64,000 nt of DNA from Actinomycetota bacterium (GTDB taxonomy: Bacteria > Actinomycetota > Acidimicrobiia > IMCC26256 > JAENVU01). The stretch spans positions 17,268 through 81,267 of the forward strand of contig VGBT01000007.1 of assembly GCA_016870395.1 (NCBI GenBank). Direction: 5' to 3'. Numbering within the stretch: position 1 is the first letter of the stretch; the number at the start of each line of letters is the position of its first letter. This document shows, piece by piece, positions 1 through 64,000 of the stretch. Both the position numbers and the translations under genes were made by a program. The notes under the pieces were generated by a model. The model ran no database searches and was not told where the DNA came from. It saw nothing but the letters and a program-made list of their open reading frames with translations.

Positions 1-621
1 CTCGTGCTCGAGAAGCGCTTCGCCTTCCGCCCTCGCGACTTCCGGCGCTGGATCGCACTTCACGAGGTGACCCACCGCGCGCAGTTCACGGGCGTTCCGT
101 GGCTGCGCGACTACTTCCTCGCCCAGGTGGGTCAGCTCCTCGAGGGTGTGGAGCCCGACCTGCGCCGGGTGCTGGGCGCAGTCACCCGCGCCCTCGACGA
201 GGCGCGCCATGGGCGGAACCCGCTCGACGACGGGGGAGTCGTGTCGCTGTTCGCGTCGGCCGAACAGCGGGTCGTGCTCGAGCGAGTGCAGGCGCTGATG
301 TCCCTGCTCGAAGGGCACGGCAACGCCGTGATGAACCGTCTCGGCGCGGACCTCGTCGACGGGCAGGAGCGCATGGCGCGCGTGCTGCACGCCCGCCGCC
401 ACGCGCGGGGCGCCGTCGCGCTGGTGCACCGAATGATCGGGCTTGACCTGAAGATGCGCCAGTACGAGGTGGGTGAGGCGTTCGTCGACGCGGTCGACCG
501 CCTCGCCGGGTTCGGCGCGCTCGACGCAGCCTGGCGTGGGCCCGAGTGGCTGCCGACGCTCGGCGAGCTCGAAGACCCGGTGGCCTGGCTTGTCCGGGTC
601 GACGCTCGCGTCGCCGGCTAG
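1..621 (+). CDS. Zinc-dependent metalloprotease, Rv3626c-like / F420-biosynthesis-associated family (5' partial)
   Basis: HExxH motif LHEVTHRAQF, MSLLEGHG and KMRQY segments; lies upstream of tilS as in other actinobacteria; frame is open from base 1. Confidence 0.75.
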   Translation, partial: LVLEKRFAFRPRDFRRWIALHEVTHRAQFTGVPWLRDYFLAQVGQLLEGVEPDLRRVLGAVTRALDEARHGRNPLDDGGVVSLFASAEQRVVLERVQALMSLLEGHGNAVMNRLGADLVDGQERMARVLHARRHARGAVALVHRMIGLDLKMRQYEVGEAFVDAVDRLAGFGALDAAWRGPEWLPTLGELEDPVAWLVRVDARVAG

Positions 622-627
622 CGCGCG

Positions 628-1278
628 ATGGCGGTCGTCCTCGTCGTCGACGACGAACCCGACATCCTCAGGTTGATGCGGATCAACCTCGAGTCGGCGG
701 GTCATCGCGTGTTCACCGCGGCTGGTGGGGTCGAAGCGCTCGACGTGCTCCGGGACGCGGTCCCTGACGCCGTGTTCCTCGTCACCGCGATGCTCGACGA
801 CGAGCAGCGGTTCCGAGGCGGCATCGAGGGCGCGCTGCGCTACATCACCAAGCCCTTCGAGCCCGACGAGCTCGGACGCGCGCTCGACCCTGAAGAGCTG
901 CCCGAGCCCGAACAGCGCCGTCGCGTCCAGGCGACGGCGCTCGAGGCGCTCGCTTGCGCCGAGAGGGGCGCGCCCGACGACGGGTCGGCGCCGCGTGTAC
1001 GACTCACGCGACTCGAGCAGGCGCCGACCGTCGCGGCTGCTCGAGTCGCGCTTCGTGACGCACGCGAGCGGGTGAAGGACCTCACGCCCAACCAGCGCGG
1101 GCTCCTCAAGCTGCTCGCAGACGGTTCCTCGGTCACCGGGGTCGCACAGCGGCTCGGCACCTGTCGTAGCAACGCCTACTCCGGGCTGCGACGTATCGGG
1201 CGCAGGGTCGAGCGCAAGGGGATCAACCAGCTGCTGGCGGTGCTCCGGCAGGGTGAGCTCCGGGGGCCGCGGCCGTGA
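628..1278 (+). CDS. Atypical response regulator (internally deleted REC domain plus LuxR-like HTH)
   Basis: VLVVDDEPD, TA and YITKPF receiver motifs present, but PDAVFL joins directly to VTAML; C-terminal LTPNQRGLLKLLADG..VAQRL resembles a LuxR HTH. Confidence 0.7.
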   Translation: MAVVLVVDDEPDILRLMRINLESAGHRVFTAAGGVEALDVLRDAVPDAVFLVTAMLDDEQRFRGGIEGALRYITKPFEPDELGRALDPEELPEPEQRRRVQATALEALACAERGAPDDGSAPRVRLTRLEQAPTVAAARVALRDARERVKDLTPNQRGLLKLLADGSSVTGVAQRLGTCRSNAYSGLRRIGRRVERKGINQLLAVLRQGELRGPRP

Positions 1279-2186
1279 GCGCGTCCGGACCCGCCGGCAT
1301 CGACTGGGCCGGGATCGTCGCGCCGGTCGTCGTTGCCTGCTCCGGCGGTGCCGACTCCCTCGGACTGCTGGTCGCCGCGTGCGAGGTCATGCTGGAGCCG
1401 ATCGCCGTCCACGTCGATCACGGGATCCGTCCCGGCAGCGAGCGAGAGGCGGATCGCGTGCACGCCGCCGCCGCGAGGCTCGGAGCGCGCAGTCACGCGG
1501 TGCGCGCCCCCGTCGCCCCCGGATCCAACCTGGAGGCGCGTGCTCGCGACGCGCGCTACACCGTTTTGGAGCAGGCACGTATCGAGCTCGACGCGACGGC
1601 GGTGCTGGTCGCGCACACCGCCGACGACCAGGCCGAGACCGTGCTTCTGAACCTGCTCCGGGGCGCGGCCGCCACCGGCCTCGCGGGCATGCCGGCCCGT
1701 CGGGGTCCGGTGGTGCGGCCGGCGCTCGGGGTCCGACGGACCGAACTGCGCGCGCTTGCCGCGGAGCGCGGGATCGTCGCGTTCGAGGATCCGTCCAACA
1801 CAGACCTCACCCACCGACGGAATTGGGTGCGCCACGAGGTGCTGCCCCGGCTGACAGCCGGCGCGGCGCGTGATCTCGTGCCCGTGCTCACCCGCCAGGC
1901 CTCGGTGCTGCGGGCCGAGTCCGAGCTTCTCGACGAGCTGGCCGACGCGCTGCTCGAGGCCGCGGGCGGTCAGGCCCCGTCGGCACGCGTGCTTGCCGAC
2001 GCGCATCCTGCGTTGGCTCGCCGGGCGGTTCGCCGCTGGCTCGGTCATCCTCCGCCCTCGCTGTCCGAGGTGGAGCGGGTCCTCGCGATCGCCCGCAACG
2101 AACGCCGCGCCACCGAGCTCGCGGGCGGCCGTCGGGTCTGCCGACGGGCCGGTGTCCTCCATCAGGAAGTACCGTGGCGCCCGTGA
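1275..2186 (+). CDS. tilS: tRNA(Ile)-lysidine synthetase
   Basis: [10 protein letters not shown]-loop, [27 protein letters not shown]. Confidence 0.93.
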
Positions 2187-2725
2187 CCGGAGCGGAGCGC
2201 GATCCAGCCCTCGGTCCGGTCGTGGTCCCGGCCGACGAGCTCCAGGCCCGCATCAGCACGCTCGGCAAGGAGATCACCGCAGACTACGAAGGCCGGCCGC
2301 CGCTGCTCGTCGGGGTGTTGAAGGGCGCGTTCATGTTCATGAGCGATCTCGCCCGGGCCATCGACCTCCCGGTGGAGTTCGACTTCATGGCGGTGTCGTC
2401 GTACGGGTCGGCGACGCGCACGAGTGGCGTGGTGCGCATCATCAAGGACCTCGACCTCGACCTCACCGACCGGCACGTGATCATCGTGGAGGACATCGTC
2501 GATTCCGGACTCACGCTCGCCTACTTGCGCCGCAATCTCGCCCATCGCGGCCCGGCCTCCCTGGAGGTGTGCGCCCTGCTGCTCAAGGAGGGCCTCCAGA
2601 AGTCGGATCCCGACATCCGCTACGTCGGCTTCCGCATCCCGCCGGAGTTCGTGGTGGGCTACGGCCTCGATGTCGCCGAGCGATACAGGAACCTCGCCGA
2701 CGTGGTCCGCTACGTCGGCAGCTAG
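2183..2725 (+). CDS. hpt: Hypoxanthine phosphoribosyltransferase
   Basis: [26 protein letters not shown] motif, FVVGYGLD; GTGA overlap with the tilS stop (alternative start 2174). Confidence 0.95.
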
Positions 2726-2757
2726 CCTGGTTCCCCGATCCGCAGTTGGCGGTACCT

Positions 2758-4647
2758 ATGACCAAGCGACGTCGCTTCATTCTCATCGGCATCCTGGCCG
2801 CCCTCGTCGTCGGCTTCCTCGCCTTTCGCGCCCTCGATCTCGGTCCGTCGCGCGAGACGCTCGATCTCACTGCCTTCGAGGACCGCCTCGCGGACGGAGA
2901 GGTCGCGTCGGTGACGCTCTTCGACCGGGACCACTGGATCGACGGCGAGCTCCGTGACGGCACGCGCTACGAGGTGCACTTCCCCGAGCAGTACACCGAC
3001 GAGCTCACGCGCAAGATCCGCGCCGCGGGTGTGCGCGACTTCGACGTCGACGGACAACAGCAGAGCGCGTGGGTCGATCTCCTGATCAGGCTCCTCCCGG
3101 TCCTCCTGGTGGTCGGTGTCCTGTTCTTCTTCCTCAGCCGGTCCCAGGGCGGTGGGCCCGGCGTGTTCGGGATAAGTCGCTCACGCGCCAAGCCGATCGG
3201 GAAGGACCAGCCGACCGTCACCTTTTCCGACGTCGCCGGTCTCGACGAGGCCGTGGAGGAGCTCCAGGAGATCAAGGACTTCCTTGCCGACCCGGAGCGC
3301 TTCGAGCGGATGGGGGCCCGGATCCCGAAAGGCGTGCTGCTCTACGGGCCGCCGGGGACCGGCAAGACGCTCCTGGCGAAGGCCGTTGCCGGCGAGGCCG
3401 CCGTGCCCTTCTTCTCGATCAGCGGCTCGGACTTCGTGGAGATGTTCGTCGGTGTCGGCGCGTCGCGTGTGCGCGACCTGTTCGACAAGGCGAAGACCGC
3501 CGCCCCCGCGATCGTCTTCGTCGACGAGATCGACGCCGTCGGCCGTCACCGGGGGGCAGGGCTCGGCGGTGGGCACGACGAGCGGGAGCAGACGCTCAAC
3601 CAGCTGCTCGTCGAGATGGACGGCTTCGACGCCAAGGCGGGCGTGATCCTCCTCGCGTCCACCAACCGTCCCGACATCCTCGATCCCGCCCTGTTGCGCC
3701 CGGGCCGCTTCGACCGCCAGATCGTGGTGGACCGTCCGGACTTCGAGGGTCGCAAGAAGATCCTCGAGGTGCACGCTCGCAACAAGGCGATCACCGAGGG
3801 TGTCGACCTCGAGGTCATCGCGCGGCGTACCACCGGGTTCACCGGCGCCGACCTCGCCAACCTGATGAACGAGGCCGCGCTGCTCGCCGCGCGTCGCGAT
3901 CTCGAGCACATCGGGTTGCCCCAGCTCGAGGAGGCGATCGACCGCGTGGTCGCCGGGCCGGAACGCCGCAGCCGGCTGATCTCACCGACCGAGCGGCGGG
4001 TGATTGCATACCACGAGAGCGGGCACGCGCTGGTGAGTCATGCGCTGCCGGATACCGACCCGGTGCACAAGGTCTCGATCATTCCGAGGGGGAGAGCGCT
4101 CGGCTACACCCTGACGCTCCCGACCGAGGACCGATTCCTCGTGCGGCGCAGCGAGCTGGTCAACGAGCTCGCCATGCTGCTCGGTGGTCGATCGGCCGAG
4201 GAGCTGATCTTCGCCGACCCCACCACGGGCGCGCAGAACGACATCGAGCGGGCAACCACCATCGCTCGTCAGATGGTGACCGAGTTCGGCATGAGCGACA
4301 TACTCGGCCCGATGCGGTTCGGCACCCCGAAGGGTGAGGTGTTCCTCGGGCGCGACTTCAACTCCATGCCCGACTACTCCGAGAAGATCGCCGCCGACAT
4401 CGACGCGGAGGTGCGCGGGCTCATCGATCGCGCCCACGACGCCGCGCGCGGGATCCTCACCGAGAACCGCGGGGCGCTCGACGCCCTCGTCGAGATGCTC
4501 ATGGTGCACGAGACGTTGGAGGCCGACCAGGTGATCGAGGTGCTCGACGGCGTCGCGCCATGGAGAGGAGCGGCCGAGACCGGCTCGACACGGCCGTCTG
4601 CCGCGGCGACCTCGGATCAGACCTCCAGCAGGAGATTCCGACCGTGA
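2758..4647 (+). CDS. ftsH: ATP-dependent zinc metalloprotease FtsH
   Basis: Two N-terminal TM helices, Walker A GPPGTGKT, Walker [36 protein letters not shown] zinc motif; ATG at 2758 within the long 1870 ORF. Confidence 0.97.
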
Positions 4648-5267
4648 CCGACGGCAACACGCTGCACGCGGTCCCGGAACCCTCGGAGCGTGTCGACCGA
4701 GACCGGATCGAGCGGGCGGTGCGCGAGATCCTCGCCGCGATCGGGGAGGATCCCGAGCGCGACGGGCTCGTGCGCACGCCGGCGCGGGTGGCGGCGATGT
4801 ACGAGGAGGTCTTCGCGGGCCTGTACGACGACCCGTCCCAGCACCTCACCGTCACGTTCGAGGCCGACCACGACGAGATGGTCATGGTCCGCGACATCGC
4901 GCTGTTCAGCTTGTGTGAACATCACCTCGTGCCCTTCCACGGGATGGCGCACGTCGCGTACATCCCCGGCGACGACGGTCGGATCACCGGGCTCTCGAAG
5001 ATCGCGCGCCTGGTCGACGGCTTCGCCCGCCGCCCCCAGGTCCAGGAGCGGCTCACCTCCCAGATCGCGGACGCTTTGGTCGAGGTGCTCAACCCGAAAG
5101 GCGTGTTCGTCGTGATCGAGTGCGAGCACCTCTGCATGTCGATGCGGGGGGTGCGCAAGCCCGGTTCGCTGACGGTCACGTCGGCCGTGCGGGGCCTGTT
5201 CAAGGACAATCCCGCGACCCGGGCCGAGGCGATGTCGCTCATCGGCCACCCTGGCAACCGTCTCTGA
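4644..5267 (+). CDS. folE: GTP cyclohydrolase I
   Basis: [36 protein letters not shown]; GTGA overlap with ftsH. Confidence 0.96.
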
Positions 5268-5314
5268 AGCGCCAGTCCGCGTCGGCGTTCGTGCCAGGTA
5301 GGGTGCTGGGCCTG

Positions 5315-6160
5315 ATGTTCGACTGGAAGCAGGTTCGGGGCAGGGTGATGGGCGTCGTCAACGTCACGCCCGACTCGTTCTCCGACGGTGGGCGCTACCT
5401 GGAGCCCGAGGCCGCGGCGGCCCACGGGCTCGAGCTGGCGGCCCAGGGGGCGGCGGTGCTCGATGTCGGCGGCGAGTCCACCCGACCCGGCGCGGCACCG
5501 GTGGACGCGGCCGAGGAGACCCGGCGCGTCGTGCCCGTGGTTCGCGAGCTTGCCGAACGGACCGCGGTGCCGATCAGCGTCGACACGACCAAGGCCGAGG
5601 TCGCCGCGGCGGCGCTCGAGGCCGGCGCGGCGATCGTCAACGATGTGTCGGCCGGTCGGCTCGACCCGGCGGTCCTCTCGGTGGTGGCGGACGCGGGAGC
5701 CGGCTACGTGGTGATGCACATGCTGGGTGAGCCCCGCACGATGCAGGACGACCCTTGCTACGGCGACGTCGTGCGTGAGGTCGGCGACTTCCTCTGCACT
5801 CGGCTCGCCGCGGCACGCGGGGCGGGTATCGCGCCCGAGTCGCTCATGGCGGATCCCGGGATCGGGTTTGGCAAGACCGTCGACCACAACCTCGCGTTGT
5901 TGGCCCACCTGGGTGAGCTCGTGGCGCGCGTGCGCGTCCCGGTCCTGGTCGGGACGTCGCGCAAGCGGTTCCTCGGCGCGCTCACCGGGGTCGACGATGC
6001 CACAGCCCGTGACGATGCCACCCTTCCGACCGTGGTGTGGTCGCTGGAGCGCGGCGCGGCGATGGTGCGGGTCCACGACGTCGGCCGGGCCGTGCACGCG
6101 GCGACCGTGCTCGACGCGCTGCGCGCGGCCGAGCCACGCGCCGTCGGGGCCGTCGCATGA
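5315..6160 (+). CDS. folP: Dihydropteroate synthase
   Basis: MGVVNVTPDSFSDGG, DVGGESTRPG, DPGIGFGK, GTSRKRF, VRVHDV. Confidence 0.95.
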   Translation: MFDWKQVRGRVMGVVNVTPDSFSDGGRYLEPEAAAAHGLELAAQGAAVLDVGGESTRPGAAPVDAAEETRRVVPVVRELAERTAVPISVDTTKAEVAAAALEAGAAIVNDVSAGRLDPAVLSVVADAGAGYVVMHMLGEPRTMQDDPCYGDVVREVGDFLCTRLAAARGAGIAPESLMADPGIGFGKTVDHNLALLAHLGELVARVRVPVLVGTSRKRFLGALTGVDDATARDDATLPTVVWSLERGAAMVRVHDVGRAVHAATVLDALRAAEPRAVGAVA

Positions 6161-6699
6161 CCGCGCTGAGGGGTCGCTGGGCACAGGGCCTCGAGCCGCG
6201 CTTCTTCTGCTGGGTGGTGAAGGATCGCTTCGCGATCTCCGAGCGTCCGGGCGGCTTCGCGCGCAGCCACCGCAAGGTCCGTCGCCAGGAGGAGCTCATC
6301 TGGCTGGCGCAGAAGGACTTCACGCGGGTGATCTCGCTGCTCAACTCGCCCCACAACCTCCGTGCCTATGAGGACGCAGGCATCGCCTGCGAGCAGGTGC
6401 CGCTCGGGCGCCACGACGAGCTGGGCGAGCGTCTGCCACTCATCTACGAGTCGATCGCGCGCCGTCTCGACGTTCCCTGCGAGAAGATCCTCGTGCATCA
6501 CGAAGAGTTCGGTGAGCGCCTCTTCGGGGTCGTGGGCGGGTATCTGCTGTACGCCGGTCTGGTGTCCGAAGGCCCGCACGCGATCCTCCTCGCCGAGCGC
6601 CTCACCGGTCGCGAGCTCGGTTCGGTCGGCCGCGAGATCGTCGCCATCACTGTCGAGGAGGGGATCAGCCGTCCGCCGCGCTCCGGAGCGGAGGGGTAG
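6157..6699 (+). CDS. Hypothetical protein with dual-specificity-phosphatase-like fold and non-canonical P-loop
   Basis: Translationally coupled to folP (ATGA) and folB (TAGTG); WVVKDRFAISERPG, RVISLL and ILVHHEEFGER..VVGGYLL resemble DSP/PTP motifs. Confidence 0.6.
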   Translation: MTALRGRWAQGLEPRFFCWVVKDRFAISERPGGFARSHRKVRRQEELIWLAQKDFTRVISLLNSPHNLRAYEDAGIACEQVPLGRHDELGERLPLIYESIARRLDVPCEKILVHHEEFGERLFGVVGGYLLYAGLVSEGPHAILLAERLTGRELGSVGREIVAITVEEGISRPPRSGAEG

Positions 6700-7049
6700 T
6701 GGGCTCGATCCTCATCAGCGGGGTGCGTGCGCTGGGCGTGCACGGAGTGCTCCCCGAGGAGCAGACGCGCCCGCAGCCGTTCGAGGTCGACGTGGAGCTA
6801 GAGGTCGACCTGGAAGCCGCCGGTTCGAGCGACCGGCTCGACGACACGGTCGACTACGCGGCGGTGTCCGAGGCGATCGGGCATGTCGTCGCCAACGAGC
6901 AGTACCAACTCCTGGAACGGCTGGCGACGCGCATCGGCGAGGTCTGTGGCACGGACGAGCGCGTGAGATCGGTGACGGTCACGGTGCGCAAGCTCCACCC
7001 GCCGGTGCGGGCGATGCTCGAGCACATCGCTGTCCGACTCACGGTGTAG
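6699..7049 (+). CDS. folB: Dihydroneopterin aldolase
   Basis: GVHGVLPEE, QPFEVDVEL, DTVDYA, LLERLA, VRKLHPP. Confidence 0.93.
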   Translation: MGSILISGVRALGVHGVLPEEQTRPQPFEVDVELEVDLEAAGSSDRLDDTVDYAAVSEAIGHVVANEQYQLLERLATRIGEVCGTDERVRSVTVTVRKLHPPVRAMLEHIAVRLTV

Positions 7050-7151
7050 CAATCGGCCGCCACCACCCCCACACCATTCCCCCGCTTGTTCGTTCAGGAG
7101 CGGTATGCGCGCATTCGTCAACAATCTCGGCAATGGCGGGGGGATAATGCG

Positions 7152-7628
7152 GTGAGCGGGACGTGGTGCTTTCTGGGGATCGGGTCGAATCTCGGTGACC
7201 GGCTCGGGCACCTCCAGCACGCGCTCGACGCGCTGGCGGCCGAGCCGCGGATCCGGGTGGTCGCGGTCTCGCCCGTGTACGAGACCGAGCCGGTCGGAGG
7301 TCCCCCCCAAGGCGACTTCCTGAACGCCGTGGTGGAGATCGAGACCGATCTGGCACCTCATGAGCTCTTGCACGTGACCCAGCTCCTCGAGCAGGCTGCG
7401 CTTCGGGTGCGGGAGGAGCGCTGGGGCCCACGCACGCTCGACGTCGACATCCTCGTCTACGGAGAGGAGCGCGTGTCCGAGCCCGACCTGGAGATCCCCC
7501 ACCCGCGCATGGCCGAGCGGTCGTTCGTGCTCGCCCCGCTGCACGACCTCGCCCCCGACCACGTCAGGGCGCCCGAGGGGGGCTGGACCGGGGTTCGCCG
7601 GGCGGCGGTAGCATTGCGGGTCCCTTGA
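7152..7628 (+). CDS. folK: 2-amino-4-hydroxy-6-hydroxymethyldihydropteridine diphosphokinase
   Basis: LGIGSNLGDR, SPVYETEP, FLNAV, RWGPRTLDVDIL, PHPRMAERSFVL; start taken at GTG 7152. Confidence 0.93.
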   Translation: MSGTWCFLGIGSNLGDRLGHLQHALDALAAEPRIRVVAVSPVYETEPVGGPPQGDFLNAVVEIETDLAPHELLHVTQLLEQAALRVREERWGPRTLDVDILVYGEERVSEPDLEIPHPRMAERSFVLAPLHDLAPDHVRAPEGGWTGVRRAAVALRVP

Positions 7629-7673
7629 TCCAGTCCGGACCTGCGAGGCCGGAACCGCGAAGGGTGGACCATC

Positions 7674-8483
7674 GTGGGAGACGAAGCGGGCGCACTCGCG
7701 CTCGTCGGACCCGGCCGAGCGGGCGTCGCCGTCGCGGCCGCGCTCGTCACCGCGGGCTGGCGGGTCGTCGGTGTCGCCGGTCGCTCCCCCGATGCCCCGT
7801 CCACACGCGCGGCCGGGGTGTCCCTCGAGGCCCCGCCGGTGCCAGTCGCGCAGGCTGCTGCCGGCGCCGACGTGGTGCTGGTCGCGACCCCTGACGCCGC
7901 GATCGCGCAGGTCGTGGCGGCGATCGCGCCCGCCGTGTCCGCCTCTACCCTCGTCGTGCACCTGTCCGGCTCCCTGGGTCTCGACGTGCTCGCCCCGGTA
8001 GCTGCGGCCGGCGGGCGCGCCGGCGCGCTGCATCCGCTCCAGTCGTTGCCTTCGAGCGGGCTCGGCCTCTCGCGTCTACGGGGGTCGTGGTGCGCGGTCG
8101 CCGGCGATCCGCAGGTGTACGACCTCGCGGCCGCGATGGGCATGCATCCGATGGCGCTCGCCGACGCGGATCGTGTGCGGTACCACGCCGCCGCGTGCGT
8201 GGCGTCGAATCATCTCGTCGCGCTCCTCGCCCAGGTCGAGCGGCTCGCTCCCGTGCCGCTCGAGGCCTACTTGCCGCTCGTGCGCGCCACCGTCGAGAAC
8301 GTCGCCGAGCTCGGCCCGGCGGGAGCCCTGACCGGTCCGGTGGCGCGCGGCGACGTGGAGACCGTGCGAGCCCATCTCGCCGTGCTCCCAGAGAAGGAAC
8401 GTGACGCCTACCGGGCGCTTGCACGCGAAGCCGTGCACCTCGCGGGCAACGCCCGGTCCGCGATGCTCGAGGTGCTCGCGTGA
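7674..8483 (+). CDS. Rossmann-like/DUF2520 oxidoreductase (candidate PanG-type ketopantoate reductase)
   Basis: VGPGRAG Rossmann motif, VHLSGS, LHPLQS, YHAAACVASNH, LTGPVARGD; directly upstream of panC. Confidence 0.85.
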   Translation: MGDEAGALALVGPGRAGVAVAAALVTAGWRVVGVAGRSPDAPSTRAAGVSLEAPPVPVAQAAAGADVVLVATPDAAIAQVVAAIAPAVSASTLVVHLSGSLGLDVLAPVAAAGGRAGALHPLQSLPSSGLGLSRLRGSWCAVAGDPQVYDLAAAMGMHPMALADADRVRYHAAACVASNHLVALLAQVERLAPVPLEAYLPLVRATVENVAELGPAGALTGPVARGDVETVRAHLAVLPEKERDAYRALAREAVHLAGNARSAMLEVLA

Positions 8484-9391
8484 AGGTCGTCGAGCACGTC
8501 GCGGAGCTGCGCGAGCACTGCGAGTCGGCGCGCCGTGCAGGTCATCGCGTCGGGCTCGTGCCGACGATGGGATACTTCCACGCCGGTCACCGTTCGCTGA
8601 TGCGGGCCGCGCGTGCCCACGACGATTTCGTGGTGGTGACGCTGTTCGTCAACCCGACCCAGTTCGGACCGAACGAGGACCTGTCCGCCTACCCACGCGA
8701 CCTCGCCGCCGACGTCTCCGTGGCCATCGAGGCCGGCGTAGACATCCTGTTCGCTCCCTCGGTCGACGAGATGGATCCGGGGGGTCCACCGCGCACCAAG
8801 GTGCACGTCGCCGAGCTGACCGAGGGCATGTGTGGCGCGGCGCGCCCCACGCACTTCGACGGTGTCACCACGGTGGTCGCGAAGCTGTTCTCGATCGTCG
8901 GTCCATGTCGCGCGTACTTCGGTCGCAAGGACTACCAGCAGCTTGCCGTGGTTCGCCGGATGACTCAGGACCTGAACCTGCCCGTCGAGGTGGTCGGCTG
9001 CCCGCTGGTTCGCGAGCCCGACGGGCTCGCGATGTCGAGTCGGAACGCCTACCTCACTGCCGACGAGCGGGCAGTGGCTCCCGCGCTCTTCGCCGCGCTG
9101 GTCGACGCGGTCGCAACGGTGCGCGCCGGTGAGCGTGACGCCCGAGCCGTCGAGCGGAGGGTTGCCGACGCGCTCGCGCACAGGCGGGAGATCGCGCTCG
9201 AGTACGTCGAGCTGCGCGGCGCCGCGAGCCTCGAGCCGTTGACTCGGGTTGACGGGGAGGTCGTGCTCGCGGTTGCCGGTCGGCTCGGGCGCGCCCGTCT
9301 GATCGACAACGTCGTGATCCAGGTGGTCGACGGGCGCGTCGACGCCGACCTGGGAGTCGAAGTAGGAGCAGATGAGGTCCTCGATGCGTAG
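8480..9391 (+). CDS. panC: Pantoate--beta-alanine ligase
   Basis: VPTMGYFHAGH, FVNPTQF, RPTHFDGV, KDYQQ, GLAMSSRN, RLIDN. Confidence 0.95.
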   Translation: MKVVEHVAELREHCESARRAGHRVGLVPTMGYFHAGHRSLMRAARAHDDFVVVTLFVNPTQFGPNEDLSAYPRDLAADVSVAIEAGVDILFAPSVDEMDPGGPPRTKVHVAELTEGMCGAARPTHFDGVTTVVAKLFSIVGPCRAYFGRKDYQQLAVVRRMTQDLNLPVEVVGCPLVREPDGLAMSSRNAYLTADERAVAPALFAALVDAVATVRAGERDARAVERRVADALAHRREIALEYVELRGAASLEPLTRVDGEVVLAVAGRLGRARLIDNVVIQVVDGRVDADLGVEVGADEVLDA

Positions 9392-9779
9392 GACGATGAT
9401 GAAGTCGAGGATCCATCGCGCCACGGTGACCGGTGCCGACCTGAGCTACGTCGGCTCGATCCCCCTCGATCCCGAGCCGACGGCATTGGCCGACGTGCTC
9501 GAGCACGAGCAGGTCCACGTGCTCGACATCGACAACGCTGCCCGGTTCGAGACGTGCGCGATCCCCGGCGTCGGTGGGCCGGGTCAGGTCGTGCTGATCG
9601 GGGCCGCCGCCCGGCTCGTGCAGCCGGGCGACAAGGTGATCGTGATCACCTACGCCCAGTACGAGGACGCCGAGCTCGCCGGCTTCGCACCCCGGGTCGT
9701 GCGCGTCGACGCGGCGAACCGTCCGGTCGCTCTCGGCACCGAGACACTCGACCGCGAGCGCCACGGCCTGGCCTCCTAG
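9384..9779 (+). CDS. panD: Aspartate 1-decarboxylase proenzyme, with several conserved residues altered
   Basis: MRRTMMKSRIHRATVT, YVG-S cleavage site, RFET, GAAARLVQPGD. Confidence 0.88.
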   Translation: MRRTMMKSRIHRATVTGADLSYVGSIPLDPEPTALADVLEHEQVHVLDIDNAARFETCAIPGVGGPGQVVLIGAAARLVQPGDKVIVITYAQYEDAELAGFAPRVVRVDAANRPVALGTETLDRERHGLAS

Positions 9780-9788
9780 GCTCTCTCC

Positions 9789-11390
9789 ATGGCCGACCTC
9801 CTCGTGCTGGGCAGCGGCATCGCGGGGTGCGCTGCCGCGATCCACGCCGCCCAGCGCGGCCTGTCGGTGATCCTCTGCACCAAGGGCGAGATGGCCCATT
9901 CCGCGACCCGGTACGCCCAGGGGGGCGTCGCCGCCGCGCTGGAGTCGCCCGACTCCGTGGAGCTCCACCTGTCCGACACGCTCGCGGCGGGGGCCGGGCT
10001 CTGCGACACCGACGCAGTCAGGGTGCTGGTGAGCGAGGGACCCGAGCGCGTGCGGGAGCTCATCGCGCTCGGCGCCCGCTTCGACCTGGAAGACGGTGCG
10101 CTCGCGCGGGCGCGTGAGGGAGGGCACTCCCTCGCCCGGGTCGTCCATGCCGGTGGCGATGCCACAGGCGCCGAGATCGAGCGCGCCCTGGGCAGCGGCG
10201 TACGTGCCCTCGACGGCGTCGACGTGCGAGAGGGTTGGTTCAGCGTCGACCTGCTCGTCGAAGGCGGCCGCTGCGTGGGCGTGCAGGCGCTCGAGCCCTC
10301 CGGGGAGCTCCGCGAGGTGCGCGCCGCGCACACGCTGCTCGCCACTGGCGGTGCAGGCCAGCTGTATGCCGTCACCACCAATCCCGCCGTCTCCACCGGT
10401 GACGGCATCGCGATGTCGCTTCGTGCCGGTGCGGCCGTTGCCGACGTGGAGTTCATGCAGTTCCATCCGACCGCGCTCGACACTGCGACGATGCCGCGCC
10501 CCTTGCTCTCGGAGGCGCTGCGCGGCGACGGCGCAGTCCTACGTGACGCGGCGGGCGAAGCGTTCATGGCCGGTGAGCACCCGCTGGCCGACCTCGCGCC
10601 GCGTGACGTCGTTGCCCGCGCGATAACCCGACGGATCTTGGAGTGCCGTGAGCCGCACATGTGGCTCGACTGCACGGCGATCGACGACTTCTCGCGGCGG
10701 TTTCCCACCATCTCGGCGTCGGCCCGCGCGGTCGGCCTCGATCCCGGCCGCGACTTCCTCCCGGTAGCGCCGGCCGCCCACTACCTCTCCGGTGGGGTGT
10801 GCACCGACCTCGACGGGGCGGCCACCCTGCCCGCTCTCTGGGCGTGTGGGGAGACGGCGTGCTCGGGAGTGCACGGCGCGAACCGGCTGGCCAGCAACTC
10901 GCTTCTTGACGGGCTCGTGTTCGCGCCCCGAGTAGTCGAGGCGATCGCCGCCGGTCGCGAGGGACCCCGGCGGACCGGGGTGCTGCGCTCGGGCTGGCCC
11001 GCGGCAGTGCCGGCCCCGGTTGCCGCAGCGCGCGCCGCGGCCGCCACTGGCGCGCGGCCGGAGCAGCTCCGGGCGCGGCTGGCGGCCTCAATGACCGCGA
11101 ACGCGGGCGTCTTGCGCGACCGCGCGAGCCTCGAGCGGGCGGCACGCGACATGGCCGACCTCGAAGCCGAGGCCTCGGGCTTCGACCACCGGGAGCCCGG
11201 AGCCTGGGAGGTCCGCAACCTCTTGGCCGTCGCGGCCTCGCTCGTCGGCGCCGCGTCCGCTCGCGAGGAGTCGCGCGGCACCCACGCTCGACTCGACTTT
11301 CCCCGGACCGAGGCCGGGATGCTGGGCCGCTTCTTCCTCACGGGCGGCGATGTCTCGTTCGTTCCGCTCGCCGCTGAGGTGAGGGCGTGA
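9789..11390 (+). CDS. nadB: L-aspartate oxidase
   Basis: GSGIAG FAD motif, AQGGVAA, EGGHS, MQFHPT, APRDVVAR, HGANRLASNSLL, REESRGTH. Confidence 0.95.
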   Translation: MADLLVLGSGIAGCAAAIHAAQRGLSVILCTKGEMAHSATRYAQGGVAAALESPDSVELHLSDTLAAGAGLCDTDAVRVLVSEGPERVRELIALGARFDLEDGALARAREGGHSLARVVHAGGDATGAEIERALGSGVRALDGVDVREGWFSVDLLVEGGRCVGVQALEPSGELREVRAAHTLLATGGAGQLYAVTTNPAVSTGDGIAMSLRAGAAVADVEFMQFHPTALDTATMPRPLLSEALRGDGAVLRDAAGEAFMAGEHPLADLAPRDVVARAITRRILECREPHMWLDCTAIDDFSRRFPTISASARAVGLDPGRDFLPVAPAAHYLSGGVCTDLDGAATLPALWACGETACSGVHGANRLASNSLLDGLVFAPRVVEAIAAGREGPRRTGVLRSGWPAAVPAPVAAARAAAATGARPEQLRARLAASMTANAGVLRDRASLERAARDMADLEAEASGFDHREPGAWEVRNLLAVAASLVGAASAREESRGTHARLDFPRTEAGMLGRFFLTGGDVSFVPLAAEVRA

Positions 11391-12238
11391 ACGCCACCTT
11401 CGACTTCGACCCGCCCGTCGGTGTCGTGCGTGACGTCGTCGCGCGCGCACTGGCCGAGGACTTCGGGCTGCTCGGCGACCTCACGTCGATCGCGGTGATC
11501 GCCGAGGACGCGCAGGCCCGCGGTCGGATCGTGGCCCGGAGCGAGGGCGTCCTCGCAGGCACGGCGGCCGCGGCCGAGGTGTTCCGTCAGGTCGACCCGG
11601 AGCTCGGGTTCGACTGGGAGATCGGCGACGGCGTCGAGCTCGCGCCCGGACAGGTCGTGGGCACGGTCGCGGGACCGCTGCGGTCGGTCCTGGGTGCCGA
11701 ACGCAGCGCGCTCAACCTCCTGGCACACTGCTCCGGGGTGGCCACGCTCACCCGCCGGTTCGTCCGCGCCGCGCACGGCAAGTCGCGCATCCGTGACACG
11801 CGCAAGACCCTTGCGGGTCTCCGGGCGCTCGAGAAGGCCGCGGTGCGGGCCGGTGGCGGGTTCAACCATCGCGAGTCGCTCTCCGACGCGGTGCTGATCA
11901 AGGACAACCATCTCGTGGGCCTCGAGGTCGTCACGGCAGTGCAGCGCGCCCGCGCGCGCTGGCCGGGACGGGTTGTCGAGGTCGAGTGCGACACCCTCGA
12001 GCAGGTGCGCGAGGCCGTGGCCGCCGGCGCCGACCTCGTGCTGCTCGACAACATGACGCCGACACAGGTCGCGGAGGCGATCGCGATCTCCGGTGGCTTG
12101 CCGTTCGAGGTCTCGGGCGGCGTGACGATCGAGACGGTCGGCGCGTACGCCGAGACCGGTGTCGACTACATCTCGGTGGGGGCGATCACGCACTCCGCGC
12201 CCGCGCTCGACCTCGCCTTGGACCTGGACCGCGTCTGA
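11387..12238 (+). CDS. nadC: Nicotinate-nucleotide diphosphorylase (quinolinate phosphoribosyltransferase)
   Basis: ALAED..GDLTS, ERSALN, DTRKT, LIKDNH, LLDNM, EVSGG, ISVGAITHS. Confidence 0.95.
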   Translation: MNATFDFDPPVGVVRDVVARALAEDFGLLGDLTSIAVIAEDAQARGRIVARSEGVLAGTAAAAEVFRQVDPELGFDWEIGDGVELAPGQVVGTVAGPLRSVLGAERSALNLLAHCSGVATLTRRFVRAAHGKSRIRDTRKTLAGLRALEKAAVRAGGGFNHRESLSDAVLIKDNHLVGLEVVTAVQRARARWPGRVVEVECDTLEQVREAVAAGADLVLLDNMTPTQVAEAIAISGGLPFEVSGGVTIETVGAYAETGVDYISVGAITHSAPALDLALDLDRV

Positions 12239-13005
12239 TGTTGCTCGCGATCGACACCGGCAACACCCAGACGGTAATCGGCCTCTTCGACGACACCGAG
12301 CTCGCGGACCACTGGCGCATCGCGACGGTGGCGTCGCGCACCTCCGACGAGCTCGCGCTCATGATCCAGCAGTTCCTCGGGTTCCACGGCTTCTCGTTCG
12401 ACGCGCAAGTCACCGGGGTCGCGATCTGCTCCGGTGTGCCAAGCGTCACCGCCGCGTTGCGGGAGATGACGGTGCGCTACTTCGGGTTCGAGGCGCTCGT
12501 GCTCGAGCCCGGGGTGCGCACCGGGATGCCGGTGCTCTACGACAACCCGAAGGAGGTCGGGCCCGACCGCATCGCCGACGCGATCGGCGCCTACGACCTC
12601 TACGGCGGGCCGACGATCGTCGTCGACTTCGGCACTGCCAACACCGTGGAGGCGGTCAGCGCCAAGGGCGAGTATCTCGGTGGCGCGATCTTCCCCGGTG
12701 TCGAGATCTCGCTCGACGCGTTGTTCGGCCGAGCCGCGGCGTTGCGCCGGGTCGAGCTCGTGTCGCCCCGCAACGTGATCGGCAAGTCGACCATCGAGTC
12801 GATCCAGTCGGGGGTGATCTACGGGTTCAGCGGTCAGATCGACGCCATCGTCGACCGGTTCCGAGCCGAGCTCGGGGAGTGCACCGTGGTGGCCACTGGC
12901 GGGCTGGCCGAGCTGATCATGCCGTTCTCCCGTACCATTCAGCACCACGAGCCCTGGCTGACGCTGCACGGTCTGCGAATCGTTTACGAGCGGAACCGAC
13001 CCTGA
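12238..13005 (+). CDS. coaX: Type III pantothenate kinase
   Basis: LAIDTGNT, VGPDR, VVDFGTA, YLGGAIFPG, VATGG, LTLHGL; TGATG overlap with nadC. Confidence 0.95.
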   Translation: MLLAIDTGNTQTVIGLFDDTELADHWRIATVASRTSDELALMIQQFLGFHGFSFDAQVTGVAICSGVPSVTAALREMTVRYFGFEALVLEPGVRTGMPVLYDNPKEVGPDRIADAIGAYDLYGGPTIVVDFGTANTVEAVSAKGEYLGGAIFPGVEISLDALFGRAAALRRVELVSPRNVIGKSTIESIQSGVIYGFSGQIDAIVDRFRAELGECTVVATGGLAELIMPFSRTIQHHEPWLTLHGLRIVYERNRP

Positions 13006-13022
13006 GGAAACGGCGAGAGGGT

Positions 13023-13093
13023 CCAGGAGGCGCTGGCGCCGGTCGGTGACCGGACCCGCAACGACGGGCGCCGGAGCCGACCATCGAAGGAGG
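13023..13093 (+). repeat. Dispersed 63-bp hairpin element, copy 1 (intergenic)
   Basis: CCAGGAGGCGCTGGCGCC-(22 nt)-GACGGGCGCCGGAGCCGACCATCG then AAGGAGG; matches 37572-37642 with the same spacing. Confidence 0.8.
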
Positions 13094-13101
13094 TCCAACC
13101 G

Positions 13102-14088
13102 ATGCGGGTGCTGGTGACGGGGATGGGTGGAGAGCTCGGGACCCGCGTCGCGCAGCTGCTCGAGGAGCGCAGCGAGGTCGACGAGATCGTCGGCGTCGAC
13201 TTCGTCCCGCCTCGGCGCCGCCTTCGTCGCAGCGAGTTCCGCCGGATCGACCCACGTGAGAGGGGAAAGCTGGCCGACTTCGTCGCCGAGGTCGCACCCG
13301 ACGCGGTGGCGCACTTCGGCGTGTACGAGCCCGGCTCGCGCCTCGACCCGCGCCTCGCGGCGGTGTACTCGCACCGCTGTACGATTGCCGCGCTGGGCGC
13401 CGCGGCGCGCACCGGTCGGCTCCGCGCTGTCGCGCTGCGTTCGGGACTCGAGGTCTACGGGCGTGGCCGTGGCCGGCCCGGCGTCCCCGACGAGGACGCG
13501 CCGGTCGCCCCGTCGAGCCCCTACGGGCGCACGTGCCTCGACGTGGAGGCGCTCGCGACCGATCTCGGACGTCGCCACGAGATCCCGGTCGCGGCGCTGC
13601 GGATGGCGCCGGTCGCGGGATCGCACGTGCCCTCACCGCTGGGGCGGGTGCTGCGGCTGCCCCTGGTGCCGGTTCCTGCGCTTGCCGACCCCGCCTTCCA
13701 GCTGCTGCACCAAGAGGATGCGGCGCGAGGGATGGTCGAGGCGTTGCTGCGCGGGTTCGACGGCCCGTTGAACCTCGTTGGCCCCGGCGCGGCGAGCGTG
13801 TGGCAGGCGGTGCGGCTCGGCGGGCGGGTGCCCATGCCGGTGCTCGGTCCGGGTTGGCGGCTGGCGCGACGGGCTGCGGAGCTCGCCGGTGCGCCGGTGC
13901 CGCCGCACCTGATGGAGCTGCTCACGAAGGGGAGGACCGGCGACGGGTCTCGGGCCGTCGAGGCGCTCGGGCTGGTGGGCATGCGTCCCACCCAGGACGT
14001 GTGCGCAGAGCTGTTCGAGTGGGCGACCGTCACACCGTTGCGCAACCCGAGCCCGCTCGCGGTGGTGGCCGACGGAGGACGGCGGTGA
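13102..14088 (+). CDS. NAD-dependent epimerase/dehydratase family protein (Rv0501-like)
   Basis: VLVTGMGGELG Rossmann motif, HFGV, SPYG, FQLLHQEDAARG. Confidence 0.85.
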   Translation: MRVLVTGMGGELGTRVAQLLEERSEVDEIVGVDFVPPRRRLRRSEFRRIDPRERGKLADFVAEVAPDAVAHFGVYEPGSRLDPRLAAVYSHRCTIAALGAAARTGRLRAVALRSGLEVYGRGRGRPGVPDEDAPVAPSSPYGRTCLDVEALATDLGRRHEIPVAALRMAPVAGSHVPSPLGRVLRLPLVPVPALADPAFQLLHQEDAARGMVEALLRGFDGPLNLVGPGAASVWQAVRLGGRVPMPVLGPGWRLARRAAELAGAPVPPHLMELLTKGRTGDGSRAVEALGLVGMRPTQDVCAELFEWATVTPLRNPSPLAVVADGGRR

Positions 14089-14765
14089 GCGCGAGCGTGA
14101 CCTCGCTGCCGGTGTACGGCGTCGACCCCGACCGCACCCAGCACACCGACCTCGGCACGGTGGTGCGACGCAGGGTGGACGGCTGCTACCCGATCGACCC
14201 GTTCGGGGCCGACCCGCAGTTCCAGGACCTCGTCGCACCGCTGCTTCTGGCCTCGGTGCGGGTGCGCGTCGAGCACGCCGATCGGCTGCCGCGCTCGGGC
14301 CCGGCCCTGCTCGTCGCGAACCGGGGTCTCGGCGTGGTCGAGCCGACAGCGCTCGCGATCGCGTTGCGGATCGAGGTCGGCCGCCGCCTGCGAGTGGTGG
14401 GCGCTCCCGACGTCCCCGTGCTGGGCGACCTCATGCGCAAGCTCGGCGGCGTGATGGCCTACCCCGGCGACGTCGCCGCGCTCCTGCGGGCCGGCCACGT
14501 GGCCGCGGTCCCGCTCGGCTCCACCTGGCTGCGCACCGCGGGCGGGACCACGCCGCTGCCGCTCCTCGTGCCCGCGCTCGGGTTCGGGGTGATCCCGGTC
14601 GCCGTCACCCCCGGTGGGCCGCTGGGTCTGCCGCTGCGGCCCTGGCGGGTCGTGGTGGGCGAGCCGCTGGCGTCGCGGGCCGGCCCGGGGTCTCGCGACC
14701 CGCTCGCGGCCGCGGAGCTGGCCGAGGCCGCCCGCGAGGCGGTCGACGCCCTGCTCCGGGCCTGA
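14085..14765 (+). CDS. Phospholipid/glycerol acyltransferase-like protein (Rv0502-like), degenerate catalytic motif
   Basis: DPFGADP, VRVEHADRLPRSGPALLVAN, VIPVAV; GTGA-coupled to the epimerase. Confidence 0.65.
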   Translation: MSASVTSLPVYGVDPDRTQHTDLGTVVRRRVDGCYPIDPFGADPQFQDLVAPLLLASVRVRVEHADRLPRSGPALLVANRGLGVVEPTALAIALRIEVGRRLRVVGAPDVPVLGDLMRKLGGVMAYPGDVAALLRAGHVAAVPLGSTWLRTAGGTTPLPLLVPALGFGVIPVAVTPGGPLGLPLRPWRVVVGEPLASRAGPGSRDPLAAAELAEAAREAVDALLRA

Positions 14766-14815
14766 GCGGAGCCCCGTTAGGCTGGTTCGGACGCGGGCCA
14801 TCGCTCGCGACGCTG

Positions 14816-15676
14816 ATGGGAGTGGCCGTGCCCGAGGTCGTCGCCGACGACGGCGTGACGATCCACTACGAAGCCTTCGGGCGGCGGGATGCTCCGCCCC
14901 TGCTCATGATCCACGGTCTGGGCACCGACGCCCGCGGCTGGGCGCTGCAACGGCTGGCGTTCGGGCGCCGCTACCGCTGCGTCGCGCCCGACAACCGGGG
15001 AGTCGGGCGCACCGGTCCCGTAGCGGGCCCGTACTCGCTGGAGCGGATGGCCCTCGACGCGCTCGCCGTGCTCGATGCCGAGGGGATCGATCGGGCCCAC
15101 GTGATGGGGGCGTCGATGGGCGGCGTCATCGCGCAGATCGTGGCGGTCCTGCACCCGCACCGCACTCGAGGGCTCGTGCTGGCCTGCACCGCGTGCCGGC
15201 ACCACGAGTGGCGCCGCGAGCTGCTCCAGGAGTGGTCGGACGCGGTCGCGTCGGGCGGGATCGGGGCGCTGGGCGACGAGGCGCTCGCTTGGCTGGTGGG
15301 TCCCCGGCTCCGGCGGCGCTTCGGGATCTGGCTCAACCTGGGTGCCCGGATCGTCTTGCAGCAGAAGCCCGAGGCGTTCGTCGGGCAGGTCGCGGCGATC
15401 CTCGACGCGCCCGACGAGCTCCGCCTCGAGCTGGTGAACATGACGGCACCGACGCTGGTCATCACCGGGTCCCAGGACTCCCTCACGCCGGTGGGGGACG
15501 CCGAGGAGCTCGAGGAGCTCATCCCGCACGCCCGACTCGAGGTGCTGTGCGGCGCGGCACACGGCCTGATGGTGGAGGCGCCCAACGCGTTCAACCAGGC
15601 GGTGCTGGGGTTCTTGTCCGAGGTGGACGCTCTCGAGGCCGCGATCGAGGAGCACGACACGGCCGAGTCCGCCTAG
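14816..15676 (+). CDS. Alpha/beta hydrolase (enol-lactonase-like)
   Basis: LMIHGLG, PDNRGVGRT, GASMG nucleophile elbow, GSQD, AHG catalytic His. Confidence 0.88.
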   Translation: MGVAVPEVVADDGVTIHYEAFGRRDAPPLLMIHGLGTDARGWALQRLAFGRRYRCVAPDNRGVGRTGPVAGPYSLERMALDALAVLDAEGIDRAHVMGASMGGVIAQIVAVLHPHRTRGLVLACTACRHHEWRRELLQEWSDAVASGGIGALGDEALAWLVGPRLRRRFGIWLNLGARIVLQQKPEAFVGQVAAILDAPDELRLELVNMTAPTLVITGSQDSLTPVGDAEELEELIPHARLEVLCGAAHGLMVEAPNAFNQAVLGFLSEVDALEAAIEEHDTAESA

Positions 15677-15733
15677 GCGCGCCGGGGAATCCGTGACCGG
15701 CCGCTTGCGGCGGGGCTCCCCCCGAGGTGGCCG

Positions 15734-16006
15734 TTGAGCATCCCCACCGATCATGAGCTCGTGCTCGCCGCTCGCGACGGCGACGAGGCGGCGTTCGGCG
15801 TGATCTACGACCGGTATTTGGACCGCGTGCTCGGCCTGTGCCTCACAGTGGTGCGCGACCGGCGCGACGCCGAGGCCGCGCTCCACGACACGTTCCTCAC
15901 CAGATGGCAGCGGCTGGGCCAGCTTCGTGGGCCCCATCGGCTTCGCCCGTGGCTGTTCGCGATCGCATGGCACCGGGCGATGCGACTGGGCCGGCGCGCG
16001 GCTTGA
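15734..16006 (+). pseudogene. ECF sigma-70 factor fragment (region 2 only)
   Basis: DHELVLAARDGDEAAFGVIYDRY, DAEAALHDTF, RPWLFAIA; stops after 90 aa with no region 4 seen in any following frame. Confidence 0.7.
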
Positions 16007-16020
16007 GCAGTCCCACGGTG

Positions 16021-16047
16021 ATCTCCCTTTGATGCTTCGAGGGAGAT
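16021..16047. terminator. Hairpin between convergent genes (putative terminator)
   Basis: ATCTCCCT-11 nt-AGGGAGAT perfect 8-bp stem. Confidence 0.5.
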
Positions 16048-16078
16048 TCGTCGCATGGGCAGGCGTCCGTGAGAAAAG

Positions 16079-17053
16079 TCAGCGGTCGCGGGTGACCAGG
16101 GTCTCGACCAGTCGGCCGAGGCGCGCGGTGACCTCGGCGTCGAGCCCGGTCGCGCCGCCGAGCGCCTTGTCGGCGAGCGCGGCCTGCTCTCGCGCCGCGT
16201 CGAGCGCCGCGTCGAGAGCGCCGTCGGAGGTGGCGAGCCGGCGCGCCTCGGCCATCTGGGCGTTGTCGAGCTTGCGGCCGAGTACCTCGCGCAACGCCGG
16301 CTCGCGCTCGATCGCGTAGATCACCGGCAGCGTGTAGACGCCTTCGACGAGGTCGTTGCCCGCGGGCTTGCCGAGCGACTCCTCGGTGCCGGTCACGTCG
16401 AGGACGTCGTCGACGATCTGGAAGCAGGTGCCGAGGCGATGGCCGAAGTCGGTGAGCGCGTCGAGGGTCGCGCCGTCGACCTTCGAAACCATCCCGCCGA
16501 TGCGACACGCGGTCCCGAAGAGTGACGCGGTCTTGCCGTCGATAGCGGAGAAGTAGAGGTCCTCGCTGCGGTCGACGTCGAAGAGGTGCTGCAGCTCGAG
16601 CACCTGTCCGCGGCACAGCTCGCCGATCGTCGCCGCGAGCAATGCAGCCACGTCCGCACCGAGCGACGCGGCGAGCTCCGAGGCGCGCGCCAGCAAGTAG
16701 TCGCCGACGAGGATCGCCACGATGTTCGACCAGCGCGCGTTGACGCTTGGCACGCCGCGGCGGGTCTCTGCCTCGTCGATCACGTCGTCGTGGTACAGCG
16801 AGCCGAGGTGCACGAGCTCCACGGCCACCGCGCCCGTCACCACGTCCTCGGAGACGGGCGCAACGCCACTGGCGGCGTAGGCCGCGCAGACGGTGAGGAC
16901 GGGGCGCAGGCGCTTGCCGCCGGCCGAGATCAAATGCGCTGCCACGTTGCCGAGGAAGGGGTCCTGAGACCGGACCGACGCCTGGAGCGCCGCCTCCACC
17001 CGCTCGAGATCGGCGGCCAGCGGCGCGAGCCCGAGCGCTTGCAGCGGCTGCAT
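16079..17053 (-). CDS. Polyprenyl diphosphate synthase (HepT/GrcC-like)
   Basis: GGKRLRP, FARM HDDVID..TRRG, GDYLLA, KTASLF, SARM FQIVDDVLD, GKPAGNDL; start taken at ATG 17053. Confidence 0.93.
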   Translation of the reverse strand: MQPLQALGLAPLAADLERVEAALQASVRSQDPFLGNVAAHLISAGGKRLRPVLTVCAAYAASGVAPVSEDVVTGAVAVELVHLGSLYHDDVIDEAETRRGVPSVNARWSNIVAILVGDYLLARASELAASLGADVAALLAATIGELCRGQVLELQHLFDVDRSEDLYFSAIDGKTASLFGTACRIGGMVSKVDGATLDALTDFGHRLGTCFQIVDDVLDVTGTEESLGKPAGNDLVEGVYTLPVIYAIEREPALREVLGRKLDNAQMAEARRLATSDGALDAALDAAREQAALADKALGGATGLDAEVTARLGRLVETLVTRDR

Positions 17054-17256
17054 TTGCGCAGGGTACGGCGTTGTGCCGACGGACACCAAGCCGGAACGGG
17101 AACAACACGCGCCCTGGAAGCGTCGTACCGAAGCCTTTCGGCGTCTTCAGCCGCCGTCTGGAGACGTCGATGCAGAGCGACGGGCGGCGGGGAGCGAGGG
17201 ATCCCTGCCGATAGGATGGGCGTCCAGCAACGGCGCCTGACGAGAGGCGGAAGCCA

Positions 17257-19749
<2,493 letters not shown>

Positions 19750-19789
19750 CCCTTCCTGGCCGACCGCGCGACCTGCCAGACTGCGCGCC

Positions 19790-20503
19790 GTGCGCAGGGT
19801 GCTCGTCGCCGGGCTGCTGGTGGTCGCACTCGGCGCGTGCCGGGTGGACGCGGTCGTGCAGGTCGACATGCACGAGGACGGCAGCGGGACGCTGAGCGTG
19901 CGCCTGAGCCTCGATGCCGATGCCGTGCGGGCCGCGGAGGTCGACGGCGGGACGCTCGAGACCCGGGTGCGCCTCGAGGACCTCGCGGCGGCCGGCTGGC
20001 ACGTCGGAGGCTGGCGGCGGACGGGCTCCGGGGCGAGCGTGACGCTTCGCCAGGCTTTCGCAACTCCGGAGGAGGCCGGCGACCTCGTCGCCGAGCTCAA
20101 CGGACCGGACGGGCCGCTCCGCCATGTCGAGCTCACGCGCGACCTGGGGGCGTTCCGTGGTCATTGGGGCTTCCGCGGGGTCGGCGACGGGCGCGTTCTC
20201 GATCCGGGCGTGACCGACGACGCGCAGCTCGTCGCGCGCCTCACAGCGGAGCGTGTCGACGTGGCCGGGCTCGAGGTTGCCCTCGCACGGCAGGTGCAGG
20301 ACGCGTTCCACCTCCGCGTGACCATCTCGTTGCCCAACGCCGCGCCGAAGGCGTTTGTGGTCCCCGCGGGCAAGCGCGTCGTGATGACGACGAGCTCGTC
20401 GGACGTCGACTACTCCCACGTCGCGATGCTCGCCGGTGGCCTCGCGCTCGCTGCCGGCGCCGTCGTGCTGCTCCTCGTCGGCGAGCTACGACAGCGTCGG
20501 TAG
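19790..20503 (+). CDS. Putative lipoprotein with C-terminal TM anchor (LppM/DUF3153-like)
   Basis: Signal peptide with lipobox LGAC, DGSG motif, C-terminal hydrophobic helix followed by RQRR. Confidence 0.6.
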   Translation: MRRVLVAGLLVVALGACRVDAVVQVDMHEDGSGTLSVRLSLDADAVRAAEVDGGTLETRVRLEDLAAAGWHVGGWRRTGSGASVTLRQAFATPEEAGDLVAELNGPDGPLRHVELTRDLGAFRGHWGFRGVGDGRVLDPGVTDDAQLVARLTAERVDVAGLEVALARQVQDAFHLRVTISLPNAAPKAFVVPAGKRVVMTTSSSDVDYSHVAMLAGGLALAAGAVVLLLVGELRQRR

Positions 20504-20657
20504 GCCAGGCGGGGAACTGCTCCAGCGAGTCGAGTACCACGTCGACCCCATAGTCGTGCAGCTCACTCGCCGACCACGGTCGGGACCGCGATTGCGCGGC
20601 CACCGAGCGCGTCGCCCGGTCCCCGTAACCGTCGCACCCCCGGCGTATCGTTTGCGT

Positions 20658-22028
20658 ATGATCCGAACACGTGTTCGCAGCAGAGCCGTCTACGCCTGCA
20701 CCGAGTGCGGGGCCCAGGCACCGAAGTGGTTGGGCCGCTGCCCCGAGTGCGGGGCATGGAGCACCCTGGTCGAGGAGGTCTTCGACGACCCCCTCGAATT
20801 GCCCGGAGCCCCGTTCGATGTCGGCGAGCGGCCGGTTCCCCTGGCCACGGTCGACCCGCTTGCCGCGGCGGGGCGTCCCACGGGCGTCGACGAGCTCGAC
20901 CGGGTGCTCGGCGGCGGCCTGGTGCCGGGCTCGGTCACGTTGCTCGCGGGCGAGCCGGGCATCGGCAAGAGCACGCTGCTCCTCCAGGCCCTCGGCCGGC
21001 TCGCGGGCGCGGGGGCGCGATGCCTCCTCGTGAGCGCCGAAGAGTCCAAGGAGCAGGTGCGGCTGCGCGCCGGCCGGATCGAGGCGCTCGACCCGAACCT
21101 GCTGGTCGTCGCCGAGACTTCGCTGCCCAACGTGCTCGCCCACGTCGACGAGGTGGCGCCCGAGGTGCTCGCGATCGACTCGGTTCAGACGATCGTCGAT
21201 CCCGACCAGCCGGGCGTGCCCGGTTCGATACACCAGGTGCGCGAGTGCGCACACCGCCTGGTGCGCGTCGCGAAAGCGCGGGGGCTCGCGACGGTCCTGG
21301 TCGGTCACGTCACCAAGGACGGGGCGATCGCGGGTCCGCGTGCGCTCGAGCACGTCGTCGACACCGTGCTGGCGTTCGAGGGCGATCGCCACCACGCGCT
21401 GCGCATGCTCCACGCGCTCAAGCACCGGTTCGGCTCCACCAACGAGCTCGGCGTGTTCGAGATGCGCGACGGCGGGCTCGCCGATGTCGCGGATCCCTCG
21501 GCGTTGTTCCTCGCCGATCGGCGGGCCGAGCTCTCGGGCTCCGTGGTCACGCCGATCCTCGAGGGTGGACGTCCGCTGCTCGTCGAGGTCCAGGCGCTGG
21601 TCGTGCCGGCCACCGGCGATGCGCCGTCGCGGCGGGCCACCCAGGGCGTCGACGGAGGCCGTCTCGCCCTGCTCCAGGCCGTGCTCGACCGGCGCGGCGA
21701 GGTGAAGGTCGGTGCGGCCGATGTGTACGCGAGCGTCGCCGGAGGCATCCGGGTCGCGGATCCGGGCATCGACCTCGCGCTCACCCTCGCGCTCGCGAGC
21801 GCCCGACTCGACCGGCCGATCCCCGCCGACCTCGTCGCGGTGGGGGAGGTCGGCCTCGGGGGCGAGGTCCGGCTGGCGGCCCAGACCCCGCGGCGGCTCG
21901 CGGAGGCCGCACGGCTCGGGTTCCGCTTCGCGGTCGTGCCCGTCTCCGCGCCGGCGGTGGAAGGCATCACGTCGATCCCGGTGCGCGGCATCGCCGAGGC
22001 CCTCGCTCTGGCCGGCATGTACGACTGA
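20658..22028 (+). CDS. radA: DNA repair protein RadA/Sms
   Basis: C4 zinc finger CTECG..WLGRCPECG, GEPGIGKS, GHVTKDG.IAGPR.LEH, KHRFG variant of KNRFG. Confidence 0.96.
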   Translation: MIRTRVRSRAVYACTECGAQAPKWLGRCPECGAWSTLVEEVFDDPLELPGAPFDVGERPVPLATVDPLAAAGRPTGVDELDRVLGGGLVPGSVTLLAGEPGIGKSTLLLQALGRLAGAGARCLLVSAEESKEQVRLRAGRIEALDPNLLVVAETSLPNVLAHVDEVAPEVLAIDSVQTIVDPDQPGVPGSIHQVRECAHRLVRVAKARGLATVLVGHVTKDGAIAGPRALEHVVDTVLAFEGDRHHALRMLHALKHRFGSTNELGVFEMRDGGLADVADPSALFLADRRAELSGSVVTPILEGGRPLLVEVQALVVPATGDAPSRRATQGVDGGRLALLQAVLDRRGEVKVGAADVYASVAGGIRVADPGIDLALTLALASARLDRPIPADLVAVGEVGLGGEVRLAAQTPRRLAEAARLGFRFAVVPVSAPAVEGITSIPVRGIAEALALAGMYD

Positions 22029-22133
22029 GACCGCAGCTCGGGTTGCTATCGTGACGGCAGTTCATGCACCGGTCGATCACGGCATTCGGCTCCCGTCGCC
22101 GGATCTACCCTCAGCAGAGGAGGGCAGCGCACC

Positions 22134-23207
22134 GTGGTAACACCGACCCGGTCGGAAGCGATGCTCGCGGCGCTGCGCTTCGTCGCCCCCGGCCGCCCAC
22201 TGCGTGAGGGCCTCGACCGCATCCTGCAGGCCAAGATGGGTGCGCTCATCGTCATCGGCGACGGCCCCGACGTGCTCGCCCTCTGCTCGGGCGGCTTCCT
22301 GCTCGACGCCGATTTCACGCCCCAGCGCCTCTCGGAGCTGGCGAAGATGGACGGGGCGATGATCCTCTCGTCCGACTGCACCCGGATCGCCCGCGCGAAC
22401 GTCCATCTGGTGCCGGACCCCAACATCCCGACCAGCGAGACCGGGACCCGGCATCGCACGGCCGAGCGCGTGGCCATGCAGATCGATGCACCGGTCATCA
22501 CCATCTCCGAGGAGCTGTCGCTTGTCGCGGTGCACCGCAAAGGAGTGAAGCGGACGCTCGAGCCGGTCGCACGCGTGCTCTCGCGCGCCGACCAGGCGCT
22601 CCAGATCCTCGAGCGGTACAAGACCCGGCTCGATGCCGTGAGCGGCTCGCTCTCCGCGCTCGAGGTCGAGGACCTCGTGACCGTGCGCGACGTGGCCACC
22701 GCGCTCCAGCGGGCCGAGATGGTCCGGCGCATCGCCGAGGAGATCGAGGAGTACGTGATCGAGCTCGGAGCCGACGGCCGCCTGATCCTGCTCCAGCTCG
22801 AGGAGCTGATGGCTGGGGTCGAGGACGATCGCCGCCTCTTCGCGAAGGACTACTACGTCGGCTCGCCCGACTACGAGCTCCACGACGCCACGGGTGCGCT
22901 GGTAACGCTCGACACGGAGTCGCTGCTCGACCTCCGCCTCGTTGCCGAGTTGCTGCACCTCCCACGCGATGCCGGGCTCGACACCGCGATCCAACCCCAC
23001 GGCTTCAGGTTGCTGCACAAGATCCCGCGCCTGCCCGAGATGGTGGCCGATCACGTGGTCGCCCGGTTCGGCTACCTGCAGAAGATCATGCGGGCCGGAG
23101 TGCCGGACCTCGTCGAGGTGGAGGGGGTGGGCGACGCCCGCGCCCGCGCCATCAAGGAGGGCCTGGCGCGCCTGGCCGAGACGAGCATCCTCGAGCGGTA
23201 CGTGTAG
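22134..23207 (+). CDS. disA: DNA integrity scanning diadenylate cyclase DisA
   Basis: LAKMDGA, TGTRHRTA DAC motifs, C-terminal HhH VEGVG..RA; follows radA. Confidence 0.96.
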   Translation: MVTPTRSEAMLAALRFVAPGRPLREGLDRILQAKMGALIVIGDGPDVLALCSGGFLLDADFTPQRLSELAKMDGAMILSSDCTRIARANVHLVPDPNIPTSETGTRHRTAERVAMQIDAPVITISEELSLVAVHRKGVKRTLEPVARVLSRADQALQILERYKTRLDAVSGSLSALEVEDLVTVRDVATALQRAEMVRRIAEEIEEYVIELGADGRLILLQLEELMAGVEDDRRLFAKDYYVGSPDYELHDATGALVTLDTESLLDLRLVAELLHLPRDAGLDTAIQPHGFRLLHKIPRLPEMVADHVVARFGYLQKIMRAGVPDLVEVEGVGDARARAIKEGLARLAETSILERYV

Positions 23208-23296
23208 TCGGGATCGGCGTACGGCGGTCCACGCGCCCCAGGTCGGCAGGCCGGGGGGCGCGGTGATGGGTGGCGCGCGCGGTACGTTCCGGACTC

Positions 23297-24025
23297 ATGG
23301 CAGCACTCGAGCGAGGTCCTCACGAGGCGGATGCGGGACGGGTCGTGCTGCGCGGGGGCGACGGGCAGGCGGTCGACGCGATCCATGCGCGCCCACTCGG
23401 CATGCCCACCCGTGGGATCGTGCTGCACCCCGACATCATGGGATTGCGCCCGCTCTTCGACGACCTCTGCTATCGGCTCGCGACGCACGGCTTCGCGGTG
23501 TGCGCGCCCGAGCCGTTAGCCCGGCTCGACAATCGCGAGCAGCTCGACGCACCGGCACGGATGAAACACGTCGCCGAGCTCCATGACCGCGTCCAGATCG
23601 GCGACCTCGAGCGGGCCGCCGATTACCTCGTCGTCGAGGACGACGTCGCTGATGTCGCGGTGATGGGCTTCTGTGCGGGTGGGATGTACGCGCTCAAGGC
23701 CGCGGCGGGCGGGCGCTTCGACAAGGCGGTCGACTTCTACGGGATGATCCGCGTGCCCGACGGCTGGCGCGGGCCGAGCCTCGCGGAGCCGCTGGACACC
23801 GCGGCTGATGCGTGTGCGACCCTTGCGATCTTCGGCACCGAGGATCCGTTCACCCCCGCTGCCGACGTCGACGCGCTGCGCGCCGCATGGGCGGGCCGGA
23901 CCGACTGCGAGATCGTGATCTACGAGGCAGCGGAGCACGGCTTCGTGCACGATCCCGAGCGGCCCGCACATCGCGGCGACGACGCGGCCGACGCGTGGTC
24001 GAGAGTGCTCGCGTTCCTCGGATGA
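23297..24025 (+). CDS. Dienelactone hydrolase family protein
   Basis: HPDIMG, GFCAGG nucleophile, FYG, FGTEDP, HGFVH. Confidence 0.88.
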   Translation: MAALERGPHEADAGRVVLRGGDGQAVDAIHARPLGMPTRGIVLHPDIMGLRPLFDDLCYRLATHGFAVCAPEPLARLDNREQLDAPARMKHVAELHDRVQIGDLERAADYLVVEDDVADVAVMGFCAGGMYALKAAAGGRFDKAVDFYGMIRVPDGWRGPSLAEPLDTAADACATLAIFGTEDPFTPAADVDALRAAWAGRTDCEIVIYEAAEHGFVHDPERPAHRGDDAADAWSRVLAFLG

Positions 24026-24879
24026 GCCCGGACGAGCTCCGCGCGCTCGCCCCCGAGCCCTTCGCAGCGCTCGACGTGCTGCGGGTGACCCCGGCGGGCA
24101 TCGGTCGTGGCGACCTCGATGCATTGGTCGCAGCCCTCGTCGGCGGGCTGCTCGAGCCCGACGCCCGGTGCGATCGCGAACGCGCGAGCTCGGTTTTCGG
24201 CGACGCGCTCCCGTTCCTCGAACAGATGGTGCTCGACGTGAGCTCGATCACCGACGCGGAGCGGGTCGCGGCCGTCGACGCGCTCGGTGCGGACGCGTTC
24301 TCCGTGGTGCAGTGGTGCTGGTCCGTCGACGTTTGCACCCGGCTCTTTTATGCCTGGCGGCAGCTGTTCGAAGCCGTTCCCCGGCCCGAGACGCTCGACC
24401 CGGCCCCGTCGCTGTGGGAGGCCCTCGAGTCGTTCTTCGCCGCGGTCGCGCGCTGCGACGAGCTCGACCCGGTGACGACCGAGCTCGTGCGCCTGCGCGG
24501 CGCGCGTGCTCACGACTGTCGCCTCTGTCGATCGATCCGGAGTCTGCGCGCTGCCGAAGGCGGCGTGACCGAGGCGACCTACGACGCGGTCGACCACTAC
24601 GAGCGCTCTGCGCTCGCCGAGCGGCACAAGGTCGCACTACGGCTGGTGGACGCGATCGTCTGGCAGCCGGTTGCCTACCCGAGCGGCCTTGCCGAACAGG
24701 TGCGATCGCAGTTCACGCCGGGCGAGGCCGTCGAGCTCGTGCTCGACGTCGCTCGCAACGGGGCGAACAAGATCGCGGTTGCCCTCGGCGCGGATGCGCC
24801 GCACGTGGAGGACGGCATCGAGTACTACGCGATCGCGGCCGACGGCACAGTGGTGTACGGCGGCCAGCCCTCGTACTGA
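24022..24879 (+). CDS. Carboxymuconolactone decarboxylase/AhpD-like protein
   Basis: TTELVRLRGARAHDCRLCRSIR CxxC motif, ERHKVAL..DAI, ELVLDVARN; ATGA-coupled. Confidence 0.7.
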   Translation: MSPDELRALAPEPFAALDVLRVTPAGIGRGDLDALVAALVGGLLEPDARCDRERASSVFGDALPFLEQMVLDVSSITDAERVAAVDALGADAFSVVQWCWSVDVCTRLFYAWRQLFEAVPRPETLDPAPSLWEALESFFAAVARCDELDPVTTELVRLRGARAHDCRLCRSIRSLRAAEGGVTEATYDAVDHYERSALAERHKVALRLVDAIVWQPVAYPSGLAEQVRSQFTPGEAVELVLDVARNGANKIAVALGADAPHVEDGIEYYAIAADGTVVYGGQPSY

Positions 24880-24890
24880 CCGCTCCCGGA

Positions 24891-24922
24891 ATGCCATAAA
24901 CATGCCACTGTTATGGCATGGC
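24891..24922. promoter_or_regulatory. Inverted-repeat operator upstream of the toxin-antitoxin pair
   Basis: ATGCCATAA (24891-24899) and TTATGGCAT (24911-24919) are exact reverse complements; an extra CATGCCA half-site lies in between. Confidence 0.6.
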
Positions 24923-25154
24923 TTGAACGAGGGTGAGCACGACCGTCGATGCGCGGTTGCTCGCGAGCGCGCGCTCGGCCAACCGGGGCCTCAACGACGC
25001 CGCGCTGCTCGACGCGGCCTTGGAGGCCTTGCTCGCACGCCGCCGCGCCGCGCAGATCGACGCCGCGTACGCCGCGTACGACGCCGCGTCACTCGACGCC
25101 GAAGACGAGTGGAAAGACCCCGCGTCGTTCCGCGAGGCGGGGTCCTCGTCGTGA
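24918..25154 (+). CDS. mazE: MazE-type (RHH) antitoxin, with in-frame TGA at codon 3; intact ORF only from GTG 24933
   Basis: STTVDARLL..AR, DAALLDAAL.ALLAR, IDAAYAAYD, DEW resemble the M. tuberculosis MazE5-type antitoxin (recalled); overlaps the toxin start. Confidence 0.7.
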
Positions 25155-25474
25155 GCCTTCCGGCCCGTGGCGAGGTGTGGTGGTGCCAGCTCCCGCAAAT
25201 CGGTCGCCGCCCCGTTGTCGTGCTCTCACGCGACGCCGCCATCTCGCGGCTGCGCCGGAGTCTCGTGGCACCGTGCACGACCGTGGTGCGCGGCCTCGCC
25301 AGCGAGGTCGTGCTGGAACCGGGCGAGGAGCCGGTCCCGAAGCGCTGCGCCGTGAACCTCGACTCGGTGGAGAGTGTCTCGGTAAAGACGCTGGTCGAAC
25401 GCACGGGCTGGCTGAGCGATGAGCGGATGCGTGAGGTCTGCGCGGCGCTCGCCGTCGCAGTTGCCTGTGACTGA
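25151..25474 (+). CDS. mazF: PemK/MazF family endoribonuclease toxin
   Basis: RGEVWW, GRRPVVVLSRD, VAPCTT..RGLASEV, AVNLDSVESV. Confidence 0.9.
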   Translation: MSLPARGEVWWCQLPQIGRRPVVVLSRDAAISRLRRSLVAPCTTVVRGLASEVVLEPGEEPVPKRCAVNLDSVESVSVKTLVERTGWLSDERMREVCAALAVAVACD

Positions 25475-25539
25475 AGCGCGACGTCTCCCTCCGTAGCCAG
25501 TGGAGGCGTAGCCGTTGCAGGGCGCCCGCGCTGGCGAGG

Positions 25540-26205
25540 CTACGGGTTGGCGCGCAGCTCGAGCTGTTCGCGGTCGAGGATCCGGTAGCGGCTCCGACCC
25601 GTCGCCTCGATCCAGCACAGGCGCGTGAACATCGCAAGCGCCTTGTTGACGCGCTCGCGCGAGGCGCCGACGAGGCCGGCGAGGTCTTCCTGGGTCATCG
25701 GGAGCGCGAACTCGTCGGCGTCGCCGGCCAGCTCGAGCAGGTGCTTCGCGGTACGGGCCGGCACGTCGAGGAACACGGCGTCGGCAAGTGCCTCGTCGGT
25801 GGCGCGCAGGCGCTGGGCGAGCAGGCGGACGATGAGCCAGAGCGTCTCGGGACGGGCTTGCAGCGCCGCGCGCACGTCGTCGTACGCGACCGCCACCAGC
25901 TCGGAGTCGACCAGGGCGCGGGCCTCGGCCGAGCGGGGCTCGTCGTCGAAGAGGCCGAGCTCGCCGAAGAGGCCGCCCGCCTCCATGATCGCCACCATCG
26001 ACTCGCGCCCGTCGTGAGACCGCGTCGAGACGGCCAGTCGGCCCTCGACCACGACGAAGAGCTCCTGGGACCTGTCCCCTTGAGAGAAGAGGAGCTCGCC
26101 CTTCTCGAGCCTCCGGGCCCGGGCCCGATCGCGCAACCCGTCGAGCACCTCGGAGGGGAGCCCGGCGAACAGCTCGGTCGAGTCGAGGAGGCGGCGCTTC
26201 GGCAC
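25540..26205 (-). CDS. Crp/Fnr family transcriptional regulator (GlxR/Crp-like)
   Basis: cNMP motifs FGEL and PRSA, HTH TQEDLAGLVGASRERVNKAL. Confidence 0.92.
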   Translation of the reverse strand: MPKRRLLDSTELFAGLPSEVLDGLRDRARARRLEKGELLFSQGDRSQELFVVVEGRLAVSTRSHDGRESMVAIMEAGGLFGELGLFDDEPRSAEARALVDSELVAVAYDDVRAALQARPETLWLIVRLLAQRLRATDEALADAVFLDVPARTAKHLLELAGDADEFALPMTQEDLAGLVGASRERVNKALAMFTRLCWIEATGRSRYRILDREQLELRANP

Positions 26206-26324
26206 GCGGCCACACTAACCGGGGTACGTCCGGGTGGTTCGGGTGCGGATTCTCGGTGGTTCCCGCGGTCCGGTAGCATGGTCCGTTCTCTCACCTTCCC
26301 CGGTGAGCCCCTTCGAGGAGTTCC

Positions 26325-27056
26325 ATGTCCTTCGACGTCGGAGACAAGGTCGTCTACCCCCATCACGGCGCGGCGACGATCGAGAAGCGCGAGAAGAAGA
26401 CCGCGTTCGGCAAGCGCCAGGACTACCTCGTCCTACGCCTCGCGTACGGCGATCTCACGCTCATGGTCCCCGCCGACAACGCCGAGGAGATCGGCCTGCG
26501 CGACGTGATCAACGACGAGGAGGTCGAGGAGGTGTTCGCGGTCCTTCGCAAGAAGGAGGCGCGCATGCCGACCAACTGGTCGCGCCGGTTCAAGAACCAC
26601 GTCGAGAAGCTGAAGAGCGGCGACATCTACCAGGTGGCCGAGGTCGTTCGGAACCTCACGATCCGGGAGAGGGACAAGGGCCTCTCGGCGGGGGAAAAGC
26701 GCATGCTCGGCAAGGCGCGCCAGATCCTTGTGTCGGAGCTCACGTTCGCGCTCAACGTGAACGAGGAAGCCGCAGAAGAGACCCTCGACGAGGTGCTCGG
26801 CAAGGGCGACGCGCCGACCGCCGGCGATGGGGCTGCGCAGACACCGGCGGAGAGGACGCCCGCGGAGAAGGCCCCCGGGAAGAAGGCGGCGGCGAAGCAG
26901 GCCCCGGCCAAGAAGGCGGCGGCGAAGCAGGCCCCGGCTAAGAAGGCGGCGGCGAAGCAGGCCCCGGCGAAGAAGGCGGCGGCGAAGCAGGCCCCGGCCA
27001 AGAAGGCGGCGGCGAAGCAGGCCCCGGCGAAGAAGGCGGCGGCGAGCACCAAGTGA
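26325..27056 (+). CDS. carD: CarD family RNA-polymerase-binding regulator with Lys/Ala/Pro-rich C-terminal tail
   Basis: [22 protein letters not shown] (conserved Trp), [16 protein letters not shown]; upstream of ispD/ispF. Confidence 0.95.
26871..27046 (+). repeat. 30-bp tandem repeat (5 full units plus a partial) encoding [10 protein letters not shown]
   Basis: GCCCCGGCNAAGAAGGCGGCGGCGAAGCAG units at 26871, 26901, 26931, 26961, 26991 and partial at 27021. Confidence 0.95.
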
Positions 27057-27168
27057 TGCGACCCTGATCCGGCCGTGATCCGGGGTCTGGCAGACGCCTC
27101 GTTCAAGGCGACCACCTCCCGCGCCGATCCTTAGGGGGTTCGCGGTTCCGAGGGAGGCGACGCCGGCC

Positions 27169-28290
27169 GTGTTCGTCGAAGTCACTCGGCTCTTCACGGT
27201 GGTGCTGCTCACGGCAGCCGGCTTCCTCGTGGGCTCGGACCTGGGCGCCGCCGACCAGACGTTCGCCGGCATCGGCGGGATGCTCGGATGCCTCATCGGC
27301 TACCTGGGCGGCGGGCTGCTGGGTCGTATGCTCGAGCGGGCCGTCGGCGTCGTGGAGCGCCGCGTCGAGCGGGTGCCGCTCCCGCAGGTGCTCGCGGGCA
27401 TGGTGGGTGGCGGCGTCGGTGCGGCGCTCGGGCTCATTTTCGCGGTGCCTGCTGCGGTCTACCTGCGGCCGGAGATCTCGCTGCCCATCGGTGGTCTGGC
27501 GATCTGGTTGATGATGTACCTCGGATTCCGGGTCGCGGCGCGCAAGAGCGAGGAGCTCTTCGCGATGGCGGGGCTTTCGACGCGACCGCTCGTGCGCGCG
27601 CGGCCCTATGACGACACCGAGGGGTTCCTCGTCGACTCGTCCGCGGTCATGGACGGCCAGCTCCGGCCGCTGTCGCGCTCCGGCCTCTTCCGGGACGACC
27701 TGCTCGTGCCGCGCTTCGTGCTCGACGAGCTGCAGGGGATGGCCGACGCTGGCGACGAGCGCAGCCGCCGAGCGAGGCAGGGACTCGAGACGCTCGAGGT
27801 GCTGCGGCGCGAGGCGCCCAATCGCGTCTACGTGGTGGACGACGAGGTGCCCGAGGTGGACGAGGTCGACGCGAAGCTCGTCGCCCTGTGTCGCCGACTG
27901 CAGCTGCGCCTCCTGACCAACGACGTCAACCTGGCCAAGGTGGCCGAGCTCCAGGGTGTCCCCGCGGTGATCCCACGGCGGCTGGCGGCCGACCTGCTCC
28001 CCGGCGTGCTGGCCGGTGAGACGATCGAGGTCGCGCTGACCCGTCCCGGCCGCCATCCGGGCCAGGGGGTCGGGTTCTTCGAGGACGGGTCGATGGTCGT
28101 GGTCAACGGCGGGGCGGATCTCGTCGGCGCGGGTGCGGTCGCCCTCGTGGTGTCGTCGATCGTGCCGACGAGCGCGGGACGGATCGTGTTCGCCCGGATC
28201 AACGACGCCCGGGAGCGCCACGAGCGTCCCTCCACGGACAGAGAGGTGGTCCCGGCGCCTTCAGGTGGGCCCGACTCGGGCCATCATTGA
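27169..28290 (+). CDS. Membrane-anchored PIN/TRAM domain protein (YacL-like)
   Basis: Four N-terminal TM helices, PIN motifs LVDSSAVMDG, VLDELQ, VDAKL, TND; TRAM GQGVGFFEDGSMVVV. Confidence 0.88.
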   Translation: MFVEVTRLFTVVLLTAAGFLVGSDLGAADQTFAGIGGMLGCLIGYLGGGLLGRMLERAVGVVERRVERVPLPQVLAGMVGGGVGAALGLIFAVPAAVYLRPEISLPIGGLAIWLMMYLGFRVAARKSEELFAMAGLSTRPLVRARPYDDTEGFLVDSSAVMDGQLRPLSRSGLFRDDLLVPRFVLDELQGMADAGDERSRRARQGLETLEVLRREAPNRVYVVDDEVPEVDEVDAKLVALCRRLQLRLLTNDVNLAKVAELQGVPAVIPRRLAADLLPGVLAGETIEVALTRPGRHPGQGVGFFEDGSMVVVNGGADLVGAGAVALVVSSIVPTSAGRIVFARINDARERHERPSTDREVVPAPSGGPDSGHH

Positions 28291-28293
28291 ACG

Positions 28294-28932
28294 GTGCAGA
28301 CCTGGGTGATCGTGGTCGCGGCCGGCGCGGGCCGACGCTTCGGGGCGGCCAAGCAGTTCCTCGCTCTCGGGGGAGAGCGGATCGTGGACCGAGCGTTGCG
28401 CGTGGCGCGCCGACATGCCGATGGGGTGGTGGTCGTGCTGCCCCGGGGTTGTGTCTGGGACGGACCGCCGGTGGATGCCGCCACCGAGGGCGGGCCGACG
28501 CGCTCGGCGTCGGTGCGCGCCGGACTGGAACGCGTGCCCGAGTCGGCCGAGGTGATCGTCGTGCACGACGCGGCGCGTCCCCTGGCATCCGACGTGCTCT
28601 ACGACGCGGTCATCGCTGCGGTGGCCGAGGGTGCCGACGGCGCGGTGCCGGCGGTGGCGGTCGCCGACACCGTCAAGCGCGTGCGAGGCTCCCGGATCGT
28701 GGCCACGATCCCGCGCGACGATCTCGTCACGGTGCAGACACCGCAGGCCTTCGCTGCCGAACGGCTGCGTGCCGCGCACGGGACCGAGGCCGAGGGCACC
28801 GACGACGCGGCCCTGGTCGAGGCGGCCGGAGGGGTCGTGGTGGTCGTGCCCGGCGAGCCGGCAAACCTCAAGGTGACCGATCGAGACGACCTCGCGCGGG
28901 CCGAGGCGCTCTTGGCCGAGTTGCAGACATGA
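28294..28932 (+). CDS. ispD: 2-C-methyl-D-erythritol 4-phosphate cytidylyltransferase
   Basis: AAGAGRRFG..KQF, GGPTRSASV, VHDAARP, QTPQAF, TDDA, NLKVT. Confidence 0.95.
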   Translation: MQTWVIVVAAGAGRRFGAAKQFLALGGERIVDRALRVARRHADGVVVVLPRGCVWDGPPVDAATEGGPTRSASVRAGLERVPESAEVIVVHDAARPLASDVLYDAVIAAVAEGADGAVPAVAVADTVKRVRGSRIVATIPRDDLVTVQTPQAFAAERLRAAHGTEAEGTDDAALVEAAGGVVVVVPGEPANLKVTDRDDLARAEALLAELQT

Positions 28933-29420
28933 TTCGCGTCGGACTCGGCTTCGACGTCCACCCGTTCGGTGGGAACAGTCCGCTCGTCCTCGGGGGAGTG
29001 ACGATCGAGGGCCAGGGGCTCGCCGGCCACTCGGATGCCGACGTCGTCGCGCACGCGGTCGCCGACGCGCTGCTCGGTCCGGTCGGGCTCCCCGATCTCG
29101 GGACGCTGTTCCCGGCGAGCGACGACCGTTACCGGGGCGTCTCGTCGATCGAGTTGCTTGCCGACGTCGCGGGACGGGTAGCGCGCGAGCGCTGGTGGCT
29201 CGGCAACGTCGACGTGGTGATCGCCGCCGAGCAGCCACGGCTCTCCCCCCATGTTGCCGCGATGGCAGCGAACGTGGAGGCCGCACTCGCCGAGCTTCGA
29301 GAGCCGATGGGCCCGGGCGTGATGGTCTCGATCACGCCGAAGCGGGGCGAGGGTCTGGGCTTCGTGGGCCGGGCCGAGGGCATCGCCGCGTGGGCGGTTT
29401 CCCTGCTCGAGCGCGGCTGA
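28929..29420 (+). CDS. ispF: 2-C-methyl-D-erythritol 2,4-cyclodiphosphate synthase
   Basis: RVGLGFDVH, GHSDADV, DALLG, EGLGFVGRAEGIAA; ATGA-coupled. Confidence 0.95.
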   Translation: MIRVGLGFDVHPFGGNSPLVLGGVTIEGQGLAGHSDADVVAHAVADALLGPVGLPDLGTLFPASDDRYRGVSSIELLADVAGRVARERWWLGNVDVVIAAEQPRLSPHVAAMAANVEAALAELREPMGPGVMVSITPKRGEGLGFVGRAEGIAAWAVSLLERG

Positions 29421-29442
29421 TTGGCCGGTAGCCTCCGGTCCC

Positions 29443-30819
29443 ATGGTCCGCATCCACGACACGTTGCTGGGACGCGACGTCGAGCTCGAGCCTCGCGTCC
29501 CCGGCCGGGTGTCGATCTACGTGTGCGGCCCGACGGTCTACGAGGTTCCCCACGTCGGTCACGGCCGCACGGCACTCGTCTACGACGTGATCCGGCGCTA
29601 CCTCGAGTGGCGTGGGTTCGCCGTCGCGTACGTGAGCAACGTGACCAACGTCGACGACAGGATCATCGCCCGGGCCGCGGCGGAAGGCGCGACCGAGCAG
29701 GAGATCTCCGCGCGCTACGAGGCCACCTACTGGGCCGAGCTGGAGCGCCTCGGCGTACGACGCCCCGACGACGTGCCGCACGCCACCGAGTTCATCGAGC
29801 CGATGGTCGATCTCATCGCGCAGCTCGTCGCGTCGGGGCATGCCTACGTGATCGAGGGCGAGGGTGTGTACTTCGCTGTCGACAGCTACGGGGGCTACGG
29901 CGAGCTCTCCCACCGGCGTCTCGGCGACCTCCTCGACAGCGCGGGATCGCGGGTCGACGTCGACGAGCGCAAGCGGAGCCCGGTCGACTTCGCGCTCTGG
30001 AAGGCGGCGAAGCCGGGTGAGCCCGACTGGGACTCGCCGTGGGGGCGGGGCCGGCCGGGGTGGCACATCGAGTGCTCGGCGATGTCGCTCGAGCTGCTGG
30101 GCGAGGGCTTCGACATCCACGGCGGTGGTGACGACCTGGTCTTCCCGCACCACGAGAACGAGCGGGCGCAGGCGGAGGCGGCCGGCCACGAGTTCGCACG
30201 CCACTGGATCCACTCGGGCATGGTGATGATCGGTGGCGAGAAGATGTCGAAGTCGCTCGGCAACTTCACGACCCTCGGCGAGGCGATCGACGCGCACGGA
30301 GACCGCGCCTTCCGCCTCGCCGTGCTCCAGGTCCACTACCGGTCGCAGATGGAGCTCGGCGACACCGAGCTGCGTGCCGCGGCCGAGGCGGTCGGGCGGC
30401 TCGACGCGCTCGTTCGCCGCACCGTGGCAGCCGGGATCGCGGTGACCGGTGTGCCGGTGGCCGACGACGTGGCCGACCGGTTCCGCGCCGCGATGGACGA
30501 CGACTTCGGGACCCCGGGCGGGGTCGGGGTGGTCTTCGACACGGTCCGGCGCGCGAACAGCGCGATCGACGCGGGCGACGAGCCGGGCGCGGCACGTCTG
30601 GTCGCCACCGTCGTGGAGCTGGCGGGCGCGCTCGGACTCGAGGTCGGCGCAGGGGAGACGGTCGCCGAGCGCGATGCGGAGATCGACGCGATGGTGGCCG
30701 AGCGAGACGCGGCGCGGGCCACCAAGGACTTCGCCGCTGCCGACCGCCTTCGCGACGAGCTCACCGCGCGCGGGATCACGTTGGAGGACACACCGCGCGG
30801 CACCGTCTGGCACCGATGA
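29443..30819 (+). CDS. cysS: Cysteine--tRNA ligase
   Basis: YVCGPTVY, HVGH (HIGH), GRPGWHIECSAM, FPHHENE, KMSKS. Confidence 0.97.
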   Translation: MVRIHDTLLGRDVELEPRVPGRVSIYVCGPTVYEVPHVGHGRTALVYDVIRRYLEWRGFAVAYVSNVTNVDDRIIARAAAEGATEQEISARYEATYWAELERLGVRRPDDVPHATEFIEPMVDLIAQLVASGHAYVIEGEGVYFAVDSYGGYGELSHRRLGDLLDSAGSRVDVDERKRSPVDFALWKAAKPGEPDWDSPWGRGRPGWHIECSAMSLELLGEGFDIHGGGDDLVFPHHENERAQAEAAGHEFARHWIHSGMVMIGGEKMSKSLGNFTTLGEAIDAHGDRAFRLAVLQVHYRSQMELGDTELRAAAEAVGRLDALVRRTVAAGIAVTGVPVADDVADRFRAAMDDDFGTPGGVGVVFDTVRRANSAIDAGDEPGAARLVATVVELAGALGLEVGAGETVAERDAEIDAMVAERDAARATKDFAAADRLRDELTARGITLEDTPRGTVWHR

Positions 30820-31604
30820 GCAGAGGTGCGTCTCCCCGTCGCGGCGCAGGCCGCGGCGCTGACCGCGGCGAGGGACTGGGCGGTGACCAGGTGGAAGGCC
30901 GCCAGGCCGTGCGGGAGCTGCTGCGCGCGGGGCGCCGCCGTGTGCGCGAGCTGTGGGTGGCGCCGAGCCGTGACGCGCCCGTGCTCGACGAGATCCTCGA
31001 CCTCGCGGGGGCGGCCGGTGTTCGGGTGCGCCAGGTGAGCGCGGTGGAGCTCGACGCGCGTGCCCGCACCGAGTCGCCGCAGGGAGTGCTGGCGCGCGCC
31101 GCGCCGGTGGAGCCGGCCGACCTCGACGACCTCCTCGCCCGACCCGACGCGTTCCTCGTCGCGCTCGACGGCGTCACCGACCCGGGCAACCTCGGCGCGG
31201 TGCTCCGGGTGGCGGAGACGGCGGGAGCGACCGGGGTGGTGCTGGCGCGCCACCGCTCGGCGCGGCTCTCACCGGCCGCGGTGAAGGCGGCCGCCGGTGC
31301 CGTGGAGTGGCTGGCGATCGCCACCGCGGCCGGCATCCCGGCTGTGCTCGACCGCGCCCAGCGGGCCGGGGTTTGGTCGGTCGGGCTCGACGCGGCAGGA
31401 GACGCCGAGGTGTTCGAGCTCGCCGTCGCCGACCGGCCGCTCATGCTCGTGCTCGGCGCGGAGGGCCGTGGCCTCTCGCGCCTCGCGCGCGACCGCTGTG
31501 ATCTGGTCGCGAGCGTTGCGATGTACGGCCGGCTGGAGAGCCTCAACGTCGCCACCGCAGCCGCCGTCGCGTTCCACGCGGTCGCCCGACAACGGGCCCG
31601 GTAA
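30816..31604 (+). CDS. rlmB: 23S rRNA (Gm2251) 2'-O-methyltransferase, TrmH family
   Basis: VEGRQAVRE, PQGV, LDGVTDPGNLGA, LGAEGRG, ESLNVA; follows cysS. Confidence 0.92.
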   Translation: MSRGASPRRGAGRGADRGEGLGGDQVEGRQAVRELLRAGRRRVRELWVAPSRDAPVLDEILDLAGAAGVRVRQVSAVELDARARTESPQGVLARAAPVEPADLDDLLARPDAFLVALDGVTDPGNLGAVLRVAETAGATGVVLARHRSARLSPAAVKAAAGAVEWLAIATAAGIPAVLDRAQRAGVWSVGLDAAGDAEVFELAVADRPLMLVLGAEGRGLSRLARDRCDLVASVAMYGRLESLNVATAAAVAFHAVARQRAR

Positions 31605-31618
31605 CTTGGATGCCCCCT

Positions 31619-31694
31619 GCCGGGGTAGCTCAGTTGGTAGAGCAGCGGTCTTGTAAACCGCAGGTCGTCGGTTCGATCCCGACCTCCGGCTCCA
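31619..31694 (+). tRNA. tRNA-Thr(TGT)
   Basis: Acceptor GCCGGGG/CTCCGGC, D-arm TAGCTCAGTTGGTAGAGC, anticodon stem GCGGT/ACCGC with loop CTTGTAA, T-loop GGTTCGATC, encoded CCA. Confidence 0.97.
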
Positions 31695-31774
31695 ATGTCC
31701 CGTCGGTCCGAGCGCGTCCGAGGCGGTGATTCGACGCGTCAAATCGAGCGGCGCGACGAGTAGCGTTCCGGCTC

Positions 31775-32575
31775 GTGCGGGAGATCGTCTGGCGGCACGA
31801 CCCGGCCGCGGGGTATCAGCAGCGACAGCCGCAGACGGTCGCGGATGCTCGCGATCGTCTCGACCGCGGCAACGCGGCGTTCGCAGAGCTCGGCCGATCC
31901 GGCGGCACCCATGTCATCCCCGTCGGTCCGGAGGCGTTTGGGCTTCCGCGCACCGAAGGCGCCGAGCTCGCCCAAGAGCCGTTCGCGGCAGTGCTCGGCT
32001 GCTCCGACGCACGCGTGCCGGTCGAGCTCGTCTTCGGGCAGGCAGCGAACGACCTCTTCGTCGTGCGGGTCGCGGGCAACGTTCCGGGCACTGAGTGCCT
32101 CGGCAGCCTTCACTACGCGGTCCAGAACCTGTCGACGCTCCGGCTGGTCGCCGTGCTCGGGCATACGCGTTGCGGTGCCGTCACCGCGGCCGTGGACGCG
32201 CTGCTCGCGCCGGAGACCTACCTGCGCGTGGTGCACGATCCGGCGCTCCGTGCGATTGTCGACGCGCTGCTCGCGGGTGTGCGCATGGCCGCGCTGACGC
32301 TCGCCGAGGTGCACGGCGCGTCCGTCGTCGGCGCCGCCGGCTACCGCGACGCCCTCGTGGAGATCGCGGTGGTGGCGAATGCCGCGGTCACGGCCGCGGT
32401 GCTCGCCCGCGCCATCGAGCCCGACGTCGTGTTCGGGGTCTTCGATCTGGAGCAGCGGACCGTCGGCGTGTCGGGCCCGCCGGGCTGGACGCCTGGACTC
32501 GCCGACCCGCCCGTCGACGACCAAGCCCTAGGCACGCTACTCCGTGCGCATGCCGCGACAGCCGGCCTGAGCTGA
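31775..32575 (+). CDS. Beta-class carbonic anhydrase
   Basis: [24 protein letters not shown] zinc ligands. Confidence 0.9.
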
Positions 32576-32658
32576 TCCGGAGCCTCGGATGCCACCCCTC
32601 CGGGTCGTCGAGCCGGTAGGGTCCCAGTGACCGTGATCTCGTCTCCGGTGGTATTCGC

Positions 32659-33195
32659 ATGACCGATCCGAGCGCATCCGAGCCGCGGCCGGGCTGGCCC
32701 CATGCCACGTCCCCGAGTGGTCGCGCCGCAGGCTCCTCCGCCGCGCGCGGCGCAGTCCTCATCGGCATCGCCGTGATCATCGGCATCGTGCTCCTGCAGG
32801 TCATCGACGCCGGCTCCGGTGAACCGATCGGTGACGGTGGCGGCGCGAGCACGGAGACCACCACGACCACCACCACCGGAGCATCGTCGACCACCTCGAC
32901 GACGACCGCGGCGAAGCCGCCGGCCCAGGTGTCCCTGCTCGTGCTCAACGGCTCCGGCAGGAGCGGAGCGGCGACTGCGCTCACCAACACGCTCAAGGCG
33001 AAGGGCTACCCCACGCTGACCCCGGCCGACGCTCCGGCCCGCACCGGTACGGTCGTGTACTTCAAACCGGGTTCCGACCGCGAGTGCGCGACCGTGGCCA
33101 CCGCCGTCGGCGGGAGCCCGAAGGTGGAGGCGATCCCCAGCCCCGCTCCCACAGGCAGCGAGAACGCAAGCTGCGTCGTGCTCCTCGGTTCCTAG
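32659..33195 (+). CDS. LytR C-terminal domain membrane protein
   Basis: Single TM helix, poly-Thr linker, VLNGSGRSGAA, TVVYF, VVLLG and two Cys. Confidence 0.75.
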   Translation: MTDPSASEPRPGWPHATSPSGRAAGSSAARGAVLIGIAVIIGIVLLQVIDAGSGEPIGDGGGASTETTTTTTTGASSTTSTTTAAKPPAQVSLLVLNGSGRSGAATALTNTLKAKGYPTLTPADAPARTGTVVYFKPGSDRECATVATAVGGSPKVEAIPSPAPTGSENASCVVLLGS

Positions 33196-33214
33196 CCGTC
33201 GTATCGGCCGCCGC

Positions 33215-33988
33215 GTGATCGCGGACGCGCTGGTGCCGATCGTCCTCGCGCCGGCGAGCTCGGTGGTGCTCGTCGACTTCGACGGCTCGCTCGCGCCGAT
33301 CGTCGACGACCCCGAGGCCGCCGCGCCGCTGCCCGCCGCCCGTCAAGCCCTGGCCGCGCTCGTCGGGCGCGTCGGGCGCGTCGGTGTCGTGAGCGGGCGT
33401 CCCGCCGAGTTCCTGCGCGCCGCACTCGCGCTCGACGGCGTCGTGCTGGTCGGCCAGTACGGCTTGGAACGGGTCGTCGACCGCAGGGTGGTGGTCGACC
33501 CCCGGGTCGAACGCTACCGAGCGACGGTCGCGACCGTCGCGGCGGAGGCCGAGCGCGCGCTCGCCGGCATCCGCGTCGAGCGCAAGGGCGACGTCGCGGT
33601 CGCGATTCACTGGCGGCAGAACCCCGGCCGCGCGGATGAGGCCCGCCACTGGGCCGACGGTGCCGCGTCCGCTTCGGGCCTTGAGCTGCATCCGGGGCGG
33701 ATGGTTGCGGAGCTGCGCCCGCCGATCGCCGTCGACAAGGGCAGTGCCGTCGAGCTGCTGTGTGCGGGGATGCGCGTCGCGCTGTTCGCCGGGGATGACC
33801 GGGGCGACCTGCCCGCGTTCGACGCCCTCGACCGTCTCGTCGCGGGCGGTGCGCTCGATCAGGCCGTGCGCGTCGGCGTGCGGTCATCCGAGGAGCCGTC
33901 CGAGGTCATCGCCCGGGCCGACCTCCACGTCGACGGTCCCGAAGGCCTCGCCCACCTTCTTCTCGACCTCGCCACTGCAATTCCCTGA
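33215..33988 (+). CDS. otsB: Trehalose-6-phosphate phosphatase (HAD)
   Basis: LVDFDGSLAP, VVSGRP, VERK..AIHWR, ELRP..DKG, FAGDDRGD. Confidence 0.9.
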   Translation: MIADALVPIVLAPASSVVLVDFDGSLAPIVDDPEAAAPLPAARQALAALVGRVGRVGVVSGRPAEFLRAALALDGVVLVGQYGLERVVDRRVVVDPRVERYRATVATVAAEAERALAGIRVERKGDVAVAIHWRQNPGRADEARHWADGAASASGLELHPGRMVAELRPPIAVDKGSAVELLCAGMRVALFAGDDRGDLPAFDALDRLVAGGALDQAVRVGVRSSEEPSEVIARADLHVDGPEGLAHLLLDLATAIP

Positions 33989-33995
33989 CTACATG

Positions 33996-35366
33996 TCAGC
34001 TAGTCGCTTGTCGGATCTGGGTCTCGAGCCAGACGGTCGGGGGGCTCGAGACTGCAGCCTGCCGCAGCCGTGCCGCGCGCACCGCACGCTCGGCGGGCTC
34101 CATCATCAGGCCTTCGTGGAGCGCGGCCGCGGTCTGCACGACGTCGTACGGGTGCACCATGATGCAGCCCCCTTCGAGCACCTCGTAGGCGCCGGCGTCG
34201 CGCGAGAGGCACACCACCCCGTCGTGGCGGTTGACGAGCGGGCCTTCCATCGCCACCAGGTTGAGGCCGTCGCGCACGGGGTTCACGAGGAGCACGTCGC
34301 TGCACACGAGTCCGGCGACCGAGCGTGCGTAGTTGTCGCGCGTGTCCAGCCACACCGGCTCCCAGCCTGGCCGTGCCCAGCGCTCGTTGACCCGAGCCGC
34401 GGCCCGCTCAACTTCGTTGCGGTACGCCTGGTATTCGGGCAGCGACTCACGCGACGGGTTGAGCAGCGCTGCGAAGACGACGCGCTCGCGCAGTTCGGGG
34501 TGCTCCTCGAGCATGAGGTCGTAGGCGTGGAAGCCCCGCACGACGTTCTTCGACAGCTCCATGCGGTCGCTGCGCACCACGAGCGCCCGGTCGCCCACCC
34601 GCTCCTCGAGCGCGGCGATCGCCTGTTGCACCTCGGGGGTGGCGAGGTCGTCGGCGAGCGCTTCGGGGTCGGGTCCGAACGAGGCGGCGTACGTACGCCC
34701 GACGGCACCGTGCGGGCCGAGCACGGAGCGCGCCGAGGCGCGGAACGCGTTGGCCCACCGCTCGGTGTGGAATCCGGCGGTGCAAACGGCGAGCGAGGCG
34801 CAAATCGCGTGAGCGGCGTAGTCGGGCAGGACGCGGATCGTGTTGGGGCCGCAGAACGGTGTGTGTGTGAAGTGCGTGACGTGGAGGTCCGGGCGTGTTT
34901 CTCGCAGAATGCCGGGCACGAGCATGAGGTGAAGGTCCTGGAGCAGCACCGTGTCGGATTCCGGCGCCGTCTCGGCCACCGCCTCGGCGAACGCCTGGTT
35001 GACGGCGACGTAGCCGTGCCATGCGTCGCGCCAGCGACGGTCGTAGAGCGGCCGGCGCGGCAGGTCGTACAGGCCGTGGAAGAGAAACCAGAACGTAGAG
35101 TTCGAGATCACGTCGTAGTGGAGACGATGCGCTTCCCGGTCAAGTGCGAGTAGGCGGAGGTCGAAGTCGGACGCGCGGGCCGCGTCGGTGGCCACCGCGG
35201 CGCGATCGTCTTCGGAGATCGCGGCCGCGATCCAGCGCACGTCCTCGCGGCGCGCCAGGAGCGGTCCGAGCGCGCTGACCACACCCCCCGCGCCCCGACG
35301 GGCCTCGAACGTCTCGTCCTCGCGGGCGCGGAACGTGACGGGGCCGCGGTGCGAGACGACGATCAC
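33996..35366 (-). CDS. otsA: Trehalose-6-phosphate synthase (GT20)
   Basis: VVSHRGP, AGGVVSAL, LQDLHL, HFTHTPF, DRMELSKN, DGLNLVAME. Confidence 0.92.
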   Translation of the reverse strand: MIVVSHRGPVTFRAREDETFEARRGAGGVVSALGPLLARREDVRWIAAAISEDDRAAVATDAARASDFDLRLLALDREAHRLHYDVISNSTFWFLFHGLYDLPRRPLYDRRWRDAWHGYVAVNQAFAEAVAETAPESDTVLLQDLHLMLVPGILRETRPDLHVTHFTHTPFCGPNTIRVLPDYAAHAICASLAVCTAGFHTERWANAFRASARSVLGPHGAVGRTYAASFGPDPEALADDLATPEVQQAIAALEERVGDRALVVRSDRMELSKNVVRGFHAYDLMLEEHPELRERVVFAALLNPSRESLPEYQAYRNEVERAAARVNERWARPGWEPVWLDTRDNYARSVAGLVCSDVLLVNPVRDGLNLVAMEGPLVNRHDGVVCLSRDAGAYEVLEGGCIMVHPYDVVQTAAALHEGLMMEPAERAVRAARLRQAAVSSPPTVWLETQIRQATS

Positions 35367-35369
35367 TGG

Positions 35370-36620
35370 CTAGCCCGCGAGCGATCCGAAGAGGCGAACC
35401 CAGTCCTCGAGCTCGCGGGTCGATAGGAAGTTCTGCCGGACGTGCTCCTTGCCTGCCATACCCATCTCGTCGGCGCGGTCTGGGTTCGCGAGCAGCTCGA
35501 TCGTGCGTCGCGCGCACGACTCGACCGAGTCGACCAGGTAGCCGTCGAGGCCGTCGCGGATCTGGAGCTCGATGCCGCCGGCGCGACCGCCGATCACGGG
35601 CCGGCCCTTCCAGAGACCCTCCGCCACGGTGAGACCGAAGCCCTCCCGCAACGACTTCTGCACCACGACGTCGGCCGCCCGCTGGAACGCGTTGATCTGC
35701 ACGTTGCCGACCTGCTGGATGTTTGACAGCAGATGGATGTCGCGGTCCTGCCCGCGCGCCTCCTCGACTTGCTCCCAGACTCGGAAGCACTCGGGATCGT
35801 CAGTGGCCATCGAGCCCGCGAGCACGAGCTGGGCGTCGGGCACCTCGTCGCGCACGATGCGGAACGCCTCGATCACGCCGACCGGGTCCTTCCACGGGTC
35901 GTATCGGCTGACCTGGCACATGATCGGGCGTGTGGTGTCGATCCCGTACTGCTTGCAGATCTCGGTGACGAAGGGATCGTGGAGGTCGAGGTTCTTCACC
36001 GACAGCGGGTCGATGCACGGCGGTGCGACGACAACGCGCTCGGTGCCGAGCGATGCCGGGACGAACTCGGGCATCGTCCACACCGAGGCGTCATACTGTT
36101 CGACATGGGGAAGGAAGAACTCCCATATGTCTGCGCGCGCATCGGTGAGATCGATGTGACAGCGCCAGATCCAGTGGGTGCCCGGCCGGTTGACGCCCGA
36201 GTAGCCAACGAACGTGAGCAACGCGGCCGGCTGCGGGTCGTGGACGACCACGTAGTCCCAGCTGTCCTCGAGGAGCAGGGCGTTGTCGAGGACCTTCTCC
36301 AGGTACACCTTCTGCATGTCGTGGTTCCACGGCACGTCGGCGCCCTGCAGAGCGTTGTGCACCGCCTTCGTGACGGCGAAGAACTCGTCGCTGCCGTGGA
36401 TCACCTGCCACTCGGCCTCGATGCCCAAGCTGCGCAGGAGGGGCACATGGGTCGCCAGCAGCTCGGCGACGCCACCGCCGTAGGCCGTGGCGTTGACGTG
36501 CAAAATCCGGGCACCGCGCAGTGGCTCGGCCAGCGCGCGAATCCGCTCGACGGTGTCGGCGCCCGCGACCCCTTCGTAGTCGGCGAGGTCCTTCTCGAGC
36601 AGGGGGACGCGTTCGAGCAC
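35370..36620 (-). CDS. treT: Glycosyltransferring trehalose synthase (GT4)
   Basis: HVNATAYGGGVAELL, TKAVHNALQG, HDPQPA, WRCHID, SRYDPWKDP, EGFGLTVAEGLWK; GTG 36620 with GAGGA RBS. Confidence 0.9.
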   Translation of the reverse strand: MLERVPLLEKDLADYEGVAGADTVERIRALAEPLRGARILHVNATAYGGGVAELLATHVPLLRSLGIEAEWQVIHGSDEFFAVTKAVHNALQGADVPWNHDMQKVYLEKVLDNALLLEDSWDYVVVHDPQPAALLTFVGYSGVNRPGTHWIWRCHIDLTDARADIWEFFLPHVEQYDASVWTMPEFVPASLGTERVVVAPPCIDPLSVKNLDLHDPFVTEICKQYGIDTTRPIMCQVSRYDPWKDPVGVIEAFRIVRDEVPDAQLVLAGSMATDDPECFRVWEQVEEARGQDRDIHLLSNIQQVGNVQINAFQRAADVVVQKSLREGFGLTVAEGLWKGRPVIGGRAGGIELQIRDGLDGYLVDSVESCARRTIELLANPDRADEMGMAGKEHVRQNFLSTRELEDWVRLFGSLAG

Positions 36621-36678
36621 CTGGGACTTCCTCGGTCTGATCGGCGCGGGCCATGCCGAAGCGGTCAATCTATCGACC

Positions 36679-37779
36679 GTGATCGGCCGCGCTGTTGCCT
36701 GTCCTGACAAGTTTCGCTCCTCGTTGACCGCAGCCGAGGCCGCGGCCGCGATCGCCCGGGGCCTGCGAACGGCAGGCTTCTCCGAGGTCGTGGAGCTTCC
36801 CCTAGCCGACGGGGGCGAGGGAACGCTCGACGCACTGGTTGCCGCGAAGGGCGGTTCGCGCCGTACGACCAGGGTCGCCGGCCCGCTGGGCGACCCGGTC
36901 GACGCCGAGTGGGCCGTCCTGGCCGACGGCACCGGGGTCGTGGAGATGGCGCGGGCCAGCGGGCGTGCCCTCGTCACCGGAAGGCCCGATCCTCTCAAGG
37001 CCAGTACCCGTGGCACCGGGGAGCTGATCGCGGCTGCGGCTCGGGCGGGCGTACGGCGGATCGTCGTCGGGGTCGGCGGCAGCGCGACCACCGATGGTGG
37101 CCTCGCCGCGGTGGAGGCGCTCGGCTGGTCGCTCGCCGGACTCGACGTGGTGGTCGCGTGCGACGACGTCGGAACCGCGTTCACGGCCTCGGCCGAGGTC
37201 TACGGTCCGCAAAAGGGTGCCTCGGCCGCGCAGGTGGCTCTGCTGACGCGTCGCCTCGAGCAGCTTGCCGCGTTGTATCGCGACCGCACCGGCGTCGACG
37301 TGACGACGCTGGAGGGAGCCGGGGCCGCGGGCGGGCTTGCCGGTGGACTGGCTGCGATCGGCGCGCGTCTCGAGCCCGGCTTCGACGTCGTCGCACACGC
37401 CGCGGGTCTCGAGTTCGAGCTCGAAGGTGCTGAGCTCGTCGTCACCGGGGAGGGCAAGCTCGACGCGACCAGCTTCGCGGGCAAGGTGGCCGGCAGCGTG
37501 CTCGCATGGGCGAACGACCTCGGCGTGCCGCACCGAGCGGTCATCGCGGGCCAAGTCACCGAGGAGGGCCGCCAGGAGGCGCAGGCGTCCACCTCGGCCC
37601 AGGATGGAGCAGACGGGCGCCGGAGCCGACCATCGGAGGAAGCGAGCGTGCTGGGCGATGTGCTCGTTCTCGCGCTGACCGATCGCGTGTGGCAGGCGGG
37701 CGAAGCGTTTTCACGCGCCGCGACGCTCGTCGAGGAGTCGGCGATCGAGGCGGGCCGCCGCGCGCTGGGTCTCGACTGA
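36679..37779 (+). CDS. glxK: Glycerate kinase (GlxK family) carrying an in-frame 21-codon insertion
   Basis: CPDKFRSSL, PLADGGEGT, STRGTGEL, GGSATTDGG, GAGAAGGL, VTGEGKLD. Confidence 0.9.
   Translation: MIGRAVACPDKFRSSLTAAEAAAAIARGLRTAGFSEVVELPLADGGEGTLDALVAAKGGSRRTTRVAGPLGDPVDAEWAVLADGTGVVEMARASGRALVTGRPDPLKASTRGTGELIAAAARAGVRRIVVGVGGSATTDGGLAAVEALGWSLAGLDVVVACDDVGTAFTASAEVYGPQKGASAAQVALLTRRLEQLAALYRDRTGVDVTTLEGAGAAGGLAGGLAAIGARLEPGFDVVAHAAGLEFELEGAELVVTGEGKLDATSFAGKVAGSVLAWANDLGVPHRAVIAGQVTEEGRQEAQASTSAQDGADGRRSRPSEEASVLGDVLVLALTDRVWQAGEAFSRAATLVEESAIEAGRRALGLD
37572..37642 (+). repeat. Dispersed 63-bp hairpin element, copy 2 (inside glycerate kinase CDS)
   Basis: CCAGGAGGCGCAGGCGTC-(22 nt)-GACGGGCGCCGGAGCCGACCATCG then GAGGAAG; 24-nt exact match to 13063-13086. 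Confidence 0.8.
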
Positions 37780-37787
37780 AGCGAGGG

Positions 37788-38717
37788 CTACGCGCTGAGA
37801 CCGCGACCGGCGCGGTAGCCGGCGATGGTCGCGGCGGGTGGCCGCTCGCGGACCTCGATGGTCATCGCCTCGGGCTCGTAGCCCTCGGCGAAGCGGCGGA
37901 GCTCGGCGTGCTCGGCAGGGACGCGATCGAACCCGGCCCGTCGCAGCGCGGTGACGAGGATCGCGGTCGCTTGGGGACCCAGGTCTTCGAGCGGGCGGTT
38001 GCGGTGCTCGCGCACGCCGAGATCGACCTGCGCGGTAGCTCCGAGCCCGAAGCGCTCGACCACGTCGATCAGCATGCCGAGCTCCACGCCCCAACCCTCT
38101 ACGAACGGGACGGACTCGAGGACGTCGCGTCGTCCCGCGTACTCACCGGCGAGGGGCTGGACGAAGCGGACGAGCTGGGGGAACAGCACCGAGATCAGCG
38201 GTCGGGCCACCAGCTCGGTGACTCTCCCACCGCCGTGGGGCTCGGCGTGCAGCGGTCGCTCGTAGAAGCCCTTGACGAACCCGACCTCCGGCGCGGTCAG
38301 CAGTGGGCCGAGGAGCCCGGTGACGAAGTGCGGTCCGAAGTTGCGGATGTCGGCGTCGACCCAGCAGATCACCTCGCCTCGGGAGACGTGCAGCGACTTC
38401 CACATCGCGTTGCCCTTGCCGGAACCGGGCCCGGCCTCGGGGAGCACGTCGGCCTCGGCGAACACGCGGGCGCCCTCCCACGTGGCGACCTCGGCGGTGC
38501 TGTCGGTCGAGCCGTCGTCGATCACGACGACCTCGTCCACCAGGGGCACGGCCTCCATCAGGGTGCGGCGCACGGTCGCGACGATGTGCCCTACTGTGGC
38601 CTCCTCGTCCCGGGCGGGCAGGCACACCGACACCCGGGAACCCGTGCGGGCTTTCGCGGCGGCGAGGTGCTCCGGGTCGAAGGCGTCGTGGCGCCAGGGC
38701 ACGGGGAGGAGCTGCAC
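37788..38717 (-). CDS. gpgS: Glucosyl-3-phosphoglycerate synthase
   Basis: VCLPARDE, DDGSTD, GKGNAMWKSL, WVDAD, GGRVTELVARP, QPLAGEYAG, WGVELG, REHRNRPL; start taken at GTG 38717. Confidence 0.9.
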   Translation of the reverse strand: MQLLPVPWRHDAFDPEHLAAAKARTGSRVSVCLPARDEEATVGHIVATVRRTLMEAVPLVDEVVVIDDGSTDSTAEVATWEGARVFAEADVLPEAGPGSGKGNAMWKSLHVSRGEVICWVDADIRNFGPHFVTGLLGPLLTAPEVGFVKGFYERPLHAEPHGGGRVTELVARPLISVLFPQLVRFVQPLAGEYAGRRDVLESVPFVEGWGVELGMLIDVVERFGLGATAQVDLGVREHRNRPLEDLGPQATAILVTALRRAGFDRVPAEHAELRRFAEGYEPEAMTIEVRERPPAATIAGYRAGRGLSA

Positions 38718-38793
38718 GACCGGCCAGCGTAGGCGGCCCGCCGTTCCTGGTTCGCCCCGGTGGGCGGCGCGGCCTACACTGCTCGGCAACGCG

Positions 38794-38886
38794 CTCATCC
38801 AGAGCGGCCGAGGGACGGGCCCGACGACGCCGCGGCAACCAGCACTCCGGGTAACCGGGGCCAGGTGCCAATGCCCGAACGATGAG
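38794..38886 (+). ncRNA. SAM-I (S-box) riboswitch aptamer
   Basis: P1 CTCATC/GATGAG, ATCCAGAG, GAGGGACGGGCCC, CGGCAACC and GGTGCCAAT consensus blocks in order. Confidence 0.9.
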
Positions 38887-39023
38887 AGAGCCCCGCAGCG
38901 TGGGCCACCGGTCTCCGGTCCTCCGCTCGAGGCGCTCGACCAATGGCGAGCGCGCCGAGCAGGGCAGCCGTGGGCGACCACCCGGGAAGTGGTGGGCGAC
39001 CACCTGGACACAGGAGCACTGAC

Positions 39024-40262
39024 ATGGCCCATGTGGACTCGTTGCGGTGTCGGGAGTGCGGCCGTACCTACGACGTCGCGCCGATCTACACGTGTGAGTG
39101 GTGCTTCGGCCCGCTCGAGTGCGCGTACGACTACGACGCGATCGCCGGCGCGATCAGCCGCGAGAAGATCGCGGCGGGCCCGCCGAGCATCTGGCGGTAC
39201 GCCGATCTCCTGCCCGTCGACCGGAACCCGGCGGTCGATCTCGGTGCCGGGTACTCGCCACTCGTGCGCGCCGACCGGCTCGCCGCGGAGCTCGGCCTCG
39301 GTGAGGTCTGGATCAAGAACGACACGACCAACCCCACGAACTCGTTCAAGGACCGGGTCACCTCGGTGGCGCTCTCGAAGGCGCTCGAGTTCGGCTTCAA
39401 GGTGGCAGCCTGCGCGTCTACCGGCAACCTGGCCAACGCAGTCGCGGCGCACGCCGCGCACGCGGGTCTGCGCAGCTTCGTGTTCGTCCCGGCGAACCTC
39501 GAGGCCGGCAAGATCGTCACCACGGCGGTGTACGGCGGCAACGTCGTCGCGATCGACGGCAATTACGACGACGTGAACCGCCTGTGCGCTGAGCTCGCGG
39601 GCACCTATCCGTGGGCGTTCGTCAACGTGAACGTCCGTACGTACTACGCGGAGGGCTCCAAGACGCTCGCCTACGAGACCGCCGAGCAGCTGGGCTGGGA
39701 GGTCCCCGACCACGTCGTCGTTCCTGTTGCCAGCGGCTCGCTGCTCACCAAGATCCGCAAGGGCTTCGACGAGCTGCACAAAGTCGGCCTGCTCGATGCC
39801 GAGCCCGAGGTGCGGGTGAGCGGTGCACAGGCCCTGGGCTGCTCGCCGGTCGCGGGCGCGTGGCTCGAGCAGATTGACACGATCAAGCCGGTGAAGCCCG
39901 ACACGATCGCCAAGTCGCTCGCGATCGGGAACCCCGCCGACGGCTACTTCGCGCTCGACGCCGTCCGCCAGACGGGTGGGGGGTTCGCCGCGGTCACCGA
40001 CGACGAGGTCGTCGAGGCGATCAGGCTCCTCGCACGGACCGAGGGCATCTTCGCCGAGACGGCAGGGGGCGTGACGATCGCCACCCTCAAGCATCTCGCC
40101 GAGCAGGGGGTCGTGCGGTCCGACGAGCGCGTGGTCGCGTACGTCACCGGCCACGGACTCAAGACGCTCGACGCCGTCCAGGACGTGGTCGGCCCGACCG
40201 CGACCATCGCCCCCAACCTCGACGCGTTTCACGCGGCGTTCGACCGGGAGGACCTCGCCTGA
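39024..40262 (+). CDS. thrC: Threonine synthase-like PLP enzyme with N-terminal Zn ribbon
   Basis: CRECG..CEWC, NPTNSFKDR PLP lysine, ASTGNLA, EGSKT, SLAIGNPADG, VTGHGLK; exact function may differ (see findings). Confidence 0.88.
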   Translation: MAHVDSLRCRECGRTYDVAPIYTCEWCFGPLECAYDYDAIAGAISREKIAAGPPSIWRYADLLPVDRNPAVDLGAGYSPLVRADRLAAELGLGEVWIKNDTTNPTNSFKDRVTSVALSKALEFGFKVAACASTGNLANAVAAHAAHAGLRSFVFVPANLEAGKIVTTAVYGGNVVAIDGNYDDVNRLCAELAGTYPWAFVNVNVRTYYAEGSKTLAYETAEQLGWEVPDHVVVPVASGSLLTKIRKGFDELHKVGLLDAEPEVRVSGAQALGCSPVAGAWLEQIDTIKPVKPDTIAKSLAIGNPADGYFALDAVRQTGGGFAAVTDDEVVEAIRLLARTEGIFAETAGGVTIATLKHLAEQGVVRSDERVVAYVTGHGLKTLDAVQDVVGPTATIAPNLDAFHAAFDREDLA

Positions 40263-40537
40263 TGGGCGTGATCGTTCGCATCCCCACTCAGCTGCGCGAG
40301 CTCTCGGCCGGCGCCGCGGAGATCACCCTGCCAGCAGGCACCGTCGCCGAGCTGCTGGCGGCCCTCGACGCCGCGCACCCCGGCTTCGCGGAGCGCCTCC
40401 ACGACGGCGACGGCCAGCTCCGGCGCTTCGTCAACGTCTTCGTCGCCGACGAGGACATCCGCTTCCTCGACGGGCTCGAGACGCCGGTGGCGGACGGGCA
40501 GGTCGTGAGCATCATCCCCGCCGTCGCCGGGGGCTGA
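40262..40537 (+). CDS. MoaD/ThiS family sulfur carrier protein
   Basis: VRIPTQLR, RRFVNVFV, C-terminal IIPAVAGG diglycine; TGATG-coupled. Confidence 0.92.
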   Translation: MGVIVRIPTQLRELSAGAAEITLPAGTVAELLAALDAAHPGFAERLHDGDGQLRRFVNVFVADEDIRFLDGLETPVADGQVVSIIPAVAGG

Positions 40538-40563
40538 TCCGCCCGGAGGCCGGTGGGGCCGGT

Positions 40564-41220
40564 TCAGACCGTGACGTACATCTGCTCCGCGACGCCTGTC
40601 GGCACCGTGTGCTCACCCGCGCCGGTCTTCACGCGTACCCCGTCGGGGTTCCGGGACAGCACGGTCGCGCTGGCCCCAGGGATCAGCCGGGCGCGGGCGA
40701 CGAGCTCCAGGCTGGCGTCGTCGAGCTCGAGCTTCTCGCTGATGCGCGTCACGGTGACCTTGCCGGGCGCGGCCTCGGTGAGCATCGTCGAGGGCACCGG
40801 CTGCGCCGTCCGCTTGGAGCCGGGGATCGGGTTCCCGTGCGGGCACGTCATCGGATCGCCGAGCAGCTCGACCAGCTTCACCTCGACGTCAGCCGAGATG
40901 GCGTGCTCCCACAGCGCCGCCTCTCGATGCACCTTCTCCCACTCCAGGCCGATCACGTCGGCGAGCAGGCGCTCGGCCAGGCGGTGCCGGCGAACAACGG
41001 TCGTCGCCAGGTTCCGGCCTTTGGGGGTCAGGCGGATGCTGCGGTCGGTCCGCAGCTCGGTGTAGCCCGCGGCGCTGAGGCGGTTGACGGTCTCGGAGAC
41101 CGCGGGTGCCGACAGGCCGAGGCGCTCGACGAGTCGGGCTCGGAGCGGCACGACGCCCTCTTCCTCGAGTTCGAGGATGGTCTCGAGGTACTCCTCGGTG
41201 GTGTCGTGCATCTCGGCCAT
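40564..41220 (-). CDS. DtxR/IdeR family metal-dependent repressor
   Basis: DTTEEYLETI, SAPAVSETV.RL HTH, RRHRLAERLL, VHREA..WEH, C-terminal FeoA/SH3-like domain. Confidence 0.92.
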   Translation of the reverse strand: MAEMHDTTEEYLETILELEEEGVVPLRARLVERLGLSAPAVSETVNRLSAAGYTELRTDRSIRLTPKGRNLATTVVRRHRLAERLLADVIGLEWEKVHREAALWEHAISADVEVKLVELLGDPMTCPHGNPIPGSKRTAQPVPSTMLTEAAPGKVTVTRISEKLELDDASLELVARARLIPGASATVLSRNPDGVRVKTGAGEHTVPTGVAEQMYVTV

Positions 41221-41239
41221 AGAGGTAAGGCTACCCTGA
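41221..41239. promoter_or_regulatory. DtxR/IdeR operator (iron box) 1
   Basis: AGAGGTAAGGCTACCCTGA matches TWAGGTWAGSCTWACCTWA at 15/19; fills the 25-bp gap between divergent repressor and ABC ATPase. Confidence 0.8.
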
Positions 41240-41245
41240 CCATGA

Positions 41246-42343
41246 ATGGAAGAGGTCATCGAGACGCCGGTGCGCGGCCGGGTGTTCGGCGCCGTGCCGC
41301 CCGTCGTGGCGGCGCGCTCGCTCGTGAAGGTCTTCGGATCGGTGCGTGCCGTCGACGGGGTCGACCTCGAGGCCCGGCCCGGGGAGCTCCTGGCGCTGCT
41401 CGGTCCGAGCGGCTGCGGCAAGACGACGACGTTGCGGCTCCTCGCCGGCTTCGAGCGTCCCGACCAGGGGAGCATCGCCCTGGCGGGCGACGTCGTGGCC
41501 GGCGACGGCCGCTTCGTGCCGCCCGAGCGTCGCCGCATCGGTGTCGTGTTCCAGGACTTCGCGCTGTTCCCGCACCTGACGGTCGCCCAGAACCTCGGCT
41601 ACGGGGTACGTGACAAGTCGAGCCGCCGGCGGCGGGTCGCCGAGATGCTCGAGCTCATCGGCCTGGCCGATGCGGCAGATCGTCTCCCCCACGAGCTGTC
41701 CGGCGGACAGCAGCAGCGCGTCGCGCTCGGACGCGCCCTGGCGCCAGAGCCCAGCCTTGTGCTGCTCGACGAGCCCTTCTCCAACCTCGACGCGGCGCTG
41801 CGCGTGCGCATGCGGGCGGAGGTCCGCGAGATCCTGCTCCTCGCGGGCGCGACGGCGGTGTTCGTCACGCACGACCAGGAGGAAGCACTCAGCCTCGCGG
41901 ATCGGGTCGCGGTGATGCAGGGTGGCCGCCTCCTCCAGGTCGACGCACCGGCGGAGCTCTACGCGCGGCCTGTCGACGCCTTCGTCGCCACGTTTGTGGG
42001 CGACGCCGACCTGCTGCCCGGCGAGGCCGACGGTCAGGAGGTCGACACCGCGATCGGCCGGATCTCCGCGCCCGGCTCGCCCGCAGGCCCGGTCGACGTG
42101 GTGCTGCGTCCCGAACGGGTCCGGGTGTGGCTCGACGGCACGGGGATCGGGGTCGTGCACCGCATCGAGTACTTCGGCCACGGTCAGCTCGTGGAGGTGG
42201 AGCTTCCAGCCGGCCGCCGTGCCCGCGCACGTCTCGGCCCGTCGCGCGACCTCCTGGTCGGCGATCGGGTGTCGCTCGCCATGACCGGCGACGTGCTGGT
42301 CTTCCCGGCCGGGCCGTCGGTCTCCGCCGCGGCGGGGGAGTGA
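41246..42343 (+). CDS. Fe3+ ABC transporter ATP-binding protein (FbpC-like)
   Basis: GPSGCGKT, VPPERRRIG, FQDFALFPH, LSGGQQQRVALGRAL, FVTHDQEEA, TOBE-like C-terminus. Confidence 0.9.
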   Translation: MEEVIETPVRGRVFGAVPPVVAARSLVKVFGSVRAVDGVDLEARPGELLALLGPSGCGKTTTLRLLAGFERPDQGSIALAGDVVAGDGRFVPPERRRIGVVFQDFALFPHLTVAQNLGYGVRDKSSRRRRVAEMLELIGLADAADRLPHELSGGQQQRVALGRALAPEPSLVLLDEPFSNLDAALRVRMRAEVREILLLAGATAVFVTHDQEEALSLADRVAVMQGGRLLQVDAPAELYARPVDAFVATFVGDADLLPGEADGQEVDTAIGRISAPGSPAGPVDVVLRPERVRVWLDGTGIGVVHRIEYFGHGQLVEVELPAGRRARARLGPSRDLLVGDRVSLAMTGDVLVFPAGPSVSAAAGE

Positions 42344-43719
42344 GTGCCGCGGTCGACGTCGCCGTGCTCGGCGCCGGCCCGGCCGGTCTGCTCGCCGCGC
42401 TGGCGCTCGTCCGCCGTGGTCGGCGGGTCGTGGTGGTCGAGCAGTCCGCCGCGGTCGGCGGGCTCGCGGGCAGCTTCGAGGTCGCAGGAGTGCGTGTGGA
42501 CCACGGCAGCCACCGCCTGCACCGGGCGTGCGACCCGGCTCTGCTGGGGCTGCTGCGCGAGCTGCTCGGAGACGACTTGCAGCGGCGAGCGCGCCGGGGA
42601 CGCCTGCGTCTTGCCGGCCGCTGGGTGCAGTTCCCACCTCGGGCGGCCGATCTCGCTCGCAACCTCCCACCGGGCCTTGCGCTTCGTCTTGCGCTCGATG
42701 CGGTCGGCGCTTCGCTGCGCACCCCCGCCGCGGACACGTTCGACGAGGTCATCCGGGCCGGTCTCGGTCCCACCATGTATCGGCGCTTCTACGGCCCGTA
42801 CGTCGAGAAGATCTGGGGGATCCCCGGCGAGCGGCTCTCGGGGGAGCTGGCCCGGCGTCGGGTAGGTGCTCGCTCGGGCGTCGAGCTGCTTTCCCGTCTG
42901 AGAAGCCCTGATCCGGACGCACGGACGTTCTTCTACCCGCGCCGTGGCTTCGGCGAGATCGTCGAGCGTCTCGCCGATGCGGCCGTGGCCGCGGGCGCCG
43001 AGCTGGTGCTGGGGGAAGCGGTGGCCGGTGTGAGCGACCGCGGCGAGGTGCGCACGACGCGGCGGAGCGTGCCCGCGGAGCTCGTCCTCTCGACGATCCC
43101 GCTGAACGCGCTCGCCGGCCTGGTGCACCCGGCACCGGCCCCGCCGGTGGTGACCGCCTCGGGTCTCCTGCGGTACCGGGCACTGGTGCTCTGCTACGTG
43201 GTCCTCGAGCGGGAGTGCTACACGGAATTCGACGCCCACTACTTCCCCGGATCCGAGACTGCCGCGAGCCGCGTGTCGGAGCCAACGCGCTATCGCGACG
43301 GTGCCGGAACCGACCCGGCTGGCCGCACCGTGCTCTGTATCGAGCTGCCGTGCAGCATCGGGGACGCGACGTGGACCGCCCACCCCTCGGACCTCGCGGC
43401 ACGGACCATGGTCGAGCTCGCGCGATGTGGTTTGCCCGCGGCCACCCCGGTGCATGCGGAAGTCCGTCGGGTGCCGCACGCGTACCCCGTCTACGACGTC
43501 GGCTACGAGGGTCCGCTCGCGACGCTCGACGGGTGGGCGCGCTCACTCACGCGGATCGTGACCTTCGGCCGTCAGGGACTCTTCGCTCACGACAACACTC
43601 ACCACGCGCTCGCCATGGGTGCGGCGGCGGCGGCGGCGGTGCGCGAGGACGGGTCCTTCGATGCCGGGGCCTGGCTGGAGGCCTGCGACCGATTCCGTAC
43701 CCACGTCGTGGAGGACTGA
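42340..43719 (+). CDS. FAD-dependent oxidoreductase (UDP-galactopyranose-mutase/HemY-like superfamily)
   Basis: VLGAGPAGL, VGGLAGS, DHGSHRLH, FFYPRRGFG, HAYPVY, FGRQGLFAHDN; GTGA-coupled to the ATPase. Confidence 0.75.
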   Translation: MSAAVDVAVLGAGPAGLLAALALVRRGRRVVVVEQSAAVGGLAGSFEVAGVRVDHGSHRLHRACDPALLGLLRELLGDDLQRRARRGRLRLAGRWVQFPPRAADLARNLPPGLALRLALDAVGASLRTPAADTFDEVIRAGLGPTMYRRFYGPYVEKIWGIPGERLSGELARRRVGARSGVELLSRLRSPDPDARTFFYPRRGFGEIVERLADAAVAAGAELVLGEAVAGVSDRGEVRTTRRSVPAELVLSTIPLNALAGLVHPAPAPPVVTASGLLRYRALVLCYVVLERECYTEFDAHYFPGSETAASRVSEPTRYRDGAGTDPAGRTVLCIELPCSIGDATWTAHPSDLAARTMVELARCGLPAATPVHAEVRRVPHAYPVYDVGYEGPLATLDGWARSLTRIVTFGRQGLFAHDNTHHALAMGAAAAAAVREDGSFDAGAWLEACDRFRTHVVED

Positions 43720-43733
43720 GCCCAGGATGCTAC

Positions 43734-44420
43734 TCATGGGGTGTGCAGCTCGCGCCACACCGCAGGGACGACAGCGCGCAGGTAAGGGTCGAGCCGCACG
43801 AACGAACGCCCTCGCTCCCGGAACGCGTACGTGATCGGCACCTCGGCGTAGCGGTACCCCTTGCGCACGAGGTCGAGCGTGAGCACCTGCGCGTAGTTGT
43901 AGTCGTGGATGATCTCGGCGGCGGAAGCGGCCTGCCCGCTGAGCGCGCGGTAGCCGCTCTGCCCGTCGGTGATCGGCAGGTGCGCGAGCCGGGCCAGCAC
44001 TGCGGTGAGTACCCGGTTGCCGATGCGCCGGTGAGGGTGCATGCGCCGGATCTCGCCTGCGAAGCGGGAGCCGACCACGTAGTCGGCCTGGCCCGCGAGG
44101 ATCGGCGCGACCATGCAGGGGAGCTCTTCGGGGGCGTACTCGCCGTCGGCGTCGCAGAACGCGACCGCCGCCGCGTGCCGGCGTACCGCCTCGGCCAACC
44201 CGAGCCGGACTGCAGCGCCCAGGCCTTCGGGCCCGTGGTTCGCGACGACGGTTGCCCCGGCCTCGGTGGCACGAGTGGCAGTGGCGTCGGTGGAGTGGTC
44301 GTCGACGACGAGGCAGCAGACCGGGTGTCCCGCGACCGACCGCGGCACGCGGCGGACCACGTCGCCGACCGACGCGTCCTCGTTGCGAGCCGGGAGGAAG
44401 AGGACCACCGGGCGATGCAT
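43734..44420 (-). CDS. GT2 glycosyltransferase, dolichol/polyprenol-phosphate-sugar synthase-like
   Basis: LPARNE, VVDDHSTDAT, CDADG DxD, VVGSRF, DGQSGYRAL, EVPITY..R. Confidence 0.88.
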   Translation of the reverse strand: MHRPVVLFLPARNEDASVGDVVRRVPRSVAGHPVCCLVVDDHSTDATATRATEAGATVVANHGPEGLGAAVRLGLAEAVRRHAAAVAFCDADGEYAPEELPCMVAPILAGQADYVVGSRFAGEIRRMHPHRRIGNRVLTAVLARLAHLPITDGQSGYRALSGQAASAAEIIHDYNYAQVLTLDLVRKGYRYAEVPITYAFRERGRSFVRLDPYLRAVVPAVWRELHTP

Positions 44421-44424
44421 GACC

Positions 44425-44443
44425 TAAGGTTAGGACAACTTTA
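44425..44443. promoter_or_regulatory. DtxR/IdeR operator (iron box) 2
   Basis: TAAGGTTAGGACAACTTTA matches TWAGGTWAGSCTWACCTWA at 16/19; between divergent GT2 and Fe-binding protein genes. Confidence 0.8.
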
Positions 44444-44475
44444 CAAACGGTGCGAGCCGTGGCAGGCTGCGCGCC

Positions 44476-45492
44476 ATGCGCCGATCCCGTCCCGTCGCCG
44501 TCGCGCTGGCCCTGGCCCTGGGTGCCGGTGCGCTGACCGCCTGCGAGAGCGGCGGTGGGCGGCGGGTGACGATCTACTCCGGCCGGACCGAGGAGCTCAT
44601 CGCGCCGCTCCTGGAGCGCTTCGCACAGGAGTCCGGGATCTCGGTCGACGTGCGCTACGGCGACTCGGCCGACCTGGCCCTCCTGCTCAACGAGGAGGGC
44701 GACAAGAGCCCGGCCGACGTGTTCTTGTCCCAGAGCCCCGGAGCGATGGGCTACGTCGACGGCAGCGACCTGCTGCGCGAACTTCCGGACGAGATCCTCG
44801 ACCAAATCGACGCGCGGTTCCGGGCCGGGGACGGGGACTGGGTGGGGGTCTCGGGTCGGGTCCGGGTGCTCGTGTACAACCGCGAGAAGGTCGATCTCGG
44901 CACGCTTCCCGACTCGGTGTTCGACCTCACCCAGGGGCGCTACCGGGGGAAGGTCGGCATCGCCCCCACGAACGCGTCGTTCATCGACTTTGTCACCGCG
45001 ATGCGAGAGATCGAGGGAGACGAGCGGACCCTCGCTTGGCTGGAAGGTCTGAAGGCCAACGACGCCCAGGAGTACGCGAACAACATCGCGATCGTCGAGG
45101 CCGTGGGCCGCGGCGAGATCGATCTCGGGCTGGTGAACCACTACTACAACGAGCAGGCCAAAGCCGAGGACCCCGGGATCGCGAGCGAGAACTTCGTCTT
45201 CCCGAACGGCGACATCGGTGCGGTGATCCTCGTCACGGCGGCCGGCGTGTTGCGCACCAGCGCGCGCACCGACGAAGCAGAGCAGCTGGTCGACTTCCTG
45301 CTCTCGAAGGAAGCTCAGGAGTACTTCGCGGAGCAGACCTTCGAGTACCCGCTGGCCGCTGGCGTCGAGCCAACCGTCGAGGACCTCCCGCCACTCGCCG
45401 ACATCGCGGGGCCGTCGGTCGAGCTCAGCTCCCTCGGCAACGAGCTCGCGAAGACACGCGAGCTGATCCAGCAGGCCGGCTTCGAGGCCTGA
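44476..45492 (+). CDS. Fe3+ ABC transporter substrate-binding lipoprotein (FbpA/FutA-like)
   Basis: Lipobox LTAC, TIYSGR, EEGDKSPADVF, RVRVLVYN, LVNHYY twin-Tyr iron site, TFEYPL. Confidence 0.92.
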   Translation: MRRSRPVAVALALALGAGALTACESGGGRRVTIYSGRTEELIAPLLERFAQESGISVDVRYGDSADLALLLNEEGDKSPADVFLSQSPGAMGYVDGSDLLRELPDEILDQIDARFRAGDGDWVGVSGRVRVLVYNREKVDLGTLPDSVFDLTQGRYRGKVGIAPTNASFIDFVTAMREIEGDERTLAWLEGLKANDAQEYANNIAIVEAVGRGEIDLGLVNHYYNEQAKAEDPGIASENFVFPNGDIGAVILVTAAGVLRTSARTDEAEQLVDFLLSKEAQEYFAEQTFEYPLAAGVEPTVEDLPPLADIAGPSVELSSLGNELAKTRELIQQAGFEA

Positions 45493-45493
45493 G

Positions 45494-47116
45494 ATGACCG
45501 TCGTCGCTCTCGACCGAGTGGCGATTGGCCCGACGGCGCCCCCGAGGGCCCCCGTCGGGTTGGCGGTGGCCGGGCTGGCGATCGGCGCGGGGTTCGCGGC
45601 ACCGTTCGTCTACCTCCTCGTTCGGAACCTCGACGGCGTCACCGGGTTCCTCGACGTCGTCGCCTCGCGTGAAGTGACGGAACCGCTGTGGCGGACGCTG
45701 TGGCTGGCGGTCAGCGTCACGATCGCGTGCGCGGTGGTCGGCACCACCATGGCGTGGCTGGTCACCCGCACCGATGTGCCCGGACGTCGCTTCTTCGCGG
45801 CCGCGGCCGCGCTCCCGCTAGTACTGCCCTCCTTCGTCGCCGCACTCGCACTCGTCTCCGCCTTCGCACATGGCGGCTTGCTCGAGGAGCTGCTCGGCTT
45901 CGACACCGGGCTGCGCATCGAGGGCTACTGGGCCGCGTTCACGGTGCTCACGCTCATCAGCTACCCGTACGTGTACCTGCCAGTGGCGGCGCGCCTGGTC
46001 GCGCTGCCCCGGTCGTTGGAGGAGAGCGCGCGTGCGCTCGGGCGGCGCCCCGCGGCGGTGTTCCGAACGGTCGTGCTGCCCCAGATCGCAGGTTCCGTGC
46101 TCGCCGGATCGCTGCTCGTCTTCCTCTACGCGGTCAGCGAGTTCGGTGCGGTCGCGCTGCTGCGCTACGACACGTTGACGAGGCGGATCTACTCGGCCCG
46201 TCTTCTCGACCCCAGCGCCGCGCTGGCGATGAGCCTGTTGCTCGGGGCCGTCGCTCTGATCGTCGTCGCGACCGAGCGAGGAATCACGAAGCGGCGGCGG
46301 CGCGTCGAGGCGGCGGTCACCGGCGGCCGGCCGCTCCGGGCGCGCCTGGGGCCCTGGAGGGTCCCGGCATTCCTGTTCGCCGCGACGATCGTGGGGCTCG
46401 GGCTCCTGGCGCCGGTGGCGGTGCTCGCCCGTTGGGCGGTGCGGGGCCTGATGGGGGGCCGCAACGTCTTGGGCCGGACGTCCGACGTGGGCAGCCTCGT
46501 CGAACCGACCGTCAACACGGCGCTGCTGGCGGTCACCGCGGCGGTGGTCGCCGTGGTCGTCGTGCTGCCCGTCGCGTTCCTCACCAGCCGGTACCGCTCG
46601 CGCACCGGCGGCGTCGCGAACGCGTTCGTGGTGGGGGGATTCGCGCTGCCCGGGCTGGTCATCGCCCTTGCGCTGGTCTCCTGGACGCTGCGTAGTCCCG
46701 TCCTCGAAGTCTTCTACCAGACGCTGCCGCTCCTGGTCTTCGCCTACGTGGTCCACTTCGGCGCGCAGGCGATGCGCGCCGCGCAGGTCGCGGTCGACGG
46801 AGTGCCGCAACGGCTCCGAGACGCTGCCCAGGCGCTCGGCGCCGGCAGAGCGCGACGGGTTCGCACCGTGGAGCTGCCGATCATGATGCCCAGCCTCGCC
46901 GCCGGAGGTGGCCTCGTGCTGCTCTCGGTCATGAAGGAACTGCCGGCGACGCTGCTTCTGGCACCGATCGGCGTCGACACCCTCGCGATGCAGATCTGGG
47001 GCGCAGCCGAAGAAGGGTTCTTCGCGCAGGCCGGTCTGGCCGCGTTGGTGCTCGTGGGGTTGTCGGGCGTGCTGACGTGGCTGCTCACGATCCGGCGGAT
47101 GGAGCGGCTTTCCTGA
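45494..47116 (+). CDS. Fe3+ ABC transporter permease (FbpB-like, two TM modules)
   Basis: About 12 TM helices, two EAA-type loops (LEESARALG, LRDAAQALG), YPYVY, KELPATLLL. Confidence 0.92.
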   Translation: MTVVALDRVAIGPTAPPRAPVGLAVAGLAIGAGFAAPFVYLLVRNLDGVTGFLDVVASREVTEPLWRTLWLAVSVTIACAVVGTTMAWLVTRTDVPGRRFFAAAAALPLVLPSFVAALALVSAFAHGGLLEELLGFDTGLRIEGYWAAFTVLTLISYPYVYLPVAARLVALPRSLEESARALGRRPAAVFRTVVLPQIAGSVLAGSLLVFLYAVSEFGAVALLRYDTLTRRIYSARLLDPSAALAMSLLLGAVALIVVATERGITKRRRRVEAAVTGGRPLRARLGPWRVPAFLFAATIVGLGLLAPVAVLARWAVRGLMGGRNVLGRTSDVGSLVEPTVNTALLAVTAAVVAVVVVLPVAFLTSRYRSRTGGVANAFVVGGFALPGLVIALALVSWTLRSPVLEVFYQTLPLLVFAYVVHFGAQAMRAAQVAVDGVPQRLRDAAQALGAGRARRVRTVELPIMMPSLAAGGGLVLLSVMKELPATLLLAPIGVDTLAMQIWGAAEEGFFAQAGLAALVLVGLSGVLTWLLTIRRMERLS

Positions 47117-48525
47117 TGCGCCTGAGCACCGCGATGGTCTTCGTCGCCGCGGGTGTCGTTGCCTGGACCGTGCCAGTCGCGGGAGTGCGCGCGACCTACG
47201 GCGCGCGCACCACGGCCGACGAGCCTCAGTACCTCATGACGGCCACGAGCCTCGCCGAAGACGGGAACCTCGACGTGAGCGACGAGCGAGCGGCGGGCCG
47301 GTATCGCGGGTTCCACGAGGTCGGCCTACCGATCCAGGAAGAGATCCGGGCCGACGGGACCCGGGTCAGTCCCCACGATCCGCTGCTTCCCGCGCTGCTC
47401 GCGCTGCCGATGCGCGTGGGCGGATGGCTCGTCGCGAAGCTGACCCTCGCCGTCCTTGCCGGTTTGCTTGCTGCACTCATGTTGTGGACCGCGGTGCGTC
47501 GTTTCGCGGTCCCGCTCGGGGTGGGGACTCTGGCGGTGTGCGCGTTCTCGCTCGCGGCACCGATCGCGGTGTACGGCGGCCAGGTGTACCCGGAGCTCCC
47601 GGCCGCGCTCGCGGTCACGGCTGCGATTGCGGCGGTGACGGGGTCGCTGCGCGCACGCGGGCTGGCAGTGCTCGGCGCGGCGTGTGTCGCGCTGCCGTGG
47701 CTCTCGGTCAAGTACCTGCCGGTCGCGGCCGTCCTGGCGGGCCTCGCTTGGTGGCGGCTCCTTCGCGCCGTCCGGGTCCGGGTGGCGACCGTGCTCGCCG
47801 GCGTGCTGGTCGGTGCCGGCGCTGCGTATCTGGTCACGCATCAGGCGTGGTACGGGGGTTGGACGGCCTATGCCGCCGGTTCCCACTTCGCCGGCGGTGA
47901 GGCCACCGTGATGGGTGTGGATCCGGACTACCTCGGTCGGAGCGTCCGTCTCGTCGGCCTGCTCGTGGATCGTGGTTTCGGGCTGGCAGTGTGGCAACCC
48001 GCATACCTGCTCGCGATCCCGGCCCTCGCGGCCCTCGTGGCCGCTCGTCCGCGCGGTTGGAGCGCGGTCGCGCTCCCCCTCGTCGCAGGGTGGCTCAATG
48101 CGACGTTCGTCGCGCTCACGATGCACGGCTGGTGGTGGCCGGGGCGCCAGGTCGTGGTGGTGCTGCCGACGCTCGTCCTCGCCGTTGCGTGGTGGTCCGC
48201 GCGCTACGAGATCGCGCGCCGCCTGTTGGCAGCCGGTCTGGTCGTCGGCGCGTCGATCTACGCGTGGCTCGTGGTCGAGGGACTGATGGGTCGGCTCACC
48301 CTCGTCGTCGACTTCGAGCGCACGACGATGCCGTTGGTCCGCGCGATGCGCGTCGTGCTGCCTGACCTGCGTCTGCATCCGTTCGGGACGGACGCGCTGC
48401 TCGTCGGTTGGGTCGTCATGGCCGCTGCACTTGCGGCGTGGGGCTGGCACAGCGTTCGCGACGTCCCGGCGCCCGTCGAGGTCGGGTGCGCCGGGTCGGT
48501 TGCGGTCGGCACGTCTTCGCTATAG
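47116..48525 (+). CDS. Polytopic membrane protein, GT-C fold glycosyltransferase-like
   Basis: First loop TADEPQY (DE dyad), many TM helices, YPELP, KYLP, WWWPGRQ; TGATG-coupled to the permease. Confidence 0.65.
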   Translation: MRLSTAMVFVAAGVVAWTVPVAGVRATYGARTTADEPQYLMTATSLAEDGNLDVSDERAAGRYRGFHEVGLPIQEEIRADGTRVSPHDPLLPALLALPMRVGGWLVAKLTLAVLAGLLAALMLWTAVRRFAVPLGVGTLAVCAFSLAAPIAVYGGQVYPELPAALAVTAAIAAVTGSLRARGLAVLGAACVALPWLSVKYLPVAAVLAGLAWWRLLRAVRVRVATVLAGVLVGAGAAYLVTHQAWYGGWTAYAAGSHFAGGEATVMGVDPDYLGRSVRLVGLLVDRGFGLAVWQPAYLLAIPALAALVAARPRGWSAVALPLVAGWLNATFVALTMHGWWWPGRQVVVVLPTLVLAVAWWSARYEIARRLLAAGLVVGASIYAWLVVEGLMGRLTLVVDFERTTMPLVRAMRVVLPDLRLHPFGTDALLVGWVVMAAALAAWGWHSVRDVPAPVEVGCAGSVAVGTSSL

Positions 48526-48541
48526 ATATGGAGAGGGAATC

Positions 48542-49117
48542 GTGAGAGTCGGGAGAAGGCGAGTCACCGTGCTCGCGTTGGTCATGGTGTTGCAGGTGGT
48601 CGTGGGCGCCTGCGGCGACAACGACGACGGGGCCAAGGTGCGCAGCATCGGAGACGACGGGTCGTCGTCGGCTTCGGGTTCGGCGAGCGGATCGGCGTCC
48701 GCATCGGGCACCGCCGAGTGCGAGCCGGTGGGCGACATCCAGGAGGCCGACACGCGCGTGGACGTGCGGCTCGACGAATGGGTGGTCGACCTGGGCGTCC
48801 CGGCGGCGCTGGCCGGCAAGATCGGCTTCGTCAACGAGAACATCGGCGAGGAGCCGCATGAGCTGGTGGTGGTCGACGGCGTGACTCCGACCGACCTCCC
48901 GCTCGACGACGACGGCGCGCTCGACGAGGCCGCGCTCCCCGACGGCGCGCTGGTGGGCGAGGTGGAGGCCTTCCCGGCCGGGCAGACGTGCGACGGCGTG
49001 TTCGAGCTCGACCCGGGTGAGTACACGCTGCTCTGCAACATCGTCGAGACGGAGGAGAGCGGCGAGGTCGAGAGTCACCTGAAGGAGGGCATGGTGACCA
49101 CGTTCACGGTCACGTGA
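48542..49117 (+). CDS. Cupredoxin-like lipoprotein with putative type-1 copper site
   Basis: Lipobox VGAC, Ser/Gly/Ala linker, PHELVV and YTLLCN..SHLKEGM (His, Cys, His, Met ligands). Confidence 0.78.
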   Translation: MRVGRRRVTVLALVMVLQVVVGACGDNDDGAKVRSIGDDGSSSASGSASGSASASGTAECEPVGDIQEADTRVDVRLDEWVVDLGVPAALAGKIGFVNENIGEEPHELVVVDGVTPTDLPLDDDGALDEAALPDGALVGEVEAFPAGQTCDGVFELDPGEYTLLCNIVETEESGEVESHLKEGMVTTFTVT

Positions 49118-49668
49118 ACGGCGCGATGAAGGGGGTGCGAGCGGTCGTCACCGGCTCCGCCGGGTTCGTCGGCTCGCATCTCGTCGGTGCACTGGCTGCA
49201 GCCGGTGCGGGCGTCGTCGGTCTCGACCGGCGTTCGGCCGCTCGAGGCGGAGGTGCTCGGACGTGCCGACGTCGTGTTCCATCTCGCCGGGCGCGCCGGG
49301 GTGCGCGACGACGGTCCCGACGTGGAGGCGGCTCGGCGGCGTGACAACGTGCTCGCGCCCAGCACGGTGCTCGCCCTGAATCCGCCGGACCCTCGGCTCC
49401 TGGTCACCTCGTTCTCCTCCGCGTACGGCGGGGTGTGCACCGTCGGCGGCGTGGCGATCCCTTCACGAGAGGACGGTCCGCGCGATCCCCGCTGCGGCTA
49501 CGCACGCTCGAGGGTGCTCGTCGAGGAGCGCTGCCTGGTGCGCCGCGCGCGGGGCGGCGACGTGACCGTCGTCCGCCCGTTCACCGTCACCGGCCCCGGA
49601 CACCCCCCGACGTGGCCGTGAGTCGTTGGCTCCGTGCCGCCCGCACGATGCTCTCATCGCATGCTTGA
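49114..49668 (+). pseudogene. Frameshifted NAD-dependent epimerase/dehydratase
   Basis: Homology is split over three frames: VTGSAGFVGSHL..LDRR; VFHLAGRAGVR..SSAYG..YARSR..RPFTV; PDVAVSRWL. Confidence 0.75.
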
Positions 49669-49754
49669 CGTCGTTGCGCCGGTCGAGGACCACGACTTCC
49701 GCACGCGCATCGCCGAGCTGCCGGGCCACCGCTTCCGGGTCGCACAGGTCCTAG

Positions 49755-51701
<1,947 letters not shown>

Positions 51702-51726
51702 TCCGCGCCGACCGAGCAGCACTGCA

Positions 51727-51756
51727 GAGTGGGGCGCCCGAAGGGGCGCCCCACTC
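51727..51756 (+). terminator. GC-rich hairpin after groEL
   Basis: GAGTGGGGCGCCC-GAAG-GGGCGCCCCACTC, 13-bp perfect stem, no U-tract. Confidence 0.75.
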
Positions 51757-51828
51757 GCGTCCTCGGAACGAATCGGGATCCGGGTCGGAACGTGCCGAGA
51801 ACGGGGAGGCGACCGGTAGCCTGACGTC

Positions 51829-52620
51829 ATGCCGTTCGAGCCAGTCGTGCCGTCCCTGGGCTGGGGGGTGCTCCACCTCTTCTGCCGGGTCGATCGGGAG
51901 CGTGCGGATCGCGAACCGGGGGCTGCGAAGCGAGTGCTGGACGCGATTGCCTCACTCGAGGCCGACGACCACCAGGTCTTGCTCTTCGCCGTCCTGGGGC
52001 ACAAGGCGGATCTGGGCGTCATGGCGCTGGGTCCCGACCTTGCACGCCTCCAGGCGTTCCAGGTCGAGCTGCTCAGCGCGCCGTTCGTCGTCGAGTGGTC
52101 GTACCTGTCGCTCACCGAGGCATCCGAGTACGTGTCGACCGAAGAAGACGAGCGCGCGCGCCTGCGCGACGAGGAGGGCATCCTCGAGCCGGCCGAGATC
52201 GACGCACGGATCGTGGCGTGGAACGAGCGGATGGCGCACTACCGGGAGCAGCGCCTGCACCCGAGGCTGCCGTTGAAGCGCGCCATCTGCTTCTACCCGA
52301 TGTCGAAGCGTCGGACTGGTGACGACAACTGGTACTCGCTGCCGTTCGAGGAGCGGAAGCGGCTGATGGGCGGCCACGCCCGAGTCGGGCGCGGCTACGC
52401 GGGGCGGGTTCTGCAGCTGATCACGGGCTCCACCGGCATCGACGACTGGGAGTGGGGCGTCACCTTGCTCGCGGACGACCCGGTTGCGCTCAAGGAGATC
52501 GTCTACGAGATGCGCTTCGACGAGGTGTCGGCGCGCTACGCGGCATTCGGCCCGTTCGTCACGGGGCTCCTGGGTGAGCCGGCCGACGTGCTGGCGCGAA
52601 TCGGGATCGTGCGCCAATGA
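51829..52620 (+). CDS. chdC: Coproheme decarboxylase (chlorite dismutase family)
   Basis: YLSLTEASEY, CFYPMSK, WYSLPFEER, proximal His in GGHARVG, GSTGIDDWEWGV. Confidence 0.85.
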   Translation: MPFEPVVPSLGWGVLHLFCRVDRERADREPGAAKRVLDAIASLEADDHQVLLFAVLGHKADLGVMALGPDLARLQAFQVELLSAPFVVEWSYLSLTEASEYVSTEEDERARLRDEEGILEPAEIDARIVAWNERMAHYREQRLHPRLPLKRAICFYPMSKRRTGDDNWYSLPFEERKRLMGGHARVGRGYAGRVLQLITGSTGIDDWEWGVTLLADDPVALKEIVYEMRFDEVSARYAAFGPFVTGLLGEPADVLARIGIVRQ

Positions 52621-52880
52621 TCGATGACCCCAACGCGGCGACGAGCGTTCGACTGCACGTGTCGTTCCCCGAGGAGTTGGTGGACCGTCCGATGGTCTAC
52701 GAGATGGTGAAGGCCTACGACGTCGTGCCCAACATCCGTCGGGCGAACGTGGAGGCGCACTCCGGGTGGATCATCCTCGAGCTCGCCGGCGAGCGCGCCC
52801 AGCTCGACGCCGCGATCGCCTACCTCCAAGATGTCGGCTGCACTGTCAACACGATGGAGGGCGACGTCCTGGAAGGATGA
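52617..52880 (+). CDS. Stand-alone NIL domain protein
   Basis: L.FP..LV..PMVYEM...DVVPNIRRANV..GWIILEL.G..AI.YL pattern; ATGA-coupled to chdC. Confidence 0.75.
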   Translation: MIDDPNAATSVRLHVSFPEELVDRPMVYEMVKAYDVVPNIRRANVEAHSGWIILELAGERAQLDAAIAYLQDVGCTVNTMEGDVLEG

Positions 52881-52888
52881 CCCGTCGG

Positions 52889-53170
52889 TCAGGTCGTGTC
52901 GATCGCGCGCCAGAGTGGGAACACGAGGTACTCGACGCCGTCGCGCACTGTGGTGCGCCCGGCGTCGCGCAGCGCCGTCAGGCTCGCGCGGGCTGTCTCG
53001 AAGCCGAGCATCCGCTTGTAGTCCGCGACACCGAGCAGCAGTGAGCCGTCGGAGTCACCGTCGCGGAGGACAGCGTCGACCTCGAGCATGGGCCGTTCGG
53101 GGTCCGTGGGGTCGAGACAGCTGCAGTGGTAGACGACCCGCTCGAACACCGACGAAGCGAGGATGCGCAC
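52889..53170 (-). CDS. Small hypothetical protein
   Basis: 3' part of the 52889-53785 ORF (RILASSVFERVVYHC..YLVFPLWR) reads as protein-like; start at GTG 53170 is inferred. Confidence 0.55.
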   Translation of the reverse strand: MRILASSVFERVVYHCSCLDPTDPERPMLEVDAVLRDGDSDGSLLLGVADYKRMLGFETARASLTALRDAGRTTVRDGVEYLVFPLWRAIDTT

Positions 53171-53176
53171 GCGGCC

Positions 53177-53692
53177 ATGATGGTCGGCATGGGAGCGGGT
53201 TGTGAAGCCGTCGGCGAGGAGGCCCGGGCCCTGCGCGCCCTGGCCGAGGCCGGGGACGCGCTCGTCGCCGGGATCGAACGATCGGTGCCGACCTGGGTCA
53301 CCGCGCAGGTCGAGCGGATCCTCGACGCCTGGGGTCGAGCCAGCCCGGCGGTGTGCCTCGACGCGGAGCGGGCGGCAGCGGCGGCCGGCGTGAGTGCCGC
53401 CCACCGGGTCGCCTCGGAGCTCCGGGCTCTGCTCACTCGCGACCCGGCCGAACAGGCCAGGACCCCGGCCGAGATCGTGCGCAGCGTGGTGCGCGAGCCC
53501 ACGGCGGTGCTCACGGCGGTCGGCGTGCCCCCTGTCGAGCGTGATCCCTTCGACGAGCGTGCCGTCCCGGAGGACCGCTACGACCTCGCTCCCAGGAGCC
53601 TCGCGGACCTCGGTGGGCCGGAGCTGGGCGCTGCGCTGCTCGCCTGGGGAATGGCCAAGGCGGCCGTGCTGCGGGCCCGTCTTGGGGGTTGA
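53177..53692 (+). CDS. Hypothetical helical protein
   Basis: GC-typical codon usage, divergent from the previous ORF; start uncertain. Confidence 0.55.
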   Translation: MMVGMGAGCEAVGEEARALRALAEAGDALVAGIERSVPTWVTAQVERILDAWGRASPAVCLDAERAAAAAGVSAAHRVASELRALLTRDPAEQARTPAEIVRSVVREPTAVLTAVGVPPVERDPFDERAVPEDRYDLAPRSLADLGGPELGAALLAWGMAKAAVLRARLGG

Positions 53693-53788
53693 GGCGGCCC
53701 GGGTTCCGTTCCGAATCCCCGGATCCGGCGAGTCTGCGACGACGAATTTCTCCGGCGCCTTGCGCTTTGGTCGGGCAGCGATCACAAT

Positions 53789-56700
53789 TTGCCCCTTCCT
53801 TACGGGCCGAGTGCCTGGAGATCATCCATGCGCCGCATCCTCGTTCGAAGCACCGAGCGCCCGCGATTCCGACTCAGGCGGGCTACTTTGCCTGCCGAGA
53901 ATCGGCTCCTGGAGCCTCGAGGGCAAGCATCCGACGCGCAGAGCATCGCCGACGCGGCAGTGACCTTGGGCGGCGGCCAGTCGGTCGCGCGTGCCCTGCC
54001 GCCGCCGCAGGTCTACGGGAAGCAGCTGGCGGAGGATCGAGCCGAGCAGCTGCTCGCGGCGTGCGAGGACTCGACCGACCTGGTCGCGCTCACCCGGACG
54101 GGCGCGAGCCTGCAGACTCGCTCGGGTCCGGGGCTGCTGTACCTGAACGCCGCCGGGCGGAGGCTGATCGGCGTCGGCCCCGACGACGACATCAGCGGGG
54201 TGTATCTCGCCGACTTCATCGACGCCCCGTCGAGCGACGTGCTCGAGCACCAGGCGCGTCCGGCGATCCTGTCCGAGGGTCGGTGGTCCGGCGAGCTGAC
54301 GGCGGTGATGTCAGACGGCCGGAGGCTGCCGATGTCTGTCGCGGTCACGCGCCACGCCGGCTGTGCCGGGGAGCCGTCGTTTCTCTCCATCGTGGCCCGT
54401 GACTTGAGCGCGCTGGTCAACGCCCAGGAGCGGCTCATCGAAAGCGAGGCATGGTTCCGTTCTCTCGTGCAGAACTCCAGCGAGGTCGTGGTGGTCTGGG
54501 ACTCCGAGCTGCTGGTCAAGTACGCGAGCCTGTCGGTGGAGCGCATCCTCGGTCATCAGGTCGAGGGGCTGCTCGGTCGGCGCCTTGACGAACACGAACT
54601 TGGAGCGGCCGTCGGCGATCTCGCTCACCCCGAGGACGCCGAGGAGGTGCGGGTATGGTTCCGTGAGCTGCTCGACGGTCAATCGGTGTCCCCGCTTGTG
54701 CACCGGTTGCGCCATGCCGACGGCTCGTGGCGCATCTTCGAGTCGGTGGGCACGGCCCTGCTTGACGATCCTGTGGTGCAGGGGATCGTCGTCAACTCGC
54801 GTGATATCACCGATTCGCAAGCGGCGAAGGAAGCGCGCGCCCGCTCGGAGAATGTCCTGTGGGGAATCGTGCACGGGGCGCCGGTGGCGATCGCGGTGCT
54901 CGACAGTACTGGGCTGGTCGAGACGTGGAACGAGGCCGCGGTGAAGATGTTCGGTTGGTCGGAGGCGGAAGTCCTCGGGCGTGCCTTGCCGAGCGTCCCC
55001 GAGGAGCCCGATGCTCATCGAGAGTTCAACGCCCTGGTCGCAGCGGTGATGCGGGGTGAGACGATCAGGGATCTCGAGCTCCGTCGCCGTCACCGCGACG
55101 GACACATGCTCGACGTCGAGGCGTCGATCTCTCCGCTGCGCGACGCCGAGGGACGTGTCACGCGGATCCTCTCGATCGCGACGGACGTCACAGCAAAGAA
55201 GGAGGCCGAGCGCGTTCGACTCGAGGCCGAGGCCGAGGTGCGGGCAAGCGAGGAGCGCTTCCGTTCGCTGGTGGCGAACCTCAGCGACGCAATAACGATC
55301 CTCGGCGCCGATGGGATGGTTCTATACGCGAGCCCGTCCGCGACCGACATGCTCGGCTACGGCAGCGGCGTCGAGGTGGGCTCGGATCCGCTCGCCTTCG
55401 TGCATCCGGACGATCGCGAGATGGTGGCGGAGGTCTTGGCGCAGGCGTTCACCGAGCCCGGCGTGCAGGGTCCGATCACGCTGCGCGTCCTCGCGTCCGA
55501 CGGGTCATGGAGATATCTCGAGGCGCTCGGCAACAACCTTCTCGCCGATCCGATCATCGCCGGGCTGCTCGTCTCCGCACGCGACGTCACCCGGCGCGTC
55601 GTCGCCGAGGAGGCGCTGCGGCAGTCGGACGAGCGGCTCCGGGCGCTGGTGGCGAACCTCTCCGAGGTGGTGACCGTAATCGGCGCCGACGGGCGGCTCG
55701 TCTACACCAGCCCGGCGGCAACGAACCTGTTCGGCTTCAGCGACGGAGACGACTCCTGGACCGATCCGCTTTCTAAGGTGCATCCCGACGACGCCGAGCG
55801 GGTGTTGAGGGAGTTCGCCGACCAGCGGGCCGGCGATCGCTCGTCCCCGGTCGAGTTCCGCATTCGGGTGGCGGACGAGACGTATCGCCACGTTAGCTCG
55901 ATCACCGCAGACATGACCGATGTCCCGGGTGTCGGTGGACTTGTCGTGACCACCCGTGACATCTCGGATCGTGTCCGGGCCGAGTCCCTCGTGGGCGCCC
56001 AGGCCCAGGTGCTGACGCTCATCGCCGAGGGCGCGCCGCTAGGAGAGACGCTCGCCACGATGTGTGAGGTCGTGGAGTCCCAGGTCCTTGGATCGTGGTG
56101 CTCGATCATGCTTCTCGACGCTGAGGCCGGCGTTCTGCGGCGCGCTGCCGGCCCGAACGTTCCGCCTGTCATGCGCGAGGTCACCGAGGTGCCGGTAGGT
56201 CCCGAGAGCGTGGCGTGCGGTCGCGCTGCGTTCTGCAACGAACTCGTTGTTGTCCCGGACATCATGACCGATCCACGCCACGAGCCCGTGCGCGGCCTCG
56301 CAGGCGAGGCCGGGATCCGTGCCATCTGGTCGATGCCCGTGCTGGCGTCGAATGGAGATGCGGTCCTCGGTACCTTCGCCGTGTACTTCGGTGAGGTCGG
56401 TGGGCCGTCGTCGAGGGACTGCGAGGTCGTGGAGATGATTGCCCGCCTCGTGGCGATTGCGCTCGAGCGCAAGAAGGCGGAGGAACGACTCGCATACGAT
56501 GCGCAGCACGACCACCTCACCGGGTTGCCCAACCGGGCGCTGTTCGTGGAGTTCCTCACGCTGGCTCAGGCCCGGGCGCGCCGCCGCGGCACAGGAGTCG
56601 CGGTGCTCTTCCTCGACCTCGACCGGTTCAAGAACGTGAACGACAGCCTCGGACACGACGCCGGCGACGCGTTGCTCGTCAAGCTGGGCGACCGGCTGCG

Positions 56701-57811
56701 CGCCGTGCTGCGCCCCGGTGACACTGTGGCGCGCTTCGGTGGCGACGAGTTCACCGTGCTCTGCGACGATCTCACGATCGAGGACCCGCGCGCCGAGGTC
56801 ACCGAGGTCGCGAGCCGGCTGCTCGAGGTGATCGAGCGTCCCATCGAGATCCACGGCGAGGAGGTGTACCTCTCCGCGAGCATCGGCATCGCGATCGCGG
56901 GTCCCGGTGACCGGTCCGACGAGCTGCTACGCGACGCGGATGCCGCGATGTACCGGGCCAAGGAGCTGGGCAAGGGGCGCTGGGAGGTCTTCGACGAGAA
57001 GATGCGGTCGCACTTGCTGCGCCAGCTCGAGACCGAGAACGCCCTGCATCATGCGCTCAAGAACGACGAGCTGCGGCTGCACTTCCAGCCCATTGTCGAC
57101 ATCGTCTCGGGCTCGTGGATCGGCGCGGAGGCGCTCGTTCGCTGGCAGCATCCCGTGCGTGGGCTCATCGGCCCGGTCGAGTTCATCGGCCTGGCCGAGG
57201 AGACCGGGCTCATCGGCCAGGTCGGCGAGTGGGTGCTCGACCAGGCGTGCGCTGCGATCAACCGCTGGAAGGTCGAGCTCGGGCTCACCAGCCAGTTCAC
57301 AGTCTCGGTGAACCTCTCGGCCCGTCAGGTCGCGCGGGGAGATCTCCTGGCGCGGGTCGCGGGCGCCCTCGAACGAACGGGCGCGTCCGCCGAGATGCTG
57401 TGTCTCGAGATCACCGAGTCCGTGCTGATGCAGGTGGCGTCCGTGGAGACGTTGCGGGAGCTGAAGGCGCTCGGCGTCCGGATCAGCATCGACGACTTCG
57501 GGACCGGCTACTCGTCGCTTGGGTACCTCAAGCGGTTCCCGGTCGATGTGGTGAAGGTGGACCGCTCGTTCGTCGACGGCCTGGGTGCCGACCCGGAGGA
57601 CTCCGCGATCGTCGCGGCCGTGGTGAGCCTCGGACAGGCGCTGGGGCTCCGGGTGGTCGCCGAGGGCGTGGAGACCGACAGCCAGCTCGGCGAGCTCGCC
57701 CGGCTCGGCTGTGACTACGCCCAGGGCTTCCTGTTCTCGGTCGCGGTGCCGGAGGCCGACTTCGAGAGCGGGCTGCGCAGCCGCGGAGGCCGCTGGCGCT
57801 CCGCCATTTAA
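53789..57811 (+). CDS. 5xPAS-GAF-GGDEF-EAL diguanylate cyclase/phosphodiesterase
   Basis: Five PAS/PAC repeats ending in RD(L/I/V)(S/T) or TDVT, GAF (WSMPV..GTFAVY), HDHLTGLPNR, RFGGDEF, AEALVRW, EITES, DDFGTGYSSL, EGVE; true start may be further downstream. Confidence 0.93.
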   Translation: MPLPYGPSAWRSSMRRILVRSTERPRFRLRRATLPAENRLLEPRGQASDAQSIADAAVTLGGGQSVARALPPPQVYGKQLAEDRAEQLLAACEDSTDLVALTRTGASLQTRSGPGLLYLNAAGRRLIGVGPDDDISGVYLADFIDAPSSDVLEHQARPAILSEGRWSGELTAVMSDGRRLPMSVAVTRHAGCAGEPSFLSIVARDLSALVNAQERLIESEAWFRSLVQNSSEVVVVWDSELLVKYASLSVERILGHQVEGLLGRRLDEHELGAAVGDLAHPEDAEEVRVWFRELLDGQSVSPLVHRLRHADGSWRIFESVGTALLDDPVVQGIVVNSRDITDSQAAKEARARSENVLWGIVHGAPVAIAVLDSTGLVETWNEAAVKMFGWSEAEVLGRALPSVPEEPDAHREFNALVAAVMRGETIRDLELRRRHRDGHMLDVEASISPLRDAEGRVTRILSIATDVTAKKEAERVRLEAEAEVRASEERFRSLVANLSDAITILGADGMVLYASPSATDMLGYGSGVEVGSDPLAFVHPDDREMVAEVLAQAFTEPGVQGPITLRVLASDGSWRYLEALGNNLLADPIIAGLLVSARDVTRRVVAEEALRQSDERLRALVANLSEVVTVIGADGRLVYTSPAATNLFGFSDGDDSWTDPLSKVHPDDAERVLREFADQRAGDRSSPVEFRIRVADETYRHVSSITADMTDVPGVGGLVVTTRDISDRVRAESLVGAQAQVLTLIAEGAPLGETLATMCEVVESQVLGSWCSIMLLDAEAGVLRRAAGPNVPPVMREVTEVPVGPESVACGRAAFCNELVVVPDIMTDPRHEPVRGLAGEAGIRAIWSMPVLASNGDAVLGTFAVYFGEVGGPSSRDCEVVEMIARLVAIALERKKAEERLAYDAQHDHLTGLPNRALFVEFLTLAQARARRRGTGVAVLFLDLDRFKNVNDSLGHDAGDALLVKLGDRLRAVLRPGDTVARFGGDEFTVLCDDLTIEDPRAEVTEVASRLLEVIERPIEIHGEEVYLSASIGIAIAGPGDRSDELLRDADAAMYRAKELGKGRWEVFDEKMRSHLLRQLETENALHHALKNDELRLHFQPIVDIVSGSWIGAEALVRWQHPVRGLIGPVEFIGLAEETGLIGQVGEWVLDQACAAINRWKVELGLTSQFTVSVNLSARQVARGDLLARVAGALERTGASAEMLCLEITESVLMQVASVETLRELKALGVRISIDDFGTGYSSLGYLKRFPVDVVKVDRSFVDGLGADPEDSAIVAAVVSLGQALGLRVVAEGVETDSQLGELARLGCDYAQGFLFSVAVPEADFESGLRSRGGRWRSAI

Positions 57812-57845
57812 CCCAGCCGAAACACTGGCGCCATTCCCGGGAAAC
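57808..57845 (+). promoter_or_regulatory. GlnR box upstream of amtB
   Basis: TTAAC-n6-GAAAC-n6-GCCAT-n6-GAAAC fits the gTnAc-n6-GaAAc tandem GlnR pattern. Confidence 0.75.
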
Positions 57846-57883
57846 CTCGGGTCCTCACAATCCCGTCATCAACTGACGGGGAG

Positions 57884-59552
<1,669 letters not shown>

Positions 59553-59588
59553 CCTACTCGAGACAGCCCCCCGGGAGCACGTGACGTC

Positions 59589-61964
59589 GTGACGGCCGCG
59601 CTCCCGGGCGGCACGCTGCGGGCGCGCCGGGTCTCCCTTGTCGGGGACCCGGCGCTTCGCGCGGCCGCCTTCGGGCGCGCGCTCACCGCACTCGTCGACG
59701 AAGCGCTTTGCGAGCTCACCGCCGACCTCGGCGCCGAGCGGCTCGCGGTCCTCGCGCTCGGCTCCTACGCGCGCGAGGAGCTGTGTCCGGGTTCGGACGT
59801 CGACGTCATGTTGCTCCACGACGGTCGCCAGGACGTCAGCGCCGTCGCCGACGCGCTCTGGTATCCGCTGTGGGACGCCGGCTTCGTCCTCGGGCACGCG
59901 GTCCGCACCCCGAAGGAGACCCTGCGCCTCGCCGATCGAGATCTCGACACCTTGACGGCGCTCCTCGACGCGCGCGTCGTATGCGGCGGGCTTGCCGGCG
60001 AGGCCGCGCGTCTCGTCGGCCGGGCGCGAGAGCTAGCCCAACGCCGGCGTGAGCCGCTGCTCGCGCGACTGCGGGACGCCGCGGTGCTGCGCCGACTCCG
60101 GCCCGGACCCGTCGCGGAGATTCTCGAGCCAAACCTGAAGGACGGTGCCGGGGGCCTGCGCGACCTGCACGCACTCGGCTGGGCCGGATGGGCGCTCGGA
60201 GCTCCTGGCGGGCTCGCGACCCTCGTGGCCCGAGGGTACCTGCAGCCGCCTGACCTCACGGCCCTCGGACACGCGCGCGCCCAGCTGCTCGACGTGCGGG
60301 TCGCGCTGCATCGCGCCACCGGCGCGCGCACCGACGTGCTCGCGCTCCAGGACCAGGATGCCGTTGCCGCCGCGGTCGGTGCGTGCGACGCCGACGCGCT
60401 CGTTCGGGACCTCGCAGCGGCCACGCGCCGCCTGGCGTGGATCGCGACCGACGTCTGGGACCGGCTCGCCGCCTCCTCACGGGGTCCGGGGGGTCGTGGT
60501 GGCGGAGGCGATCGAGTGCTGGCCGACGGGGTCGTCGAGCGCGACCGGCGCATCGCCGTGGCCGGTGACGCGGTGCTCGACGGGTCGCTGGTGTTGCGTG
60601 CCGCCGCGGTCGCCGCCCGCACGGAACTCCCGTTCGACCGCACCTCGCTCACGCGCCTCGGCCAGGCCGGCGTCCCCCGCTGGACCGCCGCCGATCGGAT
60701 CGCGTTCCTCGATCTGCTGCGGGCCGGACACCGCGCGGTGCCTGTCTTCGAGGCGCTCGACCACGAAGGCGCGCTCGAGCGGATCCTACCGGAGTGGCCG
60801 CAGGTACGGTCGTTGCCTCAGCGCAACGCCTACCACCGCTTCACCGTGGACCGGCATCTCCTCGAGACCGTTGCCGAGGCTGCCGCGCTGCTCGACGACC
60901 CGTCCGGGCCCGACGCGGCCCCTGCCGCCGACTGCGAGCGTCCCGACGTGCTGCTGCTCGGCGCGCTGCTCCACGACGTCGGCAAGGGCCGACCGGGCGA
61001 CCATGCCGAGATCGGCGCCCGCACCGCCGAGGCGCTGGCCGCGCGGATCGGCCTCGACGCGCCCGGGGCGGCTGCCCTCGCGTGGCTCGTACGAGACCAC
61101 CTCCTCATGGCCGACACCGCGAGTCGGCGCGACCTCGGCGACCCGGTGACCATCGCCCGGTTCGCGACTCGGGTGAGCGATCTCGAGCGGCTGCGCCTGC
61201 TCACGCTGCTCACCGTCGCGGACTCCCGCGCCACCGGCCCCGCCGCGTGGGGACCGGGCAAGGCCGCGCTCGTGCGTGAGTGCTACGAGCGCACGGCGCG
61301 GTGGCTCGTGGGCGAGGTGGAGCGCGCGATGCCCGAGCTCGTCGAGGTGCCACCCGAGCTGGTCGGCGCGACCGGGGTGGCGGTGCACTGGGAGGCCCTT
61401 GAGGGGGGTCTGCTGCGCTGCACGGTCGCCGCGCCCGACCGTCCCGGGCTGCTCGCCGGCGTCGCCGGTGCGCTCACCATCGAGGGATTCGACGTCTCGA
61501 GCGCGGCCGGTCATGCGACGGGCGACGGGCGAGCGGTCGAGGTCTTCACCGGCACGGATCGCTTCGATCGCCTGAGCGATCCGCAGAGACGCGAGCGGGC
61601 GTCCGAGACGGTGCGAGCGGTGCTCGAGGGGACGGTCCCGCTCGCCGACCGGCTTCACGCCTGGATCGCCCGCTACGGCCGGGGCAGCTCGCCACCCGCC
61701 CCGGCGCGCGTCGAGGTCGCGCTCGACGAGTCGGAGGACGCGACCGTTATCGAGGTCTTCGCCCCCGACGGCGTGGGCTTGCTCGCGCGGGTGGCCCGGG
61801 TCTTCGCCGAGCAGGGATTCGACGTCTCGGTGGCGAAGGTGGCCACGACGGGGACCATGGCGGTAGACGTGTTCTACGTACGCGACCAGGCCGGCAAGGT
61901 CACCGATGCCGATCGGCTGGAACGGTTGGGCGAGGCCCTCCTCGACTCGCTCGCGGTCGGCTGA
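59589..61964 (+). CDS. glnD: P-II nucleotidyltransferase GlnD
   Basis: ALGSYAREELCPGSDVD, PNLKDGAGGLRD, HRFTVDRH, LLHDVGKG HD domain, two ACT domains (DRPGLL, DGVGLL..VDVFYV). Confidence 0.93.
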   Translation: MTAALPGGTLRARRVSLVGDPALRAAAFGRALTALVDEALCELTADLGAERLAVLALGSYAREELCPGSDVDVMLLHDGRQDVSAVADALWYPLWDAGFVLGHAVRTPKETLRLADRDLDTLTALLDARVVCGGLAGEAARLVGRARELAQRRREPLLARLRDAAVLRRLRPGPVAEILEPNLKDGAGGLRDLHALGWAGWALGAPGGLATLVARGYLQPPDLTALGHARAQLLDVRVALHRATGARTDVLALQDQDAVAAAVGACDADALVRDLAAATRRLAWIATDVWDRLAASSRGPGGRGGGGDRVLADGVVERDRRIAVAGDAVLDGSLVLRAAAVAARTELPFDRTSLTRLGQAGVPRWTAADRIAFLDLLRAGHRAVPVFEALDHEGALERILPEWPQVRSLPQRNAYHRFTVDRHLLETVAEAAALLDDPSGPDAAPAADCERPDVLLLGALLHDVGKGRPGDHAEIGARTAEALAARIGLDAPGAAALAWLVRDHLLMADTASRRDLGDPVTIARFATRVSDLERLRLLTLLTVADSRATGPAAWGPGKAALVRECYERTARWLVGEVERAMPELVEVPPELVGATGVAVHWEALEGGLLRCTVAAPDRPGLLAGVAGALTIEGFDVSSAAGHATGDGRAVEVFTGTDRFDRLSDPQRRERASETVRAVLEGTVPLADRLHAWIARYGRGSSPPAPARVEVALDESEDATVIEVFAPDGVGLLARVARVFAEQGFDVSVAKVATTGTMAVDVFYVRDQAGKVTDADRLERLGEALLDSLAVG

Positions 61965-62011
61965 CGCCCGGGCGGGTCCGGTCGGGTCCATCTTGCGAAT
62001 AGGGTCGTCGG

Positions 62012-62707
62012 ATGCACGAAGGCGATGCCGCATCCGGGGACGCCGTCGCCTCGTCCGATCTCCTGCGGTGGGCCGAGACGCTCTCGGCGATCGCTCGCAC
62101 CGGGCTCGGGTTCACCAAGAGCCTCTACGAGCAGGAGCGCTTCGAGGAGGTCCTCAAGGTCGCCGCCGACATCCGCGCTGCGGCGATCGAGGAGGCCGAG
62201 GCCGACGCGATGTTCGAGGAGTGGCTCTCGACCGTCGGCGACGGGGTCGCGGGCTACGTCACCCCCAAGGTCGCGGTCGCGGCGATCGTCGGCAACGAGG
62301 CCGGCGAGATCCTGCTCACCCAGCGCGCCGACAGCGGGTTCTGGCTGTACCCGGTGGGCTGGGCCGACGTCGGGTACTCACCGGCGGAGGTCGCGGTGAA
62401 AGAGGTGTACGAGGAGACCGGGATCGAGGTCGAGCCGGTGTCGCTCGTCGCGGTCGTCGACGGCCTGCGGCTCGGGTTCGCGCGCCTGCCGATGTACTCG
62501 CTGCTCTTCCACTGCCGCATGCTCGGCGGCGAGCTCGAGGGCCATCCCCTCGAGACCCGCCAGGTGGGCTTCTTCGCGCGCGATCGGCTGCCCCAGCCGC
62601 TCGCCGGCGCGCACCGCTGGGCCGATCTCGCGTTCCGCGCGATCGACGGCGAGACGTTCCTGTCCGACTTCGACCCACCGCGCACTCCCCCCTGGCGAGG
62701 AACCTGA
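62012..62707 (+). CDS. NUDIX hydrolase with N-terminal extension (YjhB/ADP-ribose pyrophosphatase-like)
   Basis: AIARTGL.FT..YE.ER, GYVTPKV, GWADVGYSPAEVAVKEVYEETG Nudix box. Confidence 0.88.
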   Translation: MHEGDAASGDAVASSDLLRWAETLSAIARTGLGFTKSLYEQERFEEVLKVAADIRAAAIEEAEADAMFEEWLSTVGDGVAGYVTPKVAVAAIVGNEAGEILLTQRADSGFWLYPVGWADVGYSPAEVAVKEVYEETGIEVEPVSLVAVVDGLRLGFARLPMYSLLFHCRMLGGELEGHPLETRQVGFFARDRLPQPLAGAHRWADLAFRAIDGETFLSDFDPPRTPPWRGT

Positions 62708-62764
62708 CGAGGTGAGCTCCGGGCACGCGAACGCCGTGGCCGTTCGCGCGCTCGGGCGACGTGA

Positions 62765-63244
62765 TCAGACCTGGAGCTGGTCGGCGAGCAGCCGGATGAT
62801 CGAGACCTCCCCGTGGCTGCGCTCCCATGCTTCGCCGACGGGCTCGTGGTCGACGACGCCCGACAGGTCCGGTGCGATCCCGAGCAGCTCCACGGTCACC
62901 TGGGCGAGCGTCGCCGGCTCGTACTCGTCGTCGTAGGCGGGGAACGCCTCCAGTCCGTCCCAGAGCCCGGCGAGCGCCCGGGACTCGGACCCGAGCGTGA
63001 GCCGCTCCGGGTTGACGCCCGCGGAGAGCTGAGCGACTACCTGCTCCCAGAGGTCGTAGTGCGAGCACCCGGCGGGAGCGCGGTACGCGCCGACCGGGTG
63101 GAGCCGCCACTCGATGGTGCGCTCGTCGCCGCCGAACCAGGTCTGCGAGCCGTTGAGGTACGAGTCGACCGGCGGACCGAGGTGCTCGTCGAGCGCGAGG
63201 ACCAGCTCCGGGCTCACCCACCAGATGGCCGTCGCAGTCCGCAT
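62765..63244 (-). CDS. Hypothetical protein
   Basis: 159-aa ORF with ATG, protein-like composition (GPPVDSYLNGSQTW, EWRLHPV). Confidence 0.6.
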   Translation of the reverse strand: MRTATAIWWVSPELVLALDEHLGPPVDSYLNGSQTWFGGDERTIEWRLHPVGAYRAPAGCSHYDLWEQVVAQLSAGVNPERLTLGSESRALAGLWDGLEAFPAYDDEYEPATLAQVTVELLGIAPDLSGVVDHEPVGEAWERSHGEVSIIRLLADQLQV

Positions 63245-63297
63245 GGCAGCGGAGGGTATCGTCGCCGTCGCCGCGGGGTCCGGAGGGTGGTCGGTCG

Positions 63298-63756
63298 ATG
63301 CATCGACGGGGTGTGCTGCTCGTGTTCGCGGGCGTGGTGCTGTTCGGGGCGGGGGGCTGTGGCGGCGATGGCGACGGCACCCTCACGCACGCCGAGCTGC
63401 GCGCCCAGGCCGACCGAGCCTGCCGGCGGGCGGCGCGTGCGGTGCAGGAGGTCGGCGCGCCCGACCCGAGCGACCTCGACGCCGCCGCCAAGGCCTCTCG
63501 CCGGGTCGTGTCGATCCAGCGTCGAGCCCTCGTGACGCTGCGCCGCCTCGAGCCGCCGACCGACGACGAGGCGCGCTATGCCCGCTGGATCGCGCTCGTC
63601 GACCAGACGCTGGACCAGGCCGAGGCGTCGGTCGAGGCCCAGGCGGCCGGAGACCTGGGCGTTGCCGACCAGGCGAACGAGAACGGCCGCCTCCTCGACG
63701 CCCGTGCCGACGAGATCGCGTCCGAGCTCGGGTTCTCGGACTGCGTCGGCGCCTGA
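63298..63756 (+). CDS. Putative lipoprotein (helical)
   Basis: Signal peptide with lipobox AGGC and paired Cys (RAC ... SDC). Confidence 0.65.
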   Translation: MHRRGVLLVFAGVVLFGAGGCGGDGDGTLTHAELRAQADRACRRAARAVQEVGAPDPSDLDAAAKASRRVVSIQRRALVTLRRLEPPTDDEARYARWIALVDQTLDQAEASVEAQAAGDLGVADQANENGRLLDARADEIASELGFSDCVGA

Positions 63757-63778
63757 GGACCCGTACCATCTCGCCGTG

Positions 63779-64000
63779 GTGCGCTATGACCGCCTCGGCT
63801 CGCTCGACGCTTCGTTCCTGCACCTCGAGCGGATCGAGACCCCGATGCACGTCGGTGCGCTGTCGGTGTTCGAAGAAGCCTCCTTCTTCGACGCGTCGGG
63901 CCGATTCCGGTTGGCCGAGGTCCGACGGCTCGTCGCCTCGCGGCTCCACCTGATCCCGCGGTTCCGCAAGCGGTTGATGAACGTCCTGCTCGAACAGGGG
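63779..64000 (+). CDS. Wax ester synthase/diacylglycerol acyltransferase (3' partial, not in ORF track)
   Basis: DRLGSLDASFLHLE..TPMHVGAL..F and RLHLIPRFRKRL are typical WS/DGAT N-terminal motifs; frame runs off the window end. Confidence 0.85.
   Translation, partial: MRYDRLGSLDASFLHLERIETPMHVGALSVFEEASFFDASGRFRLAEVRRLVASRLHLIPRFRKRLMNVLLEQG

Follow-up and report, generated by a model that had tools for sequence, protein, structure and literature searches.

The hairpin element at positions 13,023 to 13,093 of the window (the whole 64,000-nucleotide stretch of DNA analysed here, corresponding to C7:17268-81267 of the organism's own assembly, G000, which comprises 2.98 Mb in 97 contigs and is 98.9% complete) belongs to a lineage-specific family of insertion-derived repeats whose reality is confirmed by sequence comparison, and which appear to target ribosome-binding and gene-end sequences while preserving translation signals and reading frame. 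Units of 63-66 nt are found in about 52 copies at about 40 loci of the 2.98-Mb genome. The best reading, to which we assign a probability of roughly 0.6, is that of a MIRU-like, expression-preserving intercistronic repeat of 63-66 nt, additionally equipped with a conserved hairpin. A small non-autonomous dispersed element had been proposed by a sequence-only reading of three copies in the window; the family proved larger than first described, and none of its copies is found in either of the two congeners.

The three copies of the window all lie on the forward strand. Copy 1 (13019..13095, covariance model R1, 68.3 bits, E 1.5e-14) is located between a type III pantothenate kinase-like gene, whose stop codon occupies 13003-13005, and an NAD-dependent epimerase-like gene of 328 aa (13102..14088 in the ORF list), which is served by the Shine-Dalgarno (SD) sequence of the copy and whose N-terminus can be aligned to its orthologues in G001, G002 and G012 starting at residue 1. 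As originally described, its 18-nt 5' arm, read in the sequence as CCAGGAGGCGCTGGCGCC (13024-13041), differs at two positions from that of copy 2, CCAGGAGGCGCAGGCGTC (37573-37590), the 24-nt 3' arm GACGGGCGCCGGAGCCGACCATCG is identical in both, and AGGAGG/AGGAAG recurs at 63 nt in each. On the basis of the RNAalifold consensus and of pair counts, the 5' arm of copy 1 (13029..13040) is assigned an outer stem GGC (13029-13031), an internal-loop strand GCT (13032-13034) and an inner stem GGCGCC (13035-13040); the fast-evolving core, or terminal loop region, follows (13041..13066), and then the 3' arm (13067..13078), with the inner stem GGCGCC (13067-13072), the loop strand GGA (13073-13075) and the outer stem GCC (13076-13078). 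The minimum-free-energy fold of copy 1 gives the same helix as the consensus. Downstream come a putatively single-stranded tail, GACCATCGA, and the SD AAGGAGG (13079..13093), both conserved in the family alignment A1, of which columns 50-63, in the 3' arm region, are at least 90% conserved.

Copy 2 (37573..37635; covariance-model match 37568-37644, 67.9 bits) is a 63-nt, 21-codon, in-frame insertion in a glycerate kinase ORF (36679-37779), where it encodes QEAQASTSAQDGADGRRSRPS. Copy 3 (59181..59213), for which only a 3' arm had been reported, is indeed a solo 3' half, made of the exact 18-mer GGCGCCGGAGCCGACCAT (3' arm, 59181-59198) followed by GAAAGCAGGAGGACG; it stands between the amtB stop codon (59174-59176) and the glnB start (59214) and carries the SD AGGAGG at 59205-59210. 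An extension of its covariance-model match to 59100 was rejected as a chance match to amtB coding sequence. As originally noted, copies 1 and 3 terminate in the SD of the gene that follows, with an ATG at 13102 and 59214, respectively. Direct reading of copy 3 further reveals a six-codon uORF (ATG AAA GCA GGA GGA CGA TGA, 59197..59217), whose stop overlaps the glnB ATG as ATGA and which is missing from the amtB-glnB spacers of the same genus. The 18-mer has three exact occurrences in the window; shuffled sequences gave 0.48 matches even with 3 mismatches, and none of 100 shuffles reached 4 matches.

Genome-wide, the 18-mer at no more than 2 mismatches gave 43 matches, against 1 for the reversed control, and nhmmer gave 58 at E <= 1. 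The covariance model R1, built from 35 distinct full copies, gave 52 matches, including weaker, decayed copies (30-45 bits). The family consensus reads [GGAGGA]GGCGCAGGCGCCC - core - GGCGCCGGAGCCGACCAUC(G/A)(A/G)AGGAGG, and the unit is ordered as an SD-like GAGGAGG, the 5' arm, a core of about 29 nt, the 3' arm, GACCAUC, and a genuine SD that precedes a start codon by 4-12 nt. Two compensatory pairs occur together in a third subfamily, GAGACG.AGCCGCC ... GGCGGCGGAGUCGACC. Besides single copies, tandem arrays with periods of 65-67 nt were found at C12:38761-38965 (3 units), C22:1-193 with C51:12-116, C8:72956-73097, C40:109-215 and C2:122982-123126, and since the whole unit, core included, is repeated within each of them, these arrays are tandem duplications. 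Three of them, C22:1-193, C51:12-116 and C40:109-215, are placed at contig ends, so that the true copy numbers are probably higher; C51 and C22 share one unit and probably belong to a single array, of 4 copies or more, at which the short-read assembly broke. Solo halves and one core-less derivative of the unit are also present, the latter being a tandem series at C5:11410-11520 with about 36 nt per unit, GAGGCGCAGGCGCGCCGGAGCGGACCGTCGGGGGAG, which looks as if the core had been deleted between two GGCGCC boxes.

The hairpin postulated from the window copies is backed by covariation, although its stem is not a continuous run of about 12 bp. RNAalifold and an independent pair count agree on a helix in two parts, 3 bp on the outside (GGC:GCC) and 6 bp on the inside (GGCGCC:GGCGCC), which are separated by a 3x3 internal loop and capped by a loop region of about 29 nt. 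In the internal loop, G-N-A stands opposite G-G-A, with every position but N at least 90% conserved. Paired cells reach 96.5%, compared to 18-51% when the partner strand is slid, and compensatory changes are seen at four pairs (C-G to U-A, with 14 copies at one pair and 2 at another; G-C to A-U, 2 copies; G-C to C-G, 1 copy), with a covariation score that none of 500 shuffles reached. Single copies show no excess folding stability over shuffled sequence (z from -1.4 to +1.7), and the exceptions to pairing, 5 G-U versus 3 C-A, are uninformative as to folding in RNA or in DNA. Regarding the small hairpin of its own that each middle region had been thought to form, it is found in copy 1 and only weakly in copy 2. 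For the element, no Rfam family matched in the window at the gathering or E-value threshold, with sub-threshold noise only around copy 1. Elsewhere in the window, a SAM-I riboswitch (RF00162, 66.2 bits) occupies 38792-38888 (+), directly 5' of the ORF 38943-40262, which from its N-terminal sequence we take to be a threonine-synthase-type PLP enzyme.

The arms and the core evolve in markedly different ways, with a mean pairwise identity of 0.863 for the arms and of 0.371 for the core, the latter against 0.307 +/- 0.003 for shuffled cores. Judged from these values, the cores are homologous yet nearly saturated. The two middles in the window are indeed 22 nt each, as had been noted, but are not unrelated, and their constant length, considered unexplained at that stage, results from a divergence that proceeded by substitution and rarely by indels, the arms remaining constrained: the core has its modal length in 23 of 35 copies and lies within 1 nt of it in 10 more, the roughly 29% of cores that are 1 nt off the canonical length breaking phase. 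The only dispersed pair which still shares its core is C2:122982/123052 with C64:7226, at 73-77% identity. The contrast between arms and core points to purifying selection, or to concerted evolution, acting after insertion on the arms, the loop bases and the tail, and the conservation of the arms could partly reflect the way in which copies were ascertained. For stop codons in the three core frames, the counts are 4, 6 and 7 of 35; being equally rare in all three, they reveal no avoidance signal and therefore no direct sign of a translation constraint.

That the copies are derived insertions follows from the orthologous sites of relatives, which are empty in nine cases out of nine. In glycerate kinase, the 21-residue insert QEAQASTSAQDGADGRRSRPS corresponds to an exact 21-residue gap in all 13 orthologues from relatives, the DNA of the empty site being ...CGC|GAGGAGGCC... 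or ...CGC|GAAGAGGCGAGCG..., and the target GAAGAGGCGAGCG resembles the element 5' arm GGAGGCGCAGGCG. Eight further loci have short, element-free junctions in relatives, namely tmk, rapZ, nuoH-nuoI, sucC-sucD, coaX-epimerase, amtB-glnB, ribF and a thiolase-like gene. These orthologous junctions were retrieved from the two same-genus genomes and G012 in one search with a chimeric query of ten N-termini, two segments of which (C68 and C12:38761) gave no usable junction. At the locus of copy 1, the same-genus spacer measures 29 nt and lacks the element; between amtB and glnB, the spacer is 15 nt (tccaggaggacgaag) in G001/G002, where the arm is missing, and 37 nt in G000; and the nuoH-nuoI junction reads gaagaggaggtctagGCAAGATG (gaggaggtctagGCAAGATG) in G002 versus GAGGAGGCGTAGGTGccc...(66 nt)...GAGGAGGCGTAGGTGggt in G000. 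By eye, the GC content of G001/G002 is clearly lower than that of G000 at orthologous junctions, and protein identity amounts to 65-90%.

The boundaries of the insertions are informative as to what is targeted. Direct repeats flanking single copies coincide with the SD-like motif or with the 5' arm and vary from 5 to 23 nt (examples are nuoI with 15 nt, C11:52190 with 22 nt and rapZ with an imperfect 23 nt), a variation that does not support a fixed target-site duplication. Both the flanking repeats and the empty sites resemble SD or 5'-arm sequence, in line with the SD-like target originally suggested. The repeats are offset by 58-69 nt, mostly 66 or 63, and 13 of the 18 best-defined unit lengths are divisible by three (p = 0.0009), which, together with the insert of exactly 21 codons in glycerate kinase, upholds the earlier idea that the reading frame is preserved. 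Several copies have a partial next 5' arm after the unit, or a partial 3' tail before it, which indicates a unit without sharp, fixed termini; variable repeats and unsharp termini taken together are not the signature of a staggered-cut transposase.

In terms of position, 32 of 39 loci have a start codon between -11 and +15 nt from the 3' end of the element, most distances being in the range +4 to +7, when ORFs of at least 60 codons with high GC3 are considered and distances are taken from the model's 3' end. A first random-position control for nearby starts was too lax (32% background), and the tight clustering of distances was used instead; this clustering at +4 to +7 identifies the terminal GGAGG of the element as the SD of the downstream gene. 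Copies at gene junctions share the orientation of the downstream gene, and for nine loci the alignment of the predicted N-terminus with orthologues starts at residue 1. From N-terminal reading, we take the downstream genes to include tmk, rapZ, nuoI, sucD, ribF, glnB, cobA, galT, an FGGY kinase and a DinG-like helicase, in addition to TetR, LysR and MerR regulators, SDRs and MaoC dehydratases. They are functionally unrelated and do not form a regulon. Upstream, the co-oriented ORF mostly ends within or right beside the element; a crude six-frame neighbour call proved too noisy at this GC content to class every upstream gene. Exceptions to the junction position are copy 2, inside a gene, and the arrays C2:122982-123126 and C8:72956-73097, which have no co-oriented downstream ORF, the C2 array lying, by eye, between convergent genes.

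The element also carries coding signals. When the 35 copies are read in the frame GAG-GCG-NAG-GNG-CC., the first N turns out to be C (18 copies), T (8), A (5) or G (4). Frame analysis identifies the T variant, TAG, as the stop of the upstream gene at nuoH and at C64:7226, and at C23, C8 and C37 the upstream open frame also ends at the TAG of the element. Where a GTG stands next to the TAG (GGUGCC variant), a mini-ORF opens at once: in the nuoH-nuoI unit, a 22-codon cistron GTG...TAG is lodged between the nuoH TAG and the nuoI GTG (TAG|GTG..TAG|GTG), and at C23 and C64:7226 the stop of the mini-ORF overlaps the downstream ATG (ATGA). The commoner CAG/GCG subtype has no start or stop of its own, and the upstream ORF either terminates before this point or continues across the unit. 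Since most copies are of this subtype, the mini-cistron picture is limited to about 6-8 loci. Read-through ORFs end in a -4 overlap (ATGA/GTGA) at 7 loci or more, including sucC-sucD, tmk, C64:1398, C2:161360 and C12:38761, and this is the same, ancestral overlap as in relatives. A conserved encoded peptide is not evident, read-through frames differing by locus and all three frames being used.

The family is lineage-specific, no other genome among 200 of the order having a comparable excess. The covariance model gave 0 matches in both same-genus genomes and at most 2 weak ones in each of 38 other relatives; for the 14-mer CCGGAGCCGACCAT, 20 occurrences in the own genome compare with 0-1 in each of 40 relatives; and a 12-mer occurs 40 times, versus at most 18 in each of the 200 genomes, with controls up to about 8. 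Diverged relatives nevertheless exist in other genomes. In G004 (C22 of that assembly; L032 1508-1580), one related unit lies between ccmB and ccmC, where a 19-codon mini-ORF, ATG..TAA, encoding MEATGGRRNRSRPSEEEA, directly follows the ccmB TAG and shares bases with the ccmC ATG. By eye, this mini-ORF is about 80% identical to the first 45 nt of ccmC and resembles a tandem junction duplication. The G004 case raised the idea that the family arose at the ccmB-ccmC junction, which was rejected, as this junction has no element in G000. G008, from another genus (C4 of that assembly, minus strand; L033 1500-1800), has an array of at least 5 diverged units of 62 nt, GAGGCGTAGGCGG...CCGCCGAGCCGGAGCCGACC; GAGGCGTAGGCGGGGCAGCTGCGCTCGCGGCCTTCCGCCGAGCCGGAGCCGACCCAGGTCGTC. 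The Acidimicrobiales MAG RDP_SRG_05 contains, on at least 5 contigs (L065, L072, L083, L090, L140), a repeat of greater length (about 90 nt or more, ...CCGGAGGACCCGGAGGCGSAGGCAGGAGCCGAGSCCCYAGGSCGAGGCGACGCCCGGAGCCGACC) that has both terminal motifs of the family but a conserved core.

A scan of the contigs of other genomes with both motifs was set aside, nearly all of its matches being due to chance. A conserved Streptomyces 5' leader, TGAGGCGAAGGTCATC..GGGTTACGTTGGTC..CCGGAGCCGACCGAACGGAGCCCGCGATG (L047 3027-3095 and about 15 other loci), situated upstream of a gene starting MPFAR..., has no Rfam match and probably holds both motifs by chance. In the same line, 116 of 117 matches of a metagenome scan with the 18-mer are chance matches, the only true one, L276, being from the same organism. 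Translated from its reverse complement, the 18-mer would give MVGSGA, and many of the chance metagenome matches (L196-L312) appear antisense to such a sequence, which accounts for the frequency of the 18-mer in unrelated GC-rich DNA.

How such a unit may have spread and been tolerated can be outlined as follows. In its natural phase, it extends from a start-like GTG/GCG in the 5' arm through the variable core, the 3' arm, the conserved tail CCGACCAUC and the SD (GAAGGAGG) to GCG-NAG, which supplies a TAG stop in about a quarter of the copies. Its 5' end thus resembles a gene end followed by an SD, and its 3' end restores a properly spaced SD for the next start. The unit may be tolerated by preserving translation initiation and coupling, with selection presumably holding its length in phase. 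Spread could rely on homology between the SD-like end and resident SD or gene-end sequences, through template switching or illegitimate recombination, with later slippage into arrays and without a staggered-cut transposase. Once in place, the arms, the internal loop and the tail would be under purifying selection and would probably have a role in mRNA, for instance as a local hairpin freeing the adjacent SD or as a protein-binding site.

This outline comes close to that of the MIRUs (Supply et al. 1997, as summarised in PMC12548453), which are presented as short repeats (40-100 bp) at about 40 loci, single or in tandem, found at junctions within operons and oriented with the flanking genes. 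According to the same summary, they are mobile and inserted at start codons, with a small ORF that abuts or overlaps the neighbouring stop and start and is coupled at -4, hence a minimal impact on expression. The likeness is one of architecture; the host here is an uncultured high-GC actinobacterium which, judging from the relatives and a related repeat family, probably belongs to Acidimicrobiales rather than Mycobacterium, and most copies here bring neither start nor stop codon and instead extend an existing frame. Another difference resides in the covarying hairpin with its conserved internal loop, since MIRUs are not known to have dyad symmetry. A second parallel is provided by the Rickettsia palindromic elements (RPEs), palindromic repeats that enter unrelated protein-coding genes in frame and lengthen their products by a peptide segment (PMC10969869), a lengthening also seen here in the 21-residue insert of glycerate kinase and in the C-terminal read-through of seven genes or more. 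However, RPEs measure about 100-150 bp, encode a conserved peptide and are untied to ribosome-binding sites (PMC10969869), whereas the present units measure 63-66 nt, are used in all three frames and usually sit at the SD just before a start codon.

A classical non-autonomous transposable element of the MITE, REP or PATE type is the alternative that survives best, although we consider it unlikely. In that case, an enzyme that is unassembled, lost or unrecognised would act on the arms folded in single-stranded DNA and insert the unit beside GGAGG-like targets, and the SD and frame properties would merely be those of the survivors of selection. The species-specific burst with its empty sites would fit, as would an inverted repeat with compensatory changes and conserved unpaired bases, reminiscent of a recognition hairpin; the core shared by C2:122982/123052 and C64:7226 implies copying of whole units, and the solo halves and the core-less derivative go in the same direction. 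Yet the search for an enzyme was negative: PF01797, the domain of Y1/RAYT (IS200-type) transposases, has 0 matches in the 98.9% complete genome, with a positive control in 6 known genomes, and the kinship with REP/RAYT systems that had been envisaged is not supported. Neither did an IS with matching ends emerge, no 5' arm ... 3' arm pair being found 80-8000 nt apart save one poor coding match on C90, and a looser scan for a long arm-bounded version gave chance matches only. A DUF559/AbiEi nuclease was considered as a partner and rejected, its three loci in the genome carrying a different palindrome, without any R1 match. As a MAG can miss IS elements, a trans-acting enzyme may have escaped the search. 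Besides, flanking repeats of 5-23 nt that overlap the end of the element itself are unlike a fixed target-site duplication, the termini are direct rather than inverted repeats, and saturated cores with conserved arms argue against a recent burst alone.

Compared to REP/BIME sequences, the family shares the short, GC-rich imperfect palindromes, the tens of copies, the restriction to a lineage, and the conserved stems with a variable loop. It differs from them in that GTAG is not conserved (GNAG, with T in about 23%), and in that copies are direct and tandem rather than inverted REPIN doublets and lie 5' of starts rather than after stops. As to MITEs, the Chunjie element of Geobacter uraniireducens (Chen et al. 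2008, cited in PMC10969869), of about 235 bp, has terminal inverted repeats and direct repeats, while the present unit has neither terminal inverted repeats nor a fixed duplication, its ends being SD-like direct repeats and its inverted repeat internal. The family is not a member of the REP/RAYT group or of the classical MITEs, and it is set apart from MIRU, RPE, REP and MITE alike by the combination of a covarying hairpin, a built-in SD and a stop/start mimic.

Somewhat less probable still is a host cis-regulatory RNA module, in which the G-N-A/G-G-A loop of the hairpin and the CCGACCAUC tail would bind a global post-transcriptional factor, protein or sRNA, or serve as a standby site or insulator; the module would have been recruited to about 40 genes and kept there by selection, its mode of spread being secondary. 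Arms, unpaired loop bases and tail that are at least 90% conserved around a core near saturation speak for it, and so do the strict co-orientation, the fixed spacing to the start codon and the related motifs (GAGGCGNAGG ... GGAGCCGACC) in other genera (G004, G008) and in another Acidimicrobiales MAG. It is weakened by downstream genes without common function and by orthologous leaders that lack the element even in congeners, as well as by the missing Rfam match, an unexceptional folding energy, one copy within a coding region and two arrays without a co-oriented downstream ORF. In addition, the 18-mer matches listed for the genome include no complement of the tail encoded in trans. Finally, chance similarity, an assembly artefact or a CRISPR-like array, the last two first suggested by the 66-nt periodicity of matches 65-67 nt apart at contig ends, can be dismissed almost entirely, considering that the sequence between repeats is identical within each array, with no differing spacers, that 43 matches face 1 in the reversed control, and that copies lie inside long, well-assembled contigs, with an independent metagenome contig (L276) agreeing with C7 at 99.98% across one copy.

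In bacteria, small repeats tend to be classed as transposase-dependent (REP, MITE) or left unexplained (MIRU). Beyond the MIRU-like intercistronic repeat favoured here, a bolder and rather doubtful view of the family is that of a self-propagating 'portable gene junction', a 22-codon stop/SD/start module that would be copied with no transposase into other ribosome-binding sites, by homology with SD or gene-end sequence. Its conserved hairpin and tail would have turned into an RNA device (standby site, insulator or protein-binding site) maintained by the host at about 40 genes, and the unit would be part of a wider, undescribed GAGGCGNAGG...GGAGCCGACC superfamily in Acidimicrobiia. With about 40 insertions, known empty sites, variable SD-homologous junctions, a covarying hairpin and two subtypes (stop/start and read-through), the family could show how a repeat spreads harmlessly to ribosome-binding sites, and whether dispersed repeats become functional parts of mRNAs. 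At the level of the organism, enzymes gain peptide tails from it and, in one case, an internal insert of 21 residues. Its arrays break short-read assemblies, and the family would serve as a strain-typing (VNTR-like) marker for the lineage.

Follow-up and report, generated by a model that had tools for sequence, protein, structure and literature searches.

The housekeeping CarD of an acidimicrobial bacterium carries a lysine-rich repeat tail of histone-H1-like composition

The housekeeping transcription factor CarD of an Actinomycetota bacterium (GTDB lineage Bacteria; Actinomycetota; Acidimicrobiia; IMCC26256; JAENVU01) carries a lysine-rich repeat tail behind a complete CarD core. Our analyses showed that the tailed CarD is real and conserved, and it is unstudied: a literature search found no paper on a lysine-rich tail of an actinobacterial CarD. 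The design principle is already established elsewhere, and the function of the tail is what we infer. In Garcia-Moreno et al. 2010 (PMC2919716), actinobacterial CdnL-like proteins of 137–301 aa, with a 198-aa protein of C. glutamicum, are given without comment. Tailed genes are annotated merely as "CarD family transcriptional regulator". The gene described here lies in a stretch of 64,000 nucleotides, hereafter the window (assembly GCA_016870395.1, contig VGBT01000007.1, positions 17,268 to 81,267 of the forward strand), to which coordinates refer unless another contig is named.

Results

The core is that of a single CarD/CdnL orthologue

The carD coding sequence in the list of open reading frames runs from 26325 to 27056 on the plus strand (243 aa plus stop), and sequence reading placed a Shine–Dalgarno-like GAGGAG at 26315–26320 (+), 4 nt 5′ of the ATG. 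Pfam profiles located the RNAP-interacting domain (RID) at residues 3–61 (26331–26507, +; PF02559 CarD_TRCF_RID, E 3e-15, 56 bits against a cut-off of 23) and the C-terminal helical domain of CarD at residues 69–155 (26529–26789, +; PF21095 CarD_C, E 8e-36). When all PDB sequences were searched, core residues 1–159 were collinear with residues 1–159 of Streptomyces CarD (8hvr_H, 160 aa, E 2e-56) and with M. tuberculosis CarD (4kbm_B, 162 aa, E 5e-54). Thermus CarD and M. xanthus CdnL were more distant matches, and M. xanthus CarD (2lt1_A) reached an E value of 9e-4 only. The motif PTNWSRR contains Trp85 (codon 26577–26579, +), which aligns to the minor-groove wedge residue W85 of M. tuberculosis CarD and is invariant across 40 tailed homologues. 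Besides W85, the M. tuberculosis residues R87, R88, K90, R114 and K125 are retained; R25 and R118 are replaced by Lys and R47 by Met. The AlphaFold2 (AF2) model, calculated from a 40-sequence alignment, predicts beta strands at residues 8–49 (pLDDT 76–83) and five helices across residues 64–158; most 10-residue blocks of the core have a pLDDT of 76–90, with a dip to 53–70 across residues 51–90. The preliminary description had named a complete mycobacterial-type CarD with the NWSRR Trp motif, which both Pfam domains, the collinear core and the conserved Trp85 bear out. By every sequence criterion tested, the protein hence belongs to the CarD/CdnL family.

The 2.98-Mb genome holds one CarD core; the other five genome matches of the full-length query cover only tail residues 163–241. 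Downstream of carD follow a gene for a PIN/TRAM membrane protein (27169–28290, +; Pfam PIN_4 and TRAM, also called in the identical metagenome contig L093 described below) and ispD (28294–28932, +; Pfam IspD, E 2e-47), and then ispF and cysS (29443–30819), for which YgbB and CysS genes were called in L093. From Pfam matches and gene calls, the order carD, PIN/TRAM gene, ispD, ispF, cysS is the classic actinobacterial setting. Judged from core and setting, the window protein is the single housekeeping CarD/CdnL orthologue and not a paralogue. Upstream, the divergent neighbour encodes a Crp/FNR-family regulator (25540–26205, −; Pfam cNMP_binding and HTH_Crp_2), and beyond it, two genes 5′ of carD, lies a gene for a PemK/MazF-type toxin (25151–25474; L093 1827–2150). 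A promoter and terminator scan of 26000–27400 yielded nothing informative.

The tail is a polycationic repeat in a used reading frame

The tail in total comprises residues 160–243 (84 aa). It begins with a 24-aa linker (residues 160–183, 26802–26873, +), delimited by sequence and composition, with a net charge of −1, and continues with 60 aa of (G/A)KKAAAKQAP units (residues 184–243, 26874–27053, +), defined by composition and Tandem Repeats Finder. These last 60 residues contain 18 Lys, 28 Ala and 6 Pro and no Arg, Asp or Glu, which amounts to a net charge of +18. The array is built from one Gly-type 10-aa unit, four Ala-type 10-aa copies and a truncated AKKAAASTK, in agreement with the about six (A/G)KKAAAKQAP units counted previously. 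Tandem Repeats Finder reported a period of 30 bp with 7.0 copies and 89% matches at 26837–27045. The full units vary at a single codon, which is GGG (Gly) in the first and one of the synonymous GCC, GCT or GCG (Ala) in the rest. The earlier wording of an acidic/Pro linker was overstated: the acidic residues mostly sit in the final, conserved helix of CarD_C, and the linker proper is close to neutral.

From core to tail, the window sequence runs on without an in-frame stop or a frameshift. The GC3 of the tail is 0.95 in the CarD frame (core 0.93), compared with 0.70 and 0.65 in the remaining two, and the frame encoding Lys, Ala and Pro (K/A/P) is kept in 112 homologous tails. From these three features of the sequence we conclude that the tail reading frame is used. 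In the AF2 model, residues 161–243 have no secondary structure and a pLDDT below 50 except at residue 224; the tail is thus predicted to be intrinsically disordered.

K/A/P-rich stretches of at least 30 aa occur in only four open frames of the genome, which has a GC content of 70.8%. The tail is therefore a specific feature and not compositional drift. The four frames encode CarD, an HU with a PAKKA tail, an all-basic protein of AKRKAAKRAP repeats and a phasin-like protein with a short tail. By visual inspection, the HU homologue (C15:48489–48959, −, of the window's genome, G000) has a 65-aa PAKKA/TAKKA tail like that of mycobacterial HupB, and the phasin-like coiled-coil protein (C29:152–568, +) ends in a 33-aa KKSAKKPAKK tail. 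The all-basic frame (C16:44885–45337, +) consists of 151 residues, nearly all in AKRKAAKRAP-type repeats that use both Lys and Arg, and its product may be a stand-alone histone-H1-like protein.

The tail was previously called histone-H1-like. In composition this holds, as the CarD tail is rich in Lys, Ala and Pro, poor in Arg and predicted to be disordered. The profiles of H1-like and Hc2 families, however, stayed below their cut-offs: on tail residues 173–240, HC2 (Pfam PF07382) scored 32.5 bits against 40, and on the window CarD the NCBIfam profiles hist_H1_lk_Burk and histone_lik_HC2 (NF038053, NF038052) scored 38 against 80 and 17.9 against 135 bits. Given these sub-threshold scores, we rejected a common origin of the tail with the Hc2/H1-like families, and its likeness to H1 is compositional only.

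Two assemblies differ by two repeat units

The metagenome contig k141_1173723 (L093, ENA, 120,754 bp) matches the window with zero mismatches across 6.7 kb. The sole difference is one 60-bp gap of exactly two 30-bp units (window 26874–27053 compared with L093 3001–3672). The CarD of k141_1173723 accordingly has 223 aa and four units, compared with six in the window, with frame and stop unchanged. This difference reflects either a length polymorphism within the population or a collapse of the repeat by the short-read assembler.

Tails characterize whole families

In a collection of 5.8 billion proteins, all of the best 120 homologues listed extend C-terminally past the core, most of them with a K/A/P-rich tail of about 19–117 aa. 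A minority instead have Arg-rich or Gly/Gln/Glu-rich tails arising from frameshifts, or are fused by read-through to the gene that follows. In several public CarD gene models (L014, L020, P0060, P0070, P0077, P0093, P0104, P0105 and P0109) the tails read RRPRR or GQEG, or run into the PIN/TRAM or the IspD gene. RRPRR and GQEG correspond to the +1 and +2 frames of the K/A/P tail, and many of the models stem from long-read metagenome-assembled genomes (MAGs). By their reading frames, such tails look like indel errors in the repeat and not like real variants.

Within the family of the window, all 24 other sampled genomes align over at least 35 residues into the tail, with several of the alignments crossing a stop codon. 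Tails of 52–106 aa were found in 10 of the 11 family loci extracted, the eleventh (L007) being unconfirmed in the output. CarD was also extracted from 59 further genomes of the class. Three families of the order of the window (f11, f14, f18) have long tails of 38–104 aa and two (f12, f19) have short ones of 14–21 aa. At least 14 families of the order (f3–f8, f10, f13, f15–f17, f20–f22) lack a K/A/P tail, with a CarD of 159–167 aa; f9 has an extension of 15 aa that is not K/A/P-rich. The closer families of other orders likewise have no K/A/P tail. Of the 150 matches listed outside the order in a sample of 400 genomes of the phylum, not one continued past about residue 170 without a stop, and the 20 most suspicious of them were all 158–171 aa long without a basic tail. 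No tail was seen among the non-Acidimicrobiia actinobacteria examined, and the solved M. tuberculosis and Streptomyces proteins stop where the tail starts, which confirms the earlier statement that mycobacterial CarD has no such tail.

We considered whether tailless relatives read through a stop codon or have the tail as a separate gene, since tblastn and genome-search alignments extended past residue 160 in many genomes. This was rejected: all such cases have a real stop at 159–162 aa, followed by unrelated Arg/Pro-rich non-coding frames, and the alignments past this stop are chance matches of GC-rich non-coding sequence.

A maximum-likelihood tree built from the 160-residue core showed strong clustering of tail state: five changes were required, and none of 500 shuffles did as well. 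The families with long tails group together with weak support (SH-aLRT 81), and f12, with its short tail, belongs to a separate supported clade (97). Since this is the gene tree of a short, conserved protein, the number of gains is uncertain. The proposed survey of C-terminal lengths of CarD orthologues in the class thus brought out tail states at the level of the family, the order and other orders. The tail is a clade trait of whole families and not a one-off, and the idea of a singular CarD-tail fusion is refuted by these families together with thousands of metagenomic examples.

Other orders place the tail at the N terminus

Seven families of other Acidimicrobiia orders (f30, f31, f32, f35, f37, f41, f46) have K/A/P tails in front of the core, with lengths of 48–181 residues that denote the open frame upstream, the true start codons not being fixed (loci L185–L195 and L201 of genomes G165, G074, G089, G056, G052, G129, G099, G111, G066 and G207). 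These tails are disordered and hypervariable in sequence and length, as at the C terminus of the window CarD, and sit at the opposite end of the protein. CarD proteins with an N-terminal tail usually end in a short acidic peptide, e.g., VEVPEDE. Family f28 has its own K-rich tails at the C terminus (13–53 aa). Polycationic tails have thus been gained repeatedly on housekeeping CarD, at either terminus. A hidden N-terminal tail in the window's carD was rejected, with only six in-frame codons 5′ before a stop; a K-rich N-terminal extension upstream of carD was likewise absent from all of the 80 closest species.

Composition is kept while sequence is not

Relatives of the same genus and family share 90–94% identity with the window protein in the core, compared with 38–45% in the tail. 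The 112 tails have a median length of 66 aa (19–117), 13–41% Lys (median 24%), a median of 2% Arg and a median net charge of +14. They align essentially through shared composition and contain lineage-specific internal repeats, for example, PAKAAA, AKTPA or KKAATKKV units. Lys is preferred over Arg although the window's genome has a GC content of 71%, at which Arg codons should be mutationally favoured. The pattern carries the signature of selection that would act on charge and composition rather than on sequence, with frequent slippage. Under such selection, slippage or unequal recombination would keep reshaping the tail, and the near-perfect 30-bp repeat of the window would be its latest, very recent expansion.

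Discussion

CarD proteins of M. tuberculosis, Streptomyces and Thermus (PDB 4KBM, 6EDT, 8HVR, 4XLR; CdnL in other phyla) share with the window CarD the two-domain core, the Trp wedge and most basic residues of the C-terminal domain (CTD), as well as the carD-ispD-ispF-cysS neighbourhood and the single copy. They differ in that they end at 160–170 aa, whereas the window CarD has 84 more residues. In place of R47 of M. tuberculosis CarD, the window CarD and most CarD proteins of the class, tailed or tailless, have Met. We considered whether the tail compensates for a RID contact weakened by this exchange, an explanation that was rejected given how common Met47 is irrespective of a tail.

The closest architectural parallel is found in myxobacterial CarD, in which a CarD_CdnL_TRCF module is followed by a spacer and a basic, K/A/P-rich, DNA-binding C terminus. 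The window CarD has the same design, with DNA binding as a property that it would share. As cited in PMC2919716, Garcia-Heras et al. 2009 described the C-terminal domain as HMGA-type in M. xanthus CarD and as histone-H1-like in Anaeromyxobacter dehalogenans CarD, and these domains bind DNA (PMC2919716). Myxobacterial CarD, however, is a paralogue with a specialised role: it acts together with CarG, occurs beside an essential CdnL and is found in Cystobacterineae only, with CarG likewise reported only there (PMC2919716). In the window's genome it is the housekeeping orthologue that is tailed; there is one CarD-family core, its best matches are actinobacterial, and its relatedness to M. xanthus CarD is marginal. 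The window CarD has no AT-hook (RGRP) motif. Since the window protein is the syntenic CarD/CdnL orthologue and only a marginal match to M. xanthus CarD, its tail was acquired independently of myxobacterial CarD, as the preliminary description had suggested.

A second parallel comes from within the actinobacteria. Streptomyces DdbA joins H1-like and DksA-like domains (Aldridge et al. 2013, PMC3643593) and thus, like the window CarD, combines a histone-H1-like DNA-binding region with an RNAP-modulating module. In DdbA, this module is DksA-like, the H1-like domain is N-terminal, and the protein is developmentally regulated and not a housekeeping factor, whereas the module of the window protein is CarD. 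A DksA-like zinc-finger/coiled-coil domain was not found in the window CarD, for which Pfam returned the CarD domains and weak low-complexity matches. HupB/HupS and TopA resemble it in having PAKKA/AKKA-type Lys/Ala/Pro repeats on a folded DNA-transaction protein. The lysine tails of HupB and TopA bind DNA (PMC5676037, PMC5714199) with a demonstrated functional effect, whereas for the CarD tail both would follow by analogy, and the folded partner differs.

By analogy with these proteins, we think that the tail probably serves as a DNA tether on CarD that affects transcription initiation. In CarD of known structure, the RID attaches to the beta1-lobe and the CTD touches promoter DNA between −14 and −10, where Trp85 is wedged at the upstream fork and keeps the bubble from collapsing (PMC4593161); by homology, the same roles may be assigned to RID, CTD and Trp85 of the window CarD. 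The tail leaves the last CTD helix, and after the 24-residue spacer the +18 polycation would most plausibly contact duplex DNA. There it would act as a sequence-nonspecific anchor, of the type of histone H1 or the HupB tail, that would keep CarD concentrated on the nucleoid. Near the promoter, most likely upstream of −14, it would also give CarD a second hold on DNA, of electrostatic nature. Occupancy and residence time of CarD in initiation complexes would thereby exceed those afforded by the weak contacts of RID and CTD.

A different partner than DNA is conceivable and seems unlikely to us. Polycationic disordered regions bind any polyanion, and the tail is predicted to be of this kind; it might hence associate mainly with RNA such as nascent rRNA or leader transcripts, with polyphosphate or with an acidic protein surface, drive the formation of condensates with RNAP, or serve as a regulatory handle that sets the level or activity of CarD via Lys acetylation or the control of proteolysis. 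The HupS/HupB tails are regulated by acetylation (PMC11229371), and the acidic end peptide of the N-terminally tailed relatives hints at intramolecular charge pairing. However, the closest precedents, i.e., myxobacterial CarD, DdbA, HupB and TopA, use such domains on DNA, CarD itself acts on promoter DNA, and the sequence has no sign of RNA specificity.

We give little credence to the view that an essential gene tolerates a slippage-prone repeat at its 3′ end, so that the tail would be an essentially neutral low-complexity expansion with no role of its own. Such an expansion would fit the hypervariable sequence, with its low identity between close relatives, the span of tail lengths from 14 to 117 aa, the four and six units of two otherwise identical assemblies and the many families without any tail. 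Yet both the tail and its composition persist throughout the sampled genomes of the family and in four or more families, the basic residues are almost all Lys and not Arg despite the high GC content, and polycationic tails were gained anew at the other terminus in other orders. Moreover, two of the only four proteins of the genome with such segments, HU and the all-basic repeat protein, are plausibly DNA-associated. That the long tail is an artefact, from a mis-assembled array or an overlooked earlier stop, can hardly hold: despite the unequal unit numbers and the frameshifted long-read tails of relatives, both assemblies keep frame and stop and differ by an exact multiple of the unit, no in-frame stop separates core and tail, and same-frame tails occur in well over 100 independent assemblies.

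Returning to the DNA tether, many sister families of the order function without a tail, so it is not required for CarD function. RbpA is a partner of CarD at mycobacterial promoters. Neither RbpA (PF13397) nor Lsr2 (PF11774) was detected in any of 41 sampled genomes of the order, although the C. glutamicum control scored for both, and CarD thus works without RbpA here. As both proteins are absent whether CarD is tailed or not, a tail that compensates for the loss of Lsr2 or RbpA was rejected; among residue 47, Lsr2 and RbpA, no correlate of tail presence was found.

We may tentatively speculate further that polycationic tails are a recurrent evolutionary tuning knob on CarD. There would have been at least three gains, C-terminally in the order of the window, C-terminally in f28 and N-terminally in the seven families of other orders. 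A tailed CarD might then reside on the nucleoid, pre-bound to DNA and not recruited only via RNAP, and activate or repress different promoters, with repeat number, as in the four and six units seen here, offering a rapid heritable adjustment of affinity. The effect of CarD depends on basal promoter kinetics (PMC10232725).

For the annotation of this family, it is relevant that tails in long-read MAGs are often frameshifted to spurious Arg-rich or Gly/Gln/Glu-rich sequence or fused to the downstream gene. CarD is an essential and intensively studied initiation factor, and current kinetic models of promoter activation versus repression centre on how weakly and transiently it binds RNAP and DNA. 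Tails of variable length at either end of the protein provide a natural series for probing how residence time and local concentration of CarD relate to promoter output. With them, the design of an RNAP-binding module joined to an H1-like tail extends beyond myxobacterial CarD and Streptomyces DdbA.

Follow-up and report, generated by a model that had tools for sequence, protein, structure and literature searches.

A probable repeat-derived insertion in the glycerate kinase of an uncultured Acidimicrobiia bacterium, and the family of gene-junction repeats to which it belongs

Introduction

REP/BIME elements follow stop codons, are frequently arranged in inverted pairs and require a Y1 (RAYT) transposase. 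As summarized in PMC12548453, MIRUs (Supply et al. 1997, Mol Microbiol 26:991) are short, co-oriented units, both dispersed and in tandem, found at the start codons of gene junctions. The same source describes that the stop codon of the MIRU ORF overlaps the downstream start codon at -4 (NTGA), and that because of this design, the insertion of a unit hardly disturbs expression. According to the account given in PMC10969869, Rickettsia palindromic elements (RPEs; Ogata et al. 2000, Science 290:347, and 2002) are approximately 100-150 bp long, mostly palindromic and MITE-like, and in some RPE families, about half of the copies are intragenic. ERIC-type intragenic units of Gammaproteobacteria (Delihas 2007, PMC2759123) are MITE-like elements of 100-170 bp with terminal inverted repeats, which are normally intergenic and sometimes generate in-frame gene fusions giving new peptide segments.

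The stretch of DNA analysed here (64,000 nt, hereafter called the window) belongs to the metagenome-assembled genome (MAG) of an uncultured member of the Acidimicrobiia, in the Actinomycetota. An initial sequence-only reading had proposed that the glycerate kinase gene of this bacterium harbours a repeat-derived protein insertion comparable to those caused by RPEs. Our analyses make it highly probable that this insert is one unit of a lineage-specific repeat with Shine-Dalgarno (SD)-like sequences and a hairpin, and that it represents a real, tolerated, repeat-derived protein insertion, RPE-like in its outcome and MIRU-like in its kind.

Results

An in-frame insert of 21 codons in glxK

The gene of interest, glxK, is a 366-codon ORF of the forward strand (36679-37779), whose product matches the Pfam Gly_kinase signature (PF02595) over its full length, with an E value of 1.7e-83. 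It is flanked by a divergent gene for a TreT-like GT1 glycosyltransferase on one side and by a convergent GT2 gene on the other. glxK is therefore alone on its strand, and the repeat unit is not at a gene junction here. The features of the locus are as follows.

36679..37779, + strand: glxK, class-I glycerate kinase, 366 aa; Pfam PF02595; PDB homologues 3CWC and 1TO6
37573..37635, + strand: insert, 63 nt, 21 codons, residues 299-319, QEAQASTSAQDGADGRRSRPS, one repeat unit, in family frame f1
37573..37581, + strand: left border CAGGAGGCG, SD-like 5' end of the unit
37584..37590, + strand: 5' arm of the insert hairpin, GGCGTCC, with one U.G wobble in the glxK copy
37615..37621, + strand: 3' arm of the insert hairpin, GGGCGCC, partner in the family hairpin
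37622..37633, + strand: insert core GGAGCCGACCAT, more conserved across the copies than any other block and identical in the L039 lineage (see below)
37636..37644, + strand: right border GAGGAAGCG, putative original target
37648..37650, + strand: in-frame GTG (Val324), 5-6 nt past the SD-like GGAGGAA, a spacing that corresponds to the family norm; with the border, it makes up a mimic of a translation-initiation region
Predicted tryptic peptides across the insert junctions: QEAQASTSAQDGADGR and SRPSEEASVLGDVLVLALTDR

As the initial reading had it, the element lies in frame within the Gly_kinase ORF, as its 63 nt correspond to 21 codons, and the residues surrounding it are ...QVTEEGR-QEAQASTSAQDGADGRRSRPS-EEASVLG.... 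The imperfect duplication that had been noted at its borders was found as well, in the form of the 9-mers CAGGAGGCG (37573-37581) and GAGGAAGCG (37636-37644). Within glxK, the reading frame of the unit is f1 (GAG GAG GCG CAG GCG ... CGC CGG AGC CGA CCA TCG GAG GA). This frame, which codes for EEAQA...GRRSRPSEE, is free of stop codons in the family consensus, and frame f0 has a TGA codon in the loop of many copies. With a length of 63 nt and no stop codon in f1, the unit thus adds 21 residues to GlxK.

A six-frame search identified GlxK in 39 of 40 related genomes, and in most of them, the match stops around residue 301 and restarts around residue 319. We aligned the window protein with 17 orthologues, 2 from the same genus, 10 from the same family and 5 from the same order. 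The position of the gap was set by this 18-sequence protein alignment; a MAFFT alignment of the DNA sequences put it in the wrong place. All 17 aligned orthologues show a clean gap over exactly the inserted residues, with aligned flanks (...AR/EEASVLGDVQVLALTDRVW... and R/EEASVLG), i.e., a 21-residue gap at the predicted site. None of the repeat-free orthologues has an alignable segment at the position of the insert. Because the latter is also a bona fide unit of a repeat family, as detailed below, it qualifies as a repeat-derived in-frame protein insertion. In a set of 5.8 billion proteins, the 120 best homologues of GlxK are usually approximately 340-350 aa long, and among them, extra length is found only in the window protein and in one relative 91% identical to it (P0002).

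An AlphaFold2 (AF2) model based on the 18-sequence alignment has a mean pLDDT of 87.8 and a pTM of 0.86. Its only long stretch with pLDDT values below 50 comprises residues 306-325, between a helix (residues 295-303) and a strand (residues 328-332). In this model, the helix continues into residues encoded by the unit (QEAQA), which mimic the EEAS present originally. The insert is thus predicted to form a disordered loop approximately 45 residues from the C-terminus of GlxK; judging from pLDDT and secondary structure, the model has a low-confidence loop at this position. The invariant LALTDRVW block follows the insert; residues L333, D335, R336 and V337 are invariant in the 18-sequence alignment. 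The alignments of GlxK with its PDB homologues 3CWC and 1TO6 end around residue 295, and hence the insert cannot be mapped onto a solved structure by sequence.

The insert belongs to a family of short hairpin units

Exact and 3-mismatch searches of the window with the whole 63-mer gave no match besides itself. The family first became visible through its 3' core, as a 29-nt stretch with 97% identity at positions 13063-13091 of the window, and a dozen BLAST-level matches to the 3' part of the insert were found in the genome. Iterated nhmmer searches of the genome (2.98 Mb) yielded 41 copies with E<0.01, or approximately 50 copies when variants are counted; the family consensus is GGAGGAGGCGCAGGCGCCCACGGGTGACGACGGCCGACACGGCCGGCGCCGGAGCCGACCATCGGAGGAGGA. 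The glxK copy has an E value of 1.7e-10 with nhmmer and scores 67.3 bits (E value of 9e-13) with the covariance model. A search of the genome for the core with up to 2 mismatches yielded mostly chance matches in coding DNA and was useful for the variants at C5, C20, C2:39174 and C78 (C numbers denote contigs of the MAG). Further copies in the window are as follows.

13025..13093, + strand: canonical intergenic copy upstream of a gene for an NAD-dependent epimerase, with its end 8 nt from the ATG (13102)
59172..59207 (C7:76439-76474), + strand: partial copy consisting of core and SD only, directly before an ATGA start

The unit, of 63-66 nt, comprises from 5' to 3' an SD-like sequence (GGAGGAGGCG), a stem arm (yAGG(C/T)GCC(C)), a loop of 25-30 variable bases, the partner arm ((G)GGC(G/A)CC), the core GGAGCCGACCAT and the SD sequence GGAGGA. 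The core is the invariant or most conserved block among the aligned copies. The ends of the unit are SD-like direct repeats (GGAGGAGG...GGAGGAGG) and not inverted ones, and the SD-like 5' variant found at the left border in glxK, CCAGGAGGCG, is also present in three other copies. Tandem arrays were identified with periods of 66 nt (C22, C51, C12 and C8), 36 nt (C5) and 58 nt (C20), and an intergenic array of C2 has a period of 68 nt.

The unit harbours 7+3 conserved base pairs, with a variable, unpaired loop. Columns 13-19 of the alignment pair with columns 47-53, 87.9% of the cells being paired; if the partner is shifted by 1-3 columns, the proportion falls to 33-51%. The hairpin arms covary: at columns 15 and 51, 15 copies have C-G, 14 have U-A and one has U-G, and independent double changes are found at the column pair 18-48 and at the outer pair 8-58. 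The C/T-G/A split at 15-51 may correspond to two subfamilies rather than to many independent events. Approximately 3 U.G/G.U wobble cells were counted versus 3 C.A cells, so that wobble pairs favour neither RNA over DNA nor either of the strands. When the glxK copy was folded within its mRNA by minimum free energy, the family hairpin was not recovered, and the stability was no better than that of shuffled sequences (z=0.37). As context folding is uninformative, the evidence for the hairpin is its covariation. Rfam 15 gave no match at gathering score at the window sites, the best permissive matches (E value of approximately 0.3) being to unrelated families.

The units are usually located at gene junctions

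Twenty-eight of the 41 copies end at most 13 nt from the start codon of an ORF that is 60 or more codons long and shows the GC signature of coding DNA, and the remainder are mostly internal units of arrays. The -4 overlap between a TGA codon and the next start codon (NTGA) is present in 16 of these 28 junction copies, compared with a background of 27.7% calculated over 1630 SD-supported starts of the same genome (binomial p=0.001). At C7:9185, C2:101923, C68:7797, C12 and C2:161361, the upstream ORF is open through the whole unit and stops at the -4 TGA. Elsewhere, the 5' end of the unit provides a stop codon (GAG GAG GCG TAG), often with a GTG codon immediately thereafter. At junctions, the unit thus duplicates the SD sequence directly before the start codon, and it is traversed either by the upstream ORF or by a mini-ORF within the unit, ending on a TGA that overlaps the next start (NTGA, -4).

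A junction that we call tmk-like could be compared in its filled and empty states. When filled, the upstream protein ends with ...PS-EEEAQAPSVDPGLDGGRRSRPSEESL followed by the stop codon, and the downstream gene starts at GTGA. The latter probably codes for a thymidylate kinase, as judged from its N-terminal GRF(I/V)VLEGGDG motif. The empty junctions of relatives, in which the tail is missing, read GGCGGAGGCGAGCGGATGA (G003) and GAGGAATCGTGA (G002). SD sequences of the GGAGGCGAGCG type are present in both empty sites compared, that of glxK and that of the tmk-like junction. As expected of MIRU-like junction repeats, the comparison of filled and empty sites at these two loci indicates that insertion of a unit at an SD sequence and start codon causes little disturbance.

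In addition to GlxK, at least four other proteins make use of frame f1. C-terminal tails in this frame are found at C7:9185, at C2:101923 (EEAKALTVDGGRADERRSRSFQEEPA and stop codon) and at C68:7797 (EEAQAPGTDDGPAGGRRSRPSKKGA and stop codon). In a WecA/MraY-family transferase (C5:10269-11600), three loop-less mini-units of 36 nt encode three successive GEEAQARRSGPS sequences in the C-terminal tail, and the orthologues, including those of both same-genus genomes, stop aligning before this array. In total, one mid-gene copy and approximately five C-terminal tail fusions were found among the approximately 41-50 copies.

The units located within ORFs are 36, 63 or 66 nt long. We considered the possibility that all units are multiples of three, which is refuted by the intergenic periods of 68 (C2) and 58 nt (C20). 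In-ORF units are divisible by three and intergenic ones not always, a pattern that seems to reflect a survivorship filter and not an inherent trait of the family.

The probable target site in glxK

The empty glxK site of relatives reads CGC/GAGGAGGCG/AGC GTG in G008, with GAAGAGGCG in G006 and GAGGAGGCC in G012. This ancestral-type site, GAGGAGG-CGAGC-GTG, consists of an SD-like sequence, a 5-nt spacer and an in-frame GTG, and it is nearly identical to the empty tmk-like junction. On the basis of these two loci, it would be this resemblance to a translation-initiation region that led the unit into glxK. With 218 occurrences of GAGGAGGCG in the genome, the 9-mer alone cannot explain the targeting, and additional target features or strong selection against most intragenic matches have to be assumed.

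In the filled glxK gene, a 9-mer is present on both sides of the insert (cAGGAGGCG ... GAGGAaGCG). Since three other copies start with the same sequence as the left 9-mer, the latter may belong to the unit and the right 9-mer to the target. The 9-nt border repeat is indistinguishable from the unit's own ends, and it may have arisen by target duplication at a staggered cut or by microhomology or recombination at GGAGG-type ends. We propose the following scenario. In an ancestor of this species, one unit would have entered glxK at an internal start-like site (GAGGAGG, 5 nt, GTG), after which the enzyme would have stayed functional and the insertion become fixed. The likeliest routes of mobilisation would be microhomology or recombination at GGAGG-type ends, or an enzyme acting in trans.

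No mobilising enzyme was identified in the genome. A RAYT search yielded no PF01797 match in this genome (G000), and 6 of 14 control genomes were positive.

The family is nearly restricted to one lineage

A search for a 16-nt core pattern gave 22 matches in this genome versus 0-2 in each of 40 relatives, and it is absent from two same-genus genomes. The covariance model R1 gave weak matches only, in 6 of 300 other Acidimicrobiia genomes. In a distant genome, G315, a tandem array with a different hairpin harbours the same core-plus-SD sequence (GGAGTCGACCATCAGAGGAGGAG), so that the core may characterise a larger superfamily. We also scanned 185,579 species genomes with an 18-nt core; the matches listed were scattered single ones in unrelated GC-rich genomes and say little about the distribution of the family. 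Judging from the core pattern and the covariance model, the family appears to be almost confined to this Acidimicrobiia genome, or to one species-level lineage. No description of such a repeat family in Acidimicrobiia was found in the searchable literature.

Authenticity and age of the insertion

The identical 366-aa protein is encoded on four further contigs, of up to 120 kb, from independent Logan/ENA assemblies. In addition, a contig from another sample (L039, SRR29054603) codes for a 91%-identical GlxK with ...ARALAQAPTVAEGAADGRRSRPSEEEVGVMG... at the same position. The loop of the L039 insert is homologous to that of the window and unlike those of the other copies, which suggests that the insertion took place once, in a common ancestor. 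It is younger than the split from G001 and G002, two genomes of the same genus that are devoid of the insert, and older than approximately 10% nucleotide divergence.

Outside of the insert, the window and L039 genes differ at 4.7, 3.0 and 22.8% of the first, second and third codon positions, respectively. This strong purifying selection indicates that glxK is not a pseudogene and, together with the intact reading frame, suggests that the insert is translated. Within the insert, the 5' 36 nt harbour 10 changes, all of them at codon positions 1 and 2. Seven residues differ in the first 12 insert codons, arguing that there is no constraint at the protein level in this part. In contrast, the 3' 27 nt, which correspond to the family core, are the same in both lineages, as is the GGAGGA that follows. 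All 21 third positions of the insert are unchanged, with a probability of approximately 0.004 at the flanking rate according to our own arithmetic on two lineages. We attribute these unchanged third positions to constraint or gene conversion on the core, plus the small sample, and offer no further explanation. The insert loop is probably tolerated rather than useful.

Discussion

MIRUs have the following features in common with the units reported here: short length, dispersed and tandem copies, co-orientation, location at start codons, NTGA coupling and an Actinomycetota host. In contrast with MIRUs, the family is found in the Acidimicrobiia, in an uncultured MAG, and its units combine a covarying hairpin with direct repeats of SD type at the two ends. 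It is also nearly confined to one species-level lineage, and the mid-gene position of the glxK copy is not the norm for MIRUs. Sequence homology to the MIRU consensus types I-III is unlikely given the different host class and the lineage-specific core, and the likeness would be one of design.

The glxK case resembles RPEs in that a selfish repeat lies in frame in an unrelated metabolic gene, with a recurrent peptide and one preferred frame, at a position compatible with the fold and in a host gene that is still functional. Unlike RPEs, the unit is 63 nt long (63-66 nt in the family), with a short stem, direct ends and a home at gene junctions, and only one copy is mid-gene. The comparison made in the initial reading thus stands with respect to a repeat-derived in-frame protein insertion, but the element is not a palindromic MITE and its intragenic insertion, with a single mid-gene copy, is exceptional. 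Like ERIC-type units, it is a small intergenic repeat with occasional in-frame fusions, but ERIC-type units do not have the SD-plus-start design. REP/BIME elements are likewise short, hairpin-forming, multi-copy repeats at gene boundaries, whereas the units described here are co-oriented with, and directly upstream of, the downstream gene.

Two further classifications were rejected. The unit is not a MITE, as its ends are SD-like direct repeats rather than terminal inverted repeats, and a REP/RAYT system does not fit a genome devoid of PF01797 matches.

Alternative explanations of the insert have to be weighed against its origin as a tolerated repeat unit. A chimeric join through a repeat might occur in a MAG of 97 contigs, several of which end in repeat arrays (C22 and C51), but the identical protein on four further contigs, the orthologous insert in the same place in the independent L039 sample and the collinearity of both insert flanks with the orthologues make the chance of an assembly or binning artefact negligible. 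The segment might also have arisen locally, by slippage or duplication of the GAGGAGGCG region followed by drift, its likeness to the family being coincidental or due to GC-rich low complexity. The border 9-mers do form an imperfect direct repeat, and in this very GC-rich genome, short chance matches to the core are common. However, the match to the family is full-length (67 bits, E value of 9e-13), 29 nt are 97% identical to positions 13063-13091, the hairpin arms and core are in the canonical register, and a 9-nt duplication cannot yield 45 intervening family-specific bases. A local origin is therefore extremely improbable and effectively refuted.

The insert might have been kept for a function, either as a basic, Ser/Pro-rich surface module (DGRRSRPSEE) or through the core, SD and GTG acting in the glxK mRNA. 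Examples of the latter would be an internal initiation site or an RNA-protein binding site. A function would account for the identity of the 3' 27 nt and GGAGGA between the window and L039 even though synonymous sites elsewhere differ by approximately 22%, and for the absence of changes at the 21 third positions; the occurrence of the f1 peptide in at least four other proteins and the same core with a different hairpin in the distant G315 are also in its favour. Nevertheless, the same block is conserved in all copies, translated or not, and in three frames, and this is better explained by gene conversion among the copies, or by a property of the element itself as DNA or RNA, than by a role specific to GlxK. 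Moreover, the sample is tiny (27 nt in two lineages), an ORF starting from the internal GTG would have only 43 residues, and all other orthologues work without the segment. We thus regard a function in glxK as unlikely and favour a repeat-derived insertion that the enzyme tolerates.

Repeat-derived in-frame insertions are an event of a known kind, and the modest additional value of this one is that it exposes the likely target of the element. It represents a clean, datable case of a selfish repeat within a working enzyme, outside of Rickettsia and enterobacteria. As the intragenic site resembles a ribosome-binding site with its start codon, the event can be viewed as a natural off-target experiment for a MIRU-type element, and the site provides direct sequence evidence on the targets that such elements recognise. 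One might go further and speculate that the unit is a mobile element that recognises GGAGG-spacer-start sites and is built for translation, with its stop-free frame f1 and its lengths of 36, 63 or 66 nt within ORFs, and that its occasional off-target insertions in coding DNA generate new disordered protein segments, with glxK as the first mid-gene example; the core would then have been under nucleotide-level selection as an active recognition or conversion site over the approximately 10% divergence. We consider this extended model doubtful.

In one genome, at least five proteins have gained disordered tails or loops from this family, which has a bearing on the origin of low-complexity segments. 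With respect to annotation, such inserts can pass for errors or pseudogenes in MAGs.

Substitutions in the glxK insert

The 63-nt insert in the glycerate kinase gene glxK (window 37573-37635) was compared with its orthologue in L039 (positions 2165-2230), a contig from SRR29054603 representing a lineage with a 91% identical GlxK. The two inserts differ by 10 substitutions, which are confined to codon positions 1 and 2 and leave all 21 third positions unchanged, a pattern opposite to that of the remainder of glxK, where divergence between the two sequences is 4.7, 3.0 and 22.8% at codon positions 1, 2 and 3, respectively. The 3' 27 nt of the insert show no difference. We suspect that constraint or gene conversion acting on the core underlies this pattern.

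Outside the window, at C5:11420-11530 of the same genome, three loop-less 36-nt mini-units of sequence GGAGGAGGCGCAGGCGCGCCGGAGCGGACCGTCGGG occur in tandem. They are read in the frame of the glxK insert and yield the peptide GEEAQARRSGPS three times over, within the tail at the C-terminus of a transferase of the WecA/MraY family; alignment with transferase orthologues ends ahead of them.

Distribution of the core

Two variant repeat families have the core in common with the main family:
C20:11688-11817, (-) strand, 58-nt tandem unit GGAGGTAGAGGCGTAGCCGGAGCGAGCCGAAGTGCGAGCGCAGGCGGAGCCGACCAGA
C5:82708, unit with GGAGGCGCAGCGGCGCC...GCGGAGCCGACCATGAGAGT inside

Neither was picked up by the HMM search of this genome, which gave 41 copies, and the superfamily is therefore larger than 41 copies. 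In G315, an Acidimicrobiia genome of the same order and another family, a tandem array of approximately 65-nt units begins directly 3' of a stop codon on contig C5 (L042, positions 1437-1625). Its units differ from the window's family in their internal hairpin and are identical in the 3' core plus SD (GGAGTCGACCATCAGAGGAGGAG), suggesting that the core is more ancient and more widely spread than the hairpin.

In the window's genome, the contig ends C22:1-190 and C51:1-120 both fall within arrays of the main family's 66-nt repeat, identical to each other. The assembly is broken by these arrays, and C22 and C51 are probably neighbours in the genome.

Genetic environment of glxK

The following features lie near glxK:
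35373-36602, (-) strand, TreT-type trehalose synthase homologue, flanking glxK
37791-38780, (-) strand, GT2 glycosyltransferase, flanking glxK
38792-38888, (+) strand, SAM riboswitch (RF00162, 66 bits)

Together with glxK, the TreT-type and GT2 genes may constitute a compatible-solute (glycoside) gene neighbourhood. The ORF downstream of the riboswitch (38943-40262) looks like a PLP-dependent threonine-synthase-type enzyme, a candidate assignment judged by its sequence.

Follow-up and report, generated by a model that had tools for sequence, protein, structure and literature searches.

The gene pair at positions 39024 to 40537 of the window, the 64,000-nucleotide stretch of DNA analyzed here, most probably forms a two-gene metM-metO operon for homocysteine synthesis that is shut off by SAM; from sequence comparisons, we put the probability of this reading at about 0.87. 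An initial annotation had described a SAM-I aptamer followed by a threonine-synthase-like gene and a coupled MoaD-like protein ending in GG, and model matches recover all three elements in their places. It had also proposed a methionine route from O-phosphohomoserine and a carrier protein, not threonine synthesis, and several lines of evidence argue for that proposal: a separate thrC gene in the same genome, the placement of the enzyme in a clade of its own, a conserved carrier and riboswitch, and the presence of helper genes. The metM-metO biology is itself already known, having been published in 2024 and included in GapMind 2026 (PMC13759103), and the value of the find lies in correct annotation and not in discovery.

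The SAM-controlled unit and its leader

The host genome of the window is 3.0 Mb in size, has a GC content of 71%, and is 98.9% complete, and its closest relatives are named Acidimicrobiia MAGs. The features of the locus are as follows.

About 37788-38720, minus strand: glucosyl-3-phosphoglycerate synthase (GpgS), divergent, flanking gene upstream of the riboswitch
38792-38888, plus strand: SAM-I riboswitch aptamer with P1, P2, and P3 and without P4 (RF00162, 66.2 bits; gathering score, 44.4; E = 3e-13)
38889-39023, plus strand: leader and putative expression platform, with a predicted anti-SD strand (38900-38917), a conserved hairpin (38925-38959), and the Shine-Dalgarno sequence AGGAG (39012-39016)
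39024-40262, plus strand: metM-like gene for a zinc-ribbon ThrC-family PLP enzyme of 412 aa, a predicted MetO-thiocarboxylate-dependent homocysteine synthase (TIGR00260, separate clade)
40262-40537, plus strand: metO-like gene for a 91-aa ThiS/MoaD-fold sulfur-carrier protein ending in GG (PF02597, 56 bits)
Downstream of the metO-like gene: DtxR-like repressor, convergent, flanking gene

Because the flanking genes have no relation to methionine, the SAM-controlled unit is taken to consist of the riboswitch and the two genes behind it. The metM-like gene is thus found in the order GpgS, riboswitch, metM, metO, and DtxR, and not in a hom-thrC(-thrB) context. The same three-part arrangement of riboswitch, enzyme, and carrier recurs in dozens of independent loci, which places the layout far beyond chance.

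The aptamer is one of two SAM-I matches in the whole 3.0-Mb genome, as found by an Rfam RF00162 scan, and its helices P1 to P3 are conserved in seven close relatives according to alignment and alifold. Helix P4 was sought between P3 and the 3' strand of P1 and is absent, with the model's P4 positions deleted in the alignment; it is also missing from the aptamers of close and compact relatives. Assignment of the aptamer to the SAM-IV (RF00634) or SAM-I/IV (RF01725) class was rejected, since neither model gave a match in the metM leader at a threshold as loose as E ≤ 10.

A search of the metM leader for an intrinsic terminator was negative, and an expression platform of that type was therefore rejected. 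ViennaRNA predicts that GGAG (39013-39016) pairs with CUCC (38913-38916) and that the AUG region pairs with 38905-38907, and the predicted probability that the SD of the metM-like gene is unpaired is about 0. The hairpin at 38925-38959, CGCUCGAGGCGCUCG...GAGCGCG(U/C)CGAG, is kept in 7/7 close relatives, and the GCGCUC of the P1 5' strand recurs in its 5' arm. The linker after P1 is longer in the window and its nearest relatives than in the compact relatives, in which the P1 3' strand (GAUGA) leads directly into the SD GAGGAGGA and then the AUG. Since GAUGA abuts these elements, closure of P1 in the compact relatives would occlude the ribosome site. Taken together, the folding and the compact relatives suggest that SAM control of metM-metO is a translational OFF switch: at high SAM levels, the aptamer would close P1 and a leader helix would hold the ribosome-binding site and the AUG, such that translation would be blocked. 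The folding energy of the leader is weakly better than that of shuffled sequence (z = -1.45), and the expression platform proposed for the window thus stays a model.

The second SAM-I riboswitch of the genome, on contig C22, has the same GAUGAGGAGGACCGAUG design at its end. It precedes a gene for an orphan protein of 184 aa with conserved CxxC...CxxC and PLGRHS motifs, which is unmatched in Pfam and NCBIfam and has only three close homologues among 5.8 billion proteins. Distant homologues are found in 8 of 200 Acidimicrobiia genomes, four of them with a SAM-I riboswitch upstream. The AlphaFold model of the orphan protein is confident (pLDDT 85, pTM 0.83); no fold relatives were found by Foldseek against the PDB (best E, 1.6) or by a wide VIA-align search (best Z, 4.1), and all matches against the Atlas were below 0.9.

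The enzyme, its carrier, and their distribution

The open reading frame at 38943-40262 (plus strand) belongs to the PALP/ThrC family (TIGR00260, 288.7 bits against a cut-off of 167.1; PF00291, 242 bits), and NF006050, the best named model for its product, scores 296.7 bits, slightly below the cut-off of 303. Translation most likely begins at the ATG at 39024, behind the AGGAG at 39012-39016, which gives a protein of 412 aa. The ATG at 38943 was rejected as a start because it sits in the loop of the conserved hairpin, inside an 8-nt insertion specific to the window, and because homologues with 82 to 90% identity are 411 to 413 aa long. The N terminus of the protein carries a zinc ribbon (CxxC...CxxC). 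Residues 56 to 401 match PDB 2ZSJ, the ThrC of Aquifex (E = 4.5e-63), which is the nearest of the solved structures; no zinc-ribbon MetM-type protein was found among them. Memberships in the cysteate synthase, threonine dehydratase, and CysM families were rejected on the basis of scores far under the cut-offs (for cysteate synthase, TIGR03844, 82.7 bits against 324.9).

The protein is 55 to 62% identical to homologues from the class Actinomycetes (Nonomuraea, Frankiaceae, and Micromonosporaceae) and 57 to 61% identical to those from cyanobacteria. In the databases, this gene and all of the relatives found are named “threonine synthase.” As a result of this naming, metabolic reconstructions of Acidimicrobiia and many other phyla would overlook a route to methionine and arrive at wrong numbers of threonine synthases.

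A phylogeny against true ThrC, which had been suggested as a check on the initial annotation, sets the enzyme apart. In the maximum-likelihood tree, canonical ThrC proteins (SH-aLRT 96) and zinc-ribbon proteins (SH-aLRT 99) form separate clades, and the window's protein is placed in an Actinomycetota subclade (support, 95) with proteins from Frankiaceae and Micromonosporaceae. A comparison of 6 canonical ThrCs with 79 MetM-like sequences revealed 25 alignment positions that are fixed in both groups yet different between them, the MetM-like states being 96 to 100% conserved. The clade-wide changes include STGNT to STGNL136 (T118 to L136), ThrC R190 to Y208, a new R205, and R272 to A300. The MetM-like clade has N-x-N203-x-R205-x-x-Y208 in place of the ThrC motif N-S-x-N-x-x-R and ASGSL in place of GNAGN; it has kept the PLP lysine (K109) and the S-T-G-N loop. 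Judged as a functional ThrC, the window's protein passes on its HMM score, but ThrC-invariant residues are replaced and the hom-thrC(-thrB) context is absent. These clade-wide changes fit an altered reaction, although the substrate is not readable from them alone. Several of the residues that differ are ones that we take to bind phosphate in ThrC, and the leaving group is thus uncertain from sequence.

The ATG of the metO-like gene overlaps the stop codon of the metM-like gene as TGATG, and a ribosome site (GGGAGGA) lies upstream. Its product belongs to the ThiS/MoaD family and has the C terminus ...PAVAGG. It is 47% identical to the CysO protein of the same genome and 42 to 78% identical to carriers adjoining MetM-like genes elsewhere, and the metM-linked carriers of other phyla are consistently nearer to it than to CysO. 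The best NCBIfam match of the metO-like protein is SAMP1 (54.7 bits, under the cut-off of 60).

A locus scan with one genome per species and a 9-sequence alignment as the query found 80 loci at 56 to 85% identity. The loci span six phyla: Actinomycetota (Acidimicrobiia and others), Cyanobacteriota, Chloroflexota, Nitrospirota, Aquificota, and Verrucomicrobiota. A gene for a MetO-like GG carrier is found directly 3' of the MetM-like gene in 70 of the 80 loci; some of the MetO-like carriers in this set end with a short tail past the GG and would need JAMM processing. A SAM-I riboswitch directly precedes the MetM-like gene in half of the loci (40/80), which include 28 of the 29 Acidimicrobiia-type loci and 12 from Chloroflexota, Frankiaceae, Miltoncostaeaceae, Verrucomicrobiota, and an unclassified Actinomycetota MAG. 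None of the cyanobacterial loci among the 80 has a SAM-I riboswitch upstream. Riboswitch, enzyme (55% identity), and carrier also follow one another in this order in Nonomuraea gerenzanensis, a cultured actinomycete. Furthermore, canonical ThrC co-occurs with the MetM-like gene in 5/5 genomes tested behind these loci.

Among 201 sampled Acidimicrobiia genomes, the MetM-like gene (E ≤ 1e-100) was found in 58, being nearly universal in the order to which the window belongs, and MetX was found in 130. Hand comparison of the two lists indicates that MetX is also present in 28 of the 58 MetM-bearing genomes and was not found in 30, counts that are descriptive only, since the search covered MetX alone and related genomes do not count as independent. 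MetM/MetO may thus be the main homocysteine route in the latter group. In the family to which the window belongs, the MetM-like gene and MetX occur together in all six members.

The only NIL-domain gene in the genome is also found in the window (52617-52880), 12 kb from the operon, where it encodes a protein of 87 aa and is coupled behind a HemQ-like gene. In 11 of the 80 loci, each belonging to Chloroflexota or Nitrospirota, metM/metO is adjoined by a NIL gene whose product is homologous to this protein. No NIL gene was found within 3 kb of metM/metO among the Acidimicrobiia loci of the 80.

Pathway genes and alternative readings

A search of the genome for a second thrC, which the initial annotation had called for, found the canonical gene (325 bits) on another contig (C2), in an argS-lysA-hom-thrC cluster of the kind that is classical for actinobacteria, close to rho and a HomK-like gene. 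The usual thrB slot near rho holds a cofactor-independent phosphoglycerate mutase-like protein. This HomK-like protein scores 404 bits against TIGR02535 (“proposed homoserine kinase”), under the cut-off of 446, and no GHMP ThrB (TIGR00191) was found in the genome. The HomK/ThrB2 family has been validated in Bacteroides and predicted for one Microtrichaceae genome (GapMind 2026, PMC13759103), which makes it a plausible source of O-phosphohomoserine.

The expectation that metA and metX-metB would be absent held only in part. No metA was found in the genome, but metX is present and adjoins metY on a separate contig, unlinked to metM-metO. No riboswitch was found upstream of metY-metX at E ≤ 1. 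Since metX and metY are present, MetM/MetO would be an additional, SAM-gated route and not a replacement, and methionine prototrophy could be explained without it. The genome also has a mec(JAMM)-cysO-cysM cluster, which contains its one Prok-JAB gene, and a single copy of a ThiF-family enzyme with an N-terminal rhodanese domain (NF006444, 560 bits). MetH is present; MetE was sought in the genome and not found.

Homology and the published system together suggest that the C-terminal Gly-Gly of MetO would be adenylated and then thiocarboxylated by the single rhodanese-ThiF enzyme. By analogy with the published work on S. albulus, MetM (PLP, ThrC fold) would remove phosphate from O-phosphohomoserine and add the MetO thiocarboxylate at the gamma carbon, the substrate probably being supplied by the HomK-type (TIGR02535) enzyme in the thrB slot beside hom-thrC. 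Homocysteine would then be set free, the Mec-type JAMM hydrolase being at hand for any forms that are tailed or still bound to the carrier, and MetH would methylate it to methionine. When SAM is scarce, metM-metO would be expressed alongside the metX-metY route, which has no recognisable riboswitch. A wider scheme for the Acidimicrobiia lineage can also be drawn, but as a whole it is doubtful. In that scheme, MetM/MetO would be the sole SAM-gated homocysteine route and an inducible thiocarboxylate back-up beside a riboswitch-free MetX/MetY; it would be fed by HomK in place of ThrB, the stand-alone NIL protein (52617-52880) would act as a third regulatory partner, and the P4-less aptamer with its post-P1 hairpin would be a distinct translational platform.

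The metM-like gene could instead encode a second genuine threonine synthase, of the archaeal type with a zinc ribbon, next to a carrier that is functionally unrelated. The TIGR00260 score and the uniform database naming agree with this, as do the retained PLP lysine and S-T-G-N loop and the weak threonine synthase and deaminase activities of a cyanobacterial clade member in vitro (PMC12172450). However, a housekeeping thrC is already present in the hom-thrC cluster, and shutting off a threonine synthase with SAM makes no regulatory sense. The translational coupling of the carrier, its downstream position in 70/80 loci across phyla, and the 25 positions fixed differently from canonical ThrC also count against a second threonine synthase, which we regard as very improbable.

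It is likewise improbable that the pair makes a different sulfur compound, such as cysteine from O-phosphoserine by CysM/CysO-type chemistry with a ThrC fold, or that its substrate is a differently activated homoserine such as O-acetylhomoserine. Certain cysteine genes of other bacteria are under the control of SAM riboswitches, and the 47% identity between MetO and the CysO of the genome points in the same direction; the altered positions presumed to bind phosphate in ThrC leave the leaving group uncertain, and the enzyme weakly resembles cysteate synthase. This last score is far under the TIGR03844 cut-off, however, and a complete mec-cysO-cysM cluster is found elsewhere in the genome. The biochemistry published for the family leads from O-phospho-L-homoserine to homocysteine (PMC13759103; bioRxiv 10.64898/2026.09.15.751699). 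Finally, the small protein might act mainly as a ubiquitin-like modifier of the SAMP type and not as a sulfur donor, with the enzyme having another partner. SAMP1 is its best NCBIfam match, and an E1-like enzyme and a JAMM protease are each encoded once in the genome, but the SAMP1 score is under the cut-off, no conjugation machinery is found near the locus, and its coupling to a riboswitch-controlled PLP enzyme is in keeping with sulfur transfer, so that a role as a modifier is scarcely credible.

Comparison with known systems

In Mycobacterium tuberculosis, the CysM/CysO/Mec/MoeZ system makes cysteine from O-phosphoserine and CysO-thiocarboxylate. The predicted metM-metO route follows the same logic, in that a PLP enzyme would use a hydroxy-amino acid in phosphorylated form together with a protein thiocarboxylate. 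However, the window's enzyme belongs to the ThrC subfamily with a zinc ribbon and not to CysK/CysM, and it is placed under SAM riboswitch control. Its predicted substrate is one carbon longer, and its predicted product is homocysteine. The HcyS/HcyD/HcyF-MetY system of Wolinella succinogenes uses a protein thiocarboxylate together with O-acetylhomoserine. A ThiS-like thiocarboxylate thus brings the homocysteine sulfur in that system, as is predicted here, but the Wolinella enzyme is of the MetY type (Cys_Met_Meta_PP fold), whereas that of the window is ThrC-folded and is not linked to the MetY of the genome.

With canonical ThrC (TIGR00260; PDB 2ZSJ, 1UIM, and 2D1F), the window's enzyme shares the PLP fold, the Schiff-base lysine, and the S-T-G-N loop. 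It differs in having a zinc ribbon of some 50 residues added at the N terminus, and its gene lies outside the hom-thrC cluster, under SAM control, and coupled to a sulfur carrier.

The closest system is the Streptomyces MetM/MetO route. The initial annotation had named this route, and it does exist in the literature, being credited to Hasebe et al. 2024 (AEM 90:e0124724) in PMC13759103, PMC12172450, and bioRxiv 10.64898/2026.09.15.751699. GapMind 2026 (PMC13759103) counts four Streptomyces proteins as experimentally supported, namely MetO, MetM (“MetO-thiocarboxylate-dependent homocysteine synthase”), Mec, and MoeZ, and the route proceeds via O-phospho-L-homoserine according to a 2026 preprint (bioRxiv 10.64898/2026.09.15.751699). 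In Microcystis, a homologue shares 51.6% identity with S. albulus MetM, and the product of the neighbouring gene is 47% similar to MetO (PMC12172450). This homologue had weak threonine synthase and deaminase activities in vitro and no clear MetM function in vivo (PMC12172450), which suggests that not every member of the clade need be a dedicated homocysteine synthase.

Several features set the window's gene pair apart from S. albulus MetM (UniProt A0A059WBP2) and MetO (A0A059W7F4). The window's lineage is Acidimicrobiia and not Streptomyces, and its genome also has metX-metY. The E1 enzyme of this genome has an N-terminal rhodanese domain (NF006444 type), whereas that of MoeZ is C-terminal; O-phosphohomoserine would probably come from a HomK-type enzyme and not from ThrB, and the window's aptamer is without P4. 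Common to both are a ThrC-family enzyme apart from the housekeeping ThrC, with an adjoining GG-ended ThiS/MoaD carrier, and an E1-plus-rhodanese activator and a JAMM hydrolase encoded elsewhere. A SAM riboswitch is found upstream in both as well, since one precedes S. albulus metM (PMC12172450). Clade membership, synteny, and the identities quoted in the papers point, indirectly, to a putative orthology between the window's gene pair and S. albulus MetM/MetO.

SAM-I leaders of metM and of an orphan protein gene

Helix P4 of the SAM-I fold is absent from every Acidimicrobiia-type metM leader examined, including that of the window (38792-38959) and those of the extracted loci L029 to L056. In the nearest relatives of the window, the leader also carries an extra, sequence-conserved hairpin 3' of P1 (window 38925-38959), and the GCGCUC found in the 5' strand of P1 recurs in the 5' arm of this hairpin. 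In relatives further away the leader is compact, and the SD sequence GAGGAGGA abuts P1.

The genome has a second SAM-I riboswitch, outside the window on contig C22, which likewise lacks P4 and has the 3' end ...GCGAUGAGGAGGACCGAUG.

C22:30909-31557 (L026:5907-6558), minus strand: second SAM-I riboswitch and the gene for P0416

P0416, encoded behind this riboswitch, is an orphan protein of 184 aa with conserved D41, CxxC...CxxC, and P-L-G-R-H-S motifs. It had no matches in Pfam or NCBIfam, and a search of 5.8 billion proteins turned up only 3 close homologues. More remote ones are present in 8 of 200 Acidimicrobiia genomes, and in 4 of these 8 a SAM-I riboswitch also precedes the gene. The structure predicted by AF2 has high confidence (pLDDT 85, pTM 0.83), and comparison with the PDB found no fold relative (lowest E with Foldseek, 1.6; highest Z with VIA, 4.1). 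P0416 represents a SAM-regulated protein family without assigned function.

Two other RNA-model matches fell within related loci. In a locus from Chloroflexi, metM-metO is closely followed on its 3' side by a T-box leader (L077:4705-5131; 104 bits). A PYLIS_3 match in locus L100 scored barely over the threshold and is probably a chance hit.

Distribution of MetM and genes around the metM locus

In 201 Acidimicrobiia genomes sampled at class level, the occurrence of MetM-like genes and of MetX is a patchwork. MetX is also present in 28 of the 58 MetM-bearing genomes and absent from the remaining 30, and several small-genome families lack a MetM-like gene and, in part, MetX as well.

The only NIL-domain gene of the genome lies 12 kb downstream of metO, sharing 4 nt with the stop region of the gene before it.

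51829-52620, plus strand: chlorite-dismutase/HemQ-family gene, directly upstream of the NIL gene
52617-52880, plus strand: stand-alone NIL-domain (PF09383) gene, 87 aa

Among the 80 related loci, homologues of this NIL protein adjoin metM/metO in 11, from Chloroflexota and Nitrospirota, and in none of the Acidimicrobiia loci.

Upstream of metM, two ORFs, both with a GC3 typical of coding sequence, share about 500 nt.

35370-37184, minus strand: long TreT-like trehalose synthase ORF
36679-37779, plus strand: long ORF overlapping the TreT-like ORF

Homology of the TreT-like ORF begins no earlier than residue 197, and its first 196 (N-terminal) codons are probably not translated.

A HomK-like gene in the thrB slot

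On contig C2, the thrB slot of an argS-lysA-hom-thrC...rho cluster is occupied by a gene whose product resembles cofactor-independent phosphoglycerate mutase.

C2, L014:3836-5011, minus strand: HomK-like gene, near hom-thrC and rho

The protein scores 404 bits against TIGR02535/HomK, under the cut-off of 446, and a genome-wide search for a GHMP homoserine kinase (TIGR00191) found none. HomK has been predicted for a Microtrichaceae genome (PMC13759103); the findings on the thrB slot and on GHMP kinases are in agreement with that prediction.
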